64,000 nucleotides of DNA from Candidatus Hecatella orcuttiae. GTDB taxonomy: Archaea > Thermoproteota > Bathyarchaeia > Hecatellales > Hecatellaceae. The notes below the pieces were generated by a model. That model was not told where the DNA came from, did not search any database, and worked only from the letters and a program-made list of their open reading frames with translations. The DNA lies in the NCBI GenBank assembly GCA_002011035.2, contig MTLY02000002.1:352001-416000 (forward strand). The letters are read 5' to 3'. Both the position numbers and the translations under genes were made by a program. Each line of letters begins with the position of its first letter. Within the stretch, counting starts at the first letter, position 1. This document shows, in pieces, positions 1 to 64,000 of this stretch.

Positions 1-2
1 AC

Positions 3-377
3 ATCAAAGGAAACAAGTACACCTTCACGGTTAGTTCTCCCATAAACCGAGATAAAATAATCAAGTTCATCGACCTAGTAGAAATGATGGCCGGTTCTTT
101 GGAAATTAAAAATCCCTCCTCCTCAGACACGAAATTTGAAAAAATCCTCCAAACCGTGAAAGAACACTATCCTTTTCAATGGTTTACATCCACTGAAGTT
201 CAGTTAGCTTATGAAGAAAAATTTAAGGAGCCCATAAGCCTCAGCACCGTTTCCACCTACCTAAGCAGGTACTGGGAACAAAAAATTCTAACCCGCGAAG
301 GCTCTCCAGCCAGTCTTCGGTATAGACTTAACCCTGAGGTTTTAAATTCAGCACCGAAACAAGAACGTAGTGGCTAG
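3..377 (+). CDS. Winged-helix domain hypothetical protein, 5' partial
   Basis: Frame is open from position 3 (IKGNKYTFTV...) into ORF 84..377. C-terminal FTSTEVQLAYEEKFKEPISLSTVSTYLSRY...ILTREG...YRL has a wHTH pattern. Confidence 0.7.
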   Translation: MKGNKYTFTVSSPINRDKIIKFIDLVEMMAGSLEIKNPSSSDTKFEKILQTVKEHYPFQWFTSTEVQLAYEEKFKEPISLSTVSTYLSRYWEQKILTREGSPASLRYRLNPEVLNSAPKQERSG

Positions 378-380
378 AAT

Positions 381-1100
381 TCAGAGAGGCTCTTCTTTAA
401 CAGAAAACTCAAAACTTTTCCTGATCCTTTCACTTAAACTATAGCTGAAAGGTATTACATCAGTGTTTCTAACCACATAACCTTCTCTGTAAAGTTTTTT
501 CATTAACCTCGCTGCGTGCTCCCGTGTTTTGCCGATGACCTCTCTAATTTCCGGAGCTGTTTTAGGGCCGCTGCGGTACAAAACTTTTAGGACAGCCATC
601 TCTGTGGGGGTTAAGCGAGCGATGGAGACGTTTCCCCCCTCTAGCGTTGGACTCGGCTCCTCCAAACGTGGAGTCAAGCCTCGCATTTTTTTATCTTGGG
701 CATTAACCTGCTGTTCAAGCTGGATACGCTTTTCATCTAGGGCAGATAGTTTATCGTTATGGACTTTCAATATTTTTGCGAATTTTGTCTGAGCGCGGAA
801 GAGCTCTTTGATATTGGCGGTTAATGCTGATAACGTTTCCCTCTCAGCTTCATGGAAAGATTGAAGGCGGTTTAACTCTGAAAAGGAAGCTTCAATTCTG
901 TGCAGAGCATAGGAGACACTCTCCTCAACTTTAGCCATCTTCTTACTTAACTGAACTATGGAAAGCTGAACCAAGTCGCTTAACTCCCCTAGAGAACTCT
1001 TTTTAGGCCTTCTGAATAGAAGCAGTGCGAGAAGAAATCCGAAGGCCGCTGTAAAACTCAACAAGCCTAGAAAAAACACTTCTCCGGAAAAAACCGTCAT
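381..1100 (-). CDS. Membrane-anchored coiled-coil protein with C-terminal winged-helix (MarR/TrmB-like) domain
   Basis: N-terminal hydrophobic helix (VFFLGLLSFTAAFGFLLALLLF) followed by RRPKK, a long heptad-rich middle region, then LTPTEMAVLKVL..GPKTAPEIREVIGKTREHAARLMKKLYREGYV wHTH. Confidence 0.8.
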   Translation of the reverse strand: MTVFSGEVFFLGLLSFTAAFGFLLALLLFRRPKKSSLGELSDLVQLSIVQLSKKMAKVEESVSYALHRIEASFSELNRLQSFHEAERETLSALTANIKELFRAQTKFAKILKVHNDKLSALDEKRIQLEQQVNAQDKKMRGLTPRLEEPSPTLEGGNVSIARLTPTEMAVLKVLYRSGPKTAPEIREVIGKTREHAARLMKKLYREGYVVRNTDVIPFSYSLSERIRKSFEFSVKEEPL

Positions 1101-1106
1101 GAAATC

Positions 1107-1499
1107 TCACTCACCCTCTCACATGTGACCTGAAGAAAATCACAGAAATAATCACCTGTGACCTCTTCAACTGCATAATTCCCACCTGATATCACAAGTG
1201 ATGCTTTTGTAAGCAAGCACATCACATTTGACCTGACATTCATTCAAAAAATTATTCTCTTTATCAGGATTTAAACCTTGTGATTCCACCTACAAATCAT
1301 GTGACATCACGTTTATATGATAATTTTTCATTAAAAAGGAGTTATTCGGTGAAAAGAAGCTTATTTTTAGGGCTAAAATTGTTTTTAAACAATAATATAA
1401 GTTTTTATGTTAAGACATCACATGTCAAGTCACAGCTGATGTTTATTTATGATTTCAGGCGGTCACGGCATCACATGTAATCTGTGACATCACGTTTGA
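1107..1499. repeat. Array of palindromic TCACnnnTGA boxes flanking an AT-rich core (candidate origin or centromere-like site)
   Basis: Boxes at 1119 (TCACATGTGA, perfect palindrome), 1152, 1192, 1222, 1307, 1418, 1430, 1471, 1490, plus degenerate partners. 15-bp direct repeat TGTGACATCACGTTT at 1300 and 1483. Core 1312-1413 has 20 G+C in 102 nt. Confidence 0.85.
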
Positions 1500-1993
1500 T
1501 ATTTCAATGACTTGGGAGAAGTCAAAGTATTTAGGGCTTTTTCCAAGGCCTCCCTTACAGAAACAATGGTTGCGGCTCTTTGAAGTTCGTCGGAACTTGA
1601 TGAGGACTCTTCGCGGACTTGTCTATGTAAATCTAAATAGTCCTTCAGTCTACTGGACAATTCGATGTATTGTTGGAAGGCAGGCAAGTCGAAGATCCCC
1701 AGGGAGCCCAGTAATAAAAACGTGTATATTGACTTTATTATGTTTTTCTGAGCTTGTTTCAGGGTTCTATTGAAAGAACCTTTACTAATTTTTCCTTTAA
1801 TTCTAAAATAAGTTTTTTCTTCAGTTATCATTTTATTTCCAGATAAATATGGAATTATAGTGTCTATTAGAAACGTTTCCAGCTGCGTTTTGGTTAAATG
1901 ACTGTTTTTAAGTAGAATATCAGTGATGGGGTCTTGGTCGAGGTTTCTTAGCCATTTTTTGAATTCTTCAGGGTCCTTTAATTCCACGCTCAA
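1490..1993 (-). CDS. Archaeal hypothetical protein with possible HTH
   Basis: 167-aa ORF. LTKTQLETFL...ISKGSFNRTLKQAQKNIIKS resembles a sigma70-region-4-like HTH followed by a hydrophobic helix. Confidence 0.65.
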   Translation of the reverse strand: MSVELKDPEEFKKWLRNLDQDPITDILLKNSHLTKTQLETFLIDTIIPYLSGNKMITEEKTYFRIKGKISKGSFNRTLKQAQKNIIKSIYTFLLLGSLGIFDLPAFQQYIELSSRLKDYLDLHRQVREESSSSSDELQRAATIVSVREALEKALNTLTSPKSLKYQT

Positions 1994-2132
1994 GGAAACA
2001 CCCTGAAAGAATACGTTTTTGTATACCAGTATTTAAATCTTCCCGCAATCATAAGGTCTAAGGTTCCAATTTTTGGAGGCTTACCATACCTTTAGAAGCT
2101 AGGTGAGCAGGGAAACCCAGGCTTTCCGGAGG

Positions 2133-3428
2133 CTAAACAGAAATCTTGGCGGAAAAAGGCTTACCGCCAAAGGTTTTTTCACAGACTTCCGCAACTTTTT
2201 CACGGAATTGCGGCAAGGTATAGACTCTCACAATGTCCATAAACTGGGTTAGGGATGCTAAAAGAGGAGAAAGCTCCGTGGCTTTTTGAACAATCACACC
2301 CGCAGGGGTCTTCCGGTAGACGAGGATGTCTGACCGCTGCCTCTCCACTGGGTTGATGGGTACGGAAAGAACTTGAGGGACGTCGATGACGATGAAGTCC
2401 GGGTCAACTCCGGTTTTTTCCCCGATTTCAACCTCAACCTCGCGGCGGATGTTAGGTTTGTTGAGGAGGTTGGAAAAGAAGGTGTCTTTTCTGAATATGA
2501 TAAGCTCGTAGGTGCTCTTCAGAAGCTTTCTGCTGCGAACCCCCAAAATATATTGGTAGGCTTTCTGAAGCTTTTGGTCGACTTCCTTCTTGAGGGAGAG
2601 CAGTCCTTCTAGGACTTTACCGTCGTCCAATCGGAGAAACTCCTCCACGTCTTTGAAGGAGGCGAGGCCCAATTTTTCGCAGGCAAAATCCATGGCCCTT
2701 GCAATCATAACATTAGTCGCCCGCACTGTTCGGTGGAAGTAGACAGTGTTAAACATTTCCATCCTAGCGATGATGAAGGATTCCAAGACGCCGAAAGCCC
2801 CTGAACCGTCGGCCATCAGCCTCTTCTCTATCAACTCTAGGGATGAGATAAGCCGCTGGGCATCCACCTTTCCATATTCCACTCCAGCGAAGTAGGAGTC
2901 CCGAGCCAGATAGTCCATGATGTCTGCGGAAAAGTGGCCGGCGATAACCTGGTTCAGAAAAATTCTCTCCGTACGGTCTAAATGTCCTGTGGAAAGCTGA
3001 GCTATCTCTTTCTTGGAGAAGCCATGACTGGAAAGGATGTCCCCGATTTCGCTGCTCTCAATCACCCACTGGGTGAGGTCTTCGTGAGTTTGATGGCGGT
3101 GCTTTTCGAGGATTTCTTCGTAGACATGGGAGAAGGGGCCGTGGCCTACGTCATGAAGCAGCCCTGCTAGACGGACTTTTTGAATTTCCTCCTCCGAAAT
3201 GTAGCCCTTTTCGGCGAGATAGACTCCCAGCATGCCTGCCAAGTGCATAACCCCGAGGGAGTGGAGGAAACGGGTGTGAACGGCGCCAGGGTAGGTTAGC
3301 TCAGCTCCTGCCAGCTGCTTGATGTTCCTCAGCCTCTGGACGGGGGTGGAATCGATGAGCTTCTTCTCCACTTCTGTGAATCGGATGTAACCGTGGACAG
3401 GGTCCTTGATTTCTCCAACTCCTTTCAA
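2133..3428 (-). CDS. HD-domain phosphohydrolase (SAMHD1/dNTP triphosphohydrolase-like)
   Basis: Motifs IKDPVHG, QRLRNIKQL, HTRFLHSLGV, LLHDVGHGPFSH, DIMDYLARD, VYFH. Confidence 0.92.
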   Translation of the reverse strand: MKGVGEIKDPVHGYIRFTEVEKKLIDSTPVQRLRNIKQLAGAELTYPGAVHTRFLHSLGVMHLAGMLGVYLAEKGYISEEEIQKVRLAGLLHDVGHGPFSHVYEEILEKHRHQTHEDLTQWVIESSEIGDILSSHGFSKKEIAQLSTGHLDRTERIFLNQVIAGHFSADIMDYLARDSYFAGVEYGKVDAQRLISSLELIEKRLMADGSGAFGVLESFIIARMEMFNTVYFHRTVRATNVMIARAMDFACEKLGLASFKDVEEFLRLDDGKVLEGLLSLKKEVDQKLQKAYQYILGVRSRKLLKSTYELIIFRKDTFFSNLLNKPNIRREVEVEIGEKTGVDPDFIVIDVPQVLSVPINPVERQRSDILVYRKTPAGVIVQKATELSPLLASLTQFMDIVRVYTLPQFREKVAEVCEKTFGGKPFSAKISV

Positions 3429-3446
3429 TGGAAGGATCAGTTTAAC

Positions 3447-3809
3447 TCACCTGAAGTGAATGCTGGTTTTCGAATTTCCCATGCTCTTAACGAGGTTCAT
3501 CAGCGTTCGACCTGCTAGGGGATCGTTTTCTTGGGGGATAAACACCGAAGCTAGGGCGGTCTTGCCCCATTTGGCTGCCAAATATTCCGCCAAAACCCTA
3601 GCGAGGTGGGAGTTCTTATAGCCGAGGAGAAGGCTTGAAGAATGAGGCGCGGAAGGAGGAATGGGCGGGGTTGCCACGGCTAGGGTGCCCAGTTTAGTTT
3701 TCTCCCCTTCGAAAAAGAAGCTTAGGATAGCGTTGTCCAGTTCGAAGATGTAGACTGAAAATTTTCTTCCTTCCAGCTCCACTGTTTTGCTTAGGGCTTG
3801 GGGGAACAT
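3447..3809 (-). CDS. Hypothetical protein, possibly proteasome assembly chaperone (PAC4-like)
   Basis: Likely ATG start at 3809 with AGGAGT just upstream. KLGTLAVATP...LARVLAEYLAAKWGKTALASV resembles the PAC4 family pattern. Confidence 0.5.
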   Translation of the reverse strand: MFPQALSKTVELEGRKFSVYIFELDNAILSFFFEGEKTKLGTLAVATPPIPPSAPHSSSLLLGYKNSHLARVLAEYLAAKWGKTALASVFIPQENDPLAGRTLMNLVKSMGNSKTSIHFR

Positions 3810-3844
3810 CACTCCTTTAATCTCCAAGAAATCCTTAAAACATT

Positions 3845-4627
3845 GTGCTGGAAAAGGGAAATAACTTTTTGCGGAGGATGATAGATAAAGTTCAACCGCT
3901 TGAGGCGGCGACGACTTTGAAGCAGGATGCCAGCTGGATGGGTTCAATAATTTCCAGACTTAGGAAACACTTCGGAAAAATAATGTGGGCCAAATCGAAA
4001 GACTCTTTCGAGATTCTCGTGGCAACGATCCTAAGTCAAAACACCTCCGATGTCAACAGCCATCGCGCCTTCAGAGAGTTAAAAAAAGCCATGAAGCTTA
4101 CTCCGCAGGTTCTGGCTGAAAAGCCTCTGGGAGAGATCAAGCAGGCCATTCGAACAGCTGGGCTGGCTGAAATCAAAGCTAAAAGGTTGAAAGAGGCTTC
4201 CAAGTTCATCTTGAGGGAACTGGGAGGAAACCTGTCCAAAGTGTTCAACCTCCCTCCAGAAGAGAGTAGAAATTTTCTGCTGAGATTACCAGGTGTCGGA
4301 GATAAAACCGCCGACGTCATCTTAGTTTTCGCGGGGGGAATCCCCGTTGTTCCAGTGGATACGCATCTTTTCACCATAGGGAAGAGGCTGGGGCTTACAG
4401 CTTCCAGCCGCTACCAAGATGTCAGAGCAGCCTACGAGCGGCTTATCCCTCCAAAGGAAAGGGCGGAGGCCCATGTTCTCTTCATCGAGTTGGGGAAAAA
4501 AATCTGCACGGCTAGGAATCCTAAGCATGAAGCTTGCCCTATTCTAGACCTGTGTCCCACGGGGCTGAAATCTGTCTCCCAAGTGGATGATGAGGCTGAG
4601 AGGCGGCTTTCTGATACAGGCATGTGA
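3845..4627 (+). CDS. nth: Endonuclease III family DNA glycosylase
   Basis: FEILVATILSQNTSD, HhH LPGVGDKTA, PVDTH, C-terminal C-x6-H-x2-C-x5-C cluster motif. True start is probably 3878 or 3938. Confidence 0.93.
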   Translation: MLEKGNNFLRRMIDKVQPLEAATTLKQDASWMGSIISRLRKHFGKIMWAKSKDSFEILVATILSQNTSDVNSHRAFRELKKAMKLTPQVLAEKPLGEIKQAIRTAGLAEIKAKRLKEASKFILRELGGNLSKVFNLPPEESRNFLLRLPGVGDKTADVILVFAGGIPVVPVDTHLFTIGKRLGLTASSRYQDVRAAYERLIPPKERAEAHVLFIELGKKICTARNPKHEACPILDLCPTGLKSVSQVDDEAERRLSDTGM

Positions 4628-4777
4628 CTATTTCCCACCTCCGTGGGGGAAGCTTCAGCATTTTTTCGTCAATTTTTCCTCTCCCAGCAGGCTTTAATCC
4701 CGTTTCCAATCCTTCTCTGATGATTGTGAAATTTTATATGATGTCCTTCACGCATAAGACTTGAGGCTGCAAAAGAA

Positions 4778-5413
4778 TTGAAACCGCTTAAAAACTGGGA
4801 AAAGAAGGATTCTCTCTTCGGAAAAATTAGCGACCGCTTCCACCGCACTCCGCCTTTGAGGGATAAGGTTTTCAACTCCCTCTACAAACTTAACAGCATC
4901 CAAGCTAAACTGGAGCAGTTGACCAACAAACTGGAGCAGAAGGATCGGGAGCTCTTTGGCAAATGCGCTGAATCCATGGCCCGGGGAGATGAGGAGCGTT
5001 CGAAGATCTATGCCAACGAGTGCGCTCAGCTGAGGAAGATGGCTAAAACCGTTTTGGGAAGCCAGCTGGCCATCGAGCAGGCTGCTTTAAGGCTGGAGAC
5101 GGTGAAGGAATTCGGAGACGTGGCCAAGGAGATGATGCCTGTAGCTGGTGTAGTTCGGTCGTTGAAAGGGAAGCTGGTGGGAGTTATGCCTGAAGCCTCC
5201 TTGGAGCTCAACGAAATTGGAGAAACATTAAACGAGATCATGTTCGAGGCGGGGGAAGTCTCCGCGTCGGCTCCCAGCTTCCAAGCCTCAGGGGAAGAGG
5301 CTCAGAAAATCCTTCAGTCCGCTTCGGTTTTGGCTGAGCAGAAAATGAAAGAGAAATTCCCCAAACTTCCAGTGGGAGAATTTGCGGAGGAGCGTTCTCC
5401 CGACCTCGGCTAG
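4778..5413 (+). CDS. cdvB: ESCRT-III (Snf7/CdvB family) protein without C-terminal winged helix
   Basis: KLEQKDRELFGKCA...ERSKIYANECAQLRKMAK...LAIEQAALRLETVKEFGD...GVMPE...EEAQKIL..A..LAEQKMKEKFPKLP, typical of archaeal CdvB paralogues. Confidence 0.92.
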   Translation: MKPLKNWEKKDSLFGKISDRFHRTPPLRDKVFNSLYKLNSIQAKLEQLTNKLEQKDRELFGKCAESMARGDEERSKIYANECAQLRKMAKTVLGSQLAIEQAALRLETVKEFGDVAKEMMPVAGVVRSLKGKLVGVMPEASLELNEIGETLNEIMFEAGEVSASAPSFQASGEEAQKILQSASVLAEQKMKEKFPKLPVGEFAEERSPDLG

Positions 5414-5515
5414 TCTTCAAAACAGTCCGCAGCCTAGTCTTTCAAGACTTCCTTCAAGCTACTCCGCTTCCCCCCTCAACAGTGCGAGGTGGTTTAGGAT
5501 AGAAGGTTATTTCCG

Positions 5516-6493
5516 ATGGGAAGAGAGGAAAGACTTGAAGATGAAGTCCTAAGGATCTTTTTCGTCCTCTTGTCTGTGGTGAGTTGGTTTTTTATTCTCC
5601 AGTGGGCAGCGGAGCTTCTAGGCTGGCCCAGCCGGCCGGCGGGGTGGTCCTACCTCGCCGCCTTCTACGGGGCCTCTGCCGCCTATCTGGTGGGAAGGAC
5701 GAAAGGGCGGCTTAGAAAGGTCGTCTACGACTCCCCTTTTGCCGCTTATATCAACCTCCTGATAATCCTCGTCCCCCTATTCCTCATCTACCTAGCCTTG
5801 GCAAATCCCCCGCTGGAGGAGGCTCCTGGAAAAATCAGCCGACTGACGGCTTCAAGCCCCCTCACCTTGGCTTCAGGTTGGCTTTTCTCCTTCACCGCCT
5901 ACAGGTTTCTGGACAAGCTCTACGACAGGATTTTTGGGGTTTTCGAAAAAACCGGCCCCAGAGTCAGCTTCAAGACATCCGGCCCCATTCAAAGAGATGC
6001 GGAGGAGGTAGCGGGGAGGCTTGAGGTTGAGGCTGGAAAGCTGGCAGCCAAAGCCTCTGCTTGGGAGAAGCATGCCCACAGGTTGTACGATAAAGCCTTA
6101 GCAGCTCAGGTTTCAGGAAAAGCCGATAAAGCCAGCGCCTACCTTACAGCCTACTGGGAGGCGAAGAAGAACTCAGACCTGCTGGTGAAGGTGCAGGTGC
6201 AACTGGAAGGCTTAGTGGAGAGGCTTAAAACCCTCCACAGCTTCGCGGAAACCATGGCCGAGATGCCCTCCGCCTTCAAAACCATTTCAGAGCTTAAAGG
6301 GAGACTGAAGGGAGTTATTCCCGCTTTCTCCGGCGAACTGGAGAAGATAGGGCGAACGGTAGAAGAGCTTCTGGCCAAGACGCAGGCTCACGGCGGCAGC
6401 CTCCCAGAACAGCTCCAGGGAAAAGAGGCTCAAAAAATCCTCCTAGAAGCCGGCGGCGTAGCAGAGGCGAGGCTGAGGCATGGGAAAGACTAA
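5516..6493 (+). CDS. Multi-pass membrane protein fused to a C-terminal ESCRT-III/CdvB-like domain
   Basis: About four hydrophobic segments in residues ~11-132. Residues ~157-322 align by eye with the upstream CdvB (LKGRLKGVIPAFSGELEKIG vs LKGKLVGVMPEASLELNEIG; EAQKILLEA vs EAQKILQSA). Confidence 0.85.
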   Translation: MGREERLEDEVLRIFFVLLSVVSWFFILQWAAELLGWPSRPAGWSYLAAFYGASAAYLVGRTKGRLRKVVYDSPFAAYINLLIILVPLFLIYLALANPPLEEAPGKISRLTASSPLTLASGWLFSFTAYRFLDKLYDRIFGVFEKTGPRVSFKTSGPIQRDAEEVAGRLEVEAGKLAAKASAWEKHAHRLYDKALAAQVSGKADKASAYLTAYWEAKKNSDLLVKVQVQLEGLVERLKTLHSFAETMAEMPSAFKTISELKGRLKGVIPAFSGELEKIGRTVEELLAKTQAHGGSLPEQLQGKEAQKILLEAGGVAEARLRHGKD

Positions 6494-6549
6494 TCTGCTT
6501 TGGAACCTGATCCTTAGGTGAAGTTTCCCTGTCCCTCGGAGGGTTTTGG

Positions 6550-7188
6550 ATGCTGGTCAAGAGACTGACGGTAGGGCCGCTGATGGGAAACTGCTACATC
6601 GTAGGCTGCGAGGAGACGGCTAAGGCCGCGGTCATCGACCCGGGGGCAGAGCCTGAGCGAATCTTAGAGGCGTTGAAGAAAAGCCGTTTAAAGCCTGTTT
6701 ACATTGTCAACACCCACGGCCACCCGGATCATGTCTCCGCCAATGCTCCGGTGAAGAGGAGGACCAGCGCCCTGATTCTGATACACGAACTGGACGCCTC
6801 CCTGCTTTCTTCCCCCCGCCTAGACTCGGAGATAGAGCTCCTCCTCGATGTCGGGGAGAATTCCCCCCCGCCTGACAGGCTGTTGAAGGACGGGGAAACC
6901 ATCCGGGTGGGGAAGGTCACGTTTCAAGTCCTCCACACTCCCGGCCACACCCCCGGCAGCATCTGCCTCCTCGCCGAGGGCAGCCTCTTCACCGGAGACA
7001 CCCTCTTCGCCGGCAGCGTGGGTAGGACGGACCTCCCCGGCGGCTCCCCGGAGGCCTTGAGAAACTCGCTCCAGCGGAAGCTTCTGCCCTTGGACGACGG
7101 GTTAACCGTCTACCCTGGACACGGACCCCCCTCCACCTTAGGCTACGAGAAGAAGCACAATCTCTTCCTCAAGTCTTCTTTTCTCTGA
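6550..7188 (+). CDS. MBL-fold metallo-hydrolase (glyoxalase II-like)
   Basis: THGHPDH, HTPGHTPG, FTGDTLF, YPGHG. Confidence 0.93.
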   Translation: MLVKRLTVGPLMGNCYIVGCEETAKAAVIDPGAEPERILEALKKSRLKPVYIVNTHGHPDHVSANAPVKRRTSALILIHELDASLLSSPRLDSEIELLLDVGENSPPPDRLLKDGETIRVGKVTFQVLHTPGHTPGSICLLAEGSLFTGDTLFAGSVGRTDLPGGSPEALRNSLQRKLLPLDDGLTVYPGHGPPSTLGYEKKHNLFLKSSFL

Positions 7189-7204
7189 GATTGAAGGCAC
7201 AGGG

Positions 7205-7819
7205 TTGGAGGCCGCTGGGTTGGTGAGGGTTCTGGGCGTGGAAGATGGCAGTTTTCCCAGCTGGCCGGCTGGGGTTAAGAAGGGAAAGGCTCTTCTCGCC
7301 GCGGTCACTCTCCGAGATTTCACCGTCGAAGACGTTGCCCTCGCTTGGGTGGCTGTAGACGGCTGGGATGCCACCGAGGCCGTCATCCAGATGGTGAAGC
7401 AGGGAGGGAAAAAACCAGACTTGGTGATGTTGGCCTCCCTTGCCTACGCCGGCTTCAACCTCGTCGACCCGGAGGAGGTTCACCGCCGCCTCCGCCTCCC
7501 CGTCCTCATTGTAAACCCCCAGAAACCCGACAGCTTAGCCGTGGAAGCCGCCCTTAAGAAGCATTTCCCCAACTGGAAGCAGAGACTCGCCATCTTGGAT
7601 AAGGCTAAAAAACCCTACAAACTCAGCTTGGAAGAAGGCGGAGAAGTGTTCTTCTACACCTACGGCCTAAGGGCCTTCGAAGCCCGAAAGCTCATCAAAA
7701 AACTGACAGTCTTCGGCCACCGCCCCGAACCCTTGAGGGTCGCCCGGCTGATAGCCCGAGGTCTCAGCCCTTCAAGGCGCGCCAAGCATCCGAGAAAAAT
7801 CCATCACGGTCAAGGCTAA
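7205..7819 (+). CDS. DUF99 family (endonuclease V-like) protein
   Basis: VLGVEDGSF, VAVDGWDAT, AGFNLVD, PEPLRVARLIA. Confidence 0.85.
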   Translation: MEAAGLVRVLGVEDGSFPSWPAGVKKGKALLAAVTLRDFTVEDVALAWVAVDGWDATEAVIQMVKQGGKKPDLVMLASLAYAGFNLVDPEEVHRRLRLPVLIVNPQKPDSLAVEAALKKHFPNWKQRLAILDKAKKPYKLSLEEGGEVFFYTYGLRAFEARKLIKKLTVFGHRPEPLRVARLIARGLSPSRRAKHPRKIHHGQG

Positions 7820-9367
7820 GGTTTTCAGATTGACCACCGCTGCCACACCGGGGGTGGGCGTTAACCCCAGCCTCTGCTGGTAGAGGGTCTGCTTTTGCCA
7901 ACACCCGGAATTGATCAGCCTCACCCCCCGGTAGTAGGTTTGGTCGAACACATGAATGTGGCCTGCGTGGTAAACGTCGGGAACCCGGTCCACCACCATC
8001 CAGTCCCGGGTCTCCGGGGCTATGGGGGTCCTCTGCCCGTAGACAGGGCTCAAATGCCGACCCTTGAGAAGGCCCAGCATGGCCTTGGCGGGGTTCCGGT
8101 GGCTGACGTTGGGCATGGAGACTAGGACGTCCTCCAAGCTTCGCCCGTGGTGGAGGAGAAACTCAACTCCGTGAAGCCTCACCTGCGCCGGGTTTCCCAG
8201 GGAAACCAGCTGAGAGCCGCATTTCTCGTAGAGGGCTTCGGCGTATTTTTTAGAAAGAGCCGGCTGGGGTAAAGCCTTTCGAACGGCGTCGTGGTTTCCC
8301 GGAATGACAATGATGACAATGTGGTCTGGAACCTGTTCGAGCAGAGCGGCAGCTGCCTCGTATTGGCGGCAAACGTCCTGAATCTCCAACTCTTCTTCCT
8401 GCTGAGGGTAGACTCCTATCCCGTCGACCAAGTCTCCTGCCACCAGAAGATACTTGACCTTTCCGGCGAGCTCCCTCTCCCGGCGGCCTCCCCCGCCTCC
8501 CCTCAGCCACCCGAGAAAGGCTTGGAAAAGTTTCCCCTCAAAGACCTTGCTTCCCACGTGGAGGTCTGAAATCAGCACAGCGTTTACCTCCTCTGGGGAA
8601 AAGCCGGGTCTCCTCTGGGGAACATCCGGCAGGATTAGGTCTTCCGCCACAACCAAGCCGTTTCCAGTTTTAACGCCTACCACCCCTACAACTTGGTCTA
8701 AGAGCAGATTTCGAGCTTTGTCCACCAGCATGGGATTGGAGTCTTGGACGAGAACCTGAGCCTCTGCCTCCAAGTCATCCACTCTCAGAAAGAATCTTTT
8801 CCCACGGCTGACTTTTTCCGCCACCATGCCCACGAACTTAACCTTAGCTCCCGCCCTACCCTCCAAAGACTCCCTGATGGTGGCTGCGTCCCTCAAATCC
8901 AACCTTTGCCTCAGCAACCTTTTCAGCTGCTGAAAGCGGCTTCTGAAATATTCCATGAAGGCTTCCACGCTTCCCTTGGAAGCCAGCTGAAGAGTAGGGT
9001 CCATGACCACCTCCACCCTAGCTTCCACATCCTTGGCCTCCGGGCGGAAGATCCCTTTACCCATCTCCACAGGTTCAGCTTCCCGAAGCCCCTCTGTGGC
9101 AGCGCGCTTCTCCCTCTCCAGCGTGGAAGCCTCCTCCACCATGGCTTTGCTGACAAAGGGAAAAGAAGGAGGGGCCTCTGATAATTTCTTCAAAACTCTG
9201 TCGACAATCTGCTCCGGATCTTGACGTTGGGAGAGGGTTTGGAGGAGGCTGAAAGCTTCCGCCTGCATCTGGTAGCCGGCTTCGTGGACCTTTCGAAGAG
9301 CCCGCTTCACTTTTTCATCCGGCTGAGCTTCTGGGGTTTGACGGTAGCCTAAGGTTTCAGCCTCCAA
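7772..9367 (-). CDS. polB: DNA polymerase D small subunit DP1 (proofreading exonuclease)
   Basis: OB fold plus calcineurin-like motifs ISDLHVGS, AGDLVDGIGVYP, PGNHDA, HHG, RHLSP, AGHIH, NSGCWQ. Confidence 0.96.
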   Translation of the reverse strand: MEAETLGYRQTPEAQPDEKVKRALRKVHEAGYQMQAEAFSLLQTLSQRQDPEQIVDRVLKKLSEAPPSFPFVSKAMVEEASTLEREKRAATEGLREAEPVEMGKGIFRPEAKDVEARVEVVMDPTLQLASKGSVEAFMEYFRSRFQQLKRLLRQRLDLRDAATIRESLEGRAGAKVKFVGMVAEKVSRGKRFFLRVDDLEAEAQVLVQDSNPMLVDKARNLLLDQVVGVVGVKTGNGLVVAEDLILPDVPQRRPGFSPEEVNAVLISDLHVGSKVFEGKLFQAFLGWLRGGGGGRRERELAGKVKYLLVAGDLVDGIGVYPQQEEELEIQDVCRQYEAAAALLEQVPDHIVIIVIPGNHDAVRKALPQPALSKKYAEALYEKCGSQLVSLGNPAQVRLHGVEFLLHHGRSLEDVLVSMPNVSHRNPAKAMLGLLKGRHLSPVYGQRTPIAPETRDWMVVDRVPDVYHAGHIHVFDQTYYRGVRLINSGCWQKQTLYQQRLGLTPTPGVAAVVNLKTLALTVMDFSRMLGAP

Positions 9368-9450
9368 CCGTTCAACCTACCTGCCTTGAAAACAGCCGTC
9401 CGCATTAGTGTAGATTAGAAAACGATTTAAAACTTGCCAATGCCAGTTTT

Positions 9451-10458
9451 ATGGTGAAGAAGCTGTCTGTTGAGGTTAGGAAAATTCAGAGGACAGCTGA
9501 CGGAACCTACATGCTTTCCCTGCCTAAAAACTGGGCTAAACGCTTCAACCTCAAGAGAGGCTCCCCCATTTACTTGAGGGAGCGAAGCGACGGCTGCTTA
9601 GTTTTAGACCCTGAATATGCCGTGGAGGTTTCTCCGGAGATAACGTTGAAGGCTTCGGAGAGGCTGGAAGACCGCATCCTCAGCAGCTACCTCCTCGGCT
9701 ACGAGCTTATCTTGGTTCAGGCTCCCAGGGTTACGGAGGAATTAATGAAGCGAATAAAGAGGGTGGTTGCCCGCCTCATCGGAGTTGAAATCATCGAAGA
9801 AAGCCCTCAGACGGTGGTTTTGCAGTGCCTCCTCAAGGCTTCCGCCTCGCCTCCGGAAAAAATTCTCCGCCGGCAATACGTCCTTTCCTCCAGCCTCTGC
9901 AGGGATGCTCTAAGCCACCTCGTCGACTTCGACGTCGAAAAAGCCGCCTTGGTGAGGGCGAGGGACGAGGAAATCGACCGGCTTTACTTTCTCTTGGTCA
10001 GGCTTCTCCGAAGCCTCATCCTGAACCCTCGCCTCAGCGAGAAGCTCAACATTTCCCTCATCGACTGCTTGGACTACAGGCTGATAGCCAGCCTCATCGA
10101 AAACATGGCTGACGAGGCGGTGAAGATAGCGGAATCCACCGTGGCCATGGGCGCAGAGGGAAGGCTTCCTCCAGAGTTAACTCAGGCAATAGCAAGCTTT
10201 CAGGAGAGCTTTCAGGCTGCCTTTGAAGAGGCCATGAGGGCTCTGTTTTCCAAGGATGAAAGACTTCAAACCTCCGCCCTGCGGAAGAAAGCGGAGTCCC
10301 AGCGGGCTTTGGAAAAGATAAAAGAAACCTTCACCCTCTACCAGCAGCAGACGCCCCCCGCCTTCTACAACCTCATCTTTCTCTTCGACCAGATTGTAGA
10401 CTACCTCACCGACATGATAGATTTGGTCACACCTTCCCCTCCGCCCAAAACCAGTTGA
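9451..10458 (+). CDS. AbrB-PhoU family phosphate uptake regulator
   Basis: N-terminal RKIQRTADGTYMLSLPKNW AbrB domain followed by PhoU repeats (RDEEIDRLYFL). Confidence 0.9.
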   Translation: MVKKLSVEVRKIQRTADGTYMLSLPKNWAKRFNLKRGSPIYLRERSDGCLVLDPEYAVEVSPEITLKASERLEDRILSSYLLGYELILVQAPRVTEELMKRIKRVVARLIGVEIIEESPQTVVLQCLLKASASPPEKILRRQYVLSSSLCRDALSHLVDFDVEKAALVRARDEEIDRLYFLLVRLLRSLILNPRLSEKLNISLIDCLDYRLIASLIENMADEAVKIAESTVAMGAEGRLPPELTQAIASFQESFQAAFEEAMRALFSKDERLQTSALRKKAESQRALEKIKETFTLYQQQTPPAFYNLIFLFDQIVDYLTDMIDLVTPSPPPKTS

Positions 10459-10511
10459 AAAAAGGCGGCCGGGAAACCGTCACCACCCCGGCGGGGAGCC
10501 GCGTTCAAAAC

Positions 10512-11687
10512 TCATCCAACAACTTTTCGAAATCCTACTCCACCGGCAAGGAAGAGGGCGATGGAAAGCCCGGCGTAGGATACCGCCGCCGCGATGGAAA
10601 AGCCCGGTTGAAAGCCGTAGGCGGAGATAACCTGCCCCAAGAGGGCTGGGCTGGCGGCCATGCCGGCGTAGAAGCAGGTGCTGTAGGCTCCCATGGCTAG
10701 GCCTCTTCCCCCCTGCGTTGTGGTCTCGGCGAGGAGGGCGCTGGCGGAAAGGAAGGTCATTCCCATGGCTAAGCCCACCAAGCCCATCAGCGCCGCGAGG
10801 ACCGGGAGGTTGGTGGAGGAGGTTAGGAACAGGGTGGCGGAGGCTGCTGTGAGGAGGCCGAGGAACATGAACGGCATCCTCCTGCCCAGTCGGTCGGAGA
10901 GGGTGCCGAAGGGAAGCCGGATGGCGGCGCTGGCCGTGGACTGGGCTGTGAACAGCAGGCCGATGGCGAAGACGCTTAGGCCGATGCTTTTGGCGTAGAG
11001 CGGTATGAAAGCCGGCGTTATCCCCCAGGTGAAAGTCAGGCAGAACGCTGAGACAAAGCAGACGAGGGCTACCCGGTTGGCGAACAGCAGCCTAAACTCT
11101 TGGAGGATGCGGGCGGAGGGCAAAGCCGCCTCCTTCCGTTTTGTGCTGGGAAAGGCGGTGAGGCCGAACAGCAGGCCTGCGGTGATGATGAAGCCGGAGA
11201 GGGTGAAGGAGCCCTTGAAGCCGGCAAGTCCGGCAATTAGGCCTCCGAAACCCGGCCCCACCGCCATGGCCACGGCCATGAACGTGGTATACAGCCCGTA
11301 GGCTCGGCCGAAGCTGAGGCTTCCGGACACATCCCCGACGAAAGCGATGATGGAAGGCGTGTAGGCGGCGATGCCTAGGCCGGCTAAGGCGTAGACGGCT
11401 AGGATGAGGTAGGGCTGCCCGGCGAAGGGGAGGAGGAAAGAAACCGCGGCGTTGATGAACGCGCCCAAGAGGACCAGTCGCCTCCGCCCCAGCCTGTCGG
11501 AGGTCAGCCCGAAGGGAATGGCCACCGCCGAGGCGGCCAGCATGAAGGCGGCGGTGATGAAGCCCACCTGGGTGAGGGTGGCTCCTTGGGCTTGGGCGTA
11601 GAGGGGAATGATAGGCAGCCTCATGAAGGCTCCGAGGTAGACGAGAAAAGTAATGGTGCAGGCGACGAAGAGGGGCGGCAGCCTCAT
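10512..11687 (-). CDS. MFS transporter
   Basis: About 12 TM helices. Motif A G.LSDRLGRR occurs twice. Confidence 0.93.
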   Translation of the reverse strand: MRLPPLFVACTITFLVYLGAFMRLPIIPLYAQAQGATLTQVGFITAAFMLAASAVAIPFGLTSDRLGRRRLVLLGAFINAAVSFLLPFAGQPYLILAVYALAGLGIAAYTPSIIAFVGDVSGSLSFGRAYGLYTTFMAVAMAVGPGFGGLIAGLAGFKGSFTLSGFIITAGLLFGLTAFPSTKRKEAALPSARILQEFRLLFANRVALVCFVSAFCLTFTWGITPAFIPLYAKSIGLSVFAIGLLFTAQSTASAAIRLPFGTLSDRLGRRMPFMFLGLLTAASATLFLTSSTNLPVLAALMGLVGLAMGMTFLSASALLAETTTQGGRGLAMGAYSTCFYAGMAASPALLGQVISAYGFQPGFSIAAAVSYAGLSIALFLAGGVGFRKVVG

Positions 11688-11809
11688 TCTAAACCTCCTA
11701 TCTTAAATTTCCTCCCCCCTTATCAGGTTGCCTCTCCCAGGTGGGAGGTGCCCGCCGAAAACAGGCTGATTTTTTCTTCGGAATGTCCATCAAAATAGTG
11801 GGGAGGCGG

Positions 11810-13168
11810 ATGGAGCGGAGGGACGTCGTCACGTCATTCCTCGAGCATGAAGGGAAAATCCTGATCCTGAGGAGGAGCGAGAAGGTGGGAACCTACCGGG
11901 GAAGGTGGGCTGGCGTCAGCGGCTACCTGGAGGAGGGCGAAGACCCTCTCCACCGGGCTTTGCAGGAGCTCAGGGAAGAAGTAGGGCTAACCTCCGAACA
12001 GGTTCAACTGCTCCGGAAGGGTAAGCCTTTACTGGTTCCAGACTTGGAAAAGAAAGTCGTCTGGAAGGTTTACCCCTTCCTTTTCAGGGTGAAGTCTGAC
12101 CGAATTCAGATGGACTGGGAGCACCGGGAATGCCAGTGGATAAGGCCTGAGGAAATAGGCCGGTATGAAACCGTTCCAAAGCTGGAGGAAACTTTGGAAA
12201 GAGTCTGGGAGAAACCCGGCGGGCAGCCGTTGGACCCGCAGGTCCTCAGGGAAATCGAACTCATCAAAGCAGACCGCTGGAAGGGCGCAAGCCAACTGGC
12301 CCGGGAAGCCCTGAGGGTGGTGAAGCTGGCGGCGGAAAGATACTCCCCACCCAAGGCGGCTGATGCGGGGGACTATCTAGGCTACCTGAAGCAGGTGGGC
12401 CGGCTGCTGATGGAGGCAAGGCCCAGCATGGCGGCCTTGGCCAATAGCGTCGGCTTCCTCCTCCATCAACTGCTGGAAAAGGGGAAGACGGAGCCTCCCT
12501 TTTCCCTTAGGGCCTTCGCCCTTTCCAAGGCTGAGGAGCTTATCCGGCAGTCGGAGGAGGCCTCTGCGGCTGCTGCCCGGAAGGCAGCGGAGCTGTTTCC
12601 GCGGAAGGCCAAGGTGATGACCCACAGCTACAGCTCCACGGTTCTACAGGCCTTCCACCACGCCCTCCAAGCTGGAAAGGGGGTGGAGGCCGTGGTCACC
12701 GAGTCTCGGCCCCTCTGCGAGGGAACAGCCACAGCCAAGGCTCTCTCTGAGATGGGTATCCCCGTGGCCTTCATCGTCGACGCGGCGGCCGGCTGCTTTA
12801 TGGATCGGGTGGACTTGGTGCTGGTGGGCGCCGATAGCATCCTAGCCGACGGCTCCGCCGTCAACAAGGTGGGCACGCTGACGATGGCCTTGGCTGCGCG
12901 GAGAAGCCGGGTGCCCTTCTACGTGGTCTGCGAGAGGCTGAAGTTTCACGTCCGCAGCCTGCTGGGGGAAGCGGTGGCGCTGGAGGAAAAGGACCCCTCC
13001 GAGGTTGTGAACCCTCAAACCCTGCCGGGGGTTGGGGTGAGAAACGTTTACTTCGACATCACCCCGGCTGACTGCCTATCCGGAATAGTGACCGAGGACG
13101 GAGTCCTAAAGCCCCCCAGCGTCTCCGCCCACATGGAGGAGATGCTGAAAAACCTGTACCTAGAATAG
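11810..13168 (+). CDS. NUDIX hydrolase fused to eIF2B/ribose-1,5-bisphosphate isomerase family domain
   Basis: Nudix box GYLEEGEDPLHRALQELREEVG. eIF2B-family motifs RPSMAAL, THSYSSTV, ESRPLCEG, VGADSI, NKVGT, NVYFDITP. Start 11810 follows GGGAGG. Confidence 0.9.
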   Translation: MERRDVVTSFLEHEGKILILRRSEKVGTYRGRWAGVSGYLEEGEDPLHRALQELREEVGLTSEQVQLLRKGKPLLVPDLEKKVVWKVYPFLFRVKSDRIQMDWEHRECQWIRPEEIGRYETVPKLEETLERVWEKPGGQPLDPQVLREIELIKADRWKGASQLAREALRVVKLAAERYSPPKAADAGDYLGYLKQVGRLLMEARPSMAALANSVGFLLHQLLEKGKTEPPFSLRAFALSKAEELIRQSEEASAAAARKAAELFPRKAKVMTHSYSSTVLQAFHHALQAGKGVEAVVTESRPLCEGTATAKALSEMGIPVAFIVDAAAGCFMDRVDLVLVGADSILADGSAVNKVGTLTMALAARRSRVPFYVVCERLKFHVRSLLGEAVALEEKDPSEVVNPQTLPGVGVRNVYFDITPADCLSGIVTEDGVLKPPSVSAHMEEMLKNLYLE

Positions 13169-13192
13169 CCGGGCCAGTGGGATGAGAGAGGA

Positions 13193-13316
13193 TGGCGCCG
13201 GGGAAGGGATTTTCCTGCCCAAGGCATTTTGAACCCCTGAGGACCCGAAGGTCCACTGGATGTTCCGTCGCGGAGGCGATCTCGAGTCCAGCGCGTTACC
13301 GCTCCGCCACCCCGGC
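13193..13316 (-). tRNA. tRNA-Ser(CGA) with two introns (37/38: 13262-13280; T-loop 59/60: 13210-13227), CCA encoded
   Basis: Acceptor GCCGGGG/CCCCGGC, anticodon arm CTGGA-CT-CGA-G|A-TCCAG, long variable arm GGACC-TTCG-GGTCC, T arm AGGGG-TTCAAA|T-CCCTT. Both inserts fold into bulge-helix-bulge-like motifs. Confidence 0.92.
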
Positions 13317-13408
13317 TAAGCTTGATAGCGCCGGGGTTGTTTTAAACCGTTTCCCCGCCCCCTTCAGGCTAGGTTTATTAAGCTGGCTCTGGGACAGTTT
13401 AACCAGCG

Positions 13409-14107
13409 GTGGCCCGGATGAACCGGAAGGAATTGAAGAAGCTGGCCGCTGGGATCAAAGACCGAAAATTCAGGGCTCAGGTGGAAAGTTTCATCGACAA
13501 GACTCTAACTCAGGGTGAAAGAAAGGGGCGGGGAAGCCTAACTTTCTTCACAGCTCCCGCCGGGCGGACTAAGCATCATTCCTATCCCGGCGGCTTGGCG
13601 GAGCACACGGTCTCCACCGTCAAGCTCGCCCTCGCGCTGGCGGATGTGCTGGAGGAATGCTATGGCTGGAAGAAGGTGAACAGGGATTTCCTCATCGCCG
13701 GAGCCCTCATCCACGACCTCTACAAGCCCGCCGTCTACGTCCTCCGGGAAGACGGAACCTACGACGTATCCCCCCTAGGCCAGCGGCTGGACCACCTGTC
13801 CCTCCTCCTGGGGGAGGCTTACAAACACGGCTTTCCAGTGGACTTTCTCCACGTGCTGGCCGCCAGCCACGGGGAATGGGGACCCATATCCCCTCGGACG
13901 CTGGAAGCCCTCCTCGTCCACCTCGCCGACCTAGTGGACTCTCGGCTGGTGGGGGAAATTCAAAAAGCCGCCTACTTCGCAGCCAAAGACCTAGGCGAAC
14001 AGCCCCTCACCCTGACGCCCAAGGAGGCCTTGCGCCTCCTCGAAGACGGGGAAAAGCTGAGGAGAACCCTTCGGAAAGCCGGAGCCGGGAAGGGGCCGTC
14101 GGGCTAG
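13409..14107 (+). CDS. mptB: HD-domain protein, dihydroneopterin 2',3'-cyclic phosphate phosphodiesterase (MptB)-like
   Basis: PAG..HHSYPGGLAEHT, NRDFLIAGALIHD..KP, LDHLSL, SHG, P.TLEALLVHLAD..DS. Confidence 0.7.
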   Translation: MARMNRKELKKLAAGIKDRKFRAQVESFIDKTLTQGERKGRGSLTFFTAPAGRTKHHSYPGGLAEHTVSTVKLALALADVLEECYGWKKVNRDFLIAGALIHDLYKPAVYVLREDGTYDVSPLGQRLDHLSLLLGEAYKHGFPVDFLHVLAASHGEWGPISPRTLEALLVHLADLVDSRLVGEIQKAAYFAAKDLGEQPLTLTPKEALRLLEDGEKLRRTLRKAGAGKGPSG

Positions 14108-15204
14108 AGGGCGGAGTCTTCGAAAACCTGCCCCACCTCCACCTTCTCCACCGGCCTGTCGACAGAGGTTAACACCTTCAAAGTTTTCTTCTCCCAGTCC
14201 ACATGCTTCAAGACGCCTAAGCCCAGAAACCTCTCCGCGGCATCGTAAAGGCCTAGGATGGAGCCCTTTTCCAAGGAAAAACCAGCCTCCGGAGGCTTCA
14301 CTTTTCCCAAGGGCAAGACCTTAACCGCGGGAGTCTTCAAGTGTTTCCGATACATCTGCCACCGGAGCTCTTTTCTTTCCTCACGGGTCCGCCGTCTCAC
14401 CGCCGGAGAGGCTTTCACTCTCATCAGCTCAAGGCCTTCTTTTTCCAAGGCTTCAGCCAGCGTTCCTGTCGTCTCCCTCCCTTGAAGAAGCACAGCGCAG
14501 CGGGCTTCAGCGGCTTGGAGGAGGCGAAGCTTGTAGGCTTGAGCGTCCTCCCCATCCACCCAGCCGTCGGTGTTCAGGACGGTGAGGGGGAAGCTCCCCC
14601 GACTTTCCCGGCAGAGGACGGAGACGGCTTTCAAAATTTTCCCCTGAACCTGAGACGGCGAAGTGGCGCCCACGAACAGCAAACGGTCCGGGTTTTCGAA
14701 GGATAGGTCGTAGACAAGGTGGGTAAGAGCGCAGGAGCCGATGGTGGTGGGCGGCCCTAAGTCCGACTGCCCGGGGTCGCTGTCCACGATGTTCACCTTC
14801 AAAGGATGCGGATGGAAGCCTAAGGCCTTGTTGGCCAAGAACATGGTGAAGGTGGTCTTCCCCACGTCCACTCCCCCTAGGACGGCGGCCACGGTGTTTC
14901 CCCCCTCCGCCCTCCTCAGAACGGTTTCAGCGGCCCTTTCCCAGTCTTGGGGGATGGAGTTTCCCTCAAACTCCTCCACCAAGCTGCCCTCGCCCAAGGT
15001 CAGCTGAAAGCGGGAGGCTTGGACGCAGAAAGCGGGGACGGTTCTCCACCGGCGAACTCTGACCTTCAAGCCCGCTGGCAGAGGCGCGCCCAAGACAGAG
15101 ACCTGCCCGCTGAGAAGAGTGAGGGAGGCGGAGCCGTGGAGGATGAGGGTTTTCCCCGGGGCTACGGAAACCTCCCGAAGGCTCAGGTTGTTCCCCTCCT
15201 TCAA
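14104..15204 (-). CDS. Clp1/Nol9 family polynucleotide 5'-OH kinase
   Basis: P-loop GGVDVGKTT, DSDPGQSDLGPP, NTDGW, RRRTREERKELR. Start may be CTG at 15186. Confidence 0.92.
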   Translation of the reverse strand: MKEGNNLSLREVSVAPGKTLILHGSASLTLLSGQVSVLGAPLPAGLKVRVRRWRTVPAFCVQASRFQLTLGEGSLVEEFEGNSIPQDWERAAETVLRRAEGGNTVAAVLGGVDVGKTTFTMFLANKALGFHPHPLKVNIVDSDPGQSDLGPPTTIGSCALTHLVYDLSFENPDRLLFVGATSPSQVQGKILKAVSVLCRESRGSFPLTVLNTDGWVDGEDAQAYKLRLLQAAEARCAVLLQGRETTGTLAEALEKEGLELMRVKASPAVRRRTREERKELRWQMYRKHLKTPAVKVLPLGKVKPPEAGFSLEKGSILGLYDAAERFLGLGVLKHVDWEKKTLKVLTSVDRPVEKVEVGQVFEDSAL

Positions 15205-15221
15205 GCCTCTGCGGCTTCACC

Positions 15222-15920
15222 TTAGCGGAAGGCGATCTCCAAGGCTGAGGCCTCATCCCTCTCCCTCCGCCCTATCCCCAGCCTCCTAGCCTTGGCGGTG
15301 GTATCCCTTTCGTCGACGAGGAGGATTTGAGCTTGGACTCCTGTCTCCTCAGCCACGGTCTCCACTACCCTCCTAACCGCCTCGTAGGAAGACCCCTCGC
15401 TCTCCGCTCCCAGCCGACCTCGGCCTCCCACCTTGACCACCAGCTTTTTCACACCCCACCCTGTCACTGCCGCCTTTAAGGCTTCCTTCAGCTGAGCGAG
15501 GCTGCGGTAGCTGGCCTTCTGCACCACCGTCCTTCCCAGCAGGGCAGCGTAGCCCACGGTTTTCCCCGGGTCGATGCCCACCGTCAAGGCTTCAGGGATG
15601 ACAGAGGGCAGACCCTTGACGGCTCTGAGGGCTTGAGCAACAGCCTCCTTCACAGTGTCTCCCCGGCAGGCGATGACAGTGTGATGCTTAACTCGCCTCG
15701 CCTCCTGCTCCGTCGTCAGCACAGCCTTAACGGTGAGGGGCACAGGGTCCTCGGGTCTTCGAAGAATAAACCCCAGCCCTTGCTTCCTCAGCTCCTCCCT
15801 TAGCCGATAGCTGAGCTCTCCGTCAGAGGTGGCCACGGCCACCGCCGCTTCTCCCATGGGTTTAGAGTGCCCGCTTAAACCCATAAAAGCTCCGCCGAAG
15901 GAAGGATAGGTTTTTATCAA
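15222..15920 (-). CDS. Hypothetical protein with C-terminal RNase H-like (YqgF/RuvC-like) fold
   Basis: VGIDPGKTVGYAAL, LVDERDTT, DEASALEIA acidic motifs. Start is uncertain. Confidence 0.7.
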   Translation of the reverse strand: MIKTYPSFGGAFMGLSGHSKPMGEAAVAVATSDGELSYRLREELRKQGLGFILRRPEDPVPLTVKAVLTTEQEARRVKHHTVIACRGDTVKEAVAQALRAVKGLPSVIPEALTVGIDPGKTVGYAALLGRTVVQKASYRSLAQLKEALKAAVTGWGVKKLVVKVGGRGRLGAESEGSSYEAVRRVVETVAEETGVQAQILLVDERDTTAKARRLGIGRRERDEASALEIAFR

Positions 15921-15952
15921 CCTGAAAAACTTTTACATTTAACCCTTCCAAC

Positions 15953-16027
15953 GCCGGGATGGCCGAGCGGTTAGGCGGCGGGCTGCAGACCCGCTTCATG
16001 CAGGTTCAAATCCTGCTCCCGGCTCCA
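15953..16027 (+). tRNA. tRNA-Cys(GCA), CCA encoded
   Basis: Acceptor GCCGGGA/TCCCGGC, anticodon arm GCGGG-CT-GCA-GA-CCCGC, T arm GCAGG-TTCAAAT-CCTGC. Confidence 0.96.
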
Positions 16028-16132
16028 AACTCGGTTGACCTTTGTTCCTATTTTTATTATTCAGCTGCTCCCACATGGGCTATTGATTTCCAAGCCAAAA
16101 GTTAGGTGTAGCTGCGCTCTTTGGGGTGAGCT

Positions 16133-17179
16133 TCACCCAGCTTCTTTTTCGAGCTGAGCCATCAGCTTGTCGATTTCCCAAGCCCACTCTCTTCTCCACC
16201 GGCGTTTGGTGGGGTCGTCAAGCCAGGAGCCGTCGATGCCGTTGAGGACGAACTCCCTGAAGTCGGCTGGCGAGAATCCCATGTACTCCGCCATCACGAT
16301 GTACTCCTTTGTAGGGTTGGTCTTGAACATGGGGGGGTCGTCGCAGTTTACCATGATCTTCAAGCCGCGTCTCGCCATCTCCTTGATGGGGTGGTTGGCG
16401 AGGTTGTTTCCGAAGTAGACCCAGGCTGTGGAAATCGGGCAGACGGTGAAGACCACGCCTTCCTCCGCGCATCTTCTGGTGAGGGCTTCGTCCTCGATCA
16501 CGTGGTAGCCGTGGTCGATGCGCTCACAGCCGAGGAGGTCGAGGCATGTTTCCACGTTGCGTGGAGGGGCATCCTCGCTGGCGTGGGCGGTCAGGTGAAG
16601 GCCATGCTGGGCGGCGAGCCTGTAGGCTTTCCAAAACTTTTCAGGCGGGTTGTCGGCTTCCGCGTAGTCCATGCCTATTCCGATGAGCTCGTCGCGTGGG
16701 TTTTCGATGACGGTTTTAACCATTTCAAAACCTTTCTCCGGGGGTTCCATGCGGTTGATGCCGGCGATCATCTTGCACCGGATGCCGTAGTCCCTCTCCG
16801 CGTCGCGGATTCCGTCGCGGATTCCGTCGATGGCAGTGTCGTAGGGTACGCCTAAATCCATGTGAACCTTGGGACTCCAGAACATTTCCCGGTAGCGCAC
16901 GTTGTGCTCCGCCGCCTCCTGCAGGGTTTCGTAGGTGATCCTCCGAAAATCATCCCGATCCCGCACCGCCCGCGCCACCAAGTCGTATATCTGGAGAAAC
17001 CTGTAGATGTCCGGGTAATCGTAGAGGTCCTCAGGCTTATCGTGGGGAGGCAGCTTCACCCCATGCTTTCGAGCAAGCTCCACAAACGTTGAAGCCTTCA
17101 CCGAACCCTCCAAGTGAACGTGAAGCTCAACCTTCGGAATCCTGCGGAGAAAATCGTGCAGATCCATAGCTGTTCCCAA
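16133..17179 (-). CDS. add: Adenosine/adenine deaminase
   Basis: PKVELHVHLEGS, TAHASE, ERIDHG, TVCPIS, NCDDPPMF. Confidence 0.93.
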   Translation of the reverse strand: MGTAMDLHDFLRRIPKVELHVHLEGSVKASTFVELARKHGVKLPPHDKPEDLYDYPDIYRFLQIYDLVARAVRDRDDFRRITYETLQEAAEHNVRYREMFWSPKVHMDLGVPYDTAIDGIRDGIRDAERDYGIRCKMIAGINRMEPPEKGFEMVKTVIENPRDELIGIGMDYAEADNPPEKFWKAYRLAAQHGLHLTAHASEDAPPRNVETCLDLLGCERIDHGYHVIEDEALTRRCAEEGVVFTVCPISTAWVYFGNNLANHPIKEMARRGLKIMVNCDDPPMFKTNPTKEYIVMAEYMGFSPADFREFVLNGIDGSWLDDPTKRRWRREWAWEIDKLMAQLEKEAG

Positions 17180-17236
17180 CCTAAACTTTAGGTGATTAAA
17201 ATTTACGCTGAACGTTTAATTTAGCTTTTCGATTGC

Positions 17237-17268
17237 TTTGAACATTCCAAGAAAGTCCGGTGTTCAAA
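17237..17268 (-). terminator. Inverted repeat immediately downstream of tRNA-Leu
   Basis: TTTGAACA...TGTTCAAA 8-bp arms, 3 nt after the CCA. Confidence 0.35.
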
Positions 17269-17271
17269 TAC

Positions 17272-17359
17272 TGGTGCGGGGAGTGGGATTTGAACCCACG
17301 AACCCCTCCGGGACAGGGTCCTAAGCCCTGCGCCTTTGACCAGGCTTGGCGATCCCCGC
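17272..17359 (-). tRNA. tRNA-Leu(TAG), CCA encoded
   Basis: Acceptor GCGGGGA/TCCCCGC, anticodon arm CAGGG-CT-TAG-GA-CCCTG, long variable arm, GTGGG-TTCAAAT-CCCAC. Confidence 0.96.
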
Positions 17360-17366
17360 TCCTTCG

Positions 17367-17672
17367 CTACCCGCGGCAACGGGTTTTCTTCCACAAGGTC
17401 TCCCCGGTTTTGGTGTTTTTTATTTCTAAGACCCTGTGGAAGGGGATGAAGACCTCGGCTGCGCCCTCCCGGTAGAGGAACCAAGACCCGCCTGCCTTCA
17501 CCACCCGGCTGCAGGGCACCGTCTTCCTGTCTTCCGCTACTCCCCGGTGGGTGAAGGTTACGGTGTAGTCTTCGGGGTTAAGTCTTCTATCCCACAGAAA
17601 CCTATTAAAAACATCCCTCAACTTATGTTTTTTCGGCAACCTTTTTGGCCTCTGCCCTTTTTTGGTTTTCAC
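17367..17672 (-). CDS. UPF0248/DUF504 (MJ1316-like RNA-repair domain) protein
   Basis: RDVFNRFLWD, FTHRG, FIPFHRVLEI..LWKK. Confidence 0.85.
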   Translation of the reverse strand: MKTKKGQRPKRLPKKHKLRDVFNRFLWDRRLNPEDYTVTFTHRGVAEDRKTVPCSRVVKAGGSWFLYREGAAEVFIPFHRVLEIKNTKTGETLWKKTRCRG

Positions 17673-17679
17673 CGGCCCT

Positions 17680-18249
17680 TCAGCCGAAAAAGGTCTGAAG
17701 CAGCGCAGGGGTAACGAAGACCTCGATGACCGCCGCCAGAAAAAGTAAAGGCAAGATTCGGAGGGCGAAGAAGAGGAAGCCTTCTTTCATCACCAAGCCC
17801 AGCCCCCTTTCGCCCCTGAGCTTTCGTACGGCCATGAAGCCGAACTTAAGGCCGATGGCGGAGCCGAGGATGACTGCTGGAAGCTCGAGGACTCCGTGGG
17901 GTAGGATGGCCGCCAGCAGGAAGAAGAAGCCCTCCCTCTTCACGGTTTCAAAGGCAACCAGTCCTATGGTTAAGCCGTTGAGGGAGATGAAGAGGAGGGG
18001 AGGGATTCCGAAGAAAACACCCAGCAGCATCACCAAGAAGCTTTTCCCCGCGTTGTTGATAAAAATGAACACAACAAACTCCACTGCTGTCAGCTCTTGG
18101 ACGCCGCCGTAAAATTCCCTTAAAGCCTCCATGAACTCCGCTGAAAGCTCTCCTCCGGCAAGGTAGCCGATGAAAGTAAAGGCGAAGAAAAGAAACAGCA
18201 TAGCTAAGAAAGGCCGTTTCATAGGGTAAAGATATTGCCACCTCTCCAA
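17680..18249 (-). CDS. SpoIIM/DUF95 family membrane protein
   Basis: IFINN, LNG, ILPHGVLELPA, AAVIEVFVTP. Confidence 0.9.
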   Translation of the reverse strand: MERWQYLYPMKRPFLAMLFLFFAFTFIGYLAGGELSAEFMEALREFYGGVQELTAVEFVVFIFINNAGKSFLVMLLGVFFGIPPLLFISLNGLTIGLVAFETVKREGFFFLLAAILPHGVLELPAVILGSAIGLKFGFMAVRKLRGERGLGLVMKEGFLFFALRILPLLFLAAVIEVFVTPALLQTFFG

Positions 18250-18373
18250 TTTTTTCCCTCAACAACCATCTGGATCAGAAGCAGCTCTAAATCTAGGTAA
18301 GCGTACCCATCTTATATATGTCAGCGGAAACAATAAAACCTTTTATGTAAAAAAGGTTCTCCTTGGAATGCTG

Positions 18374-19618
18374 CTAAGGGAAAAGACCCTTAAAGGCCTC
18401 GGCAACCCGTTGCACGGCAAGAATCATAGCAGCGGTTCTCATGTCAACATTTTCTTTCTTCGCCAATTGGTAAACGTCGTTGAAAGCCTTAACCATCTTC
18501 CGCTCAAGCTTTTGGTTGACTTCCTCCTCTGTCCACTGCTCTCGGTGCAGGTTCTGAACCCACTCAAAGTAGCTGACGGTAACCCCGCCGGCGTTGGCGA
18601 GGATGTCAGGAATAAGCAGGATGCCTTTTTCATATATTATCTTGTCCGCTTGAGGCGTCGTCGGGCCGTTGGCGCCTTCGCTGACAATTTTAGCTTTAAC
18701 CTCCGCCGCGTTTTTTTCCGTTAGAACACTTTCCAAAGCACAAGGCATCAGGATGTCGCAGTCCAATGTCAGAAGTTCCTCGTTAGTTATCTCCTCAGCT
18801 CCAGGATAGCCGAGCACAGAGCCGGTTTGCTGTTTATGTTCCCTTAGTTTCACGGGGTCTATTCCGGAGGGGTTGTAGACGCCTCCTTTGGAGTCGGACG
18901 CCGCTATGAGCCTAGCGCCCATCTCCGCAGCGATGACAGCGGCATGATATCCCACGTTTCCATAACCTTGGACGGCAACTCTGGCATCCTTGATGCTCAT
19001 ACCGAGTTTGCTGCACGCTTCTCTGGCGCAGATGGCCACGCCTCTTCCCGTAGCTCCCAGCCTGCCGAGGGAACCTCCGATGCTCACCGGTTTACCTGTA
19101 ACTATTTCGGGCACCGCATAGCCTTTGATGGTGCTGTAAGTGTCCATGATCCAGGCCATAACTTGGGGATTGGTGTAAACATCCGGGGCGGGGACATCCT
19201 TGTAGGGGCCTATCTCGTCGAGGATCATGGTCGTGTACCGGCGGGTCATCCGCTCCAGTTCCCCTTGGGACATTTCCTTGGGGTTGCAGACCACTCCGCC
19301 TTTGGCTCCTCCGTAGGGGATGTCCATCACAGCCGCCTTCCAGGTCATCCACATGGCGAGGGCCTTAACCTCGTCCAAGTCCACCTTGGGATGGTATCTT
19401 ATGCCTCCCTTGTAGGCGCCCCTCCAAGGGTTATGCTGAACCCGGTAGCCTGTGAACACCTTCACCTTGCCGTCGTCCATCTTAACCGGCACTGATACGA
19501 TGAGAACTCTTTTAGGATGTTTGAGTAACTCCGTGATGTTGGGGTCTAATCCTATCTTCTCTGCAGCCATCTCCAGCTGTTTAATGGCGATGTGGTAAGG
19601 GTTAGTATCTTGGCTCAC
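18374..19618 (-). CDS. gdhA: Glutamate dehydrogenase
   Basis: KGGIRYHP, MTWK, GGAKGG, DVPAPD, VQGYGNVG, EGANGPTT, NAGGVTVSYFEW. Confidence 0.97.
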   Translation of the reverse strand: MSQDTNPYHIAIKQLEMAAEKIGLDPNITELLKHPKRVLIVSVPVKMDDGKVKVFTGYRVQHNPWRGAYKGGIRYHPKVDLDEVKALAMWMTWKAAVMDIPYGGAKGGVVCNPKEMSQGELERMTRRYTTMILDEIGPYKDVPAPDVYTNPQVMAWIMDTYSTIKGYAVPEIVTGKPVSIGGSLGRLGATGRGVAICAREACSKLGMSIKDARVAVQGYGNVGYHAAVIAAEMGARLIAASDSKGGVYNPSGIDPVKLREHKQQTGSVLGYPGAEEITNEELLTLDCDILMPCALESVLTEKNAAEVKAKIVSEGANGPTTPQADKIIYEKGILLIPDILANAGGVTVSYFEWVQNLHREQWTEEEVNQKLERKMVKAFNDVYQLAKKENVDMRTAAMILAVQRVAEAFKGLFP

Positions 19619-19776
19619 GGCAAATTCACACCTCTCTGCGAGAAGATACGTTATTCAAGTTAATAATAAAATTTTCCACCTTCTATATACATCCAGAAAA
19701 ACGTTGGTATTATTTATAGGTAGTAGATAGTTCTTAATGAAAACTTCCAAGAAGGCTTCGGCTGGGAAATTTCTCT

Positions 19777-20931
19777 TCAAAATCCGTAGATCATGTTGTT
19801 TAAACCCAGAAGGTGCAGGTTGCCTACGTGCACTCTCCTGAGGTGTTTCTTGGCCGCCTGATAGCATCGTTCCACCTGCTTCTCCGGTGTCACCGGAAGA
19901 TCCACCATCAAGTGGTCGGGGTGGAAGATGAGCAGTGAGTAGGGTATACCCTCGTCCAAGCTTGAAATGAATCGAGCTATCTCTCCCACTTCCCCCTCAT
20001 CCACGTAGCCGGGTACGAGGAGGGTTGTGGCATTGACCACCGGCAGCCCAGGGCGCTTGGTGGAAAACTCCCTTGCAACCATTTCGAAGTTTTCGTAAGC
20101 CCTCTGGTTGGGGACCCCGCTCAAAGCGAGGCTGAGGATGGGGGTGAAGGCTTTGAGGTCGAACTTCAGGTTTCCCCCGCTTTCCCAAGCTAGCTCCGCG
20201 GCCTCCCTCACCAGCTTGGGGTTTCCGCAGCCGTTCCATTCGAAGCAGATCCTCAGAACGCGGTTAGGGTTTTCTTCCCTCAAGGTTTTGGAAAGCCGGA
20301 GGGCGAAGGGAAGCTGCGGCTCAGGGGAGCCTCCGAAGAAGCACAGGCACGTGTAAGTGGAGTCGGCGGAAACCCGGCGGAGGAGGTCGCCTTGCTCCAC
20401 AGTTTGACCTACGTTGATTTCCTTATGGTTCATGTTCTGACAGAAGAAGCAGTCAAAATTGCATCCGTAGAAGAACACGGCCAAGTTAGAGTAGCCTACC
20501 TCAGCCCCCGGCCTCCGGGCATACTTGGGATAGCCTTCCCCGGTGCCCCCTGGGCAGAAATAGGCGGCGCAGCAGTTGGTCACGTGAGGGTCCCGGTAGG
20601 CGTGGAGAACCCCTCGGTCGGGTTTGGTGAGGCTGACCAGTCTTCCATCTTGGTTCCAGCGGAGGCCGCAGTAACCCTTTTCCCCCGGGCCCATCCTGCA
20701 TTCGTTGGAGCAGAGAGTACAGGGGATACCCCCTGAGGTCTTAGGTGGGCTTGGGGGTAGCCCCCATTGAAGGCGGCTTCTCCGGTGGGCTTTTAGGATG
20801 AGGGGCTCCGCTTCCTCCGCCTTCTCCTTCAGGCAGGAGGGGCAGACTCCCAAGGCTTGGGCTATGAGGCGGTCTTTTCTCCCGCAGAGCATGCAGGTCT
20901 TTTCCATCCAACCTAAAGCCTTGAAAGACAT
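19777..20931 (-). CDS. Radical SAM protein, PflA/AmmeMemoRadiSam-related, with N-terminal Cys motifs
   Basis: GCNFDCFFCQN CxxxCxxC, FFGGSPEP, KFDLK, N-terminal CxxC pairs. Confidence 0.88.
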   Translation of the reverse strand: MSFKALGWMEKTCMLCGRKDRLIAQALGVCPSCLKEKAEEAEPLILKAHRRSRLQWGLPPSPPKTSGGIPCTLCSNECRMGPGEKGYCGLRWNQDGRLVSLTKPDRGVLHAYRDPHVTNCCAAYFCPGGTGEGYPKYARRPGAEVGYSNLAVFFYGCNFDCFFCQNMNHKEINVGQTVEQGDLLRRVSADSTYTCLCFFGGSPEPQLPFALRLSKTLREENPNRVLRICFEWNGCGNPKLVREAAELAWESGGNLKFDLKAFTPILSLALSGVPNQRAYENFEMVAREFSTKRPGLPVVNATTLLVPGYVDEGEVGEIARFISSLDEGIPYSLLIFHPDHLMVDLPVTPEKQVERCYQAAKKHLRRVHVGNLHLLGLNNMIYGF

Positions 20932-21021
20932 GGTTTACATTCAGTATTGTGGAAGTCCGCTTTCTCTAAAAGCCTTATCCCCAAGGCCGCTTGGGTTATG
21001 TTTCCGGTAGGTCGCTGCCGG

Positions 21022-21216
21022 TTATTTGTAGGCTACCAGTTTGGCTCCCAGCTCCTTTTCTAGCTGCTGAAGCTTCTTCAACCTAGCCTTAGACAGTTTA
21101 GCGGGGACAGGCGGCTTCTGAACTGCCAGAAGGACAATGCCCAGGCTTTTCTCCAACTCCCTAACCTTCCTGAGTTCGGAGTCAGCCAGTTTCGCGAATC
21201 TGCACACGGGCTTCAC
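21022..21216 (-). CDS. Small basic protein made of two tandem ~30-aa repeats
   Basis: AKLADSELRKVRELEKSLGIVLLAV / AKLSKARLKKLQQLEKELGAKLVAY. The GTG start overlaps a GGAGGTG sequence. Confidence 0.75.
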   Translation of the reverse strand: MKPVCRFAKLADSELRKVRELEKSLGIVLLAVQKPPVPAKLSKARLKKLQQLEKELGAKLVAYK

Positions 21217-21352
21217 CTCCCAGTAAAGACAGCGGCATATCCAAATATTAAGGAAGCGACGGCTCAGTAAGGCCTAACCATGGGAAAGCTGGGCTTAGCC
21301 TTTTATTGCTCCAGCAGCTTTTCTAATCTGTAACCTGTTTGAGGGGAGAAGG

Positions 21353-22663
21353 CTGAAGAAAAATTTCCCCCTGCCCCGGGGCATGAGGGACATCGAAGCT
21401 GAGGAGGCGGGACGCCGGCTTTGGGTCAACCGCAAAATCCTCGAGGTCATGGAGAGGTACGGCTTTCAACTGGTGGAGCCTTCCCCCATCGAAAGCCTCG
21501 AAACCCTAGAAGCCAAATGCGGCCCCAGCATCCGGGAGGAAATCTACTGGTTTGAAGACAAGGCCCGCCGAAAACTGGGTCTAAGGTTCGACCTCACCGT
21601 GGGGCTGGCGAGGATGGTGGCCAGCCGCCCTGACTGGGCTACACCCCTGAAGCTCTGCGCCCTCTCCAACATGTGGCGCTACGACGAACCCCAGTACGGG
21701 CGCTACCGCTGCTTCTACCAGTGGGACGCGGAAATCTTCGGAAGCCCCCTGCCTGAGGCGGACGCGGAAGTTATCGCCCTCAGCGTCGACGTTCTCGAAA
21801 ACTTGGGGCTGAAAGACTTCGAGGTCAGGATCAGCAACCGAAGGCTGGTGGAAGCCTTCCTCAGCCAGCTGGGCTTGGAAAACCAGGAAAAGCGGGAAGC
21901 CGTGTTGAGGGTCATTGACAAACGCGGCAAACTGGAGGAAAACCGCTTCACCCAAGAGCTGGAAAACCTGAACTTGGCCGCCGAGCAGAGAAACCGTCTG
22001 CTGGATTTTATTTCCATAAAGAAGGAGCCCGAAGCCGCCTTGGCAGTGCTGGCGGAGACGCCTTGGAAAAGCCCTGAAGCAGAGCGGGGTTTGGAGGAGC
22101 TCCGCCGCGTCGTCGACAGCTTGAAGCTTCTGGGAAAGACAGCTCCCTGCCTCTTGGACATGAGCGTCATCCGGGGAATCGGCTACTACGACGGAGTGGT
22201 CTTCGAAATCTACGACAGGATGGAAGCCGCCCTAGGGGCGGTGGTGGGAGGCGGCCGCTACGACGGCCTCTGCCGCGTCTACGGCAGGGACCTCCCGGCC
22301 ACGGGCACCGCGGGAGGCATCGAAAGGCTTCTGATAGCTTTGGAGAAAGCGGGAAGCATTCCGTCCTCCACTCAGGCTCCCCAGGTCTTTGTGGCTGCGG
22401 CTACCTCGGAGGTGAGAGGGAAAGCCTTGGAGCTGGCGGGATGGCTGAGGGCTCAGGGCATCTCCGTGGACTACGACCTCAAAAACCGGCCTCTCAAGGG
22501 TCAGCTAGAGTACGCGGATGCCTCCGGCATCCCCTTCGCCCTCGTCGTCGGCCCTCGGGAGCTGGAGAAGGGCTTGGTGAGACTGAGGGATTTGAGGAAG
22601 CGCATGGAGGCGGAGGTTAAAATCGAAGAAGTGCCCTCCAAGGTTTCAGGCGTCGAAGGTTAG
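21353..22663 (+). CDS. hisS: Histidine--tRNA ligase
   Basis: PRGMRD, LRFDLTV, WRYDEPQYGRYRCFYQ, RGIGYYDG, GGGRYD, GIERL. The conserved PRG lies upstream of ATG 21383, so the start is probably CTG at 21353. Confidence 0.96.
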   Translation: MKKNFPLPRGMRDIEAEEAGRRLWVNRKILEVMERYGFQLVEPSPIESLETLEAKCGPSIREEIYWFEDKARRKLGLRFDLTVGLARMVASRPDWATPLKLCALSNMWRYDEPQYGRYRCFYQWDAEIFGSPLPEADAEVIALSVDVLENLGLKDFEVRISNRRLVEAFLSQLGLENQEKREAVLRVIDKRGKLEENRFTQELENLNLAAEQRNRLLDFISIKKEPEAALAVLAETPWKSPEAERGLEELRRVVDSLKLLGKTAPCLLDMSVIRGIGYYDGVVFEIYDRMEAALGAVVGGGRYDGLCRVYGRDLPATGTAGGIERLLIALEKAGSIPSSTQAPQVFVAAATSEVRGKALELAGWLRAQGISVDYDLKNRPLKGQLEYADASGIPFALVVGPRELEKGLVRLRDLRKRMEAEVKIEEVPSKVSGVEG

Positions 22664-22748
22664 GGTTAAACTGGTAGTGTTACTAGGTGCTACTATCGCG
22701 CATAACCCCGTCCTAGTTTCAGCCGTCGAGGGTTAGGGGTTGAACTGG
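22643..22748. repeat. Imperfect 32/33-bp direct repeat with a 41-bp spacer at the convergent hisS/endA junction
   Basis: GTTTCAGGCGTCGAAGGTTAGGG-TTAAACTGG (22643-22674) vs GTTTCAGCCGTCGAGGGTTAGGGGTTGAACTGG (22716-22748), 29/33 identical. Confidence 0.85.
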
Positions 22749-23302
22749 GAGAGAGTGTAATAGACTACTTCTCCTCTCCTTTCGATGACCCCTAGGATGG
22801 CTTCCTTCTTGAGGCTGCGGGCGCTGCTCAGGGTTTTAACCAGCTCCTGAACAGGGAGGGGCTCCCCCTCCAGCATGGTGCTGATGAGGAACTTAGCAGG
22901 CTCCTTGCCGTAGGCTCCTCTTTCGTAGACCCGGAAGTGGCTGCCGTGCCCGAAGCCTTTCTTGACGGTGTAGCCTCGGCTTCGAAGGTCTCGGTAGACT
23001 AGGTATTTAGACCAGACCCTCCGGTCTTTCTGAGAGAAAAAAGAAAGCAACTCCTCAAAGCTCATCGCCACGCCGGAGTCTTTCTCCACAACCCGTAGCT
23101 CCCCCTCCGCCACCAAGTAGAGGGCTTCCCAAGAGGCAAGTTCCAAGCGGCCTCGAGTCTCCTCCCCAAAGCCTCGGCTGACGAGGCGGGCGGCCTCAGG
23201 GTCTTTCAAGCTCACGTAAACCTTTTCCCCCTTCACGAACCCTTCCACAGGCCGCTTCTCAGCCGCGGCTTCCTTCTCAGCTCTTCCCTCCTCGGCTTCC
23301 AT
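22733..23302 (-). CDS. endA: tRNA splicing endonuclease subunit (probably structural subunit)
   Basis: EALYL, YLVYRDLRSRGY, FRVYERG, VVYY. The usual catalytic His position appears as EPAKFL. Confidence 0.88.
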   Translation of the reverse strand: MEAEEGRAEKEAAAEKRPVEGFVKGEKVYVSLKDPEAARLVSRGFGEETRGRLELASWEALYLVAEGELRVVEKDSGVAMSFEELLSFFSQKDRRVWSKYLVYRDLRSRGYTVKKGFGHGSHFRVYERGAYGKEPAKFLISTMLEGEPLPVQELVKTLSSARSLKKEAILGVIERRGEVVYYTLSQFNP

Positions 23303-23367
23303 GTACCCTTCTCCCTTTCAAGGAAAAAGTGTTAACAGTTAAATTAAGCCTCCAGTTTGAAGCTGCC

Positions 23368-24741
23368 TTAAACCTGCGGCTTGACCATTCTGCCCCATCC
23401 CGGCTTGCCGACGAGGACGCCTTCTTCCACCACCAACGACCCTCGGACAAACGTCATGACGGGGACCCCTCGAACCCTCCACCCATGCCAGGGGGAAACC
23501 TTGCCCCGGCTGTGGAGTTCCTCCACCCTGATAAGCCTCTCCCTTTTCATGTCCACCACCACCAAGTCGGCTTCAGCGCCCACTTGAACGGCCCCCTTCC
23601 TCGGGTAAAGGCCGAAGATTCTAGCCGGGTTCTCGGAGAGAAGTTGAACCAGCTTCTCCAAGGACAGCCGACCCCGGTTCACTTGGGTCAGCATAAGAGG
23701 GAGCAGAGTTTCCACACCGCAAAAACCTGAGGGGGCTTCCCAAAAATCCCTCCACCCCCGCTCCTTCTCCTCCGGGGTGTGAGGAGCATGGTCTGAAGCC
23801 AACGTGTCCACTGTTCCCTCCGCCAAAGCCTCCCATAGGGCCTCTCCGTCTTCGCGGGAACGCAGAGGAGGGTTCACCTTGGCAGCGGGGCCAAGGGTTC
23901 GGAGGTTCTCTTGAGTGAGGAGAAGGTAGTGAGGGCATGTTTCCGCGGTCACCCCAAATCCCGAAGCCTTAGCCCACCTCACTAAGCCGACGGACTCCCG
24001 AGAGGTTGCGTGGACTAGGTGAAGGCGGGCTCCCACCATCTTGGCGGTGAGGAGCACCCTAGCCGCTTCCGCCGCTTCCAAGGGGCTGGGTTTAGCCTCC
24101 GAGTGGGCAGCTGGGTCCCGCCGCCCTTCCTGCCTCAGCCGGTTTTCCAGCTGAGCCGCCAGCCGGGAGTTCTCCGCGTGAACCCCTACGAGAAGCTGGG
24201 AGGAGACCGCGGTCTTCAATATAGCGAGGACCTCCCAGCCGCTTTCAGGCACGGAGAAGATGCTGGCTCCTTCAGCTCGCTCGCGGGCGGAAGCCATCAT
24301 CTTCACCCCCACCGCCCCTGCTTTTTTCAGGGAAGGAGCCTCCGCCAGGTTGTCGGAGGAAATGCCTCCCCAGAGGCCGAAGTCTACGTAGGCTTTTTTC
24401 TCCGCGGCCTCCTTTTTGGCTTGGAAGGCCTGACCGTCCACCGTGGGGGGCTTGGTGTTAGGCATGTCCATGACTGTGGTCACGCCCCCGAAGGCAGCGG
24501 CTTGGGAGCCTGTGGAAAAATCCTCCTTATGGGTTAAGCCCGGCTCCCTGAAATGCACATGGCTGTCCATCACTCCCGGGAGGATGAGGCCGCCTTTCAC
24601 GTCCACAATGAGGTCGGCTTGAACCAGCTCTGGCTCTGTGGTGAAGGCTGCGATCTCCCCACCATCCACCACCAAGCTGGCTTCGAAGATGCCTCCGGGG
24701 GTGAAGATTTTACCTCCCTTGATGAGGACGTCGGCCTTCAT
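23368..24741 (-). CDS. Cyclic amidohydrolase (dihydroorotase/allantoinase family)
   Basis: DSHVHFREPG, GGVTT..DMPN, HAEN, ETCPHYL, KVNPPLR, SDHAPH. Confidence 0.92.
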   Translation of the reverse strand: MKADVLIKGGKIFTPGGIFEASLVVDGGEIAAFTTEPELVQADLIVDVKGGLILPGVMDSHVHFREPGLTHKEDFSTGSQAAAFGGVTTVMDMPNTKPPTVDGQAFQAKKEAAEKKAYVDFGLWGGISSDNLAEAPSLKKAGAVGVKMMASARERAEGASIFSVPESGWEVLAILKTAVSSQLLVGVHAENSRLAAQLENRLRQEGRRDPAAHSEAKPSPLEAAEAARVLLTAKMVGARLHLVHATSRESVGLVRWAKASGFGVTAETCPHYLLLTQENLRTLGPAAKVNPPLRSREDGEALWEALAEGTVDTLASDHAPHTPEEKERGWRDFWEAPSGFCGVETLLPLMLTQVNRGRLSLEKLVQLLSENPARIFGLYPRKGAVQVGAEADLVVVDMKRERLIRVEELHSRGKVSPWHGWRVRGVPVMTFVRGSLVVEEGVLVGKPGWGRMVKPQV

Positions 24742-24799
24742 GGCGGTTAAGCCTCGCCTGTCTAAGCCGGTTGGCTCTTTTATATTTAACGACCAACCT

Positions 24800-25234
24800 T
24801 CACCCCGCTTGGGTAGTTTGGGCTAGGGCTTCCAGTTTTTCAACCTCCGCCTTTCTAAATCCCACGTAGAGGCCGTCCCTCTTCCCCCCAACCCAAGTCC
24901 TTGTTTTCTCCCCAGCTTTCAGAACCCTGTTTAAAACCGGAGAGAGGACAGTAACAGTTGGAGGCTGAGCTGACTTGCTGCCAGTGAGTTCCAGCTTTAT
25001 CTCCAGCCCGCCTTTGATTCCTCTCACGGTTAAAAACCGTCCGCCTTTCAAGGGAAGCAGCCCGTCGAGGGCTTCATGCTCCACATCCAAATGCGTTACC
25101 CTAGCTAGGGCATAGCCCTTTAAGTGAACGTAGACCGTTGCATCATGGAGTTCAATTCGGTTGCCGCCTTCTTGAAGGAAAACATGGGCTTTAAGATGAA
25201 TTTTGCCTTCCGCTGGACCTGTCAACCAAGCCAT
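24800..25234 (-). CDS. Hypothetical protein
   Basis: 144-aa ORF, co-oriented with neighbours, beta-rich, GGGGAG upstream of ATG. Confidence 0.7.
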   Translation of the reverse strand: MAWLTGPAEGKIHLKAHVFLQEGGNRIELHDATVYVHLKGYALARVTHLDVEHEALDGLLPLKGGRFLTVRGIKGGLEIKLELTGSKSAQPPTVTVLSPVLNRVLKAGEKTRTWVGGKRDGLYVGFRKAEVEKLEALAQTTQAG

Positions 25235-25297
25235 CTCCCCCGCTTAAAAAATCCAAGTGTCAAACGGCAAAGAAGCAGCTTCCGGTGGCGCTGTCTC

Positions 25298-26368
25298 CTA
25301 GACAGATTTGAAAGAGCATATTTTGGTGGGTTCTTCCAGAATTCGGTTGATTGTGACTTCGGCTATGGTCTTGTAGTAGGTTGAAATCTGGATTAGGTTC
25401 CCCACGATCTGGCTGAGGTTCAAGCATACTAAGCAAGGGTCGGAGACACCTCGCTTCCGCATCTCTGCGAAATTCCCAGCTATCTTTTCCGTCAGCCTTT
25501 TTTCTCCCTTCACGCTTACCTCCACGGTTTCGATGACATCGTTGGCTAGGGCCATGTCCTTGGTGAAAAAGGCTCTGAAAATCTTATCCGAAATCCCTTT
25601 GATCACTTCGTTGTATTCGCGAATCTCCTCCAACAGCCGAGACTCTGTTAAACCCCTCTCCAGAAGCTGAAGAACACCATAAGCCATGGTTTCCACAAAG
25701 TCCCCGATCCTCTCTAGGCACACGGCGATGACCCTGTTGCCGGAGATGTGCGTCGGAGACTCAATGCCTATCTTCTTAGCCAGCTCCGGCTTCCGCATGG
25801 CCGTGAGAAGCTGCCTGATAATCAGCCAGTAGATTCTGTCTGCCTCTACCTCCATATGCAAGGCCTCTTGGGCGAGCTCCGGCCGGCGTTCCAAGAGGGC
25901 TCTGACGGTGGCCTCCTGCATGGAGCTCACGATGACATGGAGGCGGCTGATGAGGCCGTAGATGGGAAACTTGGTTGAGTCCACAAAGCTTTGAAGGATA
26001 ACCTTCTTCAACGTCTGCTCCACTACCCCCAAGCCTGTAAGCTGCTTGACGGTGTTGCGGATTTCTTCAAAATGCCGAGGATGAATTTCCTTGTTCGCCT
26101 CTACCTCCATGGTGTCGTGGCCGAGAAGATAGTTTCCTGTGAGGACTCTCGTCAGCATGCCTTCCCCTTCGCAGAGGTCGCTTTTGATGATACATTTCAC
26201 AGGCTTTTCCTCCGCCATCTTGCTGGGATAGATTCTAAGGGAACCGTCGTCCTCCCTTTTGATGTAGACGATGTCTCCCTTCTTTAAACCGGTCTCTACA
26301 CTCCAATCTCGAGGTAAGGATACGATGAAGGTTGAAACGCTTACCTGCTGGATTTTTCTAGCCTCCAA
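25298..26368 (-). CDS. AbrB-PhoU family regulator
   Basis: RKIQQVSVSTFIVSLPRDW..GLKKGD AbrB domain, PhoU repeats (EADRIYWL, LERIGD). Confidence 0.9.
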   Translation of the reverse strand: MEARKIQQVSVSTFIVSLPRDWSVETGLKKGDIVYIKREDDGSLRIYPSKMAEEKPVKCIIKSDLCEGEGMLTRVLTGNYLLGHDTMEVEANKEIHPRHFEEIRNTVKQLTGLGVVEQTLKKVILQSFVDSTKFPIYGLISRLHVIVSSMQEATVRALLERRPELAQEALHMEVEADRIYWLIIRQLLTAMRKPELAKKIGIESPTHISGNRVIAVCLERIGDFVETMAYGVLQLLERGLTESRLLEEIREYNEVIKGISDKIFRAFFTKDMALANDVIETVEVSVKGEKRLTEKIAGNFAEMRKRGVSDPCLVCLNLSQIVGNLIQISTYYKTIAEVTINRILEEPTKICSFKSV

Positions 26369-26573
26369 ACCCCTCGTCCTCCGAGCTCTTGTGATTAAAT
26401 CCTTATAATAAACATGAATATAAAGATATTATAACCTAATATATTTTAAAAAATCCCCCCGCAATGTAATTATGCTCTCTATACTAAGCCAAAAGTCGAC
26501 ATAGCCGTGAATAAAAAATATGGGAAGCCAAAAACATATATTTTCCAGCAGTCAAAACCTGAAACGCAGCCTC

Positions 26574-27110
26574 TTGGAGGAAGGAAGGGTTAAACGTAAA
26601 CTTCTCCTCCCCAACCTAAGGTCGAAGCTGAAGAAGCCTTTAGGCGAACTTTTGAAAGAAGCAGAAGCCAGCGTAGAAAAGAGGCTGCGGAAGAAGCTTG
26701 AACAACTCAAGCCCCCCAAACTGGTGGCCGTGGGGGACCAGACTTCCGCGGCGCTGGAGAGAATGGGAATCAAAGCCGACCTCTACATCGTGGACGGAAA
26801 GGTTGAAAGACGAAAAACCTCCGAGTTAAAGTTGTATCCCTCCAAGGTTTTGAGGGTCGAAAACCCAGCCGGTGTTTTGACGGAAGCAGCCTTGGTAGCT
26901 GTGAGGGAGGCCTTGGAGTCGGAGGAAGCGGGGGTTATCCTTGTCGAGGGGGAGGAAGACCTGCTGACCCTGCCAGCAATTTTATATGCTCCCAAGGAAT
27001 CTTTGGTTCTCTACGGGCAGCCCGGAGAAGGTGTGGTAGCGGTAAGGGTCACCGCTGAAAGGAAAAAATTCGCTGAAAAGATCATAAGCCGCATGGAAGA
27101 GGTTGAATAA
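26574..27110 (+). CDS. GTP-dependent dephospho-CoA kinase (DUF359)
   Basis: LKKPLG, VGD, IVDGK..R, VENPAG, VEGEEDLLTLP, YGQPGEG. Probable TTG start at 26574. Confidence 0.92.
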   Translation: MEEGRVKRKLLLPNLRSKLKKPLGELLKEAEASVEKRLRKKLEQLKPPKLVAVGDQTSAALERMGIKADLYIVDGKVERRKTSELKLYPSKVLRVENPAGVLTEAALVAVREALESEEAGVILVEGEEDLLTLPAILYAPKESLVLYGQPGEGVVAVRVTAERKKFAEKIISRMEEVE

Positions 27111-27315
27111 AAAATTGTCGGAAAGGGTAAGGAAACCTGAAAAAGGAGTTTGGAGCCGCTACGAAGTCGACTACCAGACGGGAAAAGTTACCTTCAAGAA
27201 TAAAAGATGCCCCCGCTGCAAGAAAACCATGGCCCGCCATGATAACCCATCCCGCTGGGCTTGCGGCGGCTGCGGATACATGGAATACATCAAAAAAGCA
27301 GCGGAAAAAACCTGA
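27103..27315 (+). CDS. rps27ae: 30S ribosomal protein S27ae (eS31)
   Basis: KRCPRC...MARH...RWACGGCGY zinc ribbon. Confidence 0.93.
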   Translation: MNKKLSERVRKPEKGVWSRYEVDYQTGKVTFKNKRCPRCKKTMARHDNPSRWACGGCGYMEYIKKAAEKT

Positions 27316-27320
27316 AACAG

Positions 27321-27677
27321 CTACTTTTTGGGCGCGGCGGCTTTCTTCGCTTTTTTCTCCTTCAGAAGTTTTTCCTTTTCGCTTTTGGGCAGTCCTCTCC
27401 AAGCAAAATATTTGGGAATTACTTGCTCCGCTTTTTCCGGAGAAAAATAGGCGTGGACTGTTCCCCGAGTTTTCCATGTGCGTGTCTTGGTCTCCATCTT
27501 GACGATGTGGACGAGGCTGGGGTCCGCGTTCAGCTTCCCGGCGAGTTTCTCCCGGACCTCCTTCCTGCTCGGCGTGGAGGACATGGTGTGAACGACTTCA
27601 AAGACAGCCTCCTTTCTACTGAGGAGAGGGTTTTCTTTTTCTTCGACGATGTTAACCTCAAACTTGGGGGAAGACAT
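27321..27677 (-). CDS. rps24e: 30S ribosomal protein S24e
   Basis: EEKENPLLSRKE, TPSRKEVREKLA. Confidence 0.93.
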   Translation of the reverse strand: MSSPKFEVNIVEEKENPLLSRKEAVFEVVHTMSSTPSRKEVREKLAGKLNADPSLVHIVKMETKTRTWKTRGTVHAYFSPEKAEQVIPKYFAWRGLPKSEKEKLLKEKKAKKAAAPKK

Positions 27678-27761
27678 TTCAACTACTCAGCCGGCGCTCA
27701 AGGTTTCTGGTAAAATAGGAGCCGAAGTTTATATAAACCAATCGCCCCGCCAGAGAAGCTT

Positions 27762-28325
27762 TCACAAATTTTTCTTCCTTGAGGCGGCCTTGATCTTCAA
27801 GGCTAGAGACCGCATATGGCGGGTGCTGGCGACGTAGGCTGCCAAAGCCATCTTGAGGGCATCGCCGGGAAGGAAGGGCAAGACCCCCACGGCCACAGCC
27901 CGCTTCAAGCTGAAATCCAGGTAGAAAGAAAGCTGAACAGCTCCCAAGCTGTAGATGATGGCCGTTCCCAGCAACATGGAAAGGAAGACGTAGACGAAGC
28001 GTCTCTCCCCCTTTAACTCCGTCAATTTTCCGATGACATAGGCTCCCAGAACGAATCCTGCTAGGTATCCGCCTGTAGGGCCGAGGAGGACGCCGAAGCC
28101 AGCCATGCCTCCCGCGAACACCGGGAACCCAACGCCGCCTAAGCCTATGTAGACCAGCTGACTGAGGGCAGCTAAACGGCCGCCTAACACGGCGCCGGCT
28201 AGATAGACGAAGAAGGTCTGGAGCGTGATGGGCACAAGGTAGAGGGGGATGGAAATATACGCGCCTATGGCGGTGAGGGCGGCGAAGAGGGCGGCGAGGG
28301 TAATTTCGAAAGGCTTCATCCTCAT
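27762..28325 (-). CDS. bioY: Biotin transporter BioY
   Basis: VPITLQTF, PVFAGG, GPTGGYLAGF, PFLPGDALK. Confidence 0.95.
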   Translation of the reverse strand: MRMKPFEITLAALFAALTAIGAYISIPLYLVPITLQTFFVYLAGAVLGGRLAALSQLVYIGLGGVGFPVFAGGMAGFGVLLGPTGGYLAGFVLGAYVIGKLTELKGERRFVYVFLSMLLGTAIIYSLGAVQLSFYLDFSLKRAVAVGVLPFLPGDALKMALAAYVASTRHMRSLALKIKAASRKKNL

Positions 28326-28370
28326 GGTTTTTCTCAGGTTCTAAAATGTAAACTTAAACTTCTTATAAAG

Positions 28371-29390
28371 TTAACGATTCCTCAGCACCTTCACATCCCC
28401 GGCCAAAACCTGCCTCAGCGAGCCGTCTGCAAGCTTCAGAAGCAGCCCCCCCGTCCCATCCAAGTCCACGGCTTCCCCCTCCACGGCTTCTCCTTGAAAC
28501 TCAACCCTAACCCACCTGCCCAAGGTGTCTGAGAGTCTTTTCCACGCATTCAGGATGGCGGTGAAATCACGGCGGAGAAACAAGCGGTAAAGCTTCTCTT
28601 TCTCCTCTAGGAGCACTTGCACAAATGTTGTTCGGGAGATTTCCCTGCCAGCCTCGTCCTTCAGACATGTGGCAGCCTCTCTCAGCCTCGGATCCAAGGA
28701 CGCCGGGTTGACGTTGACGTTCACTCCCACCCCCACGATAACGTAGTTGATGAGGTCTGTTTCCGCGTTTATCTTGGTCAAGATCCCTGAAACCTTTCTT
28801 CCCTCTAACAGCACATCGTTAGGCCACTTGAGCTTTGCCTCCAGATGACAGACCCTCCAAATGGCGCGGGCGACAGCCACCGCTGCCATGAGACTGAGAA
28901 TGGGCGCATATCGGGGATGAATCTTCGGCCGGAGGATGATGGACAGCCATACACCGCCTTGGGGGGAAAGCCACATCCTTCCCATTCGGCCTTTTCCTCG
29001 CTTCTGGGTTTCAGCAACCACCACAAGGCCTTCTTCCCCGCCGGCTTGAGCCAGTTCTTCAGCTTTATCCATGGTGGAATCCAGCTCATCGAAGCGGTGG
29101 ACGCTGTGGCCTATGAGGCTTCTACCCCGTTGAGCTTGAATCTCCCATGGGAAGAGAACGTCGGGGACACCCAGCAGACGGTAGCCCAGCTTGGGCTTAG
29201 ATTCGATGGTGTAACCGTCTTTGCGGAGGGCTTGAATCTGCTTCCACACAGCCGCCCTAGTAACCTTCAGCTCCGCGCTCAGCTTTTCACCGGATACGAA
29301 CTTTCCGTCTTTCTCCTTGAGGCTTTTCAGAACAAGTTCTTTCGCGTTTAAGGCCACCGACGCTTCTCCCAAGATATTTCTCTGATTCAA
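28371..29390 (-). CDS. birA: Bifunctional biotin--protein ligase/repressor
   Basis: N-terminal HTH SGEKLS..L.VTRAAVWK, Q..GKGRMGR.W.SP, LKWPND, KVSGIL. Confidence 0.95.
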   Translation of the reverse strand: MNQRNILGEASVALNAKELVLKSLKEKDGKFVSGEKLSAELKVTRAAVWKQIQALRKDGYTIESKPKLGYRLLGVPDVLFPWEIQAQRGRSLIGHSVHRFDELDSTMDKAEELAQAGGEEGLVVVAETQKRGKGRMGRMWLSPQGGVWLSIILRPKIHPRYAPILSLMAAVAVARAIWRVCHLEAKLKWPNDVLLEGRKVSGILTKINAETDLINYVIVGVGVNVNVNPASLDPRLREAATCLKDEAGREISRTTFVQVLLEEKEKLYRLFLRRDFTAILNAWKRLSDTLGRWVRVEFQGEAVEGEAVDLDGTGGLLLKLADGSLRQVLAGDVKVLRNR

Positions 29391-29443
29391 GGGAATAAAA
29401 ACGCGCAGTGCGGGCTTCAGCTTTAGACTTCAGCTTCCCCCGC

Positions 29444-30211
29444 TCAACTGTAATGTTCGTGGTAAGGCCTGCGGGCTGCTGGGATCAGCTTAGTGAAGCC
29501 GTCTTTCAGAATTCTGTCAGTATCGTAACCGAAGTGTCTAGAAAATTTTTCCACCAGTTCCCGGAGCAGCCTTAGGTCTTCTCCATTCATCTCAACAGAA
29601 CGGACGTGATTGTTCAAACCTGAAATTTCCCCTCTAAGATATATGGTTCCCCCGTGCATTCCTGTGCCTAGGAAGTTCGCCTTCCCTTCCCTTTCCCCGC
29701 TCCCGTTCAGCCTCAAGAGGACGATGACGCCTCCCGCCATGTACTCGCCTAGGAAGTCCCCCGCGTTCCCGCCTACCACAAGAACGGGTTTCCTTTCCTG
29801 AAAGCCTTTCATATGAATGGCAGCTCTGTAGCCTACGCAGCCGCGGATGAAGATCCGTCCGCCCCTCATGGCATAGCCTACGATGTCGCCTGCGTGGCCA
29901 TGCACCACAACCTCGCCGCCGGCCATGGTATTGCCGCAGCCGTCCTCTACGTTGCCGTAAACGGTTATCCTTGAGCCTCCCATGAAGGAAGCTAGGTCTC
30001 CGCCAGGTGTGCCGTGGATTTCAACCTCTACACCGTGGCTTAACCCTGCTCCAATGTACCTCTGCCCGTGAACGTTGAGGATCCGAAGCTTCTTCGCGCC
30101 TTCGAAAACAGCTTTCTTGATAAGCCCGTTTAGGACCCTGTGGTGGAGGCCTTGGGCGTCGATGACAGCCGTAGTCTCCTCAACTTTCATCTTTTCATGT
30201 TCCACCATCAA
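29444..30211 (-). CDS. Glutamate synthase alpha subunit domain 3 (GXGXG)
   Basis: GQRYIG, repeated G..M.GG motifs, GDFLGEYMAGG. Confidence 0.9.
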   Translation of the reverse strand: MMVEHEKMKVEETTAVIDAQGLHHRVLNGLIKKAVFEGAKKLRILNVHGQRYIGAGLSHGVEVEIHGTPGGDLASFMGGSRITVYGNVEDGCGNTMAGGEVVVHGHAGDIVGYAMRGGRIFIRGCVGYRAAIHMKGFQERKPVLVVGGNAGDFLGEYMAGGVIVLLRLNGSGEREGKANFLGTGMHGGTIYLRGEISGLNNHVRSVEMNGEDLRLLRELVEKFSRHFGYDTDRILKDGFTKLIPAARRPYHEHYS

Positions 30212-30235
30212 CCACGTTCCTCCTAGCGGTGGAAA

Positions 30236-31750
30236 CTACTCTCCAGCCATCTTCACCCCTAAAACTTTCAACTCACCCTCCGTCAGCCCTACGCCGCGGA
30301 GGTGAAGCCTGTTTCCCCTCAAGCTTTCAACAGAGTTCATTCCCATACCCCCCAGCATCATTTTGATTTCAAGACTCCACGCTTGGAGCAAGTTTATCAG
30401 CCTTCGGGAGGCTGTGTCCGGGCTGAGCCTTTTCGAAATCTCCAGATCGGTTGTGGCTATGCCCCATGGACACTTACCCGTGTAGCATTTTTGGCAGAGG
30501 CTGCAGCCCATGGCCACTAAGGCAGCTGTGCCTATGTAGACGGCGTCAGCGCCCAAGGCTATTGCCTTCACCACATCAGCGCTGTTTCTAATTCCCCCTC
30601 CCACGATGATCGAGGCGCGGTTACGGATTCCCTCATCCCTTAGACGCTGGTCCACCGCCGCCAACGCCAGCTCTAAAGGTATGCCCACATTGTCCCTCAC
30701 AACTAGAGGCGCGGCTCCTGTAGCTCCCCTCATGCCGTCTATCACCACAGCGTCGGCTCCCGCCCTCACGATTCCACTGGCGATGGCCGCTGAATTATGA
30801 ACCGCCGCTATCTTCACGAAAACCGGCTTCACGTAGTCGGTGGCCTCTTTCAACGCGTAGATAAGCTGCCGGAGGTCTTCGATGGAGTAAATGTCGTGGT
30901 GGGGAGCCGGTGAAAGGGCGTCGGTGCCTTCGGGGATCATGCGGGTTTCAGAGACTTCCCGGGTAACCTTCTCCCCTGGAAGATGGCCGCCGATACCCGG
31001 CTTGGCGCCCTGACCGATCTTAACCTCTATGCCCGCTGCGGCGTTGAGGTAGTCGATGTGCACTCCGAACCTTGCGGAGGCCACCTGAACTATGCAGCGC
31101 CCCCCATACGGGTACAGCCTCTTGTGGAGGCCCCCTTCCCCTGCGTTGAATAGGGTTCTGAACTCCAAAGCAGCCTGTGCCAGAGCCTCTTGCGCCTCTA
31201 AGCTGATGGCCCCGTAGGACATGGCTGCGAAGAGGATGGGAGTCTCCAAGGTCAACTGAGGGGCGATGGCTGTTTCTAGCACAGGCCCATCGCCGCTGTC
31301 GCAGACTTCCAAGCGGTCAGGTTTACTTCCCAAGTAGGTGCGCAGCTCCACAGGCTCTCTCAGGGGGTCGATGGAAGGATTGGTCACCTGACTGGCGTTT
31401 AGAAGGAGTTTATCCCAGTAGACGGGCATGGAAGTGTCGCAGCCCATTCCTGCGAGAAGGATTCCCCCCTTCTCCGCTTGGCTGACCGTCGCCCGTATGG
31501 TCTTCTCCGCCCAGTAGAAGTTCTCCCGGTAGGCGGTGGGGTTCTTCACCACAGCTATGGCTTGAACGGGGCAGAATATTACGCATCGGTGGCAGTTAAC
31601 GCATTTTTCGCTTCTAACACTGAGCCCTCTGCTCTCTCTGTTGTGAGAGAACACGCCGTAGGTGCATTGGACTACACAGGCTAGACAGAGAGTACAGCGG
31701 TCTCCGTCCACCTGCACCAAGTATTCAGAAAGCAGGTAGCTTTTCATCAA
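30236..31750 (-). CDS. gltB: Glutamate synthase FMN-binding subunit with N-terminal ferredoxin
   Basis: Two CxxCxxCxxxC motifs, AMSYGA, GEGG, QVASARFG, KIGQGAKPG.GGHLPGEKV, HHDIYSIEDL. Confidence 0.95.
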   Translation of the reverse strand: MMKSYLLSEYLVQVDGDRCTLCLACVVQCTYGVFSHNRESRGLSVRSEKCVNCHRCVIFCPVQAIAVVKNPTAYRENFYWAEKTIRATVSQAEKGGILLAGMGCDTSMPVYWDKLLLNASQVTNPSIDPLREPVELRTYLGSKPDRLEVCDSGDGPVLETAIAPQLTLETPILFAAMSYGAISLEAQEALAQAALEFRTLFNAGEGGLHKRLYPYGGRCIVQVASARFGVHIDYLNAAAGIEVKIGQGAKPGIGGHLPGEKVTREVSETRMIPEGTDALSPAPHHDIYSIEDLRQLIYALKEATDYVKPVFVKIAAVHNSAAIASGIVRAGADAVVIDGMRGATGAAPLVVRDNVGIPLELALAAVDQRLRDEGIRNRASIIVGGGIRNSADVVKAIALGADAVYIGTAALVAMGCSLCQKCYTGKCPWGIATTDLEISKRLSPDTASRRLINLLQAWSLEIKMMLGGMGMNSVESLRGNRLHLRGVGLTEGELKVLGVKMAGE

Positions 31751-32877
31751 ACCTCACTGGAAGCCAGAAGTTTTTCAACTGCCTGAGCCCTCAGCCTGCC
31801 CACAACCAACTCGCCTCCTTTGGGACGCCAGCATCTCTCCACACTCGGACAAACCAAGCGGATGGCTGCCTCTTCGGAGGACATGTAAATCAGGTCATCC
31901 TTAACGCCGACGCAGAGAGGCCGCAATTTTATCCGGTCAGTCAGCCCCACCATTTCACCGCGGCTTGTAAATATCACCGTGAAAGGTCCGTTCATCAGCA
32001 AGCTTCCATACACTTGACGGAGCGCTGTGTACAGTTCCTTTTCTTTTCTCTCCATCCTGTCGATTTCAAACCAGAAGGGTGGTGCAAAGACCTTGGAAAC
32101 AACTTCAAGAGGCAGACCATGGACACGCCTCAGAAGGTCTAAAGCGTAAACCAGAACCTCGGTATCGGTGTGCATGGTGCAAAGGTAACGGTACATTTCT
32201 AGGTAGCGGCGGTTGGTGCCATAGGATGAAATTTCACCATTGTGGACCACAGCCCAGTCGAGGACACTGAAAGGCTGAGCGCCGCCCCACCAGCCGGGCG
32301 TGTTGGTGGGGAACCTCCCATGAGCCGTCCACATGTAGCCCTCATACTCTTCCAAGCAGAAGTATTCAGCGGCATCCTCAGGGTAGCCGACGCCTTTGAA
32401 GACACCCATATCCCGTCCGCTGGAAAACACGAAAGCACCCTCAATGGCATTGTTGACTGTCATTACCTTTTCCAACACGTAGTCATCCCAGGAAGAACGT
32501 CCACAGCCTTTCTTCGGTTGCAGAAAGTACCGCCACAGCAAGGGCGGGTTTGAGAGTTGAATGTTGTTGTTCGTGGGGATTTCCTCGGTGAGATGGAGGT
32601 TGAAGTGCTTGGCCAGAAATTCTTCAGTTCGCCTCTTCGCCGTCGTGTTTTCATACATCAGGTGGAAGGCATAGTAATCCCTGTAGTCGGGGTAAAGCCC
32701 GTAGACGGCGAAGCCTCCTCCCAAGCCGTTGCCCCGCTCCCGCATGTTGGCCATGGCTCTGATGATGTCTTTTCCGTCGAATCTTCTTCCACCGCGGTCC
32801 ATAACCCCGAAGAGAGAGCAGGCCTCCACCACCTTAGAATCTCGGTAGGGGTTGTTTGCGCAGCCTAGGTTCTCCAT
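31747..32877 (-). CDS. Glutamate synthase glutamine amidotransferase (class II) subunit
   Basis: AC motif, ERGNGLGGG, HGRFPTNT, VVHNGEISSY, TDTEV, DRIKLRP. Confidence 0.93.
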   Translation of the reverse strand: MENLGCANNPYRDSKVVEACSLFGVMDRGGRRFDGKDIIRAMANMRERGNGLGGGFAVYGLYPDYRDYYAFHLMYENTTAKRRTEEFLAKHFNLHLTEEIPTNNNIQLSNPPLLWRYFLQPKKGCGRSSWDDYVLEKVMTVNNAIEGAFVFSSGRDMGVFKGVGYPEDAAEYFCLEEYEGYMWTAHGRFPTNTPGWWGGAQPFSVLDWAVVHNGEISSYGTNRRYLEMYRYLCTMHTDTEVLVYALDLLRRVHGLPLEVVSKVFAPPFWFEIDRMERKEKELYTALRQVYGSLLMNGPFTVIFTSRGEMVGLTDRIKLRPLCVGVKDDLIYMSSEEAAIRLVCPSVERCWRPKGGELVVGRLRAQAVEKLLASSEV

Positions 32878-32962
32878 TCAGTTCACCGGCATCGGGGCTT
32901 TTGTTGCCTTTAAAAGGCAGTAGAAAAGTTTATAACCATTTCCTAAATTATATGTCATAAAC

Positions 32963-33562
32963 ATGTCAGAAAAATACTTAAAACTGAGAAAACTTGACAG
33001 CCAAGAAAGGCAAATAGTACGATGCCTCATCAAAAACCCCCGCCTCTCCGACAACGCCATAGGCAGACTGACAGACATACCCATCCGAACGGTGAACAGA
33101 AAGAGAAAAGAACTGGAGGAAGAAGGCCTACTCAGCTACTACACTTACCTCAACATAGGGCCTGATGGGCTTAAAGAATTCGGCGCAAGACACCTTTACC
33201 TCATCAAATTCAAGCTAGGCATTACTCAAGACCAGATCATCAAAGAAATCAAAGAAGAGCCCAATGTTCGAACCGTCTTCACCGACCTCATCTACGAATC
33301 CCACATAGCTGAAATCGACGGCCACACAGCCCTCATCATGATCATCGAAGGCCAAACAGACGACGACATCAACAACGGCTTCAACGGAAAGATTCTGCCC
33401 TCGTTGGAAAAGAACCATGGGAAAGGATGCGTCGAACAGGTTTCAACCATAAGGCTCAGCAAACCCATCCGAATCTTCCACAACTACCTTCCAATGGTAA
33501 ACATGGAGAAAGGCTTCATCAAAAGAAACTGGGCTGACGACGCCATCTTTGTCATCCCATAA
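32963..33562 (+). CDS. Lrp/AsnC-like transcriptional regulator, divergent from the glt operon
   Basis: LD..ERQI...LIKNPRLSDNAIG...TVNRKRKELEEEG HTH. Confidence 0.85.
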   Translation: MSEKYLKLRKLDSQERQIVRCLIKNPRLSDNAIGRLTDIPIRTVNRKRKELEEEGLLSYYTYLNIGPDGLKEFGARHLYLIKFKLGITQDQIIKEIKEEPNVRTVFTDLIYESHIAEIDGHTALIMIIEGQTDDDINNGFNGKILPSLEKNHGKGCVEQVSTIRLSKPIRIFHNYLPMVNMEKGFIKRNWADDAIFVIP

Positions 33563-33583
33563 CTCTATCTGAACAATCAGCTA

Positions 33584-34582
33584 CTACTTCAAGCCAAGTT
33601 TGTCTAAGACTTCAGGGTTGACCACAGCTTCCTTTGGAGGTGCTTCGCCTCTGAAAACTTTCAAGACGTTTTCAGCAGAGTATTCGTAAAGTTTCTCCGT
33701 TGACCTTCTCGCACTGTCTCCGATGTGAGGTGTCACCACCACATTTTCCAGCTGGAATAAGGGATTATCTGGTTTCGCCGGCTCCTCCTCGAAAACATCC
33801 AACCCTGCACCGGCGATACGTCCTTCTTTCAACGCCTTGTAGAGAGCTTTTTCATCTATTATAGCCCCTCTGGCCGTGTTGACGATGTAGGCTGTGGGCT
33901 TCATTTTTTTAAATTGGTCTTCGCCGATGAGATGCTTTGTCTCTTGGGTAAGCAAGGCGTGGATGGTGATGACTTCCGCCTCCTTGACCAAGGTTTCAAG
34001 GTCTACCAAGGATGCGCCGACCTCCGCAGCGCTTTCCTTTGAGACATAGGGGTCGTAGGCCAGAATCCTAACATCGAACCCGCGAAGTTTCTTAGCCACA
34101 AGTCTTCCTATGCTTCCCAGCCCGATGATTCCCACGGTGCATTCGGAAAGCTCATCCCCCACCAGCTTACCGCCCCTCCAACCTCCAGCTTTGAGGTGAG
34201 CCATGGCCAGAGGAACCTTTCTCATAACCGAAAACATCAATGCTAAAGCATGTTCAGCCACAGCGTTCGCGTTCACTCCCGGAGCACGGACAACTAAAAC
34301 ATTTCTTTGAGTGGCTGTTTTGACATCGATGTTGTCGATTCCAGCGCCGCACTTAGATACAACCTTGAGATTAGGAGACGATTCGATGATTCTTTTAGTG
34401 ACTCTATCCCGAGCTTTAACGATGATGGCGTCGACGTCCTTAGCTTCCTCTATAAACTCCTCCTCAGTGTAGGGGCGTTCAAGGCCTACCTTGATCTCCG
34501 CATATCCTCCCAGAACCTTTTCTAAAGCTCTGTCCCCAGGCGGGAGGACTTCTGGGACAAGGACTTTAAACTTTCTTTCCAA
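33584..34582 (-). CDS. D-isomer-specific 2-hydroxyacid dehydrogenase (SerA-like)
   Basis: GAGIDNID, AVAEH, GIIGLGSIG, VNTARG, LDVFEEEP, TPHIG. Confidence 0.93.
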   Translation of the reverse strand: MERKFKVLVPEVLPPGDRALEKVLGGYAEIKVGLERPYTEEEFIEEAKDVDAIIVKARDRVTKRIIESSPNLKVVSKCGAGIDNIDVKTATQRNVLVVRAPGVNANAVAEHALALMFSVMRKVPLAMAHLKAGGWRGGKLVGDELSECTVGIIGLGSIGRLVAKKLRGFDVRILAYDPYVSKESAAEVGASLVDLETLVKEAEVITIHALLTQETKHLIGEDQFKKMKPTAYIVNTARGAIIDEKALYKALKEGRIAGAGLDVFEEEPAKPDNPLFQLENVVVTPHIGDSARRSTEKLYEYSAENVLKVFRGEAPPKEAVVNPEVLDKLGLK

Positions 34583-34802
34583 CTAAACCACCCACAGCCC
34601 AGCATAATTCCTATTCTTCGGTGCTCATATAAAATTTAAGCCCCACGTTTCGCATGGATTCATCTGGCCTCTAAACACTTCGATGTATTTTCCTGTTTTC
34701 CATCATGAATAATAAACCGGAATTAATGGCTAACCAGTTCTTGCGGTTGCAAGTTAAAACCTTTAAATTCCCCGCTGTTTTTAAATACACGAAGACAGAG
34801 TT

Positions 34803-36074
34803 ATGGATGTTGTTCTTGTCAATCCTCCTGTTGAAGTTTCTCGAGAGTTAGAGGTTACTTCCGCCAGCTATGGCTTAGCCAATATGCCTCCTCTAGGCCT
34901 CCTCTATCTTGCCTCTTCACTGAAAGCAAGCGGCTTCCAGGTTAAAGTTGTTGACTGTAATGCGCGTTTACATCTCATAAGGAGCGCAGAGGAGGCTGCA
35001 AAGATAGTCACAGCCGAAAAGCCTTCCGTGATCGGGATTTCGGCTACAACTCCTCAGCTGAGAGGTGCGGTTCGACTTGCTAAAGCCTCCAAGCTAACCC
35101 TTGGAAAAGATGTTACCATAGTTTTAGGCGGAAGTCACGTCACCTCCGAGCCCAATTTCATTAAAGCCTTCCCAGAAATAGACACTGGCTTCATAGGGGA
35201 GGGAGAAATATCTTTTCCGCTACTTGTTAAAAAAATCCTCAACGGGGAAAAGATTAAAGGCGAACATCATGGTATTGCACCTCAAAACCTCGACGCGTTG
35301 CCTTTTCCAGCTAGGGAGTTGATAAAAAAATCAGACTACTTTGAACATGGGAAAGAGTTCGCAAACATTTCAACATTGAGAGGCTGCCCCTACAATTGCG
35401 TATTTTGCAATGTTCCCGCCACAATGGGTCGAAAGCTCAGATTCCGATCAGCAGCCAACGTCGTGGATGAAATGGAAAAAGTCGGAAAAGAATATGACTG
35501 GCATTTTTATTTGGTGGACGATATTGCCACCATTTCAAGGAAGCACATGGCTGATCTATGCTCTGAAATCCTCAAAAGGAACCTAGACGTAGTTTGGGCT
35601 CTGCAGACAAGGGTGGACCTTGTCGACAGGCGGCTTTTACTCTCCATGTACGAAGCTGGATGTCGGTACATAAATTTCGGCGTAGAGTCAGGCTCTCAAA
35701 GAATACGTTACGATGTTATCGGTAAAAAGTTTAGCGATGAAGAGATTTTCAGAGTTTTTAGGCTTTGTAGAGAGATCGGCATCCGCACACTCTGCAGTCT
35801 TATGATAGGTCTTCCCACGGAAACCGTTGAAGATGTTGAAAAAACGGTTCAATTGGCAAAAAAGATCCCGGCTGATGCTGTTGAAATTTCGCTCACAGAG
35901 ATTTTTCCGGCCACTCCTTTATTCAGGGAGGCGGTGGAAAATAAAACCATCGAACCTAGTGTGTATGCGAGGATCGCCTCAGGTGATATTTCGCCTCCAA
36001 TTTACTATGTTCCAAAAGGCATGTCTCTCAGTCAGCTTCTAAATTACAAGAAAACCCTGACTGTTAAAAAATAA
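34803..36074 (+). CDS. Cobalamin-binding radical SAM protein
   Basis: PPLGLLYLA, LGGSH, GEGE, RGCPYNCVFC, GVESGS, GLPTET. Confidence 0.92.
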   Translation: MDVVLVNPPVEVSRELEVTSASYGLANMPPLGLLYLASSLKASGFQVKVVDCNARLHLIRSAEEAAKIVTAEKPSVIGISATTPQLRGAVRLAKASKLTLGKDVTIVLGGSHVTSEPNFIKAFPEIDTGFIGEGEISFPLLVKKILNGEKIKGEHHGIAPQNLDALPFPARELIKKSDYFEHGKEFANISTLRGCPYNCVFCNVPATMGRKLRFRSAANVVDEMEKVGKEYDWHFYLVDDIATISRKHMADLCSEILKRNLDVVWALQTRVDLVDRRLLLSMYEAGCRYINFGVESGSQRIRYDVIGKKFSDEEIFRVFRLCREIGIRTLCSLMIGLPTETVEDVEKTVQLAKKIPADAVEISLTEIFPATPLFREAVENKTIEPSVYARIASGDISPPIYYVPKGMSLSQLLNYKKTLTVKK

Positions 36075-36191
36075 TATTTTCACCTTGCCATATGCCATCA
36101 AATTTATATAAATGAAACAAATTACTATGGCTTACTAGTCTGGCGAAAATCTAAAGCTGTTGACAGCTATAATACATGTACTAGGTGCCTG

Positions 36192-37082
36192 TTGGTGATA
36201 GAGGCAGTCGGTTACACGCTCACAATAGGGATGCGACTTATTGTTGCAGGCATCATCATAGGTTCAGCTTATGCCCTTGGCGCCCTAGGTTTAACCCTGA
36301 TCTGGGGTGGGGCGAGAATAATCAACTACGCCCATGGGGAACTCGTCATGATAGGGGCTTATGTCTCATTCTGGCTTTTCACGGCCTTCAAAGTCCCGCC
36401 GCCCTTAGCAATTCCCTTTGCAGCAGGGGTGGCAGCGGTTATCGGCCTCGGGCTTTATCTCGGAACCATAGGGAGACTCACAAGAGCTCCTGAGGAGATG
36501 GAGAGCTATGGGTTGATTTTAACTTTCGCTTTGATGATACTTCTATCTAACTCCGTTGCTTGGATGTTCACTTCGGACATTCAGGTTTACAGGTGGATGA
36601 TGGTCCCCATAGACTTTTTCGCCGTATCAACACTTCTCAACCGTTTGATGATTCCTATAATATGCCTTCCCGTGGCAGGAATAGTATTGGCATTGATGAA
36701 TAAAACATGGTTTGGCAGAGGCATCTCTCTGGTAATCGACAACGATCAAGTTGCAGGTTTGGTGGGTGTGAACGTAAGAAATGCCTATTTCGGAATTCTA
36801 ACCATAGGAACAATCACTCCAGCCATTGCAGGTCTAGCTTGGAGCTTTAACTATCCCTTCAGTCCCTTCATAGGCATTGAACACGCCATACTAGCTTTTG
36901 TGGTGGTTATCCTAGGAGGCCTCGGAAGCCCCAAAGGAAGCATAGTTGGCGGTCTGCTGATAGGGATAATTGAAACAACTCTCGTTTACCTGATATCTCC
37001 GGGTTTAAGGCTGGCCATAGCCTACTCAATCTTTATACTGGTAATTCTGCTTAGACCTTCAGGATTATTTGGAAGAAAGTGA
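36192..37082 (+). CDS. livH: Branched-chain amino acid-type ABC permease
   Basis: YALGALGLTLIWG..IINYAHG, AFVVVILGGLGS. Confidence 0.9.
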   Translation: MVIEAVGYTLTIGMRLIVAGIIIGSAYALGALGLTLIWGGARIINYAHGELVMIGAYVSFWLFTAFKVPPPLAIPFAAGVAAVIGLGLYLGTIGRLTRAPEEMESYGLILTFALMILLSNSVAWMFTSDIQVYRWMMVPIDFFAVSTLLNRLMIPIICLPVAGIVLALMNKTWFGRGISLVIDNDQVAGLVGVNVRNAYFGILTIGTITPAIAGLAWSFNYPFSPFIGIEHAILAFVVVILGGLGSPKGSIVGGLLIGIIETTLVYLISPGLRLAIAYSIFILVILLRPSGLFGRK

Positions 37083-38035
37083 AAGTTTTGATGGCTCTAT
37101 TAAGCTCAAAACAGATAGCCGCCCTGACCCTGTTTATAGTAGTTACAGCTTCCGTTCCTGTATTCGGAGGAACCTACGCAGCCAGCATACTGATCATAGT
37201 CCTTTCGTTTATTGCGCTGGTTTCAGCATGGCAGATAATTTCAGGATACGCAGGTTACATACTTTTGGGCTCAGCAGCCTTCTACGGATTAGGCATGTAT
37301 ATGAGCGCTTTGTTAACGCCCATCTTAACACTTTATGGAGCCATACCGGCTTCCGCAGCTGTATGTTTCGCCGCTGCTCTTGGCCTAGGAGTACCGTTTC
37401 TAAGGATTAAAGGTCCCTATTTTATCATCGCAACACTTGCCCTCGGAGAACTCATAAGAAACATCGTCACCTTCACGGAGACTAACTACTTCAGAACATT
37501 AGGACGTATAACTATAATGTACGATTTGACAACTATCCTCTACTTGCTGATAATAAATGCAGTCGCAGTAATTTTGGCGGTCTATTTTATCAAAAATTCA
37601 AAGTTCGGTTTAGGGTTGATGAGCATTAAAAATGATGAAATCGCAGCTGAATCCTGCGGAATTCCGACCACGAAATATAAGCTTCTAGCCTTCGGTATAA
37701 CCGCCGTCTTCATGGGCTCCACCGGAGCCATAATGGCTTCCAGAGCCGGCTACATAGACCCCGACATAGCCTTTCCAGCATACATATCGATCTACACGCT
37801 TGTCATGGGCATAATTGGCGGCCTAGGCAATCTAATAGGAGGAATCGTAAGTGCAATAATCTTAACCCTCTTATTCGAAATATTCCTCTCCATGGGTAAT
37901 CCTTACCCCTTCGGCATCTTACTGGGCATCCTCCTGATACTCAGTGTACTCCTTCGAGGCAAGAGGGTTACTTTACTCAGGATTTTCAGAATGCAAAAGA
38001 TCACTGTTCAGAAACCCTTATCACCAGCAAAATAG
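37079..38035 (+). CDS. livM: Branched-chain amino acid-type ABC permease
   Basis: GYAG, LRIKGPYFIIATLA, NDEIAAESCGI, IIGGLG. Confidence 0.9.
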   Translation: MKVLMALLSSKQIAALTLFIVVTASVPVFGGTYAASILIIVLSFIALVSAWQIISGYAGYILLGSAAFYGLGMYMSALLTPILTLYGAIPASAAVCFAAALGLGVPFLRIKGPYFIIATLALGELIRNIVTFTETNYFRTLGRITIMYDLTTILYLLIINAVAVILAVYFIKNSKFGLGLMSIKNDEIAAESCGIPTTKYKLLAFGITAVFMGSTGAIMASRAGYIDPDIAFPAYISIYTLVMGIIGGLGNLIGGIVSAIILTLLFEIFLSMGNPYPFGILLGILLILSVLLRGKRVTLLRIFRMQKITVQKPLSPAK

Positions 38036-38181
38036 AATCCGAGAGAACTCTCTTAGAAGCAGGGAAAAATCATGGTTTTCCCTCGCATGGATGGGAAAGC
38101 GTATATAAGCTGTGGTGTTAACTTTTGTTATTGAAAAATCTCCCGTTAAACGTAAGAATCATTTCAGGGATCGATGGTTAA

Positions 38182-38916
38182 ATGACCATTCTCAGATTGA
38201 ACAAAATAGATAAACGCTTCGGCGGGATTAAAGCGCTGAAAAGTGTAGATTTTGAAGTAGAAGAAGCTAGCATTGCAGGCATCGTAGGGCCGAATGGAGC
38301 TGGGAAGACAACTCTTTTCAACATCGTGACGGGCTACTATAAGCCGGACGGAGGTTACGTCATCTTCGACAACAAGAACATCACTGGGTTAAAGCCTCAC
38401 CAAATCTGCAAGATGGGCATAGCGAGAACCTACCAGATCGTTAGGCCCTTTAAAGATATGCGGGTTTTCGATAACATTATGGTTGGAGCTAAATTCGGTA
38501 GACCTCTGGATAAAAGGAACCCTGAGAAATGGGCGAGAGAAGTGCTGGAGTTCACAGGCCTCATCAACAGGGCGAATGAATTCGCAAGAAATTTAACATT
38601 CACAGAGTTGAGGAGATTTGAAGTAGCAAGAGCCCTTGCATGTAACCCTAAGATTCTACTGCTTGACGAGGTTCTTGCCGGTTTAAACCCAGCCGAGGTT
38701 ACGGTGGCCTGTGAAATGATTAAAAAAATAAACAAAGAGTTCAACATCACCATAGTCATCATCGAGCATGTGCTCAAGGGCGTCTGGGCTTTGGCGGAGA
38801 AGGTCATGGTTTTACATCATGGCGAAAAAATAGGGGAAGGTAAACCTGAAGAAGTATTTAAAATGAAGCAGGTTGAAGAAGCTTACTTGGGCACTAGGTG
38901 GGAAGCTGTTGCTTAG
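38182..38916 (+). CDS. livG: ABC ATPase
   Basis: FGGIKAL, GPNGAGKTT, GIARTYQ, LLDE.LAGLN, IEH. Confidence 0.93.
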   Translation: MTILRLNKIDKRFGGIKALKSVDFEVEEASIAGIVGPNGAGKTTLFNIVTGYYKPDGGYVIFDNKNITGLKPHQICKMGIARTYQIVRPFKDMRVFDNIMVGAKFGRPLDKRNPEKWAREVLEFTGLINRANEFARNLTFTELRRFEVARALACNPKILLLDEVLAGLNPAEVTVACEMIKKINKEFNITIVIIEHVLKGVWALAEKVMVLHHGEKIGEGKPEEVFKMKQVEEAYLGTRWEAVA

Positions 38917-39613
38917 GGTTGAAGACCTTTATGTGGACAGAGGATCCATCAACGTCCTTCATGGGGTCTCAATAAAAGTTGAAAAAGGAAGCATAACGTG
39001 TGTCATTGGCCCCAATGGGGCTGGGAAGACAACTCTGCTTTTATCCATAGTCGGGATTTTGCCTCCTAGGAAAGGAAGGAACATTTTCAAGGGCAAGGAC
39101 ATAACATTCCTGCCTTCCTACAAGAGGGTTGAAATGGGTATGTCTCTTGTTCCAGAAGGCCGAGGGCTCTTCCAAGGTAAGACTGTTGAGGAAAACCTTT
39201 TGAGTGGAGCCTTCCGAAAGGAAGCCCGATTAAAATGCCGAGATAACTTGGATAGAGTGTACTCCCTTTTTCCAATTTTGAAGGAGAGAAGAAAACAACT
39301 TGCCTCATCTTTGAGCGGAGGCGAACAGCAAATGCTTGCGGTGGCCAGAGCTCTTATGTCAAATCTTGATTTTTTAATGTTGGATGAACCGTCCCTCGGT
39401 TTAGCGCCTATTATTGTCTCTAAACTCTATGACACTGTTAAAAGTATAAGGGAAGAAGGCGTCACGGTCCTAGTTGTCGAGCAGAATGTTCACCAGATTT
39501 TAAGAGTTGCTGATTTCGGCTATGTTCTAGAAAATGGAAGAATCGTTCACGCTGATCCTTGTGATAAACTTATCGAAGCCCCTGAAATTAAATCAGCCTA
39601 CCTAGGATTATAA
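38909..39613 (+). CDS. livF: ABC ATPase
   Basis: GPNGAGKTT, VPEGR, LSGGEQQM, LDEPSLGLAP, VEQN. TTG start overlaps the livG end. Confidence 0.93.
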   Translation: MLRVEDLYVDRGSINVLHGVSIKVEKGSITCVIGPNGAGKTTLLLSIVGILPPRKGRNIFKGKDITFLPSYKRVEMGMSLVPEGRGLFQGKTVEENLLSGAFRKEARLKCRDNLDRVYSLFPILKERRKQLASSLSGGEQQMLAVARALMSNLDFLMLDEPSLGLAPIIVSKLYDTVKSIREEGVTVLVVEQNVHQILRVADFGYVLENGRIVHADPCDKLIEAPEIKSAYLGL

Positions 39614-39790
39614 GGTGGCTTCTTTTCGAAGTTTTCTTTAAATCTACAACTCTATATGGCTTTTAGTTTTCACAATAGGTCTTGGTAAATATTAAATATA
39701 TTTTTGTTAACGGCGCAAATTGAGAACCATAAGCTTTTTAGGTGGAGTTCTGATAAATAGAAAAATGGAAAGATTATGGGTGCCTAATAA

Positions 39791-42136
39791 ATGGGAGATT
39801 TTCTGTTTGTTGGAAAAAACGTTCCCCGCATAGATGCTGAAGCCAAAGTGAAGGGAGAAGCTGTCTACTGCGACGACATTGAAATGCCCGATATGTTATG
39901 CGGGAAAGTGAAGCGAAGCCCCTATCCCCATGCTAAAATTATAAGCATCGACACGAGTAAAGCCGAAGCTTTGGAAGGCGTAGAGGCTGTGGTGGCAGGC
40001 AGAGACTTGCCGGACTTAAGATATGGCCTAGGAGTTTGGGACTGCCCTGTTTTCGCTAGGGATAGAGTTAGATACATCGGAGAACCCGTGGTTGGGGTTG
40101 CGGCTAAAGACGAAGAAACAGCTCAGCGAGCGATAGACTTGATCGAAGTGAAGTATGAAGAGTTACCTGCTATCTTCGATCCTGAAGAGGCTATGAAACC
40201 TGATTGTCCCGTGGTCATCCATCCAGACTTTTGGAAGTATAAAATAGTATGGCCGGGGGGCTGTTCACCCACTCTGACGAAAGCGCTGGAAATACCCAAT
40301 ATCACGAACTATTTTCGAGTTCGAATAGGAGATGTTGAGAAGGGGTTTAAAGAGTCGGACTTGATTGTTGAAAACGATTACACTTATCAATGGGTTCATC
40401 CTTCTGAGCTAGAACCGCACTGCTCTATAGCAAAAGTAGATCCGGCGACAGGAGATGTAACTGTCTGGACTTCAAGCCAGTGCCCCTACATGGTTAGAAC
40501 TGAGATATGCGACGGCCTCGGGCTTTCACCCTCGAAAATAAGGATAATTGTACCCTACGTAGGCGGCGGCTTTGGAAATAAGCTTGAGATGGTGACAGAG
40601 TCGATGTGTGTTGCGTTGGCTCAGAGAACTGGAGGTAAACCTGTAAAGCTGAGGTGGAGCAGAGAGGAAATGTTCACAATAACAGCTCAGCCGGCGATAA
40701 TCCACATCAAGGATGGTGTAAAGAAGGACGGGACACTTGTTGCTCGAGAAATGAAAGTAATCATGAATATGGGCGCCTATGCGGGTTGGACGCAGCTGAA
40801 AGTTAAAAATGCCATGTATGGCGGTATCGGAAACTATAAGATACCGAATTTTAAGTGGGATTCCTATGGTGTGTACACCAACAGTCCTGTGACTGCATGC
40901 TTAAGAGGCTATGCTGCAAGACAGCCCGTCTTTGCCATCGAGTGCCAGATGGATATCATTGCTAAAGAACTTGGAATGGACCCCATAGAATTAAGGCTGA
41001 AGAATTCGCTTGAAGAAGGAGACAGAAATATCATAGGAGAAAAATTGACGAGTGTTGGTGCTAAAGCATGCCTGAAAGCCATAGCGGAGGAGATGAAGAA
41101 ATGGGGCGCCTTAAAGAGAGTCGACGGCTCGATAAGAAGAGGGAGAGGTGTGGCCATAGGAAACAAATACAGTCTTCTTCCCATAGCAGACAGTGCCATC
41201 GTCAAGGTTCACGAGGATGGAACGGTGGAGGTTAGGACCAGCGGGATTGACATGGGACAAGGATATTACACGTTGGCGGCGATGGTGGCGGCGGAAGAGT
41301 TTAAGCTACCTCTTGAAAAAGTTAAGGTGGTGATGGCTGATACTGCTATTACGCCCTTCGGCTTCGGAGCCAGCTCCAACTCGCAGACTCAGGCGTGCGG
41401 CGTCGCCATCAGGGAAGCATGCCGGGATGCCAAAATGCAAATTTTCAAAAAAGCTGGCGAAAAATTAGATGTGAAGGCTGATGAACTTGATATGGAAAAC
41501 GGCAAGATCTACGTTAAAAACGATCCCTCAAAATCGATGATGATCGGGGATCTATTCGCCTACATGCCTCTGGCAGGTACTTTCTATGAGGAGGGGGAGA
41601 TTCTAGGTAAGGCAACCGCCTACTGGAAACCCGCCCCCATGGATCCTGAAACAGGCAAATGTGAGAGGGCCGCAAATTATTATGGATACTCAGCGCAGGC
41701 TGTAGAAGTGGAAGTGGATGTTGAAACAGGAGAAGTGAAAGTGGTGAAACTTGTTAATGCTTTGGACTGCGGTAGACCCATTCTTCCCTTTGCGGTGGAA
41801 GGGCAAGCGGAAGGCTGTGCAAGCATGAACTTAGGCTTCGGCTTATTCGAAGAGATCTATCTAGATAAAGGGAAAGTTCTTAACCCAAACTTTACAGACT
41901 ACAAGATCCCGACCATTCTAGACCATCCTTCAGTTGAGTATTATAAGGCTATACTTGTGGAAGCACCCCACGAGCCTGAGCGAGTTTGGGGAGCTAAAGG
42001 GGTGGGCGAAGCGGCTAACACCGTAGGAGCACCAGCCGTAGCCAACGCGATAGCTGACGCCCTAGGAATCAGAATCCATGACCTCGCAATAACGCCTCAA
42101 AAAATTCTCCGTGCGTTAAAGGCCGGAGGCAGGTGA
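39791..42136 (+). CDS. Xanthine dehydrogenase family molybdopterin-binding large subunit
   Basis: PRID..KVKGEA.Y.DD, LEPH, VGGGFG.K, LRGY, DMGQG, KGVGE. Confidence 0.95.
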   Translation: MGDFLFVGKNVPRIDAEAKVKGEAVYCDDIEMPDMLCGKVKRSPYPHAKIISIDTSKAEALEGVEAVVAGRDLPDLRYGLGVWDCPVFARDRVRYIGEPVVGVAAKDEETAQRAIDLIEVKYEELPAIFDPEEAMKPDCPVVIHPDFWKYKIVWPGGCSPTLTKALEIPNITNYFRVRIGDVEKGFKESDLIVENDYTYQWVHPSELEPHCSIAKVDPATGDVTVWTSSQCPYMVRTEICDGLGLSPSKIRIIVPYVGGGFGNKLEMVTESMCVALAQRTGGKPVKLRWSREEMFTITAQPAIIHIKDGVKKDGTLVAREMKVIMNMGAYAGWTQLKVKNAMYGGIGNYKIPNFKWDSYGVYTNSPVTACLRGYAARQPVFAIECQMDIIAKELGMDPIELRLKNSLEEGDRNIIGEKLTSVGAKACLKAIAEEMKKWGALKRVDGSIRRGRGVAIGNKYSLLPIADSAIVKVHEDGTVEVRTSGIDMGQGYYTLAAMVAAEEFKLPLEKVKVVMADTAITPFGFGASSNSQTQACGVAIREACRDAKMQIFKKAGEKLDVKADELDMENGKIYVKNDPSKSMMIGDLFAYMPLAGTFYEEGEILGKATAYWKPAPMDPETGKCERAANYYGYSAQAVEVEVDVETGEVKVVKLVNALDCGRPILPFAVEGQAEGCASMNLGFGLFEEIYLDKGKVLNPNFTDYKIPTILDHPSVEYYKAILVEAPHEPERVWGAKGVGEAANTVGAPAVANAIADALGIRIHDLAITPQKILRALKAGGR

Positions 42137-42143
42137 AAGGACG

Positions 42144-43010
42144 ATGTGGGCTGGGTTTGAGTATTTTAAGCCGGCAACCTTGAAAGAAGCCTGTCTCCTT
42201 CTCGCCAAGTACAAAAGTGAAGCAACGGTCTTCGCAGGCGGAACAGACTTATTGGTGAGTATGAGAACAGGTGGGACTAAGCCAAGATATCTGATAGATA
42301 TAAAAGCGATTCCGGAGCTCAGTCGAATAAAATATGAAAACGAACAGTTAACCATCGGGGCCGCAGTCACAATCAACGCCTTGGCGCAATCGGATGTTAT
42401 CGGAAAAAAATTCGACATTATCACCGAAGCTACAAAGGTTTTCGCCTCCGTTCAGATTAGGAATAGGGCAACAATAGGTGGAAATCTCTGCCGTGCATCT
42501 CCCTCCTCCGATATGGTGCCACCGCTCTTAGTCTTGGATGCTATGCTCACAGCGATAAGCGATAAAGGAGAAAGAGATATTCCAATCAAAGATTTTTTCA
42601 TAGGCCCTGAAAGAACATCTCTGGAGCAAGGTGAAATGCTGAAAGAAATTCGAGTACCAACTCCTCCCCAAAACATGGGCGCAACGTTTTTGAAAGTTAG
42701 GAGAACAGGGGTTGACCTTGCTGTAGTTAATGTTGCTGTAGCTGTGGAGCTCAGCGAAAACAAATTTAAAGATGTTAAAATCTCTCTGGGCGCTGTTGCT
42801 CCAACGCCGATGAGAGCTTTAAAGGCTGAAGCGTTGCTCAAAGGTGAAGCATGCACGGATGAAAACATTGAGAGAGCTGCGGAGATGGCGTCCAGTGAAA
42901 CCAGCCCCATAACCGATGTGCGTTCAACCGCAGAGTACAGGAGGGAAGTAAGCAGAGTGCTGGTTAAGCGGGCTCTAAAAAATGCAATTCAAAAAGTGGG
43001 AGGTCGATAA
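42144..43010 (+). CDS. Xanthine dehydrogenase family FAD-binding subunit
   Basis: AGGTDL, IRNRATIGGN, DVRSTAEYR. Confidence 0.95.
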   Translation: MWAGFEYFKPATLKEACLLLAKYKSEATVFAGGTDLLVSMRTGGTKPRYLIDIKAIPELSRIKYENEQLTIGAAVTINALAQSDVIGKKFDIITEATKVFASVQIRNRATIGGNLCRASPSSDMVPPLLVLDAMLTAISDKGERDIPIKDFFIGPERTSLEQGEMLKEIRVPTPPQNMGATFLKVRRTGVDLAVVNVAVAVELSENKFKDVKISLGAVAPTPMRALKAEALLKGEACTDENIERAAEMASSETSPITDVRSTAEYRREVSRVLVKRALKNAIQKVGGR

Positions 43011-43012
43011 GC

Positions 43013-43465
43013 ATGGAAATAAAGACAACTGTGAATGGGCGTCTCTATAAGCTTGACATACCTCCCAATTGGAGTTTGGCTTATGTCTTGCGGAAAAAAC
43101 TCGGATTGATTGGAATAAAACTTGGCTGTGAAACAGGTGAATGTGGTTCATGTACGGTTCTTCTCAACGGGGAACCAGTTAACTCTTGTCTTGTGCTGGG
43201 GGTTGAAGCTGATGGTAAAGAAATACTGACGATAGAGGGTCTCTCGAAAAATGGTGAACTTCATCCCTTGCAAAAAGCCTTCATCGAGCATGGAGCCGTT
43301 CAGTGTGGATTCTGTACGCCTGGAATGATCCTATCGGCTAAGGCTTTGTTGGATAAAAATCCAAATCCCACAGAACAGGAGATCAGAGAAGCTTTGGCCG
43401 GAAACCTTTGTCGGTGCACAGGCTACGTTAAACCAGTGAAAGCTATTCTTTCGGTGAGAAAATAG
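43013..43465 (+). CDS. Xanthine dehydrogenase family 2Fe-2S subunit
   Basis: GCETGECGSC, QCGFCTPG, NLCRCTGY. Confidence 0.96.
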   Translation: MEIKTTVNGRLYKLDIPPNWSLAYVLRKKLGLIGIKLGCETGECGSCTVLLNGEPVNSCLVLGVEADGKEILTIEGLSKNGELHPLQKAFIEHGAVQCGFCTPGMILSAKALLDKNPNPTEQEIREALAGNLCRCTGYVKPVKAILSVRK

Positions 43466-43674
43466 GCTCCTATTTTTTTCCTCAGGAGAATACGCCCGAA
43501 ATTTAGAAAAAACCCTCTAGAGCTCAATGATGGATGAGATTGAAAACTGAGCCTGAGCTGCCTTACGCTTAACTAAAAGACGTGAAAATCGAATAAGTCC
43601 CCTTCTCTTAGTTTAGGTAAAACTTAAATTTCTAATGTAGTTATGGAAAGACGAGGACTTGGCGGGGATAACTG

Positions 43675-44067
43675 GTGAAGAGAAGTTTCAGAGTTAACGT
43701 TGAAGGAAAGATATTTACTGTGGAGGTTGAGGAAATAGGCGGAGAAGAGGCCGCGGTTAAGCCTATTTCGGTGGAGAAACCCTCACTGGAGGCTCCAGCA
43801 CCTTCAGCCAGATTGGTGGAGGAAGCTCCTGCCCCTCCTTCCGCGAAGGTTATGGAACGAGTGGTTACAGCTCCTCTAGCTGGAGTTGTCGCCTCCATAA
43901 AGTGTAAGGTTAACGACAATGTGAAAGCCGGAGAGCCTTTACTGAGTTTAGAGGCTATGAAGATGGAAAATGAAATCCTATCCCCAGTGTCAGGGATTGT
44001 TAAGAGAATAGCCGTGGCAGAAAAGCAGGATGTAAACGAAGGCGACGTTCTGGTAGAGATCGGATGA
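43675..44067 (+). CDS. Biotin carboxyl carrier protein of a Na+-translocating decarboxylase
   Basis: Ala/Pro-rich linker and EAMKMENEI biotinylation motif. Confidence 0.93.
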   Translation: MKRSFRVNVEGKIFTVEVEEIGGEEAAVKPISVEKPSLEAPAPSARLVEEAPAPPSAKVMERVVTAPLAGVVASIKCKVNDNVKAGEPLLSLEAMKMENEILSPVSGIVKRIAVAEKQDVNEGDVLVEIG

Positions 44068-44102
44068 TACTGAAGTAAAATTTTGCCCTATAATCCAGCT
44101 GG

Positions 44103-44369
44103 ATGGAAACCATGGATTGGAATTTTGCCTTACGAATAATGAGTTCAGGGCTTTCTGCTGTTTTTATCACCCTTTTCCTCCTTTACTTGGTGATGAAGGC
44201 AGTGGAGAAGATTTTCAGCAAGCTTGAAGCCCCCGCTGCTCCTCCGGAGCTGGAAGCTGGTGAAGTGGTGGTGGACATGAAAGAAATCGCAGCTATAACC
44301 GGAGCCATCTACGCCTACTTGGAGGGGAAGGAGAAAACACCTTCCAGTTCAGCTCTAGATAGGAGGTAA
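44103..44369 (+). CDS. oadG: OadG/MmdD-like anchor subunit
   Basis: Single TM helix (GLSAVFITLFLL) and EIAAITGAIYAY motif. Confidence 0.85.
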   Translation: METMDWNFALRIMSSGLSAVFITLFLLYLVMKAVEKIFSKLEAPAAPPELEAGEVVVDMKEIAAITGAIYAYLEGKEKTPSSSALDRR

Positions 44370-44374
44370 GAATC

Positions 44375-44464
44375 TTGGTTATCTTAGTTTTTTCGGAAGT
44401 AGATACAATCTGGGAGAAGTTTATGATGGAAATAGAGCGGTGCGAAGAGAGGAGGGCGAAGTAG
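44375..44464 (+). CDS. Possible 29-aa microprotein ([29 protein letters not shown])
   Basis: TTG preceded by GGAGGT. Fills the gap between the oadG-like gene and oadB, with the stop 1 nt before the next start. Confidence 0.35.
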
Positions 44465-44465
44465 C

Positions 44466-45566
44466 TTGTTTGGGGTTTTTGAGACAGGCTTTGAGGTGTT
44501 AACCCTAGGCCAGATAATAATGCTTCTCATCGGGTTGCTTCTCATCGGGTTGGCGATTAAAAAGGAAATGGAACCCCTTATATTGCTGCCCATAGGGTTC
44601 GGAGTAATCATAGCCAATCTGCCTCTCACCGGCCTCACGGAAGAGGGGGGGCTTCTTCAACTCATATACAATTATGGGCTTGCTTGGAATTTCATACCAC
44701 CCCTCATCTTCTTGGGACTAGGTGCCTTAACTGACTTTTCCCCGTTGCTGGCCAATCCGAAGACAATTCTTCTCGGCGCGGCTGCGCAGGTTGGAATCTA
44801 CGTTGCCTTCTTCGGAGCCTTGCTATTGGGCTTCTCTTTTGGAGAAGCAGCTTCTATAGGGATAATCGGCGGCGCCGACGGGCCGACGACGATCTATGTC
44901 ACGTCAACGCTGTCTCCGCATATTCTGGGTGCTACCGCTGTGGCTGCCTACTCCTATATGTCATTGGTGCCCATAATTCAACCCCCCATCATGAGGGCGC
45001 TTACTACGGAGCGGGAGCGGAAAATTGTAATGAAAAGCTTGCGCCCAGTTAGGAAGACTGAGAGAATAGTCTACCCGCTGGTGGCGACTGTAATAATTAT
45101 ACTGCTGGTTCCCCACTCCGCGCCGCTCATCGGCATGTTGATGTTCGGAAACCTCCTGAGGGAAAGCGGCGTCGTGAAAAGGCTTGCGGAAACAGCGCAA
45201 AATGAGTTGATGAACATACTGACTATTTTCCTCGGAATCGCCGTGGGAGCGTCCATGTCAGCTCAAGTTTTCCTAACGCCTCGAACCATCCTCATCTTTG
45301 CCTGGGGCATCGTTGCCTTCGCTGCCAGCACCGCCGGAGGGGTGCTTTTCGCCAAACTGATGAACCTCGTCTGCAAAGAGAAGGTGAATCCTCTGATAGG
45401 CGCGGCGGGAGTCTCAGCCGTGCCCATGTCAGCTCGAGTTGTGCAGAAGGTGGGCCAGAAAGCAGACCCCGACAACTACCTGCTGATGCACGCCATGGGG
45501 CCCAACGTGGCCGGGGTTGTAGGTTCAGCCATAGCCGCAGGTATCTTTCTGGGAATGATCGGGTAA
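44466..45566 (+). CDS. oadB: Na+-translocating decarboxylase beta subunit
   Basis: [48 protein letters not shown]. Confidence 0.96.
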
Positions 45567-45709
45567 AGTTTTTTCTTATCTTTTCATGCATAATTTTATT
45601 CAATTAAACCAGATTGTCATCGAAGTAGGTGTCGAAAACAAATTTGTAATGAATTGATAACAATATTTAGATACTAAAACCAAGTTAAGTTCTTTTTGGT
45701 GCTTTAAGC

Positions 45710-47113
45710 ATGTCCGAGAAAGTTGATCAGCCACGTAGAAGTGCGTTGAAATATGGTGTTGCGGCTATCGTTGCTGCTGTAGTGGCAGGTGTTGGCGGCT
45801 ATGCCGCTTGGCAGGCTACAAAACCTGCGCCAGCTCCCACTCCTACCCCTACTCCTACTCCTACCCCTACACCTACACCAACCCCTACACCCGCGCCTCC
45901 GGTCGAAGCTCCTGAAACAATAAAGATAGGTTTAAGTCAAGCGTTAACCGGTTGGCTGGCTGACATTACTCGAAGGGTTGAAACTATCAGGTCGATGATG
46001 ATCGAGTACATCAACACGGAGCGGGGAGGGGTTTATGTTGAAGAGTACGGGCAGAGTATACCGTTGGAGCTTATAATGCTCAACGACGAAGGAACAACCG
46101 AAAAGGCCATAAAAAACGTTGAACGCCTCATCACCGTGGAGAAGGTTCATCTCCTTTTCCACTCCTACGGAACCTTCCAGTCTATGGCAGCTTACCCTGT
46201 GGTTCAAGGATATGAGGTACCGATGATTCTAGACGACCACTGCCCCGTTCAGGTAAGCTGGCGGGATATCGTTGAAGAAAAGAAAGTAGTTCCCAAGAGC
46301 ATGTTCTGGACGATGGACCATTCTTATAGGGCTATGGAGGCTTTGATGAACTTCATGAAGGAAGTAGGCGTTTCTGATATAGCCATTCTGGAGATAGAAA
46401 CGCTGTTCGGAGCAGTTAACAGGGAGCCGCTGGAATACCTATGCGAACAGGAAGGCATTGACATAGTTCTCCACAAAACTTACCCCATCGACGTAAAAGA
46501 CTTCACAGGTGTACTTCTGGATATTCAGGCCAAAGACCCAGACGGCCTTGTAGGGTTAACTTATCCAAGAGATGGGTGGTTAATGACGGAGCAGCTCATC
46601 GAGTTAGACGTGAACCCCAGAATGTTTTACAATGCCCTTGGAGTGCAGAATCCTGACTTTGTGAAAAGGTTCGGTGAGCAAGGAGAAGGCATCATCGGAA
46701 TGGGCGGCTGCATGTACGCTCCCTTCGCCCCTTGGAAGAGCCCTACAGGCCTGGGCTGCAAAGATGTTTGGGACATGTACTTGGAGAAGTTCGGCGAAAC
46801 CTTAGAATCCCAAGACGGGGCATGGGTTCTGATGTCTCTTGACGCTGCGGTCTCAGCCATCGAGAAAGCCGGCACACTGGACCCCATAGCGATCTCCGAC
46901 GCTTTGAGAAATTACGATCATGAGACATTGGGAGGCATCTGTCACTGGAAAGATACCGAGTGGTCCAACACGGGCTATAACGTACCTCAGTACATGAGCG
47001 CTGAAGCGGCTGCTCAAGGAATCTTCGAAGTGGTGGCGCAGTCTTGGAGCTACGCGGGAATCGATACCACAACCGCTAAGCCACTGTATCCGAAGCCCAA
47101 GTGGAAGAGGTAG
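45710..47113 (+). CDS. ABC substrate-binding protein (LivK/Leu-binding family) with twin-arginine-like anchor and Pro-Thr linker
   Basis: PRRSALK plus hydrophobic helix, (PT)9, IKIG...LTG, ERLIT.EKV, DF...L. Confidence 0.88.
   Translation: MSEKVDQPRRSALKYGVAAIVAAVVAGVGGYAAWQATKPAPAPTPTPTPTPTPTPTPTPTPAPPVEAPETIKIGLSQALTGWLADITRRVETIRSMMIEYINTERGGVYVEEYGQSIPLELIMLNDEGTTEKAIKNVERLITVEKVHLLFHSYGTFQSMAAYPVVQGYEVPMILDDHCPVQVSWRDIVEEKKVVPKSMFWTMDHSYRAMEALMNFMKEVGVSDIAILEIETLFGAVNREPLEYLCEQEGIDIVLHKTYPIDVKDFTGVLLDIQAKDPDGLVGLTYPRDGWLMTEQLIELDVNPRMFYNALGVQNPDFVKRFGEQGEGIIGMGGCMYAPFAPWKSPTGLGCKDVWDMYLEKFGETLESQDGAWVLMSLDAAVSAIEKAGTLDPIAISDALRNYDHETLGGICHWKDTEWSNTGYNVPQYMSAEAAAQGIFEVVAQSWSYAGIDTTTAKPLYPKPKWKR
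45836..45892 (+). repeat. Coding hexanucleotide repeat (CCNACN)9 encoding a Pro-Thr linker
   Basis: Seen directly. Third codon positions vary, so this is a protein-level repeat. Confidence 0.9.
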
Positions 47114-47202
47114 TCTCAATCTATCTCCCCTTTTCTTTTTTTTAGAAAAATTTTTTAGCTGATGCCAAGATACTGGTTTCCCAGATATAATGGGTGTGAA
47201 TC

Positions 47203-48237
47203 ATGGCTGTCAAGGTAGGTGTTTCCGGTTACGGGACCATTGGGAAACGTTTGGCTGAAGGTGTTGTGGCTCAGAAGGACATGGAGCTGGTGGGGGTAGC
47301 CGATGTAGCTCCCACTCTACCCGTCAAGTCGTTAAAAGCTAGGGGAATGCCCTACAAGCTCTACTGCGCAGACAAAAACAGGCTTCCCGACCTAGAGAAG
47401 GCCGGAATCCCCGTTTCCGGCATGCTGGAAGACCTCCTGTCGCAGGTGGATATCATCTTGGATTCTACACCTGCGGGAGTCGGCGCCAAGATGAAGAAGT
47501 TCTACGTCGAATACGGCGTCCCCGCGATCTTCCAGGGAGGCGAAAAGGGTGAAGTTGCAGATGTTTTCTTCCACGGCTACGCCAACTATGAGAAGGGTCT
47601 GGGGAAGAAATATCTCCTCCTAACCTCCTGCAATACCACAGGCCTCATCAGGGCTGTGGACTGTCTGGATAGAGCCTTCGGCGTCGAGAAAGTAGCCATC
47701 ACCATCATTCGCAGGTGTGCGGATCCAGGGGACCTTCACCGAGGGTATGTGGACTTGGCTAAGGTGGACCCTGTTCCAAGCCACCAAGCCACGGATCTCA
47801 TGGAGATCATGCCGCATGTCAAGGCTACGGGGCTGTTGGTGCATGTTCCCATAACTCACGGTCATATCATAAATGTGGTGGCAACGCCGAAAAGGAAAAT
47901 CACCAAGGAAGAAGCGTTGGCGGAATTCCACAGGCATCCCAGGATCCATGTGGTTAAGATATCTGAAGGTTTCGCCTCTAACACAGCGCTCTTTCAGTTC
48001 TCTAGGTTCACCCACAGGCCTTGCGCAGACATGTATGAGATAGCTGTCTACGAGGAGACCATAGGCTTTTCCGGAGATGACATAACCTTCGCCATCTACA
48101 TACCGCAGGAAGCTGTAACCATACCTGAAACCATCGACGGCATCAGGGCTTCGCTGCAAATGCAGAAAGACCGTCTTGAGGCTGTATCCGCAACTAACAG
48201 GCATCTTGGACTGGAGCCCAAAAAGCCCCTCTATTAA
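47203..48237 (+). CDS. gap: Type II (archaeal-type) glyceraldehyde-3-phosphate dehydrogenase
   Basis: GYGTIGKR, IFQGGEK, SCNTTGL, RR.ADP, QEA.TIPE.ID.IRA. Confidence 0.9.
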   Translation: MAVKVGVSGYGTIGKRLAEGVVAQKDMELVGVADVAPTLPVKSLKARGMPYKLYCADKNRLPDLEKAGIPVSGMLEDLLSQVDIILDSTPAGVGAKMKKFYVEYGVPAIFQGGEKGEVADVFFHGYANYEKGLGKKYLLLTSCNTTGLIRAVDCLDRAFGVEKVAITIIRRCADPGDLHRGYVDLAKVDPVPSHQATDLMEIMPHVKATGLLVHVPITHGHIINVVATPKRKITKEEALAEFHRHPRIHVVKISEGFASNTALFQFSRFTHRPCADMYEIAVYEETIGFSGDDITFAIYIPQEAVTIPETIDGIRASLQMQKDRLEAVSATNRHLGLEPKKPLY

Positions 48238-48293
48238 CCAGCTCCCTCAGGTAGCCGTTAGGAAGACAGTTTCTCCGCAGGGGGAAACAGCTT

Positions 48294-49556
48294 TTAAGAG
48301 GAGCGGCTCAGATATCTTTTCGCCGCTTTCTTCAGCGCGGTTACCACCGGAAGCTCCTCGCCTGAAAGGTATCTGACTAAGGCCCCTCCGCCTGTGCTTA
48401 CGTAGGAAACCTTATCGCGGAGGCTGTATTTTTCCAGAGCAGTTACGGAGTGCCCGCCTCCCACAACTGAGAATACTCCGGATTCCACTATTACTTTCAA
48501 GAGTCTTTCTGTGCCGGAGGCAAACTCTTCCCTTTCAAACATGCCCGGGGGGCCGCTGAAGAAAACTGTCTTCGCTTTCTTGATCATCTCCGAATATTTT
48601 TCAACAGTCTTCTTGCCTATGTCCATCACAGGACTGTCGGTGGGCAGGGAGGAAGTTTCTATCTCCATCCTGCCGTTCTTGTCGACGGCTAGGTCCGTTG
48701 GGAATTCGATTTTATCCCCGTAGGTGTCCAGCAGGTGCTTGGAGGCTGAAACGTATTTCTCGTAGTGCATTTCCTTGATAAGCGACTCCGTGGGGTCGCC
48801 TAGGCTATATCCTGAAGCCTTCAACATCAGCAAGCCGATGATTCCGGAGGTCAGCAGCTTATCGGCCACGCCTCTCTTAAGGACAGGTTCCATCATGACG
48901 TATCTGTCGGAAATCTTGCTCCCGCCTAGGAAGAAAACACACGGCCTTTCAGGGTTATCCCTGATCTTACTGAGGGCTCTCAGCTCGGCCTCCAATGCTC
49001 TCCCCGCCACCGCGGGAAGAACCTCCGCAAAGCCGACGAGGGAAGGCTGGGATTTGTGAGCCGCAGCGAAGGCGTCGTTGATGAACACATCCGCCAGCGG
49101 GTAGAGCTTCTGAACGAGCAAGGTTTGAGCCTGTTCCTCTGGAGACCGGGTGATGGTGTCTTCGAACAGCCTGGTGTCTTCGCTGAAGTATCTGGTGTTC
49201 TCCAACACCAGAACCTCCCCCTCTCCCAGTTTCCTTATCGCCTCCCGGGCGGCAGGCCCGAAGATGTCGTCGATGTACTTCACCTCTCTGCCCAGTATGC
49301 CGGAGAGAATCCGCGCGTGCTGCTCCAACGGTATGAACTGGTCTAGAAACAGGGGGTCTCCTTGGTGCGCTAAGATTACCACCTTGGCTCCTTTTTCCAG
49401 AAGCTCCTTTATGGTTTTTTCATGCGCCCTGATCCGGAAATCGTCTAGAATTTTTTTAGTTTTAGGATCTAAGGCGGAGTTGAAGTCCACCCTGAGAAGC
49501 ACGGTCTTACCGTGGAAGTCGAAATCGTCCATGGTTAAAATTTCTCCGTCGATCAT
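48294..49556 (-). CDS. pgk: Phosphoglycerate kinase
   Basis: RVDFNS, AHQG, LENTRY, NDAFAAAH, LGGSK, GGGH, STGGGA. Confidence 0.95.
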   Translation of the reverse strand: MIDGEILTMDDFDFHGKTVLLRVDFNSALDPKTKKILDDFRIRAHEKTIKELLEKGAKVVILAHQGDPLFLDQFIPLEQHARILSGILGREVKYIDDIFGPAAREAIRKLGEGEVLVLENTRYFSEDTRLFEDTITRSPEEQAQTLLVQKLYPLADVFINDAFAAAHKSQPSLVGFAEVLPAVAGRALEAELRALSKIRDNPERPCVFFLGGSKISDRYVMMEPVLKRGVADKLLTSGIIGLLMLKASGYSLGDPTESLIKEMHYEKYVSASKHLLDTYGDKIEFPTDLAVDKNGRMEIETSSLPTDSPVMDIGKKTVEKYSEMIKKAKTVFFSGPPGMFEREEFASGTERLLKVIVESGVFSVVGGGHSVTALEKYSLRDKVSYVSTGGGALVRYLSGEELPVVTALKKAAKRYLSRSS

Positions 49557-49740
49557 TCTTCGTTTACCTCCAAGATTTCAAGGCCGCATGTTACATGGTT
49601 TATTGACAGCTTCTCAGATTATAAAAGTTGCCATGGTTTATGGCGCCCACTGTAGCGGTATCCTATTGAAGTGTTTCCTTTCCTAGAACTGTTGAGGGAA
49701 AGGTACATTTACTATCTTTTTTGAGGTTTCTGGGTTTTCT

Positions 49741-50067
49741 CTAACCGCCTTCTATCGGTGCTAAGATTTTCACCCATTCTCCGTCTTTCAGTTTTTTGGT
49801 AGGCTTATCGATTCCCGCTATCAGTTCCCTGCTGATCACAAAAGGGTACATTTCTAGGTATTTTTTGGCTTCAGCTCCATACTTTTCACCGAGATGCTCT
49901 ATCAGAGTCTTCACGGTGGCTCCGGAAGGCAGCGTAATGCTCTCGCATTTAACGCCCCCTACTATAGGTGAAAACCATCCGTACTCTATGAACACTTTAA
50001 TCTGTGTTGGACCGCTGTTTTCACCCAATCTATTTTCCCGGAGGCCGTAACCCGCGAGAATTTTCAT
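49741..50067 (-). CDS. MoaD/ThiS (SAMP) ubiquitin-like sulfur carrier
   Basis: TVKTLIEHL, LKDGEWVKILAPIEGG with C-terminal GG. True start is probably downstream of 50067. Confidence 0.8.
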   Translation of the reverse strand: MKILAGYGLRENRLGENSGPTQIKVFIEYGWFSPIVGGVKCESITLPSGATVKTLIEHLGEKYGAEAKKYLEMYPFVISRELIAGIDKPTKKLKDGEWVKILAPIEGG

Positions 50068-50146
50068 TCTACCCTCTTATTAAGGTAACGTCCGTTTTCT
50101 CTTGACCTTTCAGCTTGTGGGTGTGCAAGAATTTCCCAGGCTGTGT

Positions 50147-50458
50147 TCAGAGGGCGTAGACGTCTTGGTTTTCGTCGACCTTGAGCTCTATCTTGGTTAA
50201 GCTTTTGTTCAACTCGAAGAGGGAGCTGTGCCTGTACACGGAGCCGTCTTCTACGTTGAACAGGGAGAGATGGCATTCGCAGAGCATTTTGTTGAGCTGT
50301 TCATCCCATTCGATGTTTCCCCCTTCATGGGGGCAAACGGTAAGGTAGGCCACCAGCTTGCCCCCTTTGGTTCGAACGAGAATGGCTTTTTCGCCCTTAT
50401 AGTTGAAGGTTAGAGAGCCTCCGGGTTTAACGTCCTTAAGGTTGGCTATTTTCTCCAA
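50147..50458 (-). CDS. Rieske 2Fe-2S domain protein
   Basis: CPHEGG...CECHLSLF. Probable TTG start at 50458. Confidence 0.9.
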   Translation of the reverse strand: MEKIANLKDVKPGGSLTFNYKGEKAILVRTKGGKLVAYLTVCPHEGGNIEWDEQLNKMLCECHLSLFNVEDGSVYRHSSLFELNKSLTKIELKVDENQDVYAL

Positions 50459-50522
50459 GGATCTCCCTTCTCCCTCAGCGCTTCTTAGCGAATAAAGATA
50501 AGGATGTAACTTAAAAGGTTCC

Positions 50523-51170
50523 CTATAAAACAAAGACTGCTTGGGCTCCGTACTTCAGCAGAAAGTATGCACCGAAAAAGAACAGCGCTCCAGCGCAGCC
50601 TAACGTTAGAGGTTGATGAAGACTCGAGAGCATGCCCCTCCCACGCCAGACAACTTGGGAGAGGCCAGAGTACCAAGCGAGGTCGGCGAGAAAGTGCCCC
50701 GCCACCCAGAAGCTCAGGCCTAGGACAGCGGAGACAGCGTAGGCTTCCATCATCATCGCCAACCCAACGGTGGCCCACCAGAGAGCGACACTGGGATTCA
50801 GCGCGGTGCTGAAAAGGACGCCGCCTACCACTGGGTGGGTTCTCAATCCGAGGCTCTGCGCGGGAACAAGGAGGCTGCGCTGCCTTCCAGCCTTCAACAG
50901 AGTGAAGAGCGCGAAGGTAATGAGGAGAATACCGCCGATGATGCCCACAGCGGTTTGGAAAGCCCAGACGCTGAGGATGAAGCCGAGGCCGGTGAAGATA
51001 AGGGCGATGATTCCCCCTTCTACTAAGATGTGCCCTAGGGCTGTGAGGGGCCCTGCCTTGGCTCCGTAGGAGGGGGTTTTAGTTAGGAGGAAGACGGAGA
51101 GGGGGCCGGGGATGAGGGCGCCTGAAAGAGCCACTACGAACCCTATGCCTAGTTGGTATATTTCTATCAA
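50523..51170 (-). CDS. LysE family translocator
   Basis: SGALIPGP, LGH.LVE, ALNP...WW. Confidence 0.9.
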   Translation of the reverse strand: MIEIYQLGIGFVVALSGALIPGPLSVFLLTKTPSYGAKAGPLTALGHILVEGGIIALIFTGLGFILSVWAFQTAVGIIGGILLITFALFTLLKAGRQRSLLVPAQSLGLRTHPVVGGVLFSTALNPSVALWWATVGLAMMMEAYAVSAVLGLSFWVAGHFLADLAWYSGLSQVVWRGRGMLSSLHQPLTLGCAGALFFFGAYFLLKYGAQAVFVL

Positions 51171-51201
51171 CGTAGGGCCCGAGGCGCTTTCGTAGGCCGG
51201 A

Positions 51202-51999
51202 TTATTTTTTTAGAACTTCCCTGAGGGGGACTATTTCTATTCCTTCTTCTTCCAGCCTTTTTCTCACGGTTCTGACGACTTCAGGTGCGTTGGACGGGTC
51301 TCCGTGCATGGTTAAGGTTTCTGCCTCCATCTTGATGATGGTTCCGTCTATGGCGGGGATTTTCCCTTCCTTGACAACCATCAAGGCTCTCTCAGCCACA
51401 ACGTTCGGATCCCAGTTTTTCTTCACCCTTTCGATGATCCAGTCTCCCTGCTGGCTGTAGTGCAAGTCGACCATGGCGTCGCGTGCCACCCTCACGCCTT
51501 TTCTTTTAGCCACCACATGCGCCTTAGATCTTTCCTCGCTTTCCGTGATGAATATGAGCTCCGGGTCGACGTCTCTAACGCCCTCGATTATCGCCTCAGC
51601 TAAGGCTTCATCTCTTTCCACCATGGCGTAGAGGGTGCCATGGGGCTTAATATGCTCAAGCTTAAGCCCCTCCGCTTCTGCGAAAGCCTTCAAAGCACCC
51701 AGCTGGTAAACGATGTAGTTTCTCAGCTCATCGGGTGTTATTTTAATCTCTCTCCTACCAAAACCAGCCAAGTCCGGAAGCCCAGGGTGAGCGCCCACGG
51801 CTACGCCGTATTTTTTTGCAAGCCTGACTGTAGCCCTCATGACCATGGGGTCTCCGGCGTGGAAGCCGCAGGCGATGTTCGTGGAGCTCACATACTTCAT
51901 GACTTCTTCGTCATTTCCGATCTTGTATCTTCCGAAGCTTTCACCCATGTCGACGTTTATGTCAATCCGTTTAGCCACTTCAATCCACCTATCTTTCAC
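51202..51999 (-). CDS. pxpA: 5-oxoprolinase subunit A (LamB/YcsF)
   Basis: DIN.DMGE.FG, NIACGFHAGDP, GAHP..PD..GFGRR, HIKPHG.LY, MHGD. Confidence 0.94.
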   Translation of the reverse strand: MKDRWIEVAKRIDINVDMGESFGRYKIGNDEEVMKYVSSTNIACGFHAGDPMVMRATVRLAKKYGVAVGAHPGLPDLAGFGRREIKITPDELRNYIVYQLGALKAFAEAEGLKLEHIKPHGTLYAMVERDEALAEAIIEGVRDVDPELIFITESEERSKAHVVAKRKGVRVARDAMVDLHYSQQGDWIIERVKKNWDPNVVAERALMVVKEGKIPAIDGTIIKMEAETLTMHGDPSNAPEVVRTVRKRLEEEGIEIVPLREVLKK

Positions 52000-52081
52000 T
52001 GGTCTTCAGCGAATTTAAATCTTAGCTCACGGGTGTGCCGCAAAACAGGTTGCGGATGAAGTTAAAGATTTAGAAAAAATA

Positions 52082-53350
52082 TTAACCTAAGAGGTAGGCT
52101 TGGAGGCCCAGTTTTTTCGCAGCCTTTACCAAAAAGTCGCTGTGGTCTCCGTAGCTTAAAACTTGATGGTTGCCTGAGTTCTCCAGAAAATCTCGGGCTT
52201 CACAGTCCAGTTTAACGTCGGCTTGAGTTCGGCAGAGCTTCCAGTGGCCGAGCTGAGACTCGGTCAGCCTTCCAGTGGCAATCACAAGCTTCGGAGGGTT
52301 GAGGGTCAGGTGGGCTAGGGTTACTTTCCCCCTTCTCATAGGGACGTCCAACGCCACACCTGAGCCGGATTCGAAATGGTTTCGGATTCGAACCAAGCCT
52401 GCTGGCTCTGAAAGCTTGAGGGGAGCTGCGCAATGGGTTAGGGCTACAACTCCGTTTATCTGGTCGAGTTTGGCGGCGTTGGCCATCCACAGGGGTTCGG
52501 GGGTTACGTATCTGAGGAGAAGCATGAGGAGGAGGGACGGAAAATCAGCTTCGCAGACTCCGGGGATGCCTTCGTCGCTGAGGAATGCCAGGGGGACGCA
52601 GGGGTTCATGCCGGTATGCCTCAGAAACCTGTAGCAGTCCACGGTTACCGCTTTCAGGTCTTCCTCCAAGGCCACCTGCCTCATGGCTAGGTAGAGTTTA
52701 GCCATTTTCTCTAGGTCTTTCCGAGAAGGCTCCACCACCTCCGCATTCTTCAGTTTACTCTTCAGAACATGTTCAGCAGACTCGGCTGGAATCTTCGAGG
52801 TTGTCGCCTTCAGCACCTCCACGGAAACCGGAACTGTTTCCACTTGAAACCGGTCTCTGAAATACCGGATCACAGCTTGATAGGGGGGAAGTTCTTCTTC
52901 CTCCACGAAAAACCCAACCTTGATGTTTCTGAGGGCCTTCGCCGCGCCGGAGGCGTAGGTTTCTGAAACTATCTCCCGGGGGGCTGCGGACAGGTTGTTG
53001 TAGACGAAGGTGGCCTTCCAAGCCTGTTTCTCCATCAGCTTCTCTCTGGCGTCCAAGGCGGCTGGGAGGCTGTTGTTTTCATGATAGCTCCACATCGTCC
53101 ATTCCTTACCGGCCATGAGCTCCGTGGCTAGGGTGCTGGTGCCGCCGCTGGCGATGAAGATCACCACCGCGTCGAACTCTTCGGTTTTGGCTGAGGGAAA
53201 CTCCCCAGCCTCTCTGATGGGCTTCCGGGGGCCGAAGACTTTTATTCCCGATTCCTCCAGCAGAGACCTAGCTCTGATGATGGGGCCGGGAACCCTCTCC
53301 ACATGTAGTGGGGAGGCTATGGGTATCAGGTAAACAGAAGGCTTTTCCAA
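52082..53350 (-). CDS. L-fucose/L-arabinose isomerase-like protein
   Basis: SGGT, NSLPAAL, PC, CEAD, HC..P, HFESG.GV, CRTQ, GNH...YGDH. Confidence 0.85.
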   Translation of the reverse strand: MEKPSVYLIPIASPLHVERVPGPIIRARSLLEESGIKVFGPRKPIREAGEFPSAKTEEFDAVVIFIASGGTSTLATELMAGKEWTMWSYHENNSLPAALDAREKLMEKQAWKATFVYNNLSAAPREIVSETYASGAAKALRNIKVGFFVEEEELPPYQAVIRYFRDRFQVETVPVSVEVLKATTSKIPAESAEHVLKSKLKNAEVVEPSRKDLEKMAKLYLAMRQVALEEDLKAVTVDCYRFLRHTGMNPCVPLAFLSDEGIPGVCEADFPSLLLMLLLRYVTPEPLWMANAAKLDQINGVVALTHCAAPLKLSEPAGLVRIRNHFESGSGVALDVPMRRGKVTLAHLTLNPPKLVIATGRLTESQLGHWKLCRTQADVKLDCEARDFLENSGNHQVLSYGDHSDFLVKAAKKLGLQAYLLG

Positions 53351-53508
53351 CCTTGGGCTCCCTCGGTTATCCTTCCCTTTTAGAGGGTTTCAGTTTTAGG
53401 TCTTTCAGCACTGCGAGTAAATAAGGTTTTTCAAGGCTACTTTTTTGTCGATGGTAATTTTTAAATCGTTGAACCACAGCTTAGCTAAGGATTGAAGGCG
53501 GAGACGCT

Positions 53509-54630
53509 TTGAGAAAGATCATCACCATAGCACAGCCCATCATAGGGAAGGAAGAAATAGAAGCCGTGGTCGGGGTTTTGAAAAGCGGCATCCTCACTTC
53601 TTCCCGCGGAGATGGGCCTTATGCTAAAAAATTTGAGGAAAGCTTCGCCAAGTATGTGGGCGTAAAATACGCGGTGGCCATGAGCTCCGGGACGGCGGCC
53701 TTGCATGCTGCCCTCCTGGCCGCGGAGCTGAGCCCTGACAGCGAAGTGATCGTTCCCAGCTTCACCTTCACGGCTACTGCCTCCGCTGTGGTTTTGGCGG
53801 GGGCTAAACCTGTTTTTGTCGACATCGACCCTAAAACTTTCAACATGGACCCTGTCTGCTTCGAGGAGGCCATAACCAGCAAGACTCAGGCTGTCATCCC
53901 CGTGCACATGTACGGGTTGATGGCGAACATGGAGGAGATTGTCAGAATAGCCAAGGAGAACGACCTAGAGGTCATCGAGGACGCAGCCCACAGTGTGGGA
54001 GCTGAGCTGAAGGGTAAAAAGGCGGGGTCCTTCGGAGACTACGGCTGCTTCAGCTTCTATGCCTCCAAAAACCTCACCACAGGGGAGGGAGGCATCGTCA
54101 CCACCAACCGGCGGGAGAACATGGAGGCTCTCTGCTCCATTAGGGCCCACGGCTTCGGAAGACATCAGTCCAGCGAAATCCTCGGCCACAACTACAGGAT
54201 GTCCGAGCTGGCTTGCGCCATCGGCTACTACCAGCTTCTGAAGCTTCCCAAGTTTCTGGAAGCCCGGAGGAGGAACGCTGCCAAGCTGACCTCCCTTCTG
54301 GAAGGGTCCGCTCGGCTGGAGCTTCCCGAGGAGCCGGAGGGCTACAAGCATGCTTGGCACCTCTACACCATCAGGCTTCGGGGAAGCAGGGCTGGGGAGA
54401 GGAACAAGATCGTCAACAAGCTGGTCAACGCGGGCATTCAGGCGGAGGTCTTCTACAGCACGCCCCTCCATTTGGCGCCCTTCTATCGGAGGAAGTTCGG
54501 CTTCCGACCTCGCTCTCTCCCCCGGACGGAAACCGCGGCTAGGCAGGTTTTCTCCTTGCCTGTGCACCCGGAGCTGAGCGATGAGGACCTCCGCTACATG
54601 GCCCAGCGGCTGACCAGAATCGTCAGGTAG
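53509..54630 (+). CDS. DegT/DnrJ/EryC1/StrS PLP-dependent aminotransferase
   Basis: SSGTAALH, IEDAAH, FSFYASKNLTTGEGG, G.NYRM, SLPVHP. Confidence 0.95.
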   Translation: MRKIITIAQPIIGKEEIEAVVGVLKSGILTSSRGDGPYAKKFEESFAKYVGVKYAVAMSSGTAALHAALLAAELSPDSEVIVPSFTFTATASAVVLAGAKPVFVDIDPKTFNMDPVCFEEAITSKTQAVIPVHMYGLMANMEEIVRIAKENDLEVIEDAAHSVGAELKGKKAGSFGDYGCFSFYASKNLTTGEGGIVTTNRRENMEALCSIRAHGFGRHQSSEILGHNYRMSELACAIGYYQLLKLPKFLEARRRNAAKLTSLLEGSARLELPEEPEGYKHAWHLYTIRLRGSRAGERNKIVNKLVNAGIQAEVFYSTPLHLAPFYRRKFGFRPRSLPRTETAARQVFSLPVHPELSDEDLRYMAQRLTRIVR

Positions 54631-55900
54631 CCGGCTGGTTGTTTCGGGTTTTCTTTTTCTTTCCTTCCTTTTTGGCGGTTTCCCGGACCTCGCGGAGGGG
54701 TTGCCTGGTTTCGAGGGAGATCCTTCGCACGTCTTCGAATTCAGGTTTAACCTGCACTGTTTTCCCTTCCCGGTCTTGGGCTATTTTGACGTGGGCGGTA
54801 AACTTTTTCCCCGCCACCTCCACTTCCACTAGGCGGGTTCGACGGGAGAGCGTAAACCTGCGGACGGGCTGAACCCGGATGCCTAGGGTGCCGGTTTCCC
54901 TGAAGACCAAGTCCGCCAGCCGGTCTAGGTTTTCCCTCCCAGCTAGGACGCCTAGGAGGTGGACGGGTCTCCCCTTCTTGCCCGTGCATGGGATGATGTA
55001 AAAGTCTCTGGCGCCCTCCTCCATCAGCCTCTCCCCCAAATAGCCTAGGGTCTCCCCGCTGACGTCGTCCAAGTTAGTTTCGAGGAGGTAGACCTCCTCT
55101 TGGGCGAAAGGGCTCTCCCACCGTCGGCCTAGGTAGACCCTCAGAAGGTTGGGGACGGCTTCAGGGTCCCGGGCTCCAGCTCCGTGGCCCACCTTGTAGG
55201 GCTGAGTCAGAGGGAGCGCCGCCGCCGGCTCAGCAAGGTTCACGAGGAGGGCGACGCCGGTGGGGGTTGACCGCTCCTCTCCTGAGCGGCCTGTTTCGAA
55301 GGGGAAGTTTTTCTCCCTCAAAATCTCGAGGACGATGGGAGGCGGCTGGGTTAGGATGCCGTGGGAGGTCTTCACCTTGCCGCTGCCCACCACCACTGGA
55401 AGGGAGTAGACTTGGGTTTCCAGCAGGCCTAGGTCCTCTAGGGCGGTGGTGACGCCTACGATGTCGGCTAGGGTGTCGGCGGAAGCCATCTCCCCCAGGA
55501 TGAGCTGCTCCTCCGAGGTGGCGTGGAGGTAGGTTTCCCCCTTCAGCAAGGTGGACAGGGTGCGGAGGGCGTAGGCCTTAGCCTCGTCGGAGAGGGTGGA
55601 GGCGGCCAAGTAGCTCTGCAGGGCTTCCTTCAGCTCCCGCCCTGTTCTACTATCGAAGCGCTCCTTGACTTGGATGTCTGCTCTCACACCTCTTATCCCA
55701 TGCCTCAGGACTTGGGAGACCTTCAGCTCTAGGTCTTCGCAGCCGGGGATAACCGCGCTTAGCCTCCGGAAGGCTTCTTGGATCTTTTCAGGGGAGGCTC
55801 CTAGGTCGATGAGGGCTCCTAGGAGCATATCACCGGAGACACCGGCCAGCTGGGGGTCGATGACGGCCACGGTTTTCCTGCTGGGCAAGGGAACCATCAC
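54623..55900 (-). CDS. larC: Nickel-pincer cofactor biosynthesis protein LarC
   Basis: GVSGDM.LGALID, D.LADI, HG, TPTG, ETNLDD, KKGRP, ETGTLGIR, KPEFED. Confidence 0.93.
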   Translation of the reverse strand: MMVPLPSRKTVAVIDPQLAGVSGDMLLGALIDLGASPEKIQEAFRRLSAVIPGCEDLELKVSQVLRHGIRGVRADIQVKERFDSRTGRELKEALQSYLAASTLSDEAKAYALRTLSTLLKGETYLHATSEEQLILGEMASADTLADIVGVTTALEDLGLLETQVYSLPVVVGSGKVKTSHGILTQPPPIVLEILREKNFPFETGRSGEERSTPTGVALLVNLAEPAAALPLTQPYKVGHGAGARDPEAVPNLLRVYLGRRWESPFAQEEVYLLETNLDDVSGETLGYLGERLMEEGARDFYIIPCTGKKGRPVHLLGVLAGRENLDRLADLVFRETGTLGIRVQPVRRFTLSRRTRLVEVEVAGKKFTAHVKIAQDREGKTVQVKPEFEDVRRISLETRQPLREVRETAKKEGKKKKTRNNQPAT

Positions 55901-55955
55901 CTTAAATTGAAGGTTCCCCGGATTAAAATACGTTTATAACACGGGGAAACGCAGC

Positions 55956-56765
55956 ATGAGCCTAAGGGACCTGCTGAGGAAGGTGAAAAACGGCCGGCTG
56001 TCGTTGGGGGAGGCGGAAGCTCGGCTGAGGCTGGACATGGTCAAGGCTGTGGAAGACTACGCCAAGCTGGACGTGCACCGGCCTCTGCGGAGAAGAGTCC
56101 CAGAGGTCATCTTCGCCGAGAACAAAACCCCTGCGGAGACCGCTAAGATCGCCTCCGAACTCGCCGGCCAGGTGGGCGCAGCCTTGGTAGCCCGACTGTC
56201 CGAGGCCCACTGGAGGGAGCTGAAGAGGCTGGGGAGAAGGGGCTTCAAGGTGGAGCGCTGGGAAAGAGCCCGCATGACTGTGGTGCGGAAGAGAGGCGTA
56301 ACCCCGCCGCCCAGTAGCGGAGGCCGGGTGATGGTTCTCACCGCCGGAACAGCCGACGTGCCCGTGGCCGAGGAGGCTCGGGTAGTGGCGGGGGAGATGG
56401 GCTGCGAAGTCTACACCGCCTACGACGTAGGCGTCGCCGGCTTCCACCGGCTTCTCCAACCCCTGAAGGAAAGCCTCCGGAGGAAGGTGGACGTCATAGT
56501 GGTGGTAGCGGGAATGGAGGGCGCCTTGCCTTCGGTGGTAGCCAGCCTAGCCGACTGCCCGGTGATAGGCGTGCCCACCTCCACCGGCTACGGCCTGGGA
56601 GGCGGAGGCCAAGGAGCCCTGATGTCCATGCTCCAGTCCTGCACCTTGGGGCTGGCGGTGGTGAACATCGACAACGGAGTGGGCGCCGGAGCCCTCGCAG
56701 CCCTCATCGCCAACCGGGCGGCTGAGGCCCGAGCCTCCGCGTCCGGGAGAAAAAAGTGGGGCTGA
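55956..56765 (+). CDS. larB: Nickel-pincer cofactor biosynthesis protein LarB
   Basis: PEVIF..KT, AGTAD.PVAEEA, DVGVAG.HRL, AGMEGAL.SV, PTS.GYG, VNIDNG. Confidence 0.95.
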   Translation: MSLRDLLRKVKNGRLSLGEAEARLRLDMVKAVEDYAKLDVHRPLRRRVPEVIFAENKTPAETAKIASELAGQVGAALVARLSEAHWRELKRLGRRGFKVERWERARMTVVRKRGVTPPPSSGGRVMVLTAGTADVPVAEEARVVAGEMGCEVYTAYDVGVAGFHRLLQPLKESLRRKVDVIVVVAGMEGALPSVVASLADCPVIGVPTSTGYGLGGGGQGALMSMLQSCTLGLAVVNIDNGVGAGALAALIANRAAEARASASGRKKWG

Positions 56766-56800
56766 ATCTCGGTGTCCGGGTCTGGTAGGTCTGCGCTGTT

Positions 56801-57199
56801 CTATTGTTCGCGCATGATTTCGTCGGGGGTTCTGACGGATTCTCTCATCCACTTGAAGTGTTTCTTGTTCTGGGTGACTAGGACTGCTCCCTGCTGGAGG
56901 GCGGTGGCGCCTATGAGGAAGTCTCTTCCGTGGTGTTTGAAGGGTAGCCTAGGATTCTTCACCGCCTCGTCTACGGCTCTTTCACCCGCCGTCCTATCCA
57001 AGGGAGTGACGGAAGCTCGGATGCCGAGTAGAACGGTCTTCAACTCCTTAAACAAGCTCCGTCGAACGCTGCGAAGGTAGACTTCCACGTAGGCGACGAC
57101 GGGCACGCATACGTCGATTTCGCTTCTTTTCCTGAGCCAAGCTAAGAATTTTTTATGGTGGAAGACATTGGAGTCTAAGAGAAGCCTAATCCTATGCAT
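56801..57199 (-). CDS. vapC: PIN-domain (VapC) toxin
   Basis: LLDSNVF, E, D.LIGATA, LVTQNKKHF. Confidence 0.88.
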   Translation of the reverse strand: MHRIRLLLDSNVFHHKKFLAWLRKRSEIDVCVPVVAYVEVYLRSVRRSLFKELKTVLLGIRASVTPLDRTAGERAVDEAVKNPRLPFKHHGRDFLIGATALQQGAVLVTQNKKHFKWMRESVRTPDEIMREQ

Positions 57200-57455
57200 C
57201 TAGGCCACCCAAGGCCTTCCGCAGCTCTGCCGCTTCCTTAACTTCCACGTCCCTCATTCCCGGGCAGAACCTTGCAAGAGCTTCTTCAAACTCCTTATCG
57301 CTCACTCCAGAAGGCTTAGGGGCAAGCTCCGTCAAAAGGCGAATGGCCTCGTTGAGGGAGAGGTCGCGGCCTAGCTTCGACTGGGCTTTAAGCCTGCAGC
57401 TTAACAGCTGAGCGTAGGTTTCGTCATCCACCTTTATCGTCGAATATCCCGCCAA
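57192..57455 (-). CDS. Putative VapB-type antitoxin
   Basis: TIKVDDETYAQL...SLNEAIRLL ribbon-helix-helix-like. Overlaps the PIN gene start. Confidence 0.8.
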   Translation of the reverse strand: MAGYSTIKVDDETYAQLLSCRLKAQSKLGRDLSLNEAIRLLTELAPKPSGVSDKEFEEALARFCPGMRDVEVKEAAELRKALGGLDA

Positions 57456-57501
57456 CCTGCTTCACCCTCCGCCAGACCCAGAAGATAGCGTAGCACATCG
57501 C

Positions 57502-57511
57502 TGTAGCTACA
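57502..57511. promoter_or_regulatory. Palindrome TGTAGCTACA upstream of the vapBC pair, possible autoregulatory operator
   Basis: Perfect 10-bp palindrome about 45 bp upstream of the antitoxin start, with a partial copy GTAGCACA at 57490. Confidence 0.4.
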
Positions 57512-57745
57512 TTTCCTCCCCCACTGTAAAGACATTTCCCTTTTAAGCCTCCCCAGCCGCTTTTTAACCTCCAACTCCACCGTTACAGTTTTCACGGCAT
57601 CCACGGATAGTTAATACCATTAATACTTTAAATACTCTACGGAACACGTTTTCAGCAAAAACTTGACAGGATCCGGCATCGATACTTATTTATGCTTGTG
57701 TTGAAGTTTATAGCTGATCCCAGAGCCTTTAGGGGATAGGTTAAA

Positions 57746-59206
57746 ATGAGGGTCCTCCTAGTCCAGCCTCCCACCCCCTTGGAGGTGGAGACCCTCTCCT
57801 CTATCGACATGGTCGCCCCCTCCATGGGCCTCGCCTACCTGGCCGCGGTGCTGGAGCAGCACGGCTATGCGGTGGAGATCCTCGACGCCCCCGCCCTCCA
57901 AGTCACCCACGAGCAGCTTCCCCGGGAGCTGGAGCGACGTAAACCCGACCTGGTGGGGGTCACTGCCACCACAGCTGTCATAGGCAGCGCGCTGAAAACC
58001 GCGGAGACAGCCAAAGCCGTCCTGCCCGAGGCCACGGTGGTGCTGGGCGGAGCCCACCTGACTTTCACCCAGGAGACCACCATGAGTCTCTGCCCCTCCG
58101 TGGATGTGGGGGTGGTGGGGGAAGGCGAGTACACGCTGCTGGAACTGGTTCAAACCCTTGAAAAGGGCGGCAGCCTCAAGGATGTTAAAGGAATCATCTA
58201 CCGGGAGGACGGTAGGTTGGTTAAGACGCCGCCTCGGCCTCTCATCGCCAACTTGGATGAGCTTCCCTTCCCAGCCCGCCACCTGCTTCCCATGGACCAG
58301 TACCGGGCTTTTGGCAAGAAGCGAATCCTAGGCACTATCTTCACCAGCCGGGGCTGTCCTTTCAGCTGCATCTTCTGCTCCTCCTCCCTCCTCTTCGGCA
58401 AGAAGTTCAGAGCCCGAAGCCCCAAGAACGTGGTGGACGAGATCGAACAGTTCCAACGGGAGTACAACAGCAAGTTCGTGGAGATCATCGACGACATCTT
58501 CATCCTCGACAGGAAGAGGGCAGAGGCCATCTGCCGCGAGCTGATGGAGCGGAACCTAGGCACCGTCTGGGTCTGCTCCGCCCGCATAGACCTGATGACC
58601 AAGGAGCTGATGCAGATGCTGAGGAAAGCCGGCTGCGTCATGATCTACTACGGCGTGGAATCCGGCGTCCAGAGGGTGGTGGACCTGATGAAGAAAGGCA
58701 TCAAGGTGGACCACGCTTTCAAAGTCATCCAGTGGGCTAGGGAGCTGGGCATGGAGTCCGTGGCCTCCTTCGTCGTGGGAATCCCCGGGGAAACCTGGGA
58801 GGAAGCCGTGCAGACCATCAAGTTCGCCAAGAAGCTCAACGCTGAGTACGCCCAGTTCGCCATCGCCACCCCGTTCCCTGGAACCGAGCTCTATGAAATG
58901 GCGAAGAGGGAAGGCCTCCTCCTCACCGAAGACTGGTCCCAGTACACGGTGTTGAAGCCTGTGATGAGAACCCGGGAGCTCTCCGCGGAGCAGCTTAAGA
59001 AGCTCATCCGGAAATGCTACCTGGAGTACTATCTCAGGCCCCGGATCATGTGGAACTACATCCGCCGAGGTCACGCCAGGGAGCTGCTGGTGAACGTCAT
59101 CGGCCACTACCTTTGGCAGGCGGTGAAGGCTGGGGTGAAGGGCCTCTTCAAACCCGCGGCTTCCACCCCGCCTCCGGTGGACTCCGAGCTGAGGGTGAAA
59201 ACCTAG
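57746..59206 (+). CDS. Cobalamin-binding radical SAM protein (class B methyltransferase-like)
   Basis: P.MGLAYLAA, LGGAH, GEGE, SRGCPFSCIFC, GVESG, GIPGET, TPFPGT. Confidence 0.93.
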   Translation: MRVLLVQPPTPLEVETLSSIDMVAPSMGLAYLAAVLEQHGYAVEILDAPALQVTHEQLPRELERRKPDLVGVTATTAVIGSALKTAETAKAVLPEATVVLGGAHLTFTQETTMSLCPSVDVGVVGEGEYTLLELVQTLEKGGSLKDVKGIIYREDGRLVKTPPRPLIANLDELPFPARHLLPMDQYRAFGKKRILGTIFTSRGCPFSCIFCSSSLLFGKKFRARSPKNVVDEIEQFQREYNSKFVEIIDDIFILDRKRAEAICRELMERNLGTVWVCSARIDLMTKELMQMLRKAGCVMIYYGVESGVQRVVDLMKKGIKVDHAFKVIQWARELGMESVASFVVGIPGETWEEAVQTIKFAKKLNAEYAQFAIATPFPGTELYEMAKREGLLLTEDWSQYTVLKPVMRTRELSAEQLKKLIRKCYLEYYLRPRIMWNYIRRGHARELLVNVIGHYLWQAVKAGVKGLFKPAASTPPPVDSELRVKT

Positions 59207-59264
59207 CCGGCTGCCAAACCTAATTATCCCCTGCGAGAAACCTTAGAGAAGGGCGTGGTGAGGT

Positions 59265-59855
59265 TTGTTTGACCTTGAAGGCTACGGGATCCTCAGCCTT
59301 TTCCTAGTGGCCTTCGCCGTCAACCTGCTTCCCTTCACCAGCCCCTCCAACCTTTTCATCGCCTTCAACTTCGCCCTCCTCACTCCTGTTCAGCCTCTGG
59401 CCGTCGGCTTCCTCGTGGCCTCCGCGGCCTCCGCAGCCAAGCTTCTCCATTATTATGTGGTCTTCTTTCTGAGAAGCGCCATGGGAGCCTCCCGGAGAGC
59501 CTCCTTGGAGAGGCTGGGCTCCGCCCTCGGGCGTTGGAGTCTCCTAGCCGTGGTCGTGGCAGCTGTGACGCCCATCCCCGACGACCCCGTCATCCTACCC
59601 TTGGGCCTGCTCAAGTACAGCCCTCTGAAGCTGGCCCTAGGCTACTTCGCCGGAAAAATGGCTGTGGCCAGTGTAGGCGGCTACTTGGGGAAGGTGGGTG
59701 TAGCGGTCTTCCAGCCGCTGGTGGGAGGAACCGCCCTGATGGCCGTCTCCCTTGCCTTAACGGTGGCGGCTGCCGTGGTTTTGGTGAAGGTGAACCCGGA
59801 GGAGCTGCTGAGAAGGCTGAAGAGGCCTCCTGCAGGGAGGGGGGAAAAAGCCTGA
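59265..59855 (+). CDS. DedA/VTT (YqaA-like) membrane protein
   Basis: Hydrophobic throughout, NLLPF re-entrant-type motif, AVTPIPDD...LG..KY, YFAGK. Confidence 0.78.
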   Translation: MFDLEGYGILSLFLVAFAVNLLPFTSPSNLFIAFNFALLTPVQPLAVGFLVASAASAAKLLHYYVVFFLRSAMGASRRASLERLGSALGRWSLLAVVVAAVTPIPDDPVILPLGLLKYSPLKLALGYFAGKMAVASVGGYLGKVGVAVFQPLVGGTALMAVSLALTVAAAVVLVKVNPEELLRRLKRPPAGRGEKA

Positions 59856-61432
59856 GGCTAGGCAGCCCCAAGATAGTTCTAACCGCCCCTGCCACGGAGA
59901 TGAGCACCCACCACCGGAAGGTCTTCCTAGGCTTCGGAGCCTGCCTTTCCAACCCCCCCTTTCCCCCCTGGTTTGTGAAGCGGCTTTTCTATCCGCCCGT
60001 CTCCCACAGCCGGGGGAAAGCGGACTTCGCCCCCTACAACCTGAGGAAGGTGGAGGCCTGTCTCTTGGAGAAAGGAGGCTTCCGGGAGTCCGAGGTGGCG
60101 ACGGTGCACCCCCAGAGGCTAAGCCGGGTGGTGGGGTCTGAAACCCGGGTGGTAGGTGTCACGGTCATGGACCCTCTAGGCCTAGGGCCCACCAGCCTCA
60201 CCTTCGCCTCCCTCTTCCGAGGGGAAACCGCCACCTGCCGGGAGTTTCGGAGGCTGATGGCTCAGGAGCCCCTTGCCTCCCGTCGGCTGCCCGTGGTGGT
60301 GGGCGGTATGGGCGCTTGGCAGCTCTATTACACGCCTGGGGCTCGAGAAAAGTACGGTATCTCCACGCTGGTCTTGGGGGAGGGAGAAAAGGTGGTGCCG
60401 GAGCTCTTCGCCAAGGCCGTGGAAGGAGCGCCTCTGCCCCCGGTAATCTTCGGAGAAGACGCGGAGGTAGAGGCTATTCCCACCATCCGGAAGCCGGCGG
60501 TAGGGGGCTTGGTGGAGGTGGCTCGGGGATGCGGGAGAAACTGCCAGTTCTGCTCCCCCACCCTCCGGGGGAGGAGGGACATGGCCCTCGGCCAGATAGT
60601 GGCGGAGGCCAGGCTCAACGTGGAGGGCGGCTGCCCCCGGCTCTGCCTCCATGCGGAGGACGTTCTGGGCTACGGCTCCGACGGCTGGAGCCGGTTTAAG
60701 CCCAACCGGGAGAAGGTGCTGGGGCTTTTCCGGAGGCTGGCGGCTGAGGTCGGCGCCCACCGGCTGGGGGTCAGCCATGTGACCCTTTCCTCCATAGCCG
60801 CGGACCCGGGGTTGGTGGAGGAGGTTTCCCAGCTTCTCCAAGTGGGCCCGGGGGCGCCTCTCTTCGGCTATCAGACAGGCATTGAAACCGGCAGTGTGAG
60901 GCTTATCAGGAGGCTGATGGCTGGGAAGCCTCTGCCCTTCAAGCCTGAGGAATGGCCTGAGGTGGTGGTTCAAGGGTTCGGAGTGTCCAAGGACTGCAGC
61001 TGGGTTCCCGCGGCCACCCTCATCATGGGCCTCCCGGGGGAGAGGGAGGAAGACGTCAACGCCAGCCTCGACCTGCTGGACGGGCTGAGGGACTGTCCAT
61101 CCTTCGTCATCCCCCAGTTTTTCATGCCCATCACCGAAACCCTGCTGGAGAAGGCGCCGCGGTTCGATGTGGAGGCCATGGGGGAAGCCCACGGCCTGCT
61201 ACTCCTCCGCTGCTTGGAGCATTCCGTCCGCTGGGCTGACCACCTGAGGCAGCGGCTCTTCCAGAGGGACGCCCCCTGGCTCAGGCTGGGCTACTGGCTG
61301 GGCTACAGGCTGCTCTACTTCTTCGCTTGGCTGGGGGGAAAGAAAATAGCGGGGAGGCTGGGGCTGAACTGGCGCCGCCTCCAAGCCGCCGGCCTCCCAC
61401 GGGAAAGCGGAATCCAGCCTTCCGGAGATTAG
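59852..61432 (+). CDS. Radical SAM protein of the GDGT ring synthase / GMGT synthase (Grs/Gms) family
   Basis: KIVLT, HH.K.FLGF, APY.LRKVEA.L, MDPLGLGP, GG.GAWQL, GEGE, RGCGRNCQFC, HAED, SH, GIETGS, KP.PF.PEEW, P.AT.I.GLP. Probable CTG start in CTGA overlap with the upstream stop. Confidence 0.8.
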   Translation: MRLGSPKIVLTAPATEMSTHHRKVFLGFGACLSNPPFPPWFVKRLFYPPVSHSRGKADFAPYNLRKVEACLLEKGGFRESEVATVHPQRLSRVVGSETRVVGVTVMDPLGLGPTSLTFASLFRGETATCREFRRLMAQEPLASRRLPVVVGGMGAWQLYYTPGAREKYGISTLVLGEGEKVVPELFAKAVEGAPLPPVIFGEDAEVEAIPTIRKPAVGGLVEVARGCGRNCQFCSPTLRGRRDMALGQIVAEARLNVEGGCPRLCLHAEDVLGYGSDGWSRFKPNREKVLGLFRRLAAEVGAHRLGVSHVTLSSIAADPGLVEEVSQLLQVGPGAPLFGYQTGIETGSVRLIRRLMAGKPLPFKPEEWPEVVVQGFGVSKDCSWVPAATLIMGLPGEREEDVNASLDLLDGLRDCPSFVIPQFFMPITETLLEKAPRFDVEAMGEAHGLLLLRCLEHSVRWADHLRQRLFQRDAPWLRLGYWLGYRLLYFFAWLGGKKIAGRLGLNWRRLQAAGLPRESGIQPSGD

Positions 61433-61974
61433 AGCTTCTCCCCGCTTGGAAACTCCTCGGCCAATTCCCGAGCTAGGCGGCTGCGGTTGTCCGTGGTGAC
61501 CTCCAAGAGGCGGGCTGCAGGGTGGGCTCTGAGCCTCTGGATGAGGGAGTCTCGAGCTCGGTGGTGGACGGTGACCACCAGCGGCTTCCCGCTTTCCACC
61601 GCCTCCTCCACGGCCTGCTTGAAGCTGGGAGAAAACAGCTCCATGGGGCCGACTTCGTCGACGAAGACCACGTCCGCCTCCGCCACCGCCCTCCGCACAG
61701 CCTCCACGCCCACCGCCTCCAAGTCGGCTAGGTTGACCCGGTATTTTCCCAGCCGCGGCCCCTGAGCTTGGTGGACGTGGGCTAGGACGCCCCGGCGGCC
61801 GGTGGCCAGGTCGGTGACCTCGAAGCCTAGGCGGGTGGAGCCTTGTCGGATTTCGCCGGTGGCCATGCCGCCTACCCGGTAGCCTCTCTCGGCTAGGAGC
61901 TCGGCCAGTTTCCTGAAGACGGTGCTTTTCCCCACGCCGGGTAGGCCTGTGAGGAGGAGGATGCGCGGCCGCAT
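61429..61974 (-). CDS. Nucleoside-triphosphatase THEP1 family
   Basis: LTGLPGVGKST, RLGF, GKYRV, VDEVGPMEL.S, NR. Confidence 0.94.
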   Translation of the reverse strand: MRPRILLLTGLPGVGKSTVFRKLAELLAERGYRVGGMATGEIRQGSTRLGFEVTDLATGRRGVLAHVHQAQGPRLGKYRVNLADLEAVGVEAVRRAVAEADVVFVDEVGPMELFSPSFKQAVEEAVESGKPLVVTVHHRARDSLIQRLRAHPAARLLEVTTDNRSRLARELAEEFPSGEKL

Positions 61975-62093
61975 GGCTTGGGACCGAGAATGTTTAGTCT
62001 GAGAAAACATAAAAACCAACCTTCCGAGGATGTTTTTGTCGCCGCAAATAATTTCAGGAGTTTGACCGTGAATTCAGGGGTCTGGTTGGCGGT

Positions 62094-62351
62094 TTATGGC
62101 TTGTAGATTTTCTTCCTATGCCCGACGGCTATGAGGGTTATGGTTTTGGTCTCTTCGTCGACGGCGTATATGACGTTGTAGTTTCCGATTGTCAAGCTGT
62201 ATCTCCCTTTTAGGTCTCCGTGGAGGGGTTTGCCTAGGTGTGGGTTTTCTTGCAGCTGGCGGATTTTCCGGTCAGTTCTCCGCTTGGATTCTAGGCTTAG
62301 TTTTCGGAAGTCTCTTTCAAAACTCTTCGTGGAGAGCAGCCTATATTTCGT
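62094..62351 (-). CDS. relE: RelE/ParE family toxin with non-canonical ACG start (possibly attenuated or a pseudogene), absent from the ORF track
   Basis: Translates (T)KYRLLSTKSFERDFRKL...ENPHLGKPLHGDLKGRYSLTIGNYNVIYAVD...LIAVGHRKKIYKP. Overlaps the antitoxin stop. Confidence 0.85.
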   Translation of the reverse strand, partial: TKYRLLSTKSFERDFRKLSLESKRRTDRKIRQLQENPHLGKPLHGDLKGRYSLTIGNYNVIYAVDEETKTITLIAVGHRKKIYKP

Positions 62352-62559
62352 CGGACTTTCTGAGCTCCTCGACGAATTCTTCGTAGCTTCTCGTCCGCCC
62401 GGCTTTAAGGTCGGCCTCCCCCCTCCGAATGGCCTTCACCATCTCACGGTTGGCTAGGATGTCCAGTGTCTCGATAAGTTCCTCGAGCAGGTTTTTTGTC
62501 CGAACCAGAAGCTCCGTCTGCTCGCGGTTTAAGACCACAGAATCCATCTCGATCAGCAT
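62341..62559 (-). CDS. Putative antitoxin of the RelE pair
   Basis: EELIETLDILAN.EMVKAIRRGEADLKAGR...YEE, typical Phd/RelB-like C-terminal segment. Confidence 0.82.
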   Translation of the reverse strand: MLIEMDSVVLNREQTELLVRTKNLLEELIETLDILANREMVKAIRRGEADLKAGRTRSYEEFVEELRKSDEI

Positions 62560-62584
62560 TCAAAGCGTTAATCTTGTTCATATG

Positions 62585-62839
62585 TTATTGTTCTGTTTTC
62601 TCCGGTGATGTCTGCAAGCGATTCAGGAGGCTGTTAGCGGCTGCGGCTTTTATTTCTCTGGCTATTTCTTGGGCCAAGGCTTTGGCTAGGTTTCTTCGGG
62701 TGTTTATGATTTCGATTCCCGCAACCTCGCCGTCCCTGCCGTATTCCAGTCGGATGTCTTCGTCGTTCTCCTTGCTGTCGAAGACTCGGCTGTCTCTGGC
62801 CACGATGTACAGGCTGTCTTCTTCCGGGTTGTAGTTCAC
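62585..62839 (-). CDS. DUF2283 family protein
   Basis: YNPEEDSLYI...DIRLEY...GEVAGIEIIN. Confidence 0.85.
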   Translation of the reverse strand: MNYNPEEDSLYIVARDSRVFDSKENDEDIRLEYGRDGEVAGIEIINTRRNLAKALAQEIAREIKAAAANSLLNRLQTSPEKTEQ

Positions 62840-62942
62840 CTTTAAAGCCGCGTTCCCTTTTATTGGGAGGCTGCCTCTTCGATTTTAACGTTTATGAAAG
62901 GTTTAAGCTGGTGTTGAAGCAAACCTACTTGGAGTGTTCTGG

Positions 62943-63077
62943 GTGGGCGAATCTGTCACGTTGGAGATGGTCTACAGGGAGGTTAGAAGCATCAGGGGGA
63001 TGCTTGAGAAGGTTCGGAAGGGAGAGTACGTGGCGCTCGAAGAGGCTGAGAAGAAGCTGGGTTTTACTCGGATTTGA
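62943..63077 (+). pseudogene. Short antitoxin-like ORF or remnant (44 aa)
   Basis: VGESVTLEMVYREVRSIRGMLEKVRKGEYVALEEAEKKLG. GEYV.LEE..K.LG resembles archaeal antitoxin C-termini. No toxin follows. Confidence 0.45.
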
Positions 63078-63999
63078 CTAGGCCGGTTTTGGGGCCTAGG
63101 ATGATGGCGGTGGAGTGGGCTTTGAGGAGGGCTGGAAGCAGCTTGGGTTTCCCTTCTCTGGCCACTACCTCCGAGTCGTAGGCGCAGATGGCCGTCAGGG
63201 GGATTTCCAAGGTCCGATGGAGGGCGCGCTCGTAGGCTACCAGCTCTTTGACCATTCCGTGGTTGAAGAAGCAGGCCATCTCCCCGGCGACCCGGAGGCC
63301 TTGGAAGCCCCGGGCTTTCGCCTCCTCCAGCAGCTTCTTCCACAGCCTCAGGGTTTTGGCCATGTCGAACTTTCCGTCGATGATGTACCATTCTTGGTAG
63401 GGGATGACCTTCAATGCGCCTTTTCTCTTGTGTCTCTCCACGTCGATTCCGAACTTCTCCATAGCCCGCCTGACCTGGTCGCAGGCCTCTTGGCCGGCCA
63501 CGTAGGCGGCGGCTTCCTCCTCCTCCAGCCCGGCTTTCAGGTAGGTGAAGAGGACGCGGTGCTTGTCTTCGGGGTCTGTGTAGAAGAGGGCCACGTGGTC
63601 GGTGGGCTTCATCTTCTTGACAAACTCTAGGATTCCCGCCTTCTCCATCTTCGCCTCCCGGTCCCTCGGAGGGGCTGGAAATGGGAGGTAGGCGGTTTGA
63701 GTCCAGAGGCCCCGGGCTTGCTGTACGTAGTCGGCGAAGGCATAGCCTTCTTTTTCCTCGAAGTTCAGCCCCATCCTCCGGTAGAGCTTTCTGAGGATGG
63801 CTCTCAGGAGGACTGGAGCTCCGAGGCCGAACAGCCTTTCCAGCCCTTGGGCGAAGGCTTCGGGCTTTCGGGGAATATCCCTTCTTCTGAGGTGGAGGTC
63901 TCTCTCCAGATGGTAGTAGATGGCTTGGGCGGGGGGCTTTCCCACCACGGCGACTAGGCCTTCGTCCACGACCTCCAGCAGAAGCCGTCGGAATTCAGT
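63064..63999 (-). CDS. MEDS sensory-domain protein with N-terminal DUF3227/NitrOD5-like domain, 5' partial
   Basis: Frame is open to the window edge. DEGL..VG....IYYHLE....R.DIP.KPE.F..GLE.LFG.GA, then MEDS motifs HVALFY, YLKAGL, GLRVAGEM, YE, ICAYD. Confidence 0.88.
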   Translation of the reverse strand, partial: TEFRRLLLEVVDEGLVAVVGKPPAQAIYYHLERDLHLRRRDIPRKPEAFAQGLERLFGLGAPVLLRAILRKLYRRMGLNFEEKEGYAFADYVQQARGLWTQTAYLPFPAPPRDREAKMEKAGILEFVKKMKPTDHVALFYTDPEDKHRVLFTYLKAGLEEEEAAAYVAGQEACDQVRRAMEKFGIDVERHKRKGALKVIPYQEWYIIDGKFDMAKTLRLWKKLLEEAKARGFQGLRVAGEMACFFNHGMVKELVAYERALHRTLEIPLTAICAYDSEVVAREGKPKLLPALLKAHSTAIILGPKTGLVKSE

Positions 64000-64000
64000 T

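Follow-up and report, generated by a model that had tools for sequence, protein, structure and literature searches.

A conserved gene module and box array beside a predicted replication origin of Bathyarchaeia, with a candidate membrane-anchored DNA-binding protein

At the left end of the 64,000-nucleotide stretch of Candidatus Hecatella orcuttiae DNA analysed here (the window), an AT-rich array of TCAC/GTGA boxes, ~400 bp long, lies between two genes, g2 and g3, with a third gene, g1, on the other side of g2. The predicted g2 protein combines a membrane helix with a DNA-binding head, which raises the question of which protein binds the boxes, and whether that protein holds the DNA at the membrane or regulates only its own gene. 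We know of no described system of chromosome positioning or segregation in archaea outside Sulfolobales, nor of any origin control there apart from Orc1/Cdc6. No published description of the three-gene module with its array was found.

The surroundings of the module point to a replication origin. An earlier note on this DNA had recorded no Cdc6 gene in the window, which is true within the window, but 488 bp beyond its left edge is the end of an orc1/cdc6 gene; the nearest ParA-type ATPase is 31 kb to the left. Three ORB elements, called by their match to the common ORB motif published in Table 1 of PMC4164010, lie between orc1/cdc6 and g1 at window positions -461, -299 and -215 (span -461 to -212), and six of the 12 genome-wide matches to TTCCA[CG]TGGAA fall within 4.1 kb around cdc6. 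Archaeal oriC is described as an ORB, an unwinding element and an ORB beside orc1/cdc6 (PMC4010727, PMC4164010). Judged by sequence, the canonical origin is the cdc6-g1 spacer just left of the window, in which ORBs flank an AT-rich stretch. Gene g1 is divergent from orc1/cdc6 across the ORB cluster and convergent with g2, and both g1 and g2 intervene between cdc6 and the box array, which is 1.3 kb from the ORB cluster. The second orc1/cdc6 gene of the genome had neither ORBs nor boxes nearby, and cumulative GC skew showed no usable turning point on any contig.

In layout the array may be compared with an archaeal oriC, since opposed repeats surround an AT-rich core near an initiator gene, with g1 and g2 in between. 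However, its boxes are not ORBs, and the ORB cluster occupies a separate spacer. No ORB-like element (≤2 mismatches of 12 in the ORB core) was found in window 1100-1500; TTCCACCTACAAA appeared ORB-like by eye, yet it is not conserved in relatives, and an ORB inside the array was rejected.

What distinguishes the array is the clustering of its boxes. The window contained 17 matches to TCACATGTGA with ≤2 mismatches, a number not above that of shuffled sequences (14.8 ± 3.8), so the signal lies in their clustering, with eight of them within 1119-1499. There were 20 TCAC/GTGA half-sites in 1101-1500, compared with a genome mean of 2.58 per 400 bp, and no other stretch of the 1.75-Mb genome is as dense in ATCAC/GTGAT as the array, which has 10 per 400 bp where the next-ranking stretch has 6. 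The exact TCACATGTGA decamer occurs once in the genome, and no second array was found in it. The array core (Table 1) holds the most AT-rich 80-bp window (GC 0.21) among the non-coding stretches scanned. The ATTTAAA-N2-TTGTGAT block is invariant in an alignment of five out of five close relatives and looks, from its sequence, like a TATA box plus a box that could face either way; a block of the g3-proximal kind is also kept in relatives. GC content was 0.31-0.48 in 1-2100 and mostly 0.49-0.65 in 2100-8000, with two dips to 0.43, in agreement with the earlier observation that this block is AT-richer than the sequence following it.

Two other assignments for this stretch were dropped. A small ORF at 1280-1480 (+) had, by eye, no comparable frame in relatives, and a C/D-box sRNA, proposed from GTGATG/CTGA words, does not fit 10-20 boxes per locus. 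A search of window 1-2200 against Rfam gave no match at E up to 1, which rules out a known RNA family as the explanation and leaves room for a new RNA.

Table 1 Features of the module and its surroundings; positions refer to the window unless L002 is named.
Feature	Position	Strand	Remarks
orc1/cdc6 gene	L002 13209-14513		434 aa; Cdc6_lid E 7e-26, Cdc6_C E 2e-24
g1	1..377, continuing left of the window (L002 14967-15377)	+	136 aa, TTG start
g2	381..1100	-	239 aa, ATG; predicted membrane-anchored coiled-coil winged-helix protein
g2 residues 165-234, MarR-type winged helix	399..608	-	Pfam, alignment, model, Foldseek
g2 residues 37-140, putative coiled-coil stalk	681..992	-	single 104-residue helix, pLDDT 89-98
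g2 residues 4-29, N-terminal transmembrane helix (predicted)	1014..1091	-	AlphaFold2 model and hydropathy
g2-proximal box cluster	1105..1231	.	overlaps g2 5' region
Boxes of the g2-proximal cluster	1119, 1139, 1151, 1191, 1221		TCACATGTGA (1119), ATCACAG (1139), ATCACCTGTGA (1151), ATCACAAGTGAT (1191), ATCACATTTGA (1221)
Central element	1269..1311	.	ATTTAAA-N2-TTGTGAT (1269-1284), then TGTGACATCAC (1300-1310)
AT-rich array core	1312..1416	.	GC 0.21-0.25 in 80-bp windows starting 1321-1361
g3-proximal box cluster	1417..1499	.	ATCACATGTCAAGTCACAG, GGTCACGGCATCACATGTAATCTGTGACATCACG; last box overlaps g3 stop codon
g3	1490..1993	-	167 aa, TTG; all-helical, no known family

The architecture first read from the letters of g2, a transmembrane helix, a coiled coil of ~100 aa and a winged helix-turn-helix, was borne out by Pfam and by structure prediction. 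The MarR profile PF01047 matched aa 163-213 with 28.7 bits (cut-off 24.6), and the AlphaFold2 model (mean pLDDT 87) consists of helix 4-29, helix 37-140, a low-confidence linker and the winged helix 165-234, after which only one short helix follows. Foldseek returned MarR family members at the top, together with AspA (5k5q, 4rs8) and MecI, at E 2e-4 to 1e-3. The winged-helix core of g2 fits the MarR profile; however, g2 is without the helical dimerisation/ligand domain of that family and has the membrane helix and the 104-residue helix instead. The hydrophobic 19-mer of the membrane helix has a Kyte-Doolittle value of 2.35, with no K/R before it and four after it, and because the K/R lie solely on its C-terminal side, the remaining parts of g2 are predicted to be cytoplasmic. 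Of the 29 a/d positions in the best heptad register of the stalk, 21 are hydrophobic. In an alignment of 21 g2 homologues, 20 have a comparable membrane helix, whose charges follow the positive-inside pattern. Invariant in all 21 is the recognition-helix motif R-E-H-x2-R-x2-K-x-L (R193 E194 H195 R198 K201 L203). The tail before the membrane helix is just 0-20 residues long, which speaks against a sensor outside the cytoplasm. One copy of g2 per genome was found in 24 of 41 relatives. In further searches, g2 reached no NCBIfam cut-off, a large protein search gave nine matches, none of them named, and a PDB profile search gave coiled-coil noise and one MarR match.

The start codon of g1 is 34 nt beyond the left edge of the window, so that 11 codons fall outside and the ORF seen in the window is 3..377. 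Its product is predicted to have an N-terminal beta-rich and a C-terminal winged-helix-like domain. The earlier note had taken g1 for a winged helix-turn-helix gene converging on g2; the convergence stands, and the DNA-binding nature is suggested by matches to Penicillinase_R (BlaI/MecI-type winged helix) in 8 of 11 homologues, all of them below the Pfam threshold. When the profiles of g1 and g2 were compared, 31 columns in the region of the recognition helix and wing could be aligned, but with a probability of 22%, too low to count as a relationship. Protein-atlas matches of g1 were clusters from Nitrososphaerota and Bathyarchaeota. The product of g3, modelled as all-helical with pLDDT 86, had no Pfam or NCBIfam match, and PDB profile searches with g1 and g3 gave nothing below E 0.27. 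Foldseek found weak sigma-70 region-4-like similarity for g3 (4qic, probability 0.69; 3vep, probability 0.63; both E >2), and the model may represent a helix-turn-helix of the sigma-70 region-4 kind, with a helical hairpin at the C-terminal end. In a wide search with VIA-align, all matches were generic ones to this hairpin (Z <8), with the N-terminal part uncovered. In the protein atlas, g3 matched Bathyarchaeota clusters of "hypothetical protein", and the sole lead was a cluster from Hadarchaeota in which 14% of the members carry Sigma70_r4 (score 0.79). Of the initial description of g3 as an HTH-like gene ending in the last box, the overlap holds, and the helix-turn-helix is putative.

The module is not confined to this genome. 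The gene order cdc6 - ORB - g1 - g2 - array - g3 recurs across Bathyarchaeia. Synteny of the three genes elsewhere had been set beforehand as a test of the module, and in 80 public Bathyarchaeia-type g2 loci g3 was present in 74, g1 in 69 and cdc6 in 66. Its order is common to family-level kin and to amoA-positive ammonia-oxidiser genomes of another class. In a phylum sample, g1 was found in 132 of 201 genomes, and it adjoins an ORB or cdc6 in the loci examined.

The boxes are conserved along with the genes. The median ATCAC/GTGAT density was 23.3 per kb in the g3-g2 interval and 1.7 per kb in the flanks, with a more than threefold excess over the flanks in all 70 measurable loci, and ATCACA was the top enriched 6-mer across loci (14.6x). 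The box unit is a heptad, (A/C)ATCACA, often 7 bp apart and in both orientations; same-orientation spacings peaked at 7 bp (64 + 37 cases) and at 10-11 bp (46 cases), and the repeat orientation is opposed on the two sides of the AT-rich core. The earlier picture of a palindrome read by a coiled-coil dimer was therefore too simple: palindromes do occur, TCACATGTGA and GTGATATCAC among them, but the commonest unit is the 7-bp-phased heptad, direct and inverted, and the prevailing arrangement is tandem heptads with a 7-bp period.

Variant loci show which gene the boxes accompany. In five loci without g3 (L139, L159, L164, L166 and L167), all with the conserved TCACTCACAACC-AAAACCTTAAAA block in common, the boxes lie directly upstream of g2 and the upstream neighbour is an HTH_3-CBS gene. 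Soluble-type g2 loci have a box immediately upstream of the BRE/TATA-like AAAACCTTAAAA block, and rearranged lineages have the TCACATGTGA palindrome at the promoter/start of a CBS-g2 operon. Lineages with an inverted g3 keep part of the boxes at the g3 3' end, away from g2. Overlap between the boxes and the promoter region of g2 was seen in all lineages examined, and the recognition-helix motif of g2 is matched in its constancy by the box core. By a strict cluster rule, an ATCAC cluster was located directly upstream of g2 in only 10 of 25 g2 loci of the phylum sample, and no such cluster was found within 5 kb in eight loci with g1 but without g2. The boxes thus follow g2, since they remain upstream of it where g3 is missing and form no cluster near g1 where g2 is missing, and we infer from this sequence pattern that g2 is the protein that binds them. 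It should be noted that g1 accompanies g2, so the co-occurrence also fits g1 or a g1-g2 complex as the box binder. Furthermore, a 7-bp repeat is a signature of ribbon-helix-helix binders, not of MarR-type dimers, which counts against g2 as the binder. The link between 7-bp repeats and ribbon-helix-helix proteins is backed by PMC9499535.

The membrane helix of g2 is variable. It is present in 65 of the 80 Bathyarchaeia loci, where g2 in most cases has the build of a DNA-to-membrane bridge, and absent from 15, one of which is cut by a contig end; 15 of the 25 phylum-sample homologues also lack it. Loci whose g2 has no membrane helix still keep the boxes and the gene neighbourhood, and tethering cannot therefore be the ancestral or universal function of the module. 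The median number of ATCAC per 520 bp was eight in loci with the membrane helix and three in those without, although larger arrays with the helix are weak evidence because related genomes are not independent.

The reading that we prefer, at a little under an even chance, is that g2 is a self-regulating box binder which, in this genome, is inserted in the membrane and holds origin-proximal DNA there. The array would be a docking platform separate from the canonical origin, with heptads that lie on both sides of the AT-rich core and coincide in part with the promoter region of g2. Through its long helix g2 would oligomerise, and its flexibly linked winged-helix heads would read one box each, so that many copies load the array. 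The loaded g2 would repress or tune its own gene and, where it is inserted in the membrane, would keep DNA 1.3 kb from the origin at the cytoplasmic membrane. The oligomeric state, membrane insertion and autoregulation of g2 are all predicted here, and the tether could serve in origin positioning, segregation or initiation control. We regard as unlikely a further version in which g2 is an integral-membrane origin anchor, the ATCACA arrays at the side of oriC are centromere-like and clamped to the membrane by many g2 copies, and g1 and g3 are accessory origin-binding factors. Proximity to the origin could also matter for gene dosage or cdc6 regulation, not for DNA anchoring.

Known systems offer partial parallels to such a protein. 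RacA of Bacillus subtilis has a DNA-binding head on a coiled coil and fixes the origin region to the cell envelope; it is soluble, is anchored via DivIVA, binds ~25 GC-rich sites around the origin and acts in sporulation only. As far as Pfam and NCBIfam show, g2 is not a RacA homologue. ToxR/CadC-type regulators have a winged helix tied to the membrane by a single helix, with an N-terminal DNA-binding domain and a large sensor outside, whereas g2 has no extracytoplasmic sensor domain, with only 0-20 residues outside in the 21 homologues. RicO of S. aureus is described as a protein that unites a DNA-binding domain with a coiled coil and a helix that binds the membrane, and which has origin-proximal sites and a proposed role as a bridge between origin DNA and the membrane, its function being shown experimentally (10.64898/2026.03.06.710092). 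By architecture only, g2 is like RicO in combining a DNA-binding domain, a coiled coil and a membrane element in one polypeptide. However, RicO is bacterial, has the opposite domain order and a C-terminal amphipathic helix rather than a transmembrane helix, and its nine 18-bp sites are dispersed over ~700 kb, in contrast to the one dense heptad array here. The likeness comes with no sequence relationship seen between the two, and the function is experimental for RicO and predicted for g2.

The array itself has a counterpart in the centromere of plasmid pSM19035, whose sites are described as arrays of contiguous WATCACW heptads in both orientations that overlap promoters, with one binding unit thought to occupy each heptad (PMC9499535). 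The two share 7-bp units, an ATCAC core, direct and inverted repeats and promoter overlap. The binder of the plasmid sites, omega, is a ribbon-helix-helix dimer with a co-encoded ParA ATPase, unlike the module here. Compared with the omega/ParG type Ib systems, g2 has a winged helix and g3 is all-helical; a ribbon-helix-helix fold is not predicted for either of them or for g1, and the distance to the nearest ParA-type gene is 31 kb. The common ATCAC core is probably a coincidence.

Several other explanations of the module have to be weighed against the tether. We place on the unlikely side, as a possibility that the promoter boxes keep in view, that g2 is a membrane-sequestered MarR-type transcription factor and that the boxes are operators of its own gene or operon only. 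The anchor would then keep the factor in store or set it free, for instance through regulated proteolysis or by sensing membrane state, and the proximity to the origin would be incidental or would serve cell-cycle timing or gene dosage. The boxes on the g2 promoter region in all lineages examined, including the AAAACCTTAAAA-type block and the CBS-g2 operon palindrome, agree with this, as do the soluble orthologues (15/25) and the one target locus in the genome, which is what a pure autoregulator would have. However, 10-20 half-sites over 300-400 bp, with an AT-rich core and a reach to the g3 3' end, far exceed what an operator needs; linkage to ORBs and cdc6 is maintained in two classes, the short g2 tail leaves no extracytoplasmic sensing domain, and part of the array stays with g3 where g3 is inverted. 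Another alternative is that the array is not primarily a g2 site but acts in replication control at the origin. It might be an additional unwinding site, serve as an accessory platform or take up initiator or regulator as a sink, and its binder would be g3, g1 or Orc1/Cdc6; a parallel is provided by the downstream ORB cluster that, according to a review, negatively regulates a haloarchaeal origin (PMC4010727). Inverted box clusters do flank the most AT-rich 80 bp scanned in non-coding DNA, 1.3 kb from the ORBs and beside replication genes; neighbours in relatives include the small subunit of DNA polymerase D and HerA-NurA, and g1, carried by 132 of the 201 phylum-sample genomes, stands next to an ORB or cdc6 in the loci examined. 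We nevertheless consider a replication-control element quite improbable, since the array contains no ORB-like element at ≤2 mismatches of 12, the second orc1/cdc6 gene has neither ORBs nor boxes nearby, g1 loci without g2 have no array, loci without g3 keep their boxes, and GC skew is uninformative.

The centromere-like layout of the boxes also brings to mind a remnant of a partition or replication cassette from an integrated plasmid or virus, captured beside the origin together with its array. The AT-richness of the block relative to its surroundings, the occurrence of heptad arrays with an ATCAC core as plasmid centromeres (PMC9499535) and the resemblance of the g2 winged helix to AspA, the centromere-binding protein of pNOB8 (E 3e-4), are consistent with such an origin. 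However, the Foldseek search gave many generic matches to winged helices, of which AspA is one, and the module occurs once per genome in a constant chromosomal context across the class and beyond. The neighbouring ORFs that were scanned gave no integrase-family or ParA match, the nearest ParA-type gene being the one 31 kb away, and a captured cassette appears extremely improbable to us.

The module is a concrete candidate for origin positioning or control in archaea, conserved at class level and beyond, and it offers three uncharacterised DNA-binding-type proteins together with a unique array of 10-20 sites beside oriC. If g2 is indeed a membrane anchor, it would provide the first direct connection of an archaeal replication origin to the membrane, in Bathyarchaeia and in ammonia oxidisers, and a literal case of the membrane attachment that was reportedly part of the classical replicon model of Jacob, Brenner and Cuzin. 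If g2 is only a self-regulating factor, the module would still add three new families of origin-linked proteins, together with one new recognition element. Ammonia-oxidising archaea include cultured strains. Moreover, the origin of one ammonia-oxidiser member has been mapped experimentally (cited in PMC4010727), and the presence of the module in amoA-positive ammonia oxidisers therefore makes the question of an origin-membrane link directly testable. In all five ammonia-oxidiser loci examined, g2 is built like a DNA-to-membrane bridge.

The three open reading frames that the earlier note had presented as putative DNA-binding genes (g1, g2 and g3) were all recovered at the positions listed in the table. 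As DNA-binding genes, g2 is solid, g1 plausible and g3 weak, because g2 passed the Pfam threshold for MarR, g1 matched below threshold and g3 gave weak Foldseek matches. Residues 163-213 of g2 matched MarR with 28.7 bits against a curated cut-off of 24.6. The AlphaFold2 model of g2, built with 21 homologues as input (mean pLDDT 87), had four parts: a helix (residues 4-29), a single unbroken helix (37-140), a linker of low confidence and a winged helix (165-234). The first of these was highly hydrophobic (19-residue Kyte-Doolittle score 2.35), was flanked by K/R on its C-terminal side only and was preceded by no more than 20 residues across the 21 homologues. From this K/R placement and short tail, the stalk and DNA-binding head are predicted to be cytoplasmic, with no extracellular part able to sense. 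The membrane helix, long helix and C-terminal winged helix described previously were therefore upheld by Pfam, AlphaFold2 and hydrophobicity. The head is a MarR-type winged helix, also similar to AspA and MecI, and in the model it lacks the MarR dimerisation domain.

The flanking genome placed the start of g1 34 nt outside the window, on its left, which makes the protein 136 aa long; sub-threshold matches to BlaI/MecI-type winged helices were found in 8 of 11 homologues. For g3, no family match was found in Pfam or NCBIfam. Its model was all-helical (pLDDT 86), and Foldseek returned weak sigma-70 region-4-like matches for the N-terminal half and nothing stronger. TTG is the predicted frame-preserving start codon of both g1 and g3, here and in many relatives.

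Coordinates of the module and its flank (window positions unless L002, the flanking locus fetched around the window start, is named)
Feature	Position	Strand	Description
g1	3..377	+	ORF, runs off the window on the left
g2	381..1100	-	ORF, 239 aa
g3	1490..1993	-	ORF, 167 aa
orc1/cdc6	L002 13209-14513	-	Cdc6_lid and Cdc6_C domains
cdc6-g1 spacer	L002 14514-14966 (window -486 to -34)		Three origin recognition boxes (ORBs), one with a G-string, around an AT-rich stretch

The box array of ATCACA-type heptads in the g3-g2 gap proved real by its clustering, its excess of half-sites and its rank as the unique densest window of the genome. Matches to TCACATGTGA with up to two mismatches numbered 17 in the window, a total no higher than in shuffles; the signal lay in the clustering, with 8 of the 17 falling in 1119-1499. 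TCAC/GTGA half-sites occurred 20 times in 1101-1500, whereas the genome averages 2.58 per 400 bp. The array held 10 ATCAC/GTGAT words per 400 bp (next best 6) in the 1.75-Mb genome, windows ranking below it consisting of dispersed words within genes, and the exact decamer TCACATGTGA occurred once genome-wide. GC content fell to 0.21 over 80 bp in the array core, and no Rfam family matched the array region. The surrounding block is indeed AT-richer, as had been remarked: GC was 0.31-0.48 as far as position 2100; between there and 8000 it was mostly 0.49-0.65 and dipped twice to 0.43. By eye, an AAGCTT palindrome (window 1357-1362) and GGCT(A/T)AAA words recur in the AT-rich core (array centres of L025, L026 and L030, loci from relatives), where a second protein could bind. 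The second densest genome window (G000:C3:124851-125250) is an ORF-free 400 bp of GC 0.41 with 6 scattered ATCAC/GTGAT words, in which no heptad phasing was found.

The public records with the closest g2 relatives are labelled Candidatus Hecatellales or Bathyarchaeia/Bathyarchaeota. Among 41 relatives, 24 carried g2, as a single copy per genome; within its own family it was present in 11 of 13 genomes. The order p166 (a 166-aa protein gene) - HD hydrolase - g3 - gap - g2 - g1 - cdc6 was repeated in 20 loci of these genomes, local insertions aside. The best 80 public g2 loci contained g3 in 74, g1 in 69, cdc6 in 66 and an exact ORB core in 35. In the 70 loci with a measurable gap (of the other ten, six lacked g3, two had it inverted and two had gaps above 1.5 kb), ATCAC/GTGAT density had a median of 23.3 per kb in the gap and 1.7 per kb elsewhere in the locus, exceeded three times the flank in 70 of 70, and ATCACA was the top enriched 6-mer (14.6-fold). 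Synteny also extended beyond the class, contrary to the refuting case named in the earlier note, a trio not syntenic elsewhere. Across the phylum sample, g1 occurred in 132 of 201 genomes, and its look-alikes in the protein atlas were mainly Nitrososphaerota. The 33 loci fetched around g1 or g2 matches carried g1 in 30, a g2 homologue with a matched winged helix in 25, g3 in 15 and cdc6 in 14. Complete genomes of one family of another class showed cdc6 (-), diverged ORBs, g1 (+), a g2 homologue (-), ATCAC boxes and g3 (-). Archaeal amoA was present in 3 of 3 genomes of this family, which are therefore those of ammonia oxidisers. The g2 homologue of the family, 186-232 aa long, joins a membrane helix to a short stalk and keeps the same recognition helix.

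Within 68 loci, the commonest spacing of same-orientation neighbours was 7 bp (64 + 37 cases), with a second peak at 10-11 bp (46 cases). The unit A-x-ATCAC-A corresponds to the heptad (A/C)ATCACA, and inverted pairs form palindromes of the GTGATATCAC type. Read from g3 to g2, forward units gathered at both gap ends and reverse units at 50-90% of the gap length, and the clusters are therefore opposed on either side of an AT-rich core. A mid-array block, ATTTAAA-N2-TTGTGAT, was invariant in the five closest relatives and resembles a TATA box combined with one of the array boxes. In ammonia-oxidiser loci (L137, 3100-3250; L138, L149, L163, L169), several TGTGAT boxes lie within the 3' coding part of g3 and coincide with conserved codons D-V-I and S-V-I, a sign either of constraint on the coding sequence or of its serving two purposes.

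The earlier note had reported no Cdc6 or ParA gene. Both are indeed absent from the window, yet the orc1/cdc6 gene (434 aa) ends only 488 bp to its left, and the nearest ParA-type ATPase (AAA_31, 180 bits; G000:C2:320645-321394, L170 3145-3894, minus strand) is 31 kb from the array on the same side. Directly upstream of the latter gene sits a 78-aa ORF without a known family. The 453-bp cdc6-g1 spacer contains TTTCCACTGGAAAA, an inverted TTTTCCAGTGGAAACATAGGGGTGG and TTTCCACTGGAAAAGG, which conform to the 'common' ORB motif TCCA[CG]T[TG]GAAA[TC][GA]AAGGGGT tabulated in PMC4164010. TTCCA[CG]TGGAA had 12 genome matches, six of them within 4.1 kb around cdc6. Because of the ORB elements and the adjoining cdc6, this spacer is the predicted canonical oriC; GC skew was uninformative on origin position. 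The array lies 1.3 kb to the right and was ruled out as a canonical origin, since no ORB-like element (up to 2/12 mismatches) was found inside it. Three more near-perfect ORB cores, two with C/G-strings, occur 3-4 kb beyond cdc6 (L002 10726-11974; window -4274 to -3026), inside or between nucleotidyl-transferase and 5-formyltetrahydrofolate cyclo-ligase genes, and may be an accessory ORB cluster. A second orc1/cdc6 paralogue on the same contig (G000:C2:182587-182865, L004; Cdc6_C 74 bits) had no ORB core or box array in its 6-kb surroundings, with 4 ATCAC words only.

Covariation cannot tell which protein binds, as neither the box core nor the recognition helix of any of the three proteins varied much. 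Gene-content contrasts suggest that the boxes track g2 best. Five loci of one lineage lacked g3 in the fetched region and had an HTH_3-CBS gene upstream of g2; TGTGA/TCACA boxes were retained in the 150 bp before g2, and a conserved TCACTCACAACC stood immediately 5' of a BRE/TATA-like AAAACCTTAAAA. In inverted-g3 lineages with a CBS gene before g2, a TCACATGTGA palindrome marked the start of the CBS-g2 operon and additional boxes remained at the g3 3' end. Eight loci with g1 but without g2 had no ATCAC cluster within 5 kb (L143 has one 5.6 kb off). Under a strict rule (at least 4 ATCAC/GTGAT, gaps up to 80 bp), the cluster lay directly upstream of g2 in 10 of the 25 phylum-sample g2 loci and elsewhere in the module in 4; the other 11 had none, some of them carrying TCACA boxes without the leading A. 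On these comparisons g3 appears dispensable for the boxes, and g1 may be a binder or co-binder, since it always accompanies g2. The HTH_3 (XRE-type) gene with a CBS pair directly upstream of g2 (L058 5035-5622, L097 4910-5488, L062 4889-5500; also L139, L159, L164, L166, L167) apparently forms one operon with it, with the boxes in front, and could encode a ligand-sensing partner.

The hydrophobic N-terminal helix was found in 20 of 21 aligned g2 homologues (the start of the exception was probably mis-chosen), in 65 of the 80 Bathyarchaeia loci and in 10 of 25 phylum-sample homologues; the five ammonia-oxidiser loci all have it and count among these 10. Of the 15 anchor-less Bathyarchaeia loci, one runs into a contig end, and the loci with a cdc6 match beyond g3 account for 11. 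Helix-bearing loci had a median of 8 ATCAC per 520 bp and helix-less loci 3, only a hint that larger arrays go with the helix because the genomes compared share kinship. The conserved core of the family is the coiled coil, winged helix and boxes adjoining g1 and the origin, and the anchor is a frequent addition. Thus the tethering interpretation gained support in synteny, origin context and anchor architecture, but not in the anchor as a universal feature.

As the best, still tentative reading, we propose that g2 oligomerises through its long helix and that its flexibly linked heads would load onto the heptad array, one box each. Heat-shock factor similarly carries a winged helix on a long coiled coil and reads contiguous short units in either orientation; such reading by g2 would explain the direct and inverted units and the 7-, 10- and 11-bp spacing. 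Every lineage examined has boxes over the g2 promoter region, which would make autoregulation the minimal function. A pure membrane-sequestered autoregulator is the next, less likely reading. With g2 predicted to be membrane-inserted here, binding would also keep a stretch of DNA that lies 1.3 kb from the ORBs attached to the membrane, and this tether may be the selected function, in origin positioning, segregation or initiation-envelope coupling. We regard as improbable that the array is a replication-control element with g3, g1 or Orc1 as its binder: the nearby oriC and the position of g1 beside it speak for this, the boxes of g3-less loci and the lack of ORBs in the array against it. Capture of a plasmid or virus cassette seems very remote. 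The array resembles the omega-bound centromeres of pSM19035, described in PMC9499535 as promoter-overlapping runs of 7-10 contiguous WATCACW heptads, direct as well as inverted; there, however, the binder is a ribbon-helix-helix protein with an adjacent ParA.

RacA/DivIVA is the older analogy for a DNA-to-envelope anchor. The nearest functional analogue is RicO of S. aureus, in which a DNA-binding domain is combined with a coiled coil and an amphipathic helix that binds the membrane; it recognises nine sites around oriC, and origins are mislocalised when it is lost (preprint 10.64898/2026.03.06.710092). In principle g2 has the architecture of both, with another domain order, anchor type and site layout and apparently no shared sequence. 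In the main texts of the literature searched, on origins and Cdc6 in Bathyarchaeota and thaumarchaea (Nitrosopumilus included), on membrane-anchored, coiled-coil winged-helix proteins and archaeal segregation, and on MarR-type or transmembrane transcription factors of these groups, no description was found of this origin-proximal, DNA-binding module, which may bridge DNA and membrane; it is made up of three uncharacterised protein families and a new recognition element.

An HD-domain phosphohydrolase (HD + HD_assoc_2; window 2133-3428, minus strand) and the 166-aa gene (3447-3947, minus strand) are kept upstream of g3 on the same strand in family-level relatives. Some Bathyarchaeia (L063 6694-9259 and 11781-12563, complete chromosome CP070828.1) have a HerA-like/NurA-like pair between g2 and g1 and a DNA polymerase D small-subunit gene after cdc6. 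In other lineages (L034, L070 and L098) a HypF insertion separates the array from g2, and in one ammonia-oxidiser genome a small AbrB/SpoVT-like ORF, recognised by eye, lies between g1 and g2 (L137 2110-2232, minus strand).

What the first reader, a model, noticed from the sequence alone, without database searches (positions are those of the whole stretch)
1107..1499. Array of 12-bp-spaced palindromic boxes around an AT-rich core: candidate non-canonical replication origin or centromere-like site
Seen in sequence: the 390-bp gap carries at least nine boxes matching TCACnnnTGA well (1119 TCACATGTGA, 1152 TCACCTGTGA, 1192 TCACAAGTGA, 1222 TCACATTTGA, 1307 TCACGTTTAT, 1418 TCACATGTCA, 1430 TCACAGCTGA, 1471 TCACATGTAA, 1490 TCACGTTTGA). 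Almost all have a full or degenerate partner exactly 12 bp away (1107/1119, 1140/1152, 1180/1192, 1222/1234, 1295/1307, 1418/1430, 1478/1490). A 15-bp direct repeat lies at 1300 and 1483. The boxes flank a 102-nt core (1312-1413) of about 80% AT in an otherwise GC-rich window. Established knowledge: origins consist of initiator boxes around a DNA-unwinding element, and centromere-like sites are clustered palindromes. The motif matches neither the Orc1/Cdc6 ORB nor bacterial parS. Inference: the density and fixed phasing exceed what a simple operator needs and suggest cooperative loading of a dimeric protein.
Basis: partly seen in the sequence, partly recalled or inferred. Interest (0 to 1): 0.9.

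Follow-up and report, generated by a model that had tools for sequence, protein, structure and literature searches.

The report
Conserved protein-binding box array beside oriC
A dense array of TCAC/GTGA boxes lies 1.3 kb from the ordinary replication origin of a Bathyarchaeia archaeon and brackets the promoter of a membrane-anchored DNA-binding protein, so it is most likely that protein's operator and possibly a site that ties the origin region to the membrane, not an origin itself.

Summary
The boxes are real. There are 20 TCAC/GTGA tetramers in window 1101-1499, against 2.6 expected from the genome rate. This is the densest such place in the 1.75-Mb genome.

It is not the replication origin. 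Canonical ORB elements (TTCCANTGGAAA, one with a G-string) around an AT-rich stretch lie directly upstream of the best Orc1/Cdc6 gene. That is about 1.3 kb to the left, just outside the window.

The array lies between two conserved genes:
- a 167-aa all-helical gene (p167), whose TGA stop codon sits inside the outermost box;
- a 239-aa gene (p239) encoding a transmembrane helix, a ~100-residue helix and a winged helix.

The order p167 - array - p239 - p136 - ORBs - orc1 recurs across the class Bathyarchaeia. In most relatives the boxes are 7-bp tandem or 6-bp inverted half-sites placed on both sides of a TATA-like box. A strict three-box pattern occurs at one locus per genome in 41 of 121 class genomes, and its reversed control never occurs. 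The AT-rich core is a spacer of variable length and is not AT-rich in high-GC relatives.

Best reading (0.55): a multi-site operator for a locally encoded DNA-binding protein, probably p239. If p239 is the binder, the origin region must be held at the membrane, so a centromere-like tether remains open (about 0.2). No binding was tested.

The parts
3..377 (+). 3' part of gene p136 (136 aa; it starts 34 nt left of the window at C2:351967). N-terminal beta/alpha part plus a C-terminal winged-helix-like segment. It is transcribed divergently from orc1 across the ORB origin.
   Evidence: ORF. No Pfam or NCBIfam family above cut-off. Homolog present in 71 of 80 related loci, next to the p239 homolog.
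381..1100 (-). Gene p239: an N-terminal transmembrane helix, a ~104-residue single helix (coiled-coil-like), a disordered linker and a C-terminal MarR/Lrs14-like winged helix-turn-helix.
   Evidence: Pfam MarR 1.2e-6 at residues 163-213. NCBIfam Lrs14 9e-4, below cut-off. AlphaFold2 model: H5-29, H37-140, low confidence 144-156, wHTH 165-234, mean pLDDT 83.9. Foldseek best matches are MarR-like regulators and the pNOB8 centromere-binding protein AspA. The recognition helix (T/S)REH(T/S)ARLMKKL is nearly invariant.
1107..1128 (.). Start-proximal boxes: TCAC at 1107 and 1111, and the palindrome TCACATGTGA at 1119-1128. They abut the p239 start codon (1100).
1140..1161 (.). TCAC at 1140 plus the palindrome TCACCTGTGA at 1152-1161 (12-bp pair).
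1192..1201 (.). Palindrome TCACAAGTGA.
1222..1236 (.). Box TCACATTTGACCTGA. Read on the p239 strand it is GTGA preceded by degenerate copies. This is the counterpart of the class-wide 'site C' downstream of the TATA-like box.
   Evidence: (family D1)
1269..1275 (-). TATA-like TTTAAAT on the p239 strand: the inferred p239 promoter.
   Evidence: Sequence. In relatives, a TATA-like hexamer lies within 40 nt upstream of the last GTGAnnnGTGA pair in 38 of 58 anchored loci, against 13% of random 40-nt segments of the same regions. No transcript data.
1280..1316 (.). GTGA at 1280 and the inverted pair GTGACATCAC at 1301-1310 (boxes 1295-1304 and 1307-1316). This is the counterpart of 'site B' upstream of the TATA-like box, and the left copy of the 15-nt direct repeat (1300-1314).
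   Evidence: (D5)
1312..1413 (.). AT-rich core (80.4% AT): the spacer between the distal and promoter-proximal box clusters.
   Evidence: Spacer length varies (intergenic regions 102-1025 nt) and its AT-richness is not conserved.
1418..1439 (.). Boxes TCACATGTCA and TCACAGCTGA, 12 bp apart.
1463..1499 (.). Distal cluster ('site A'): TCAC at 1463 and 1471, and GTGACATCAC at 1484-1493. The p167 stop codon (TGA, 1490-1492 on the minus strand) lies inside the last box. Right copy of the 15-nt repeat (1483-1497).
   Evidence: In relatives site A (GTGAYRTCACRNNTCAC-like) also starts at the p167 stop, and it stays there when hypF separates p167 from p239.
1490..1993 (-). Gene p167: a Bathyarchaeia-wide, all-helical protein of unknown family. 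A sigma-70 region-4-like HTH is only a weak lead.
   Evidence: No Pfam or NCBIfam hit. 4405 relatives, those with a name all 'hypothetical protein', none with a Pfam domain among the 120 listed. AlphaFold2: 8 helices, pLDDT 78.6. No PDB fold match with E <= 0.001. Atlas rank-23 cluster at score 0.79 with Sigma70_r4 in 14% of members.
2009..2038 (-). p167 promoter region: TATA-like ATTTAAAT (2031-2038) and a second, different conserved element, GGTATACAAAAACGTATTC on the minus strand (2009-2026).
   Evidence: GTATAC lies within 200 nt upstream of the p167 homolog in 57 of 76 loci (3.8 expected), mostly at one fixed distance.

Best explanation
The array is a conserved, single-locus set of binding sites (half-site TCACA/TGTGA) for a DNA-binding protein encoded next to it. 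The most likely binder is the winged helix of the membrane-anchored protein p239.

The sites lie upstream of, over and downstream of the TATA-like box of the p239 promoter. A further cluster 150-300 bp away sits on the stop codon of the upstream gene p167. Cooperative occupancy would repress or tune p239 transcription, possibly with looping between the distal and proximal clusters.

The array is not the replication origin. It belongs to a conserved three-gene module (p167, p239, p136) that adjoins the canonical ORB origin and orc1 in Bathyarchaeia.

Shown: the anatomy, the enrichment, conservation, synteny and single-locus occurrence, and the promoter-like layout.
Inferred: that a protein binds, which protein, and the effect on transcription.
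For: 1. Real and unique. There are 20 half-sites in 399 nt, against 2.6 expected from the genome rate and a simulation maximum of 14 in 5000. It is the densest place in the genome. Composite motifs elsewhere in the genome are few and scattered.

2. Conserved with its genes. The p239 homolog was found in 24 of 41 relatives, including 11 of 13 in the same family. A two-cluster array lies upstream of it in the same-family loci and in several loci of other families. In 80 named Bathyarchaeia loci, p167 is present in 76, p136 in 71 and orc1 in 69. At least 10 half-sites lie within 650 nt upstream of p239 in 68 of 78 evaluable loci, where 5.3 are expected.

3. Promoter layout. A TATA-like hexamer lies within 40 nt upstream of the last GTGAnnnGTGA pair in 38 of 58 anchored loci, against 13% in the control, with a mode at 21-24 nt. 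A further box pair lies 35-110 nt upstream in 45 of 58.

4. One locus per genome. The pattern GTGAYRTCACRNNTCAC gave 50 matches in 41 of 121 class genomes, 1-2 per genome. The nine doubles lie on one contig within 7-573 nt. The reversed control gave 0 matches in all 121.

5. A suitable binder is adjacent. p239 has a confident wHTH with a nearly invariant recognition helix, matching the invariant half-site.

6. p167's own promoter carries a different conserved element (57 of 76 loci). The locus therefore holds two specificities and at least two candidate binders.

7. The canonical origin is elsewhere. Three of the genome's 8 TTCCANTGGAAA sites flank an AT-rich stretch directly upstream of orc1.
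Against: - No binding, footprint or transcript data exist. No RNA run was listed.
- The binder is unassigned. In genomes where hypF separates the two genes, the distal cluster stays at the p167 stop (5 of 5 loci), while the p239 promoter has no boxes in L021-L023 and L013 even though the recognition helix is almost unchanged. So at least the distal cluster is not simply a p239 operator and may belong to p167.
- Half-site spacings of 6-7 bp are short for side-by-side winged helices. They are typical of ribbon-helix-helix binders, and none is encoded nearby.
- Ten to twenty half-sites over 300-400 bp is more than most autoregulators use.
- A transmembrane anchor is unusual for a plain autoregulator.
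- The window's own array departs from the class consensus. It has TCACnnGTGA palindromes and 12-bp pairs, no match to the strict three-box pattern, and its TATA-like box lies about 46 nt from the next GTGA.
Confidence: 0.55

Rival explanations
1. Origin-proximal tether or centromere-like site. p239 is anchored in the membrane by its N-terminal helix and binds the array through its winged helix. This holds the oriC region at the cell envelope for positioning, segregation or replication control. Autoregulation would be a by-product, as at plasmid centromeres that overlap their own promoters.
For: - p239 has a transmembrane helix followed by basic residues, a ~104-residue helix, a flexible linker and a wHTH. 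The hydrophobic N-terminus recurs in distant homologs.
- The array occurs at a single locus per genome, 1.3 kb from the ORB origin here and within a few kb of orc1 in 69 of 80 loci.
- It has many repeated sites in direct and inverted orientation, like the heptad arrays that serve as both operators and parS sites in pSM19035 (passages read in PMC2441792, and PMC9499535).
- Archaeal SegB and AspA also bind sites upstream of their own operons (passages read in PMC5120986). AspA is among the best fold matches of the p239 wHTH.
- A bacterial protein that bridges origin-proximal motifs and the membrane has been reported (RicO; abstract only).
- If p239 binds the array at all, the tethering follows physically.
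Against: - No partition NTPase was seen in the genes read around the module. Searches cover the right side. The actin-fold DUF1786 gene next to orc1 is not conserved there (0 of 57 evaluable loci). No genome-wide search for ParA/SegA was made.
- That p239 is the binder is itself unproven.
- Fold similarity to AspA is generic wHTH similarity, since MarR regulators score the same.
- The promoter-centred layout is explained by regulation alone.
- In L021-L023 and L013 the gene persists without boxes at its promoter.
Confidence: 0.22
2. A second origin, or an accessory part of oriC. The boxes would be bound by a replication factor, such as the second Orc1/Cdc6 paralog or one of the local winged-helix proteins acting like Sulfolobus WhiP (recalled), and the AT-rich core would unwind.
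For: - Boxes flank an 80% AT core that is in the top 0.064% of the genome for AT content.
- The array intergenic region is as AT-rich as the ORB intergenic region in this genome (GC 0.34 against 0.33).
- It lies within 2 kb of orc1.
- A second Orc1/Cdc6 paralog scoring above the family cut-off is listed for most of the 41 relatives searched.
Against: - Canonical ORBs with a G-string and their own AT-rich stretch already lie directly upstream of orc1.
- The core is a spacer of variable length.
- Its minimum GC is higher than that of the ORB intergenic region in 46 of 49 loci, and it equals the locus GC in high-GC relatives.
- The boxes are positioned relative to a TATA-like box and a start codon, not to the core.
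- The second orc1 paralog is about 170 kb away, with no ORB core and no box cluster in the 4.5 kb around it.
- GC and purine skews on the three contigs show no usable turning point at this locus.
Confidence: 0.08
3. The boxes are bound by p167, or by a factor encoded elsewhere, and act mainly at the 3' end of p167, for example as a roadblock or insulator between the two transcription units. p239 would be a target and not the binder.
For: - The outermost box contains the p167 stop codon here and in relatives.
- That cluster stays with p167 when hypF is inserted (5 of 5 loci).
- Boxes are present wherever p167 is adjacent, even in the compact L025 and L026 loci.
- They are missing at p239 promoters that lack p167 upstream (L021-L023 and L013).
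- p167 has a weak sigma-70 r4-like lead.
Against: - p167 has no recognised DNA-binding domain.
- Its own promoter carries a different conserved element.
- In G019 a reduced box set lies upstream of the XRE-CBS/p239 operon, with p167 6.8 kb away.
- The proximal boxes are placed around the p239 TATA-like box.
Confidence: 0.1

Closest known systems
Heptad arrays bound by the omega repressor (ParB) of plasmid pSM19035
   Same: Both have short repeats with the same core letters. The plasmid heptad is 5'-WATCACW-3'. Here the boxes read ATCACA, spaced 7 bp in relatives. In both, the repeats occur in direct and inverted orientation, as several contiguous copies, at promoters. In the plasmid the sites are both operators and centromeres (passages read in PMC2441792, and PMC9499535).
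   Different: Omega is a ribbon-helix-helix dimer of a bacterial plasmid and works with a ParA ATPase. Here the setting is an archaeal chromosome, the adjacent candidates are winged-helix or helical proteins, and no ParA gene is adjacent. The boxes form separated clusters, not one unspaced run. The shared core letters are most likely coincidence.
Archaeal centromere-like sites: SegB sites upstream of segAB, and the AspA palindrome of pNOB8
   Same: In both, a site-specific dimeric binder recognises palindromic sites just upstream of its own operon, and the sites may be both centromere and operator (review PMC5120986, passages read). The AspA fold is among the best matches to the p239 wHTH.
   Different: Those systems include a ParA-type ATPase, and none is seen here. 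p239 carries a membrane anchor and a long helix that SegB and AspA lack. No sequence relationship was shown.
Canonical archaeal oriC (ORB or mini-ORB repeats around a DNA-unwinding element next to orc1/cdc6)
   Same: Repeats flank an AT-rich stretch within 2 kb of orc1.
   Different: The boxes are not ORBs. The true ORBs lie 1.3 kb away. The AT-rich core is not conserved. The boxes are placed around a promoter.
Autoregulated MarR/Lrs14-type repressors, whose sites overlap the TATA box and start site of their own gene (Lrs14 autoregulation is recalled, not read)
   Same: A wHTH of MarR/Lrs14 type, with boxes on both sides of a TATA-like element of its own gene.
   Different: p239 has a membrane anchor and a ~100-residue helix. 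There are 10-20 half-sites, including a distal cluster on the neighbouring gene's stop codon. The module sits at a fixed position beside oriC across a whole class.
Origin-to-membrane bridges such as RicO of Staphylococcus aureus (abstract read) and membrane-integrated ToxR/CadC-type regulators (recalled)
   Same: A DNA-binding domain joined to a membrane-binding element. For RicO, a specific motif lies in the origin-proximal region.
   Different: These are bacterial and unrelated in sequence. RicO uses a C-terminal amphipathic helix and several dispersed sites. For p239 nothing has been tested.

Membership tests
Archaeal replication origin (oriC) | ORB or mini-ORB initiator boxes | tested here: not met
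   No TCCANTGGA core lies in window 1101-1499. Three TTCCANTGGAAA sites lie at C2:351541, 351703 and 351787, upstream of orc1.
Archaeal replication origin (oriC) | AT-rich unwinding element between the boxes, conserved in relatives | tested here: not met
   It is present in this genome (80.4% AT). In relatives the spacer is variable. Its minimum GC is lower than that of the ORB intergenic region in only 3 of 49 loci, and it equals the locus GC in high-GC relatives.
Archaeal replication origin (oriC) | Directly adjacent to the initiator gene | tested here: not met
   Two genes (p136 and p239) and the ORB region lie between the array and orc1.
Archaeal replication origin (oriC) | Strand-composition switch or replication initiation at the site | tested here: inconclusive
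   Cumulative GC, purine and keto skews on the three unordered contigs show no clear extreme at C2:~352-353 kb. Such a test could not separate two sites 1.3 kb apart anyway. Coverage profiling was not possible.
Plasmid-type centromere with iterated repeats (omega heptads; ParR/parC recalled) | Arrays of short direct and inverted repeats overlapping the promoter of the adjacent operon | tested here: met
   Among adjacent half-sites in 72 loci, spacings of 7 bp (174 cases) and 6 bp inverted (112 cases) dominate. The boxes flank a TATA-like element.
Plasmid-type centromere with iterated repeats (omega heptads; ParR/parC recalled) | Ribbon-helix-helix centromere-binding protein encoded in the operon | tested here: not met
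   The neighbours are a MarR-like wHTH (p239), an all-helical protein (p167) and p136. No RHH family was hit.
Plasmid-type centromere with iterated repeats (omega heptads; ParR/parC recalled) | Partner NTPase (ParA, ParM or TubZ type) encoded alongside | tested here: not met
   None among the genes read at C2:346-368 kb. The DUF1786 actin-fold gene beside orc1 is absent from 57 of 57 evaluable related loci. No genome-wide ParA search was done.
Autoregulatory operator of a MarR/Lrs14-like repressor | wHTH regulator gene immediately downstream of the sites | tested here: met
   Pfam MarR above cut-off (28.7 against 24.6 bits). wHTH in the model. MarR-like fold matches.
Autoregulatory operator of a MarR/Lrs14-like repressor | Sites overlap the core promoter or transcription start | tested here: inconclusive
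   The position relative to a TATA-like box is conserved (38 of 58 loci), but no transcript start is known. In the window the spacing is atypical.
Autoregulatory operator of a MarR/Lrs14-like repressor | The regulator binds the sites | not testable with these tools
   No protein-DNA prediction or assay was available.

The most novel reading that the evidence does not exclude
Bathyarchaeia carry a dedicated origin-to-membrane tether. The single-pass membrane protein p239 reaches about 15 nm into the cytoplasm on a long helix and clamps a unique array of TCACA boxes 1-4 kb from oriC. Newly replicated origins would thus be fixed to the envelope, giving an NTPase-free, centromere-like segregation or replication-licensing device. 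p167 and p136 would be its partners or regulators.
Probability: 0.2. Interest if true: 0.85.

Novelty: new variant of a known kind. Interest (0 to 1): 0.55.

Why it matters
How archaea position and segregate their chromosomes is largely unknown outside SegAB in Sulfolobus, and nothing is known for Bathyarchaeia, an abundant and mostly uncultured class.

This locus gives a concrete, class-wide, single-copy DNA element next to the replication origin, together with a membrane-anchored DNA-binding protein and two uncharacterised partner genes. All of these can be expressed and tested in vitro without culturing the organism.

Even under the ordinary reading (an elaborate autoregulatory operator), the work yields several things:
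- the likely oriC of these genomes;
- a conserved origin-adjacent gene module;
- two conserved operator-like motifs;
- a correction of the idea that the array is itself an origin.

Tried and rejected
- Rfam scan of the window at gathering thresholds: only two tRNAs, nothing at the array.
- GC, purine and keto skew on the three contigs: no usable signal at the locus.
- PWM built from the 12 boxes: 12 hits in 400 bp at the array, against at most 5 elsewhere. This is circular, because the model was trained on those boxes, so I rely on the tetramer counts instead.
- Profile searches of p167, p239 and p136 against PDB sequences: only coiled-coil noise and one MarR hit for p239, nothing for p167 or p136.
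- Foldseek of the p167 model: no match with E <= 0.001.
- p167 relatives: 4405 proteins. Of the 120 listed, those with a name are all 'hypothetical protein'.
- ESM Atlas for p167: only its own Bathyarchaeota clusters, plus one weak Sigma70_r4 lead.
- Complex prediction for p239(37-239) with p167: no verdict (score 0.00, controls not folded). This is no evidence either way.
- The look-up of sequencing runs, kind rna, window 1-4000: no RNA holder listed.
- DUF1786 (actin-fold) gene beside orc1 as a possible ParM-like partner: not conserved next to orc1 (0 of 57 evaluable loci). Rejected.
- Co-variation between the p239 recognition helix and the half-site: not informative, because both are nearly invariant.
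- Box clusters inside the nadE-like coding region upstream of p167 in L109 and L111: seen but not followed.
- Literature: searches for Bathyarchaeota with replication origin and Orc1, for archaeal membrane-anchored winged-helix proteins with chromosome segregation, and for Lrs14 with transmembrane and coiled-coil listed no paper on this locus or protein family. That is only what these three searches show.
- Supplementary files were not consulted.
Full report
**What is there**

Window 1101-1499 is the 389-nt gap between two minus-strand ORFs: 381-1100 (239 aa, 'p239') and 1490-1993 (167 aa, 'p167').

The clustering is far beyond chance:
- 9 of the 11 strand-counted TCACNNNTGA matches in the 64-kb window lie in the gap.
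- All 3 TCACNNGTGA matches lie there. They are 3 of only 9 such sites in the 1.75-Mb genome.
- The gap holds 20 TCAC/GTGA tetramers, against 2.6 expected from the genome rate.
- In 5000 first-order Markov simulations of the gap's own composition the mean was 4.8, sd 2.1 and maximum 14. GTGA/TCAC is the most enriched tetramer pair in the gap.
- No other 400-bp stretch of the genome has more than 11.

The 15-nt direct repeat (1300-1314 and 1483-1497) is exact. The core 1312-1413 is 80.4% AT, which only 0.064% of the genome's 102-nt windows reach.

The '12-bp phasing' is weaker than stated. Three pairs have exact TCAC tetramers 12 bp apart. The other four have degenerate partners.

**Where the window lies, and where the origin is**

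The window is G000:C2:352001-416000 of a three-contig, 1.75-Mb archaeal genome. The closest named relatives of its proteins are 'Candidatus Hecatellales' and other Bathyarchaeia genome bins.

The best Orc1/Cdc6 gene of the genome (409 bits against TIGR02928, 480 bits against the ORC1-type model) is at C2:350209-351513 on the minus strand. It ends about 0.5 kb left of the window.

Its upstream intergenic region (C2:351514-351966, GC 0.33) has the features of a canonical archaeal oriC:
- It carries three TTCCANTGGAAA elements out of 8 in the genome.
- One of them is followed by a G-string.
- They are arranged around an AT-rich stretch.

The box array lies 1.3 kb further on. Two genes separate it from the ORBs: p136 (C2:351967-352377, plus strand, ending at window 377) and p239. 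A second, more divergent Orc1/Cdc6 gene lies about 170 kb away, with neither ORB cores nor a box cluster in the 4.5 kb around it. Cumulative skews on the unordered contigs are uninformative.

**The neighbours**

p239:
- It matches Pfam MarR above cut-off at residues 163-213 and weakly matches Lrs14/Sta1.
- Its AlphaFold2 model (mean pLDDT 83.9) has a hydrophobic helix at 5-29 followed by RRPKK, one helix spanning 37-140, a low-confidence linker and a winged helix at 165-234.
- The best Foldseek matches of the model are MarR-like regulators and AspA, the centromere-binding protein of plasmid pNOB8 (E about 2e-4 to 8e-4). This is generic winged-helix similarity.

p167:
- It has no family in Pfam or NCBIfam.
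- It is predicted all-helical and has no fold match in the PDB.
- It belongs to a family of at least 4405 proteins. The named ones among the 120 listed are Bathyarchaeia 'hypothetical proteins'.
- A sigma-70 region-4-like helix-turn-helix is only a weak lead (and my reading of the alignment).

p136 has no family either.

Further right lie an HD-domain protein, endonuclease III, two Snf7-like proteins, and the small subunit of a family-D-like DNA polymerase.

**Conservation**

A search of 41 relatives found p239 homologs in 24 genomes (G000 included). These include 11 of the 13 other genomes of the same family.

Upstream of the homolog, the same-family loci and several loci from other families show the same architecture:
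- a box cluster abutting the gene start;
- a spacer;
- a second cluster;
- then the 3' end of a p167 homolog.
These loci have 13-21 half-sites per 400 bp.

A scan of one genome per species found at least 577 stretches encoding relatives, nearly all titled Bathyarchaeia. The best 80 loci were kept. Among these 80:
- p167 is present in 76, p136 in 71, orc1 in 69, and all four genes in 62.
- The order p167 - p239 - p136 (reverse) - orc1 holds in 50 of those 62.
- At least 10 half-sites lie within 650 nt upstream of p239 in 68 of 78 evaluable loci, where the loci's own rate predicts 5.3.
- An exact ORB core lies between p136 and orc1 in 29 of the 50 canonically ordered loci.

**Grammar of the boxes in relatives**

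In 72 p167-p239 intergenic regions, adjacent half-sites in the same orientation are most often 7 bp apart (174 cases). Spacings of 11, 10 and 12 bp follow (53, 32 and 24 cases). GTGA followed by TCAC is most often 6 bp apart (112 cases).

The usual layout, read in the p239 direction, is:
- the p167 stop codon inside 'site A' (GTGAYRTCACRNNTCAC-like);
- a spacer, within intergenic regions of 102-1025 nt;
- 'site B' (GTGAnnnGTGAnnTCA-like);
- a TATA-like CTTTAAAT or CTTAAGT;
- 'site C' (GTGAnnnGTGA);
- 'site D' (TCAC repeats about 11 bp apart);
- the start codon.

A TATA-like hexamer lies within 40 nt upstream of the last GTGAnnnGTGA pair in 38 of 58 loci that could be anchored. The same holds for 13% of random 40-nt segments of the same regions. 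The distance mode is 21-24 nt. In 45 of 58 loci another box pair lies 35-110 nt further upstream.

The strict three-box pattern GTGAYRTCACRNNTCAC gave 50 matches in 41 of 121 class genomes. There were one or two per genome. The nine doubles lie on one contig, 7-573 nt apart. The reversed control pattern gave none in any genome. The window's own genome has no match to this strict pattern. Its array is a local variant with three TCACnnGTGA palindromes and 12-bp pairs.

**Against an origin**

The spacer that forms the AT-rich core here is variable in length. In the 49 loci where both intergenic regions could be measured, the ORB region has the lower minimum GC in 46. In high-GC relatives the array region has the GC of the whole locus. 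The boxes keep their position relative to a TATA-like box and a start codon, not relative to the core. Together with the canonical ORB origin 1.3 kb away, this makes a second origin unlikely (0.08).

**Which protein binds?**

This is not settled.

For p239:
- Its winged helix is confident.
- Its recognition helix is almost invariant, as is the half-site.
- The proximal boxes surround its promoter.
- In G019 a reduced box set lies upstream of an XRE-CBS/p239 operon, with p167 6.8 kb away.

Against a simple p239 operator:
- In five genomes hypF has been inserted between the two genes. There site A stays on the p167 stop codon (5 of 5 loci).
- In those genomes the p239 promoters of L021-L023 and L013 carry no boxes.
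- Spacings of 6-7 bp are short for adjacent winged helices. They are what ribbon-helix-helix dimers use on the heptads of plasmid pSM19035, whose consensus 5'-WATCACW-3' happens to share the core ATCAC (PMC2441792, passages read). No such protein is encoded here.

p167's own promoter carries a different, equally conserved element. It reads GTATACAAAAnTGTATYC, lies within 200 nt upstream in 57 of 76 loci where 3.8 are expected, and sits at window 2009-2026. The module therefore holds at least two DNA specificities.

A co-fold of p239(37-239) with p167 gave no verdict.

**Most likely mechanism**

The array is a multi-site operator. A locally encoded protein, most probably p239 dimerised through its long helix, occupies TCACA boxes upstream of, at and downstream of the TATA-like box. 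It also occupies a distal cluster, and so controls p239 transcription, perhaps with a loop across the spacer (confidence 0.55). Only the anatomy and conservation are shown. Binding and regulation are inferred.

A corollary follows. If the membrane-anchored p239 is the binder, the DNA 1.3 kb from oriC must sit at the membrane whenever the operator is occupied. Plasmid centromeres that double as operators (omega heptads; SegB and AspA sites) and the bacterial origin-membrane bridge RicO (abstract only) show that such dual use exists. I give a functional tether or centromere role about 0.2.

**Novelty and verdict**

I found no description of this locus, motif or protein family in three full-text searches. 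The element is a new variant of a known kind, namely an iterated operator or centromere-like array. Its unusual features are class-wide linkage to oriC, a membrane-anchored winged-helix gene, and a box that contains the neighbouring gene's stop codon.

The origin interpretation is not supported. The centromere-like interpretation stays open. Interest 0.55.

Noticed in passing
G000:C2:351514-351966 (L001 about 2737-3190), just left of the window: The canonical archaeal origin. Three TTCCANTGGAAA ORB cores (C2:351541, 351703, 351787) surround an AT-rich stretch between the divergent orc1 and p136 genes, and one core has a G-string. Three more TTCCANTGGAA sites lie at C2:347728, 348246 and 348962, on the far side of orc1.
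   Followed up: partly
window 2009-2038: A second conserved element, GGTATACAAAAACGTATTC on the minus strand, lies just downstream of a TATA-like box in the p167 promoter. GTATAC lies within 200 nt upstream of p167 homologs in 57 of 76 loci (3.8 expected), mostly at one fixed distance. It is probably the operator of another local regulator.
   Followed up: partly
window 3-377 and C2:351967-352377: p136 is a small protein with a beta/alpha N-terminal part and a winged-helix-like C-terminus. It is conserved between p239 and the ORB origin in 71 of 80 loci. No family, function unknown. It is a candidate origin-associated factor.
   Followed up: partly
window 4778-5413 and 5516-6493: Two adjacent ORFs about 4 kb from the origin. 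The first is Snf7-like (Pfam Snf7, 3.3e-4, below cut-off). The second has hydrophobic N-terminal segments and a similar C-terminal part, with no Pfam family.
   Followed up: no
window 7772-9367 (minus strand): A DNA polymerase small-subunit-like gene (DNA_pol_E_B plus Metallophos), with endonuclease III (3845-4627), endonuclease dU (7205-7819) and an HD-domain protein (2133-3428) nearby. This looks like a replication and repair gene neighbourhood around the origin.
   Followed up: no
L109 about 1000-1200 and L111 about 1000-1250: In two relatives of one family, a cluster of 9-10 TCAC/GTGA tetramers lies inside the coding region of a nadE-like gene upstream of p167. It is unclear whether these are coding coincidence or functional boxes.
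   Followed up: no
L034, L041, L084, L013, L016, L017: In several lineages a 195-aa HTH (XRE-like) gene is inserted directly upstream of p239 and appears to form an operon with it. In others a hypF gene lies between p167 and p239.
   Followed up: partly
G000:C2:349041-350126: A DUF1786 (actin-fold ATPase superfamily) gene lies immediately downstream of orc1 in this genome only. It is not found next to orc1 in 57 evaluable related loci.
   Followed up: yes

What the first reader, a model, noticed from the sequence alone, without database searches (positions are those of the whole stretch)
5516..6493. Integral-membrane ESCRT-III: CdvB paralogue fused to about four transmembrane helices, directly downstream of a soluble ESCRT-III
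Seen in sequence: one uninterrupted 325-aa ORF with hydrophobic segments at about residues 11-37, 44-60, 74-96 and 115-132. The remainder aligns colinearly with the adjacent CdvB: KLAAKASAWEKHAHRLYDKAL vs KLEQLTNKLEQKDRELFGKCA; QVQLEGLVERLKTL vs QLAIEQAALRLETV; LKGRLKGVIPAFSGELEKIG vs LKGKLVGVMPEASLELNEIG; EAQKILLEAGGVAEARLR vs EAQKILQSASVLAEQKMK. It lacks the Pro-containing tail (KFPKLP) of the neighbour. Established knowledge: ESCRT-III/PspA/Vipp1 proteins are soluble and are recruited by adaptors (CdvA, ESCRT-II, PspBC), and C-terminal tails recruit Vps4/CdvC. I know of no characterised polytopic ESCRT-III. Inference: a built-in membrane nucleator that seeds filaments of the soluble partner without CdvA, perhaps for membrane repair, vesiculation or division.
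Basis: partly seen in the sequence, partly recalled or inferred. Interest (0 to 1): 0.9.

Follow-up and report, generated by a model that had tools for sequence, protein, structure and literature searches.

The report
Membrane-anchored archaeal ESCRT-III (CdvB) protein
A Bathyarchaeia genome encodes a cell-division-type ESCRT-III protein permanently fused to a four-helix membrane anchor, a rare but conserved design that may seed or tether membrane-remodelling filaments.

Summary
Window 5516-6493(+) is one 325-aa ORF. Residues 1-133 form a four-helix membrane module of no known family. Residues 157-323 are a CdvB-type ESCRT-III core (NCBIfam CdvB1/B2 E 9e-18; solved CdvB2 E 4e-38; AF2 pLDDT 94-98; the 11 best Foldseek PDB hits are all CdvB/CdvB2).

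It is neither a chimera nor a one-genome event. Five 50%-identity clusters among 1.84 billion representative proteins share the architecture. It occurs in 3 of 14 genomes (3 of 7 genera) of its order. In all three it lies 102-138 nt downstream of an orthologous soluble CdvB1/2-like gene, in two different genomic contexts.

K+R counts over six members (75 versus 10) place both termini, and so the ESCRT-III domain, in the cytoplasm. The anchor replaces the N-terminal amphipathic helices that soluble CdvBs need for membrane binding.

At least three other, unrelated N-terminal membrane anchors on CdvB domains were found. The window copy is the most divergent member and lacks the [FL]PxxP tail kept by 4 of 6.

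Nucleation or tethering of the soluble partner is plausible but untested. Bacterial Snf7 homologues with a TM segment and plastid TM-hairpin proteins are partial precedents. I rate it a new variant of a known kind.

The parts
4778..5413 (+). Soluble CdvB1/B2-like ESCRT-III paralogue (211 aa) with an N-terminal amphipathic-type region and a C-terminal FPKLP tail; candidate partner
   Evidence: ORF. NF041005 E 2.6e-60, residues 5-200; groups 99/91* with the neighbours of the G001/G003 fusions and with the single copies of G005/G006; alignment A6.
5414..5515 (.). 102-nt intergenic spacer between the two ESCRT-III genes. It has no run of five or more T; a GAAGGT stretch lies about 8 nt before the ATG
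   Evidence: sequence read directly. The spacer is 138 nt in G003 and 110 nt in G001. Operon status was not determined.
5516..6493 (+). Whole ORF, 325 aa plus stop: four-TM module, linker, ESCRT-III core
5555..5623 (+). TM1 (residues 14-36), strongly hydrophobic
   Evidence: KD up to 2.19; H3-35; 0 K/R in six members.
5645..5695 (+). TM2 (residues 44-60), moderately hydrophobic, Gly/Ala/Ser-rich (invariant S45, A49, G52, A53)
   Evidence: H39-61; no charged residue in six members.
5696..5737 (+). Conserved basic loop (residues 61-74, GRTKGRLRKVVYDS), predicted cytoplasmic
   Evidence: 27 K/R versus 6 D/E over six members; conserved.
5738..5806 (+). TM3 (residues 75-97), strongly hydrophobic; invariant Y78, L81, P87, Y92
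   Evidence: KD 2.5; H74-96.
5855..5911 (+). TM4 (residues 114-132); invariant P115, L118, W122, F124, F126, L132. It continues as a juxtamembrane helix to about residue 146
   Evidence: (H115-146).
5912..5983 (+). Juxtamembrane helix plus flexible linker (residues 133-156). It takes the place of the N-terminal amphipathic region of soluble CdvBs
   Evidence: pLDDT below 50 at residues 147-152; the match starts at model position 26 of 212; 32 K/R over six members.
5984..6484 (+). ESCRT-III core (residues 157-323): alpha1 157-199, alpha2 203-238, alpha3 243-264, alpha4 269-292, alpha5 303-323. No C-terminal [FL]PxxP tail
   Evidence: pLDDT 94-98 over most of it; Foldseek top 11 are CdvB2/CdvB, E 2.2e-5 to 3.9e-3, TM by target 0.59-0.73.

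Best explanation
The gene encodes an integral-membrane ESCRT-III subunit. A four-helix bundle with both termini in the cytoplasm is joined by a roughly 25-residue linker to a complete CdvB-type ESCRT-III core (alpha1-alpha5).

[quoted passage not shown] The fusion therefore turns reversible membrane binding into permanent tethering, with the hairpin held at the cytoplasmic membrane face.

Most likely (inferred) it co-assembles with the soluble CdvB1/2-like paralogue encoded 102 nt upstream. It would act as a membrane-resident seed or tether that fixes where, and how firmly, that paralogue's polymer engages the membrane. This would be an accessory ESCRT-III module beside the canonical CdvA / CdvB / CdvC locus of the same genome.

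Shown: the architecture, the fold, family conservation and conserved gene pairing. Supported by prediction: the cytoplasmic orientation. Inferred only: co-polymerisation, nucleation and the cellular process served (division, vesicle budding or repair).

The window copy has lost the [FL]PxxP tail. If that tail is the CdvC-binding MIM2 (recalled), this copy would not be handled directly by CdvC.
For: - Architecture and fold: NF041005 E 9.2e-18, residues 151-321; AF2 mean pLDDT 81.4; core 94-98; solved CdvB2 E 4e-38; the top 11 Foldseek PDB hits are all CdvB2/CdvB; the next hits have E of 0.2 or more.
- Topology: over six members, K+R are 16 (N-terminus) + 27 (loop 2-3) + 32 (after TM4) = 75 on one side, against 4 + 6 = 10 in loops 1-2 and 3-4.
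- Not an artefact: full-length homologues P0002-P0005 and P0151. Both halves are conserved. A contig of run X7, not flagged as a possible source, covers 5777-6353 with 0 differences.
- Pairing: the soluble gene lies directly upstream on the same strand in 3 of 3 genomes with context. The flanks differ. G000 has HD / PAC4 / EndoIII ... MBL / Endo-dU / PolD small subunit. G001 and G003 have L7Ae / NDK ... Alba (Pfam run on the G001 proteins only). The three soluble neighbours are orthologous (99/91*).
- Position of the anchor: the N-terminal amphipathic helices of CdvB, CdvB1 and CdvB2 are required for liposome binding, and membrane contact is proposed to trigger opening (PMC12818579, abstract and passages).
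- Recurrence: three other CdvB-domain proteins carry unrelated N-terminal anchors (P0035, P0039, P0118). The P0039 type lies in a Bathyarchaeia species genome as signal-like segment, ectodomain, TM, RRRR, then CdvB. They fall outside the four-TM clade.
Against: - No assay, expression data or interaction evidence exists.
- Orthologues of the soluble partner exist without any fusion gene. G005 and G006 share the window's synteny but go straight from the soluble gene to Endo-dU. G002 and G007 also lack the fusion. So the partner does not depend on it.
- The module was found in only 3 of 14 genomes of the order and 3 of 401 sampled in the class, so it is dispensable.
- The window copy is the most divergent member. 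Its end branch is 2.3 against a median of 0.73. It keeps only 22 of 43 positions conserved among soluble CdvBs (other fusions 27-33; soluble rows 25-42, median 36). At two of the columns invariant among the soluble rows it has L (position 210) and A (position 212) instead of A and E.
- An integral subunit cannot cycle through the cytosol, whereas canonical ESCRT-III action relies on Vps4-driven subunit exchange (established knowledge).
- TM2 and TM4 are only moderately hydrophobic, and no dedicated topology predictor was available.
- One relative (P0010) carries an all-beta domain after the same four-TM module. If that domain is extracellular, the C-in topology would be in doubt.
Confidence: 0.45

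Rival explanations
1. Membrane-resident regulator or cap. The anchored subunit binds the end or side of soluble CdvB polymers, or sequesters monomers at the membrane. It would limit or terminate assembly rather than seed it. Without a CdvC-binding tail, the window copy would be a stable brake.
For: The window copy and P0004 lack the [FL]PxxP tail. The window copy has changed 21 of 43 conserved core positions, including two of those that are invariant among the soluble rows, as expected if it no longer propagates a normal lattice. The conserved pairing with a soluble paralogue fits a regulator as well as a seed.
Against: 4 of 6 family members keep a tail, and their cores are more canonical (27-33 of 43). 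All five helices are present and modelled with high confidence. No known ESCRT-III cap is membrane-integral (recalled, not searched specifically).
Confidence: 0.2
2. Autonomous membrane-shaping or stress protein. The fusion homo-oligomerises in the membrane plane (PspA/Vipp1-like carpets or rings) and acts on its own. The adjacency to the soluble gene would be a remnant of an old tandem duplication.
For: The complete ESCRT-III core is retained. CdvB2 can homopolymerise (PMC12818579, passages). The fusion clade is not nested in any soluble orthogroup (98/99* split). The soluble orthologue exists alone in other genomes.
Against: The two genes stay adjacent through a change of genomic context. 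That is not expected for functionally unlinked genes at 26-28% identity between fusion orthologues.
Confidence: 0.2
3. A decaying paralogue in this genome. The family is or was functional elsewhere, but the window copy is under relaxed selection and does little.
For: It has the longest terminal branch in the tree (2.3), the fewest conserved core residues (22 of 43) and a lost C-terminal tail. The gene is absent from the syntenic locus in G005/G006, so it is dispensable in relatives.
Against: The 325-codon frame is intact, with no stop or frameshift. The TM half keeps all 16 family-invariant residues by construction of alignment A5, and is 31-37% identical to the others, no less than its ESCRT half. 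AF2 models the core at pLDDT 94-98. The sequence is identical in contigs of four runs, one of which may be the window's own source.
Confidence: 0.1
4. Assembly chimera or a missed stop or frameshift that joins a membrane-protein gene to a CdvB gene.
For: None beyond the rarity of the architecture.
Against: Six sequences at 22-53% ESCRT-half identity share the same junction and linker length. They come from different assemblies. A contig of run X7, not flagged as a possible source, bridges the junction (5777-6353) with 0 differences.
Confidence: 0.02

Closest known systems
Sulfolobus CdvB1/CdvB2 (soluble archaeal ESCRT-III; solved structures 9s97-9s99, 9s9j/k)
   Same: The same five-helix ESCRT-III core by sequence (E 4e-38 and 5.7e-33) and by fold. 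The membrane-binding element lies N-terminal to alpha1.
   Different: Soluble CdvBs bind membranes reversibly through short amphipathic helices (PMC12818579). Here that region is replaced by a four-TM bundle. The window copy has no Pro-rich tail and no winged-helix extension. All matches are far below NCBIfam's equivalog cut-off (64 versus 350 bits), as are the genome's other three CdvB-like genes.
Bacterial Snf7 homologues with a TM segment, and the actinobacterial Snf7-RND transporter fusion (Ravi et al., mSystems 2024, PMC11237479; passages only)
   Same: An ESCRT-III-superfamily domain and membrane-spanning segments in one polypeptide, noted by comparative genomics and uncharacterised.
   Different: Bacterial, with different membrane parts and different neighbourhoods (AAA+ ATPase, ABC transporter). 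I did not compare sequences: the accessions are in supplementary tables that were closed. No relation to the four-TM module was seen in any search here.
Membrane-integral alpha1/2-hairpin proteins of the Vipp1 interactome (PPR At1g64430 family and cyanobacterial homologues; Plant J 2026, PMC13051332, passages)
   Same: TM helices plus an ESCRT-III-like hairpin, found next to a soluble ESCRT-III-superfamily polymer (Vipp1), and proposed to take part in its membrane interaction.
   Different: They have only the hairpin, not a full alpha1-alpha5 core. They belong to the bacterial/plastid lineage and their role is also unknown. Not compared by sequence here.
Separate membrane adaptors of ESCRT-III-superfamily polymers: CdvA-CdvB, PspB/C-PspA, LiaI-LiaH
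   Same: They solve the same problem of bringing an ESCRT-III-type polymer to a membrane site.
   Different: There the adaptor and the polymer subunit are different proteins. Here the anchor is built into a subunit. The genome still has CdvA.
Eukaryotic CHMP7
   Same: An ESCRT-III domain with an N-terminal membrane-binding extension that acts as a site-specific nucleator for other ESCRT-III subunits.
   Different: CHMP7's extension is an ESCRT-II-like winged-helix region that binds membrane peripherally, not a polytopic anchor. No homology of the N-terminal parts is implied.

Membership tests
ESCRT-III / Snf7 superfamily (archaeal CdvB group) | Five-helix core with a long alpha1/alpha2 hairpin followed by alpha3-alpha5 | tested here: met
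   AF2 gives helices 157-199, 203-238, 243-264, 269-292 and 303-323 at pLDDT 94-98 over most of the core. Foldseek PDB ranks 1-11 are all CdvB2/CdvB, probability 1.00, TM by target 0.59-0.73.
ESCRT-III / Snf7 superfamily (archaeal CdvB group) | Significant sequence match to curated CdvB models or solved CdvB proteins | tested here: met
   NF041005 E 9.2e-18, NF041008 E 6.5e-6. Profile against PDB: CdvB2 E 4e-38, CdvB E 5.7e-33.
NCBIfam equivalog CdvB1/B2 (NF041005) and Pfam Snf7 (PF03357) | Score above the curated cut-off | tested here: not met
   64.4 bits against a cut-off of 350. There is no Pfam Snf7 hit at E up to 0.1. The genome's three soluble CdvB-like genes also stay under the NF041005 cut-off (0 of 4 over it), so this reflects lineage distance.
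ESCRT-III / CdvB | Short N-terminal amphipathic helix or helices as the membrane-binding element | tested here: not met
   The match to NF041005 starts at model position 26. Residues 1-133 are a four-TM module instead.
ESCRT-III / CdvB | C-terminal MIT-interacting motif for Vps4/CdvC (the Pro-rich MIM2-like [FL]PxxP; identification of the motif is recalled) | tested here: not met
   The window protein ends ...ARLRHGKD. The tail is present in 4 of 6 family members and in the soluble neighbour (FPKLP). A CdvC with a MIT domain exists in the genome.
ESCRT-III / CdvB | Polymerisation into filaments, and cycling between cytosol and membrane | not testable with these tools
   This needs biochemistry. 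One complex-prediction job gave no verdict (see Tried and rejected).
Classical CdvB (with a winged-helix extension that binds CdvA) | C-terminal winged-helix domain after the ESCRT-III core | tested here: not met
   The protein ends 2 residues after alpha5. The genome's 294-aa CdvB at G000:C3 has the extension.
PspA/Vipp1 (PspA_IM30) | Match to the PspA_IM30 family | tested here: not met
   No such Pfam hit at E up to 0.1. The best structural and sequence matches are CdvB-type.
Any known membrane-domain family for residues 1-150 | Pfam, Atlas or PDB match shared by family members | tested here: not met
   Pfam at E up to 1 on 7 members: six families, each hit by only 1 of 7. The Atlas gave no usable feature hit and structural TM scores of 0.45 or less. 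No PDB sequence or fold hit covers the N-terminal half.

The most novel reading that the evidence does not exclude
Integral-membrane ESCRT-III subunits form a distinct, repeatedly evolved class in Bathyarchaeia and relatives. Permanently anchored, and therefore constitutively membrane-activated, subunits would mark sites in the membrane and template polymers of a dedicated soluble paralogue independently of CdvA. This would give these FtsZ-plus-Cdv organisms a second ESCRT-III machine, for example for vesicle budding or membrane repair. The different anchors (four-TM bundle, two-TM, ectodomain plus one TM) would couple assembly to different membrane or extracellular cues.
Probability: 0.3. Interest if true: 0.8.

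Novelty: new variant of a known kind. Interest (0 to 1): 0.62.

Why it matters
ESCRT-III and PspA/Vipp1 biology is built on soluble subunits that are recruited to membranes, activated there and removed again. A natural subunit that can never leave the membrane tests that picture.

It bears directly on the 2026 proposal that membrane contact, not polymerisation, opens CdvB-type subunits. It also offers a minimal, adaptor-free seed for reconstitution experiments.

Several unrelated anchors have been grafted onto CdvB cores. The four-TM family is in Bathyarchaeia genomes, and so is the one other anchor type (P0039) that I traced to a genome. This suggests selection for site-fixed ESCRT-III in an uncultured, globally abundant archaeal group that carries both FtsZ and Cdv systems, where the division of labour between them is unknown.

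If the window copy turns out to be a decaying paralogue, the family members with intact tails (P0002, P0003/P0151, P0005) remain the better experimental targets.

Tried and rejected
- **Complex prediction**: ESCRT half of the fusion (A3, residues 150-325) with the soluble neighbour (A6). Verdict 'no answer' (score 0.11, mark 0.32). This is not evidence either way.
- **Expression**: no RNA holder listed, so nothing can be said on expression. Nine DNA runs hold all or part of the stretch; five may be the source.
- **Metagenome contig scans** with A2 and with P0004 found no relative, so the gene neighbourhoods of P0004 and P0005 could not be examined.
- **Genome-contig scan** with A2 returned only the G003 contig.
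- **Word-index protein searches** returned only P0001, P0003, P0151 and P0010. They add names ('hypothetical protein') but little reach.
- **Family for the four-TM module:**
  - Pfam on the single protein and on 7 members, the ESM Atlas, and PDB sequence and fold searches gave nothing credible. DUF5337 at E 0.007-0.022 appears in 1 of 7 members and was rejected as chance.
  - The five weak class-level matches to the TM profile (E 0.002-0.009, short partial stretches in unrelated long frames) and one in G000:C1 with four stops were rejected as noise.
- **Other anchors:** the P0035-type anchor was not found in 401 class genomes. With no positive control genome this says little. The P0118 anchor was not searched in genomes.
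- **P0010:** AF2 was low-confidence (mean pLDDT 54.2). It only suggests an all-beta C-terminal part.
- **Promoter and operon reading** of the 102-nt spacer was inconclusive. An AT-rich TATA-like stretch lies upstream of the soluble gene. I saw no clear one before the fusion gene. The G003 spacer has a T5 run right after the soluble gene's stop. I do not claim an operon.
- **Origin of the fusion's ESCRT half:** the tree separates the fusion clade from all 35 other rows but is unrooted and has long branches. I do not claim which soluble paralogue it came from.
  - That tree used 41 rows: 17 of the 150 representatives (133 left out for run time) plus locus-derived proteins. CdvB genes of loci L008, L010, L011 and L013-L016 were left out.
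  - AF2 alignment A4 used 82 rows: 10 locus- or window-derived rows and 72 of the stored P-ids, with fragments and some long forms omitted.
- **Literature.**
  - Searches: 10 papers; 9; 5; 11; 0 papers for six phrasings of membrane-anchored / transmembrane / integral ESCRT-III; 1.
  - I read only search listings and found passages of PMC11188069, PMC11237479, PMC7618577, PMC12818579, PMC7619361, PMC13051332 and PMC9723716.
  - None of the passages seen describes an archaeal CdvB with transmembrane helices.
  - Supplementary tables were closed. These include the architecture and accession tables of PMC11188069 / PMC10936438 and Table S3 of PMC11237479, which may list such proteins.
Full report
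**What is in the sequence.** One search lists an uninterrupted ORF at 5516-6493 (+), ATG start, 325 aa. Upstream of it, after a 102-nt spacer, lies a 211-aa ORF at 4778-5413 (+). Base composition around the pair is unremarkable for this part of the window (GC 0.50-0.58).

Kyte-Doolittle scanning shows two strongly hydrophobic stretches, about residues 9-36 and 68-101.

BLASTP of the two neighbouring products gives 29% identity over 149 residues with a single gap, E 2e-16.

**The C-terminal half is an ESCRT-III core.**
- Pfam gives no significant hit for the 325-aa protein.
- NCBIfam's CdvB1/B2 model matches residues 151-321 at E 9.2e-18 (64 bits), followed by CdvB at 6.5e-6 and CdvB3 at 0.002.
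- The score is far below the equivalog cut-off of 350 bits. The same is true of all four CdvB-like genes of this genome (0 of 4 over the cut-off), so this reflects lineage distance.
- A profile of six family members hits the solved Sulfolobus CdvB2 (9s97) at E 4e-38 and CdvB (9s9j) at 5.7e-33. CHMP2A, CHMP1B and CHMP3 follow at 0.003-0.09.
- AF2 with an 82-row alignment gives mean pLDDT 81.4. Helices at 157-199, 203-238, 243-264, 269-292 and 303-323 have block pLDDT of 94-98 over most of the core.
- Foldseek against the PDB ranks CdvB2 filament chains and S. islandicus CdvB at positions 1-11 (E 2.2e-5 to 3.9e-3, probability 1.00, TM by target 0.59-0.73). The next hits have E of 0.2 or more.

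**The N-terminal half is a conserved four-helix membrane module of no known family.**
- AF2 models helices 3-35, 39-61, 74-96 and 115-146, plus two short ones, at pLDDT 65-80. A low-confidence linker follows at 147-152.
- The four segments align without difficulty in seven homologues, with 16 invariant residues: S20, W24, S45, A49, G52, A53, Y78, L81, P87, Y92, P115, L118, W122, F124, F126 and L132.
- A conserved basic loop, GRxKGRLRKIxYDS, lies between helices 2 and 3.
- K+R counts summed over six members are 16 (N-terminus), 27 (loop 2-3) and 32 (after helix 4), against 4 (loop 1-2) and 6 (loop 3-4).
- By the positive-inside rule (established knowledge) this gives a four-TM topology with both termini, and so the ESCRT-III domain, in the cytoplasm.
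- I had no dedicated topology predictor, and helices 2 and 4 are marginal by hydropathy alone. This step is well supported but not proven.
- No family was found for the module. Each weak Pfam match appears in only 1 of 7 members. The Atlas gave no usable feature hit and structural TM scores of 0.45 or less. Nothing in the PDB covers it.

**It is neither a chimera nor a single-genome event.**
- A full-length profile was searched against 1.84 billion 50%-identity representatives. It found 705 proteins at E up to 0.001.
- Among the 150 listed, five cover both halves end to end: P0001 (the window's own), P0002, P0003, P0004 and P0005. One more (P0010) matches the membrane module only.
- In whole genomes, the membrane-module profile matches strongly in 3 of 401 sampled genomes of the class and in 3 of 14 genomes (3 of 7 genera) of the order. 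These are G000, G001 and G003.
- The five other class-level matches (E 0.002-0.009) are short partial stretches, which I treat as noise.
- Names given by sources place these genomes in Candidatus Bathyarchaeia / Bathyarchaeota. The protein is annotated only as hypothetical.
- Both halves are conserved among members, at 31-42% identity in the TM half and 22-44% in the ESCRT half outside the closest pair. The junction has the same layout in all six.
- A contig from run X7, not flagged as a possible source, covers 5777-6353, across the junction, with no differences. A possible source run (X1) covers the whole stretch in one piece.

**Genomic setting.**
- The genome carries a canonical Cdv set on another contig.
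  - G000:C3 holds a CdvB1/2-like gene, a 294-aa CdvB with a C-terminal extension, and a MIT-AAA CdvC/Vps4.
  - A CdvA lies about 70 kb away.
  - There are two FtsZ/tubulin homologues.
- The window pair is thus an additional ESCRT-III module.
- In all 3 genomes where context is available, the fusion gene lies directly downstream, on the same strand, of a soluble CdvB1/2-like gene. The spacers are 102, 138 and 110 nt.
- Those three soluble genes are orthologous. They form a 99/91* clade together with single copies from G005 and G006.
- The surroundings differ.
  - In the window the pair sits between HD / PAC4-like / endonuclease III genes and MBL-fold / Endo-dU / PolD small-subunit genes.
  - In G001 and G003 it sits between L7Ae-NDK and Alba (Pfam was run on the G001 proteins only).
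- G005 and G006 keep the window's synteny (HD, PAC4, EndoIII, soluble CdvB, Endo-dU, PolD) but have neither the fusion gene nor the MBL gene.
- So the pair stays together through rearrangement, which argues for functional linkage. The soluble member also exists alone, which argues that the fusion is an accessory.

**Evolution.**
- In a 41-row maximum-likelihood tree of the ESCRT-III columns, the six fusions form one clade. It is separated from all 35 other rows by a 98/99* branch.
- The tree is unrooted and the fusions sit on long branches, so I do not infer which soluble paralogue gave rise to them.
- The window copy has the longest terminal branch (2.3; median 0.73) and groups with P0004 (93/93).
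- Among 75 soluble rows, 43 positions are at least 70% conserved.
  - The window copy keeps 22 of them, the other fusions 27-33, and the soluble rows 25-42 (median 36).
  - At two of the columns invariant among the soluble rows it has L (position 210) and A (position 212) instead of A and E.
- It and P0004 lack the C-terminal [FL]PxxP-like tail. The other four fusions and the soluble neighbour carry it.
- I recall this Pro-rich tail as the MIM2-type motif that binds the MIT domain of CdvC. That identification was not tested here.
- The window copy is therefore the least canonical member. Relaxed selection in this genome cannot be excluded, although the frame is intact and the model is confident.

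**Membrane anchoring of CdvB cores is recurrent.**
Nine of these have strongly hydrophobic segments N-terminal to it.
  - Six belong to the four-TM family.
  - The other three are P0035 (several TM segments), P0039 (large N-terminal domain plus one TM) and P0118 (two TM segments).
- Seven further hydropathy hits lie inside the ESCRT core and are not anchors.
- All three extra proteins match the CdvB1/B2 model in their C-terminal halves (E 6e-38, 7e-51 for the G044 orthologue, and 7e-31). All keep an FPELP tail.
- In the tree they fall outside the four-TM clade. P0118 pairs with a soluble representative at 98/82*.
- The P0039 type is present in one of 401 class genomes (G044). There it is a 576-aa protein with a signal-like hydrophobic start, a sequon-rich domain, one TM helix followed by RRRR, and then the CdvB core.
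- The P0035 anchor was not found in that sample.
- In each case the basic residues after the last TM helix put the ESCRT-III core on the cytoplasmic side (read from the sequences).

**How it most likely works.**
- The 2026 structural study of the Sulfolobus machinery (PMC12818579; abstract and passages) reports the following.
  - Short N-terminal amphipathic helices of CdvB, CdvB1 and CdvB2 are required for liposome binding.
  - Soluble CdvB2 filaments stay in the closed state.
  - Membrane contact appears to trigger the open state.
- In the fusion, the match to the CdvB1/B2 model begins at model position 26. That is just after the amphipathic region, which is replaced by the four-TM module plus a juxtamembrane helix and linker.
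- The simplest reading is a subunit that is permanently, rather than reversibly, presented at the cytoplasmic membrane face.
- Given the conserved adjacency to one particular soluble paralogue, I favour a seed or tether that co-assembles with that paralogue (confidence 0.45).
- The rivals:
  - a brake or cap (0.2), favoured by the tail loss and core changes of this copy;
  - an autonomous, PspA-like membrane protein (0.2);
  - a decaying copy (0.1);
  - an artefact (0.02).
- Nothing here shows which cellular process is served. With FtsZ and a full Cdv set also present, an accessory role (budding, repair, local shaping) seems more likely than core cytokinesis. This is inference.

**Comparison with what is known.**
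- By fold and sequence the protein belongs to the archaeal CdvB branch of the ESCRT-III superfamily. It fails two features typical of soluble members: the N-terminal amphipathic helix and, in this copy, the C-terminal tail. It also fails the curated equivalog cut-offs.
- Partial precedents exist only as comparative-genomic or interactome notes.
  - Bacterial Snf7 homologues with a TM segment, and an actinobacterial Snf7-RND fusion (PMC11237479).
  - Membrane-integral alpha1/2-hairpin proteins enriched with Vipp1 (PMC13051332).
- Passages seen in the ESCRT diversity survey mention TM segments only in kinases and adaptin-like proteins, and, for Bathyarchaeia, extra CdvA-like proteins (PMC11188069). 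Passages seen in two recent reviews do not mention TM-fused ESCRT-III (PMC7618577 and PMC7619361).
- Six phrasings for a membrane-anchored, transmembrane or integral ESCRT-III returned no paper.
- Supplementary tables were closed and may contain such architectures.
- I therefore rate this a new variant of a known kind, not a new kind.

**Limits.** There is no expression evidence and no interaction evidence. There was no topology predictor. No neighbourhoods could be examined for P0004 and P0005. Details are in Tried and rejected.

Noticed in passing
P0010 (273 aa, JGI 'hypothetical protein'; no locus): The same four-TM module (143 bits, 217 bits) is followed by an all-beta C-terminal part of about 100 residues instead of an ESCRT-III core. 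That part has a weak MG4 macroglobulin-domain hit at E 0.0075. AF2 shows seven strands at low confidence, mean pLDDT 54. The module is therefore a portable anchor. If the beta domain were extracellular, it would challenge the C-in topology.
   Followed up: partly
G000:C3, L034 1112-1687 and 1728-2309; L033 4318-4953 and 4943-5515; L041 2939-3457: Two paralogous proteins of about 190 aa with no Pfam family (32% identical to each other, E 1e-33) lie directly upstream of the canonical cdvB genes in G000. By eye, the same holds in G001. A homologue (49% identity, E 5e-28) lies next to the ectodomain-TM-CdvB gene of G044. This may be an undescribed Cdv-associated family in Bathyarchaeia.
   Followed up: partly
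L041 916-2646 (-), genome G044: A 576-aa protein with a signal-like hydrophobic N-terminus, a large domain rich in N-x-S/T sequons with no Pfam match, one TM helix, RRRR, and then a CdvB1/B2-like core with an FPELP tail. It is a second, unrelated membrane-anchored ESCRT-III architecture in the same class.
   Followed up: partly
window 381-1100 (-): A 239-aa protein with an N-terminal hydrophobic helix, a long coiled-coil region (weak SMC/tropomyosin-type hits) and a C-terminal MarR/TrmB-type winged helix (E 1e-6). It looks like a membrane-tethered DNA-binding protein.
   Followed up: no
window 1001-2000: GC falls to 0.36 here, against 0.43-0.51 on either side and about 0.6 further on. The stretch holds a 167-aa ORF (1490-1993, -) with no Pfam or NCBIfam match.
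   Followed up: no
G000:C3:491365-491877 and 340669-341193: The genome has two FtsZ/tubulin-family genes. One lies about 10 kb upstream of the cdvB-cdvB-cdvC cluster, so it carries both division systems.
   Followed up: no
window 3447-3947 (-) and 3845-4627 (+): The PAC4-like ORF and the endonuclease III ORF overlap by about 100 nt as listed. The GTG start given for the endonuclease III gene is probably too far upstream: the G005 orthologue is 221 aa against 260 aa here.
   Followed up: no
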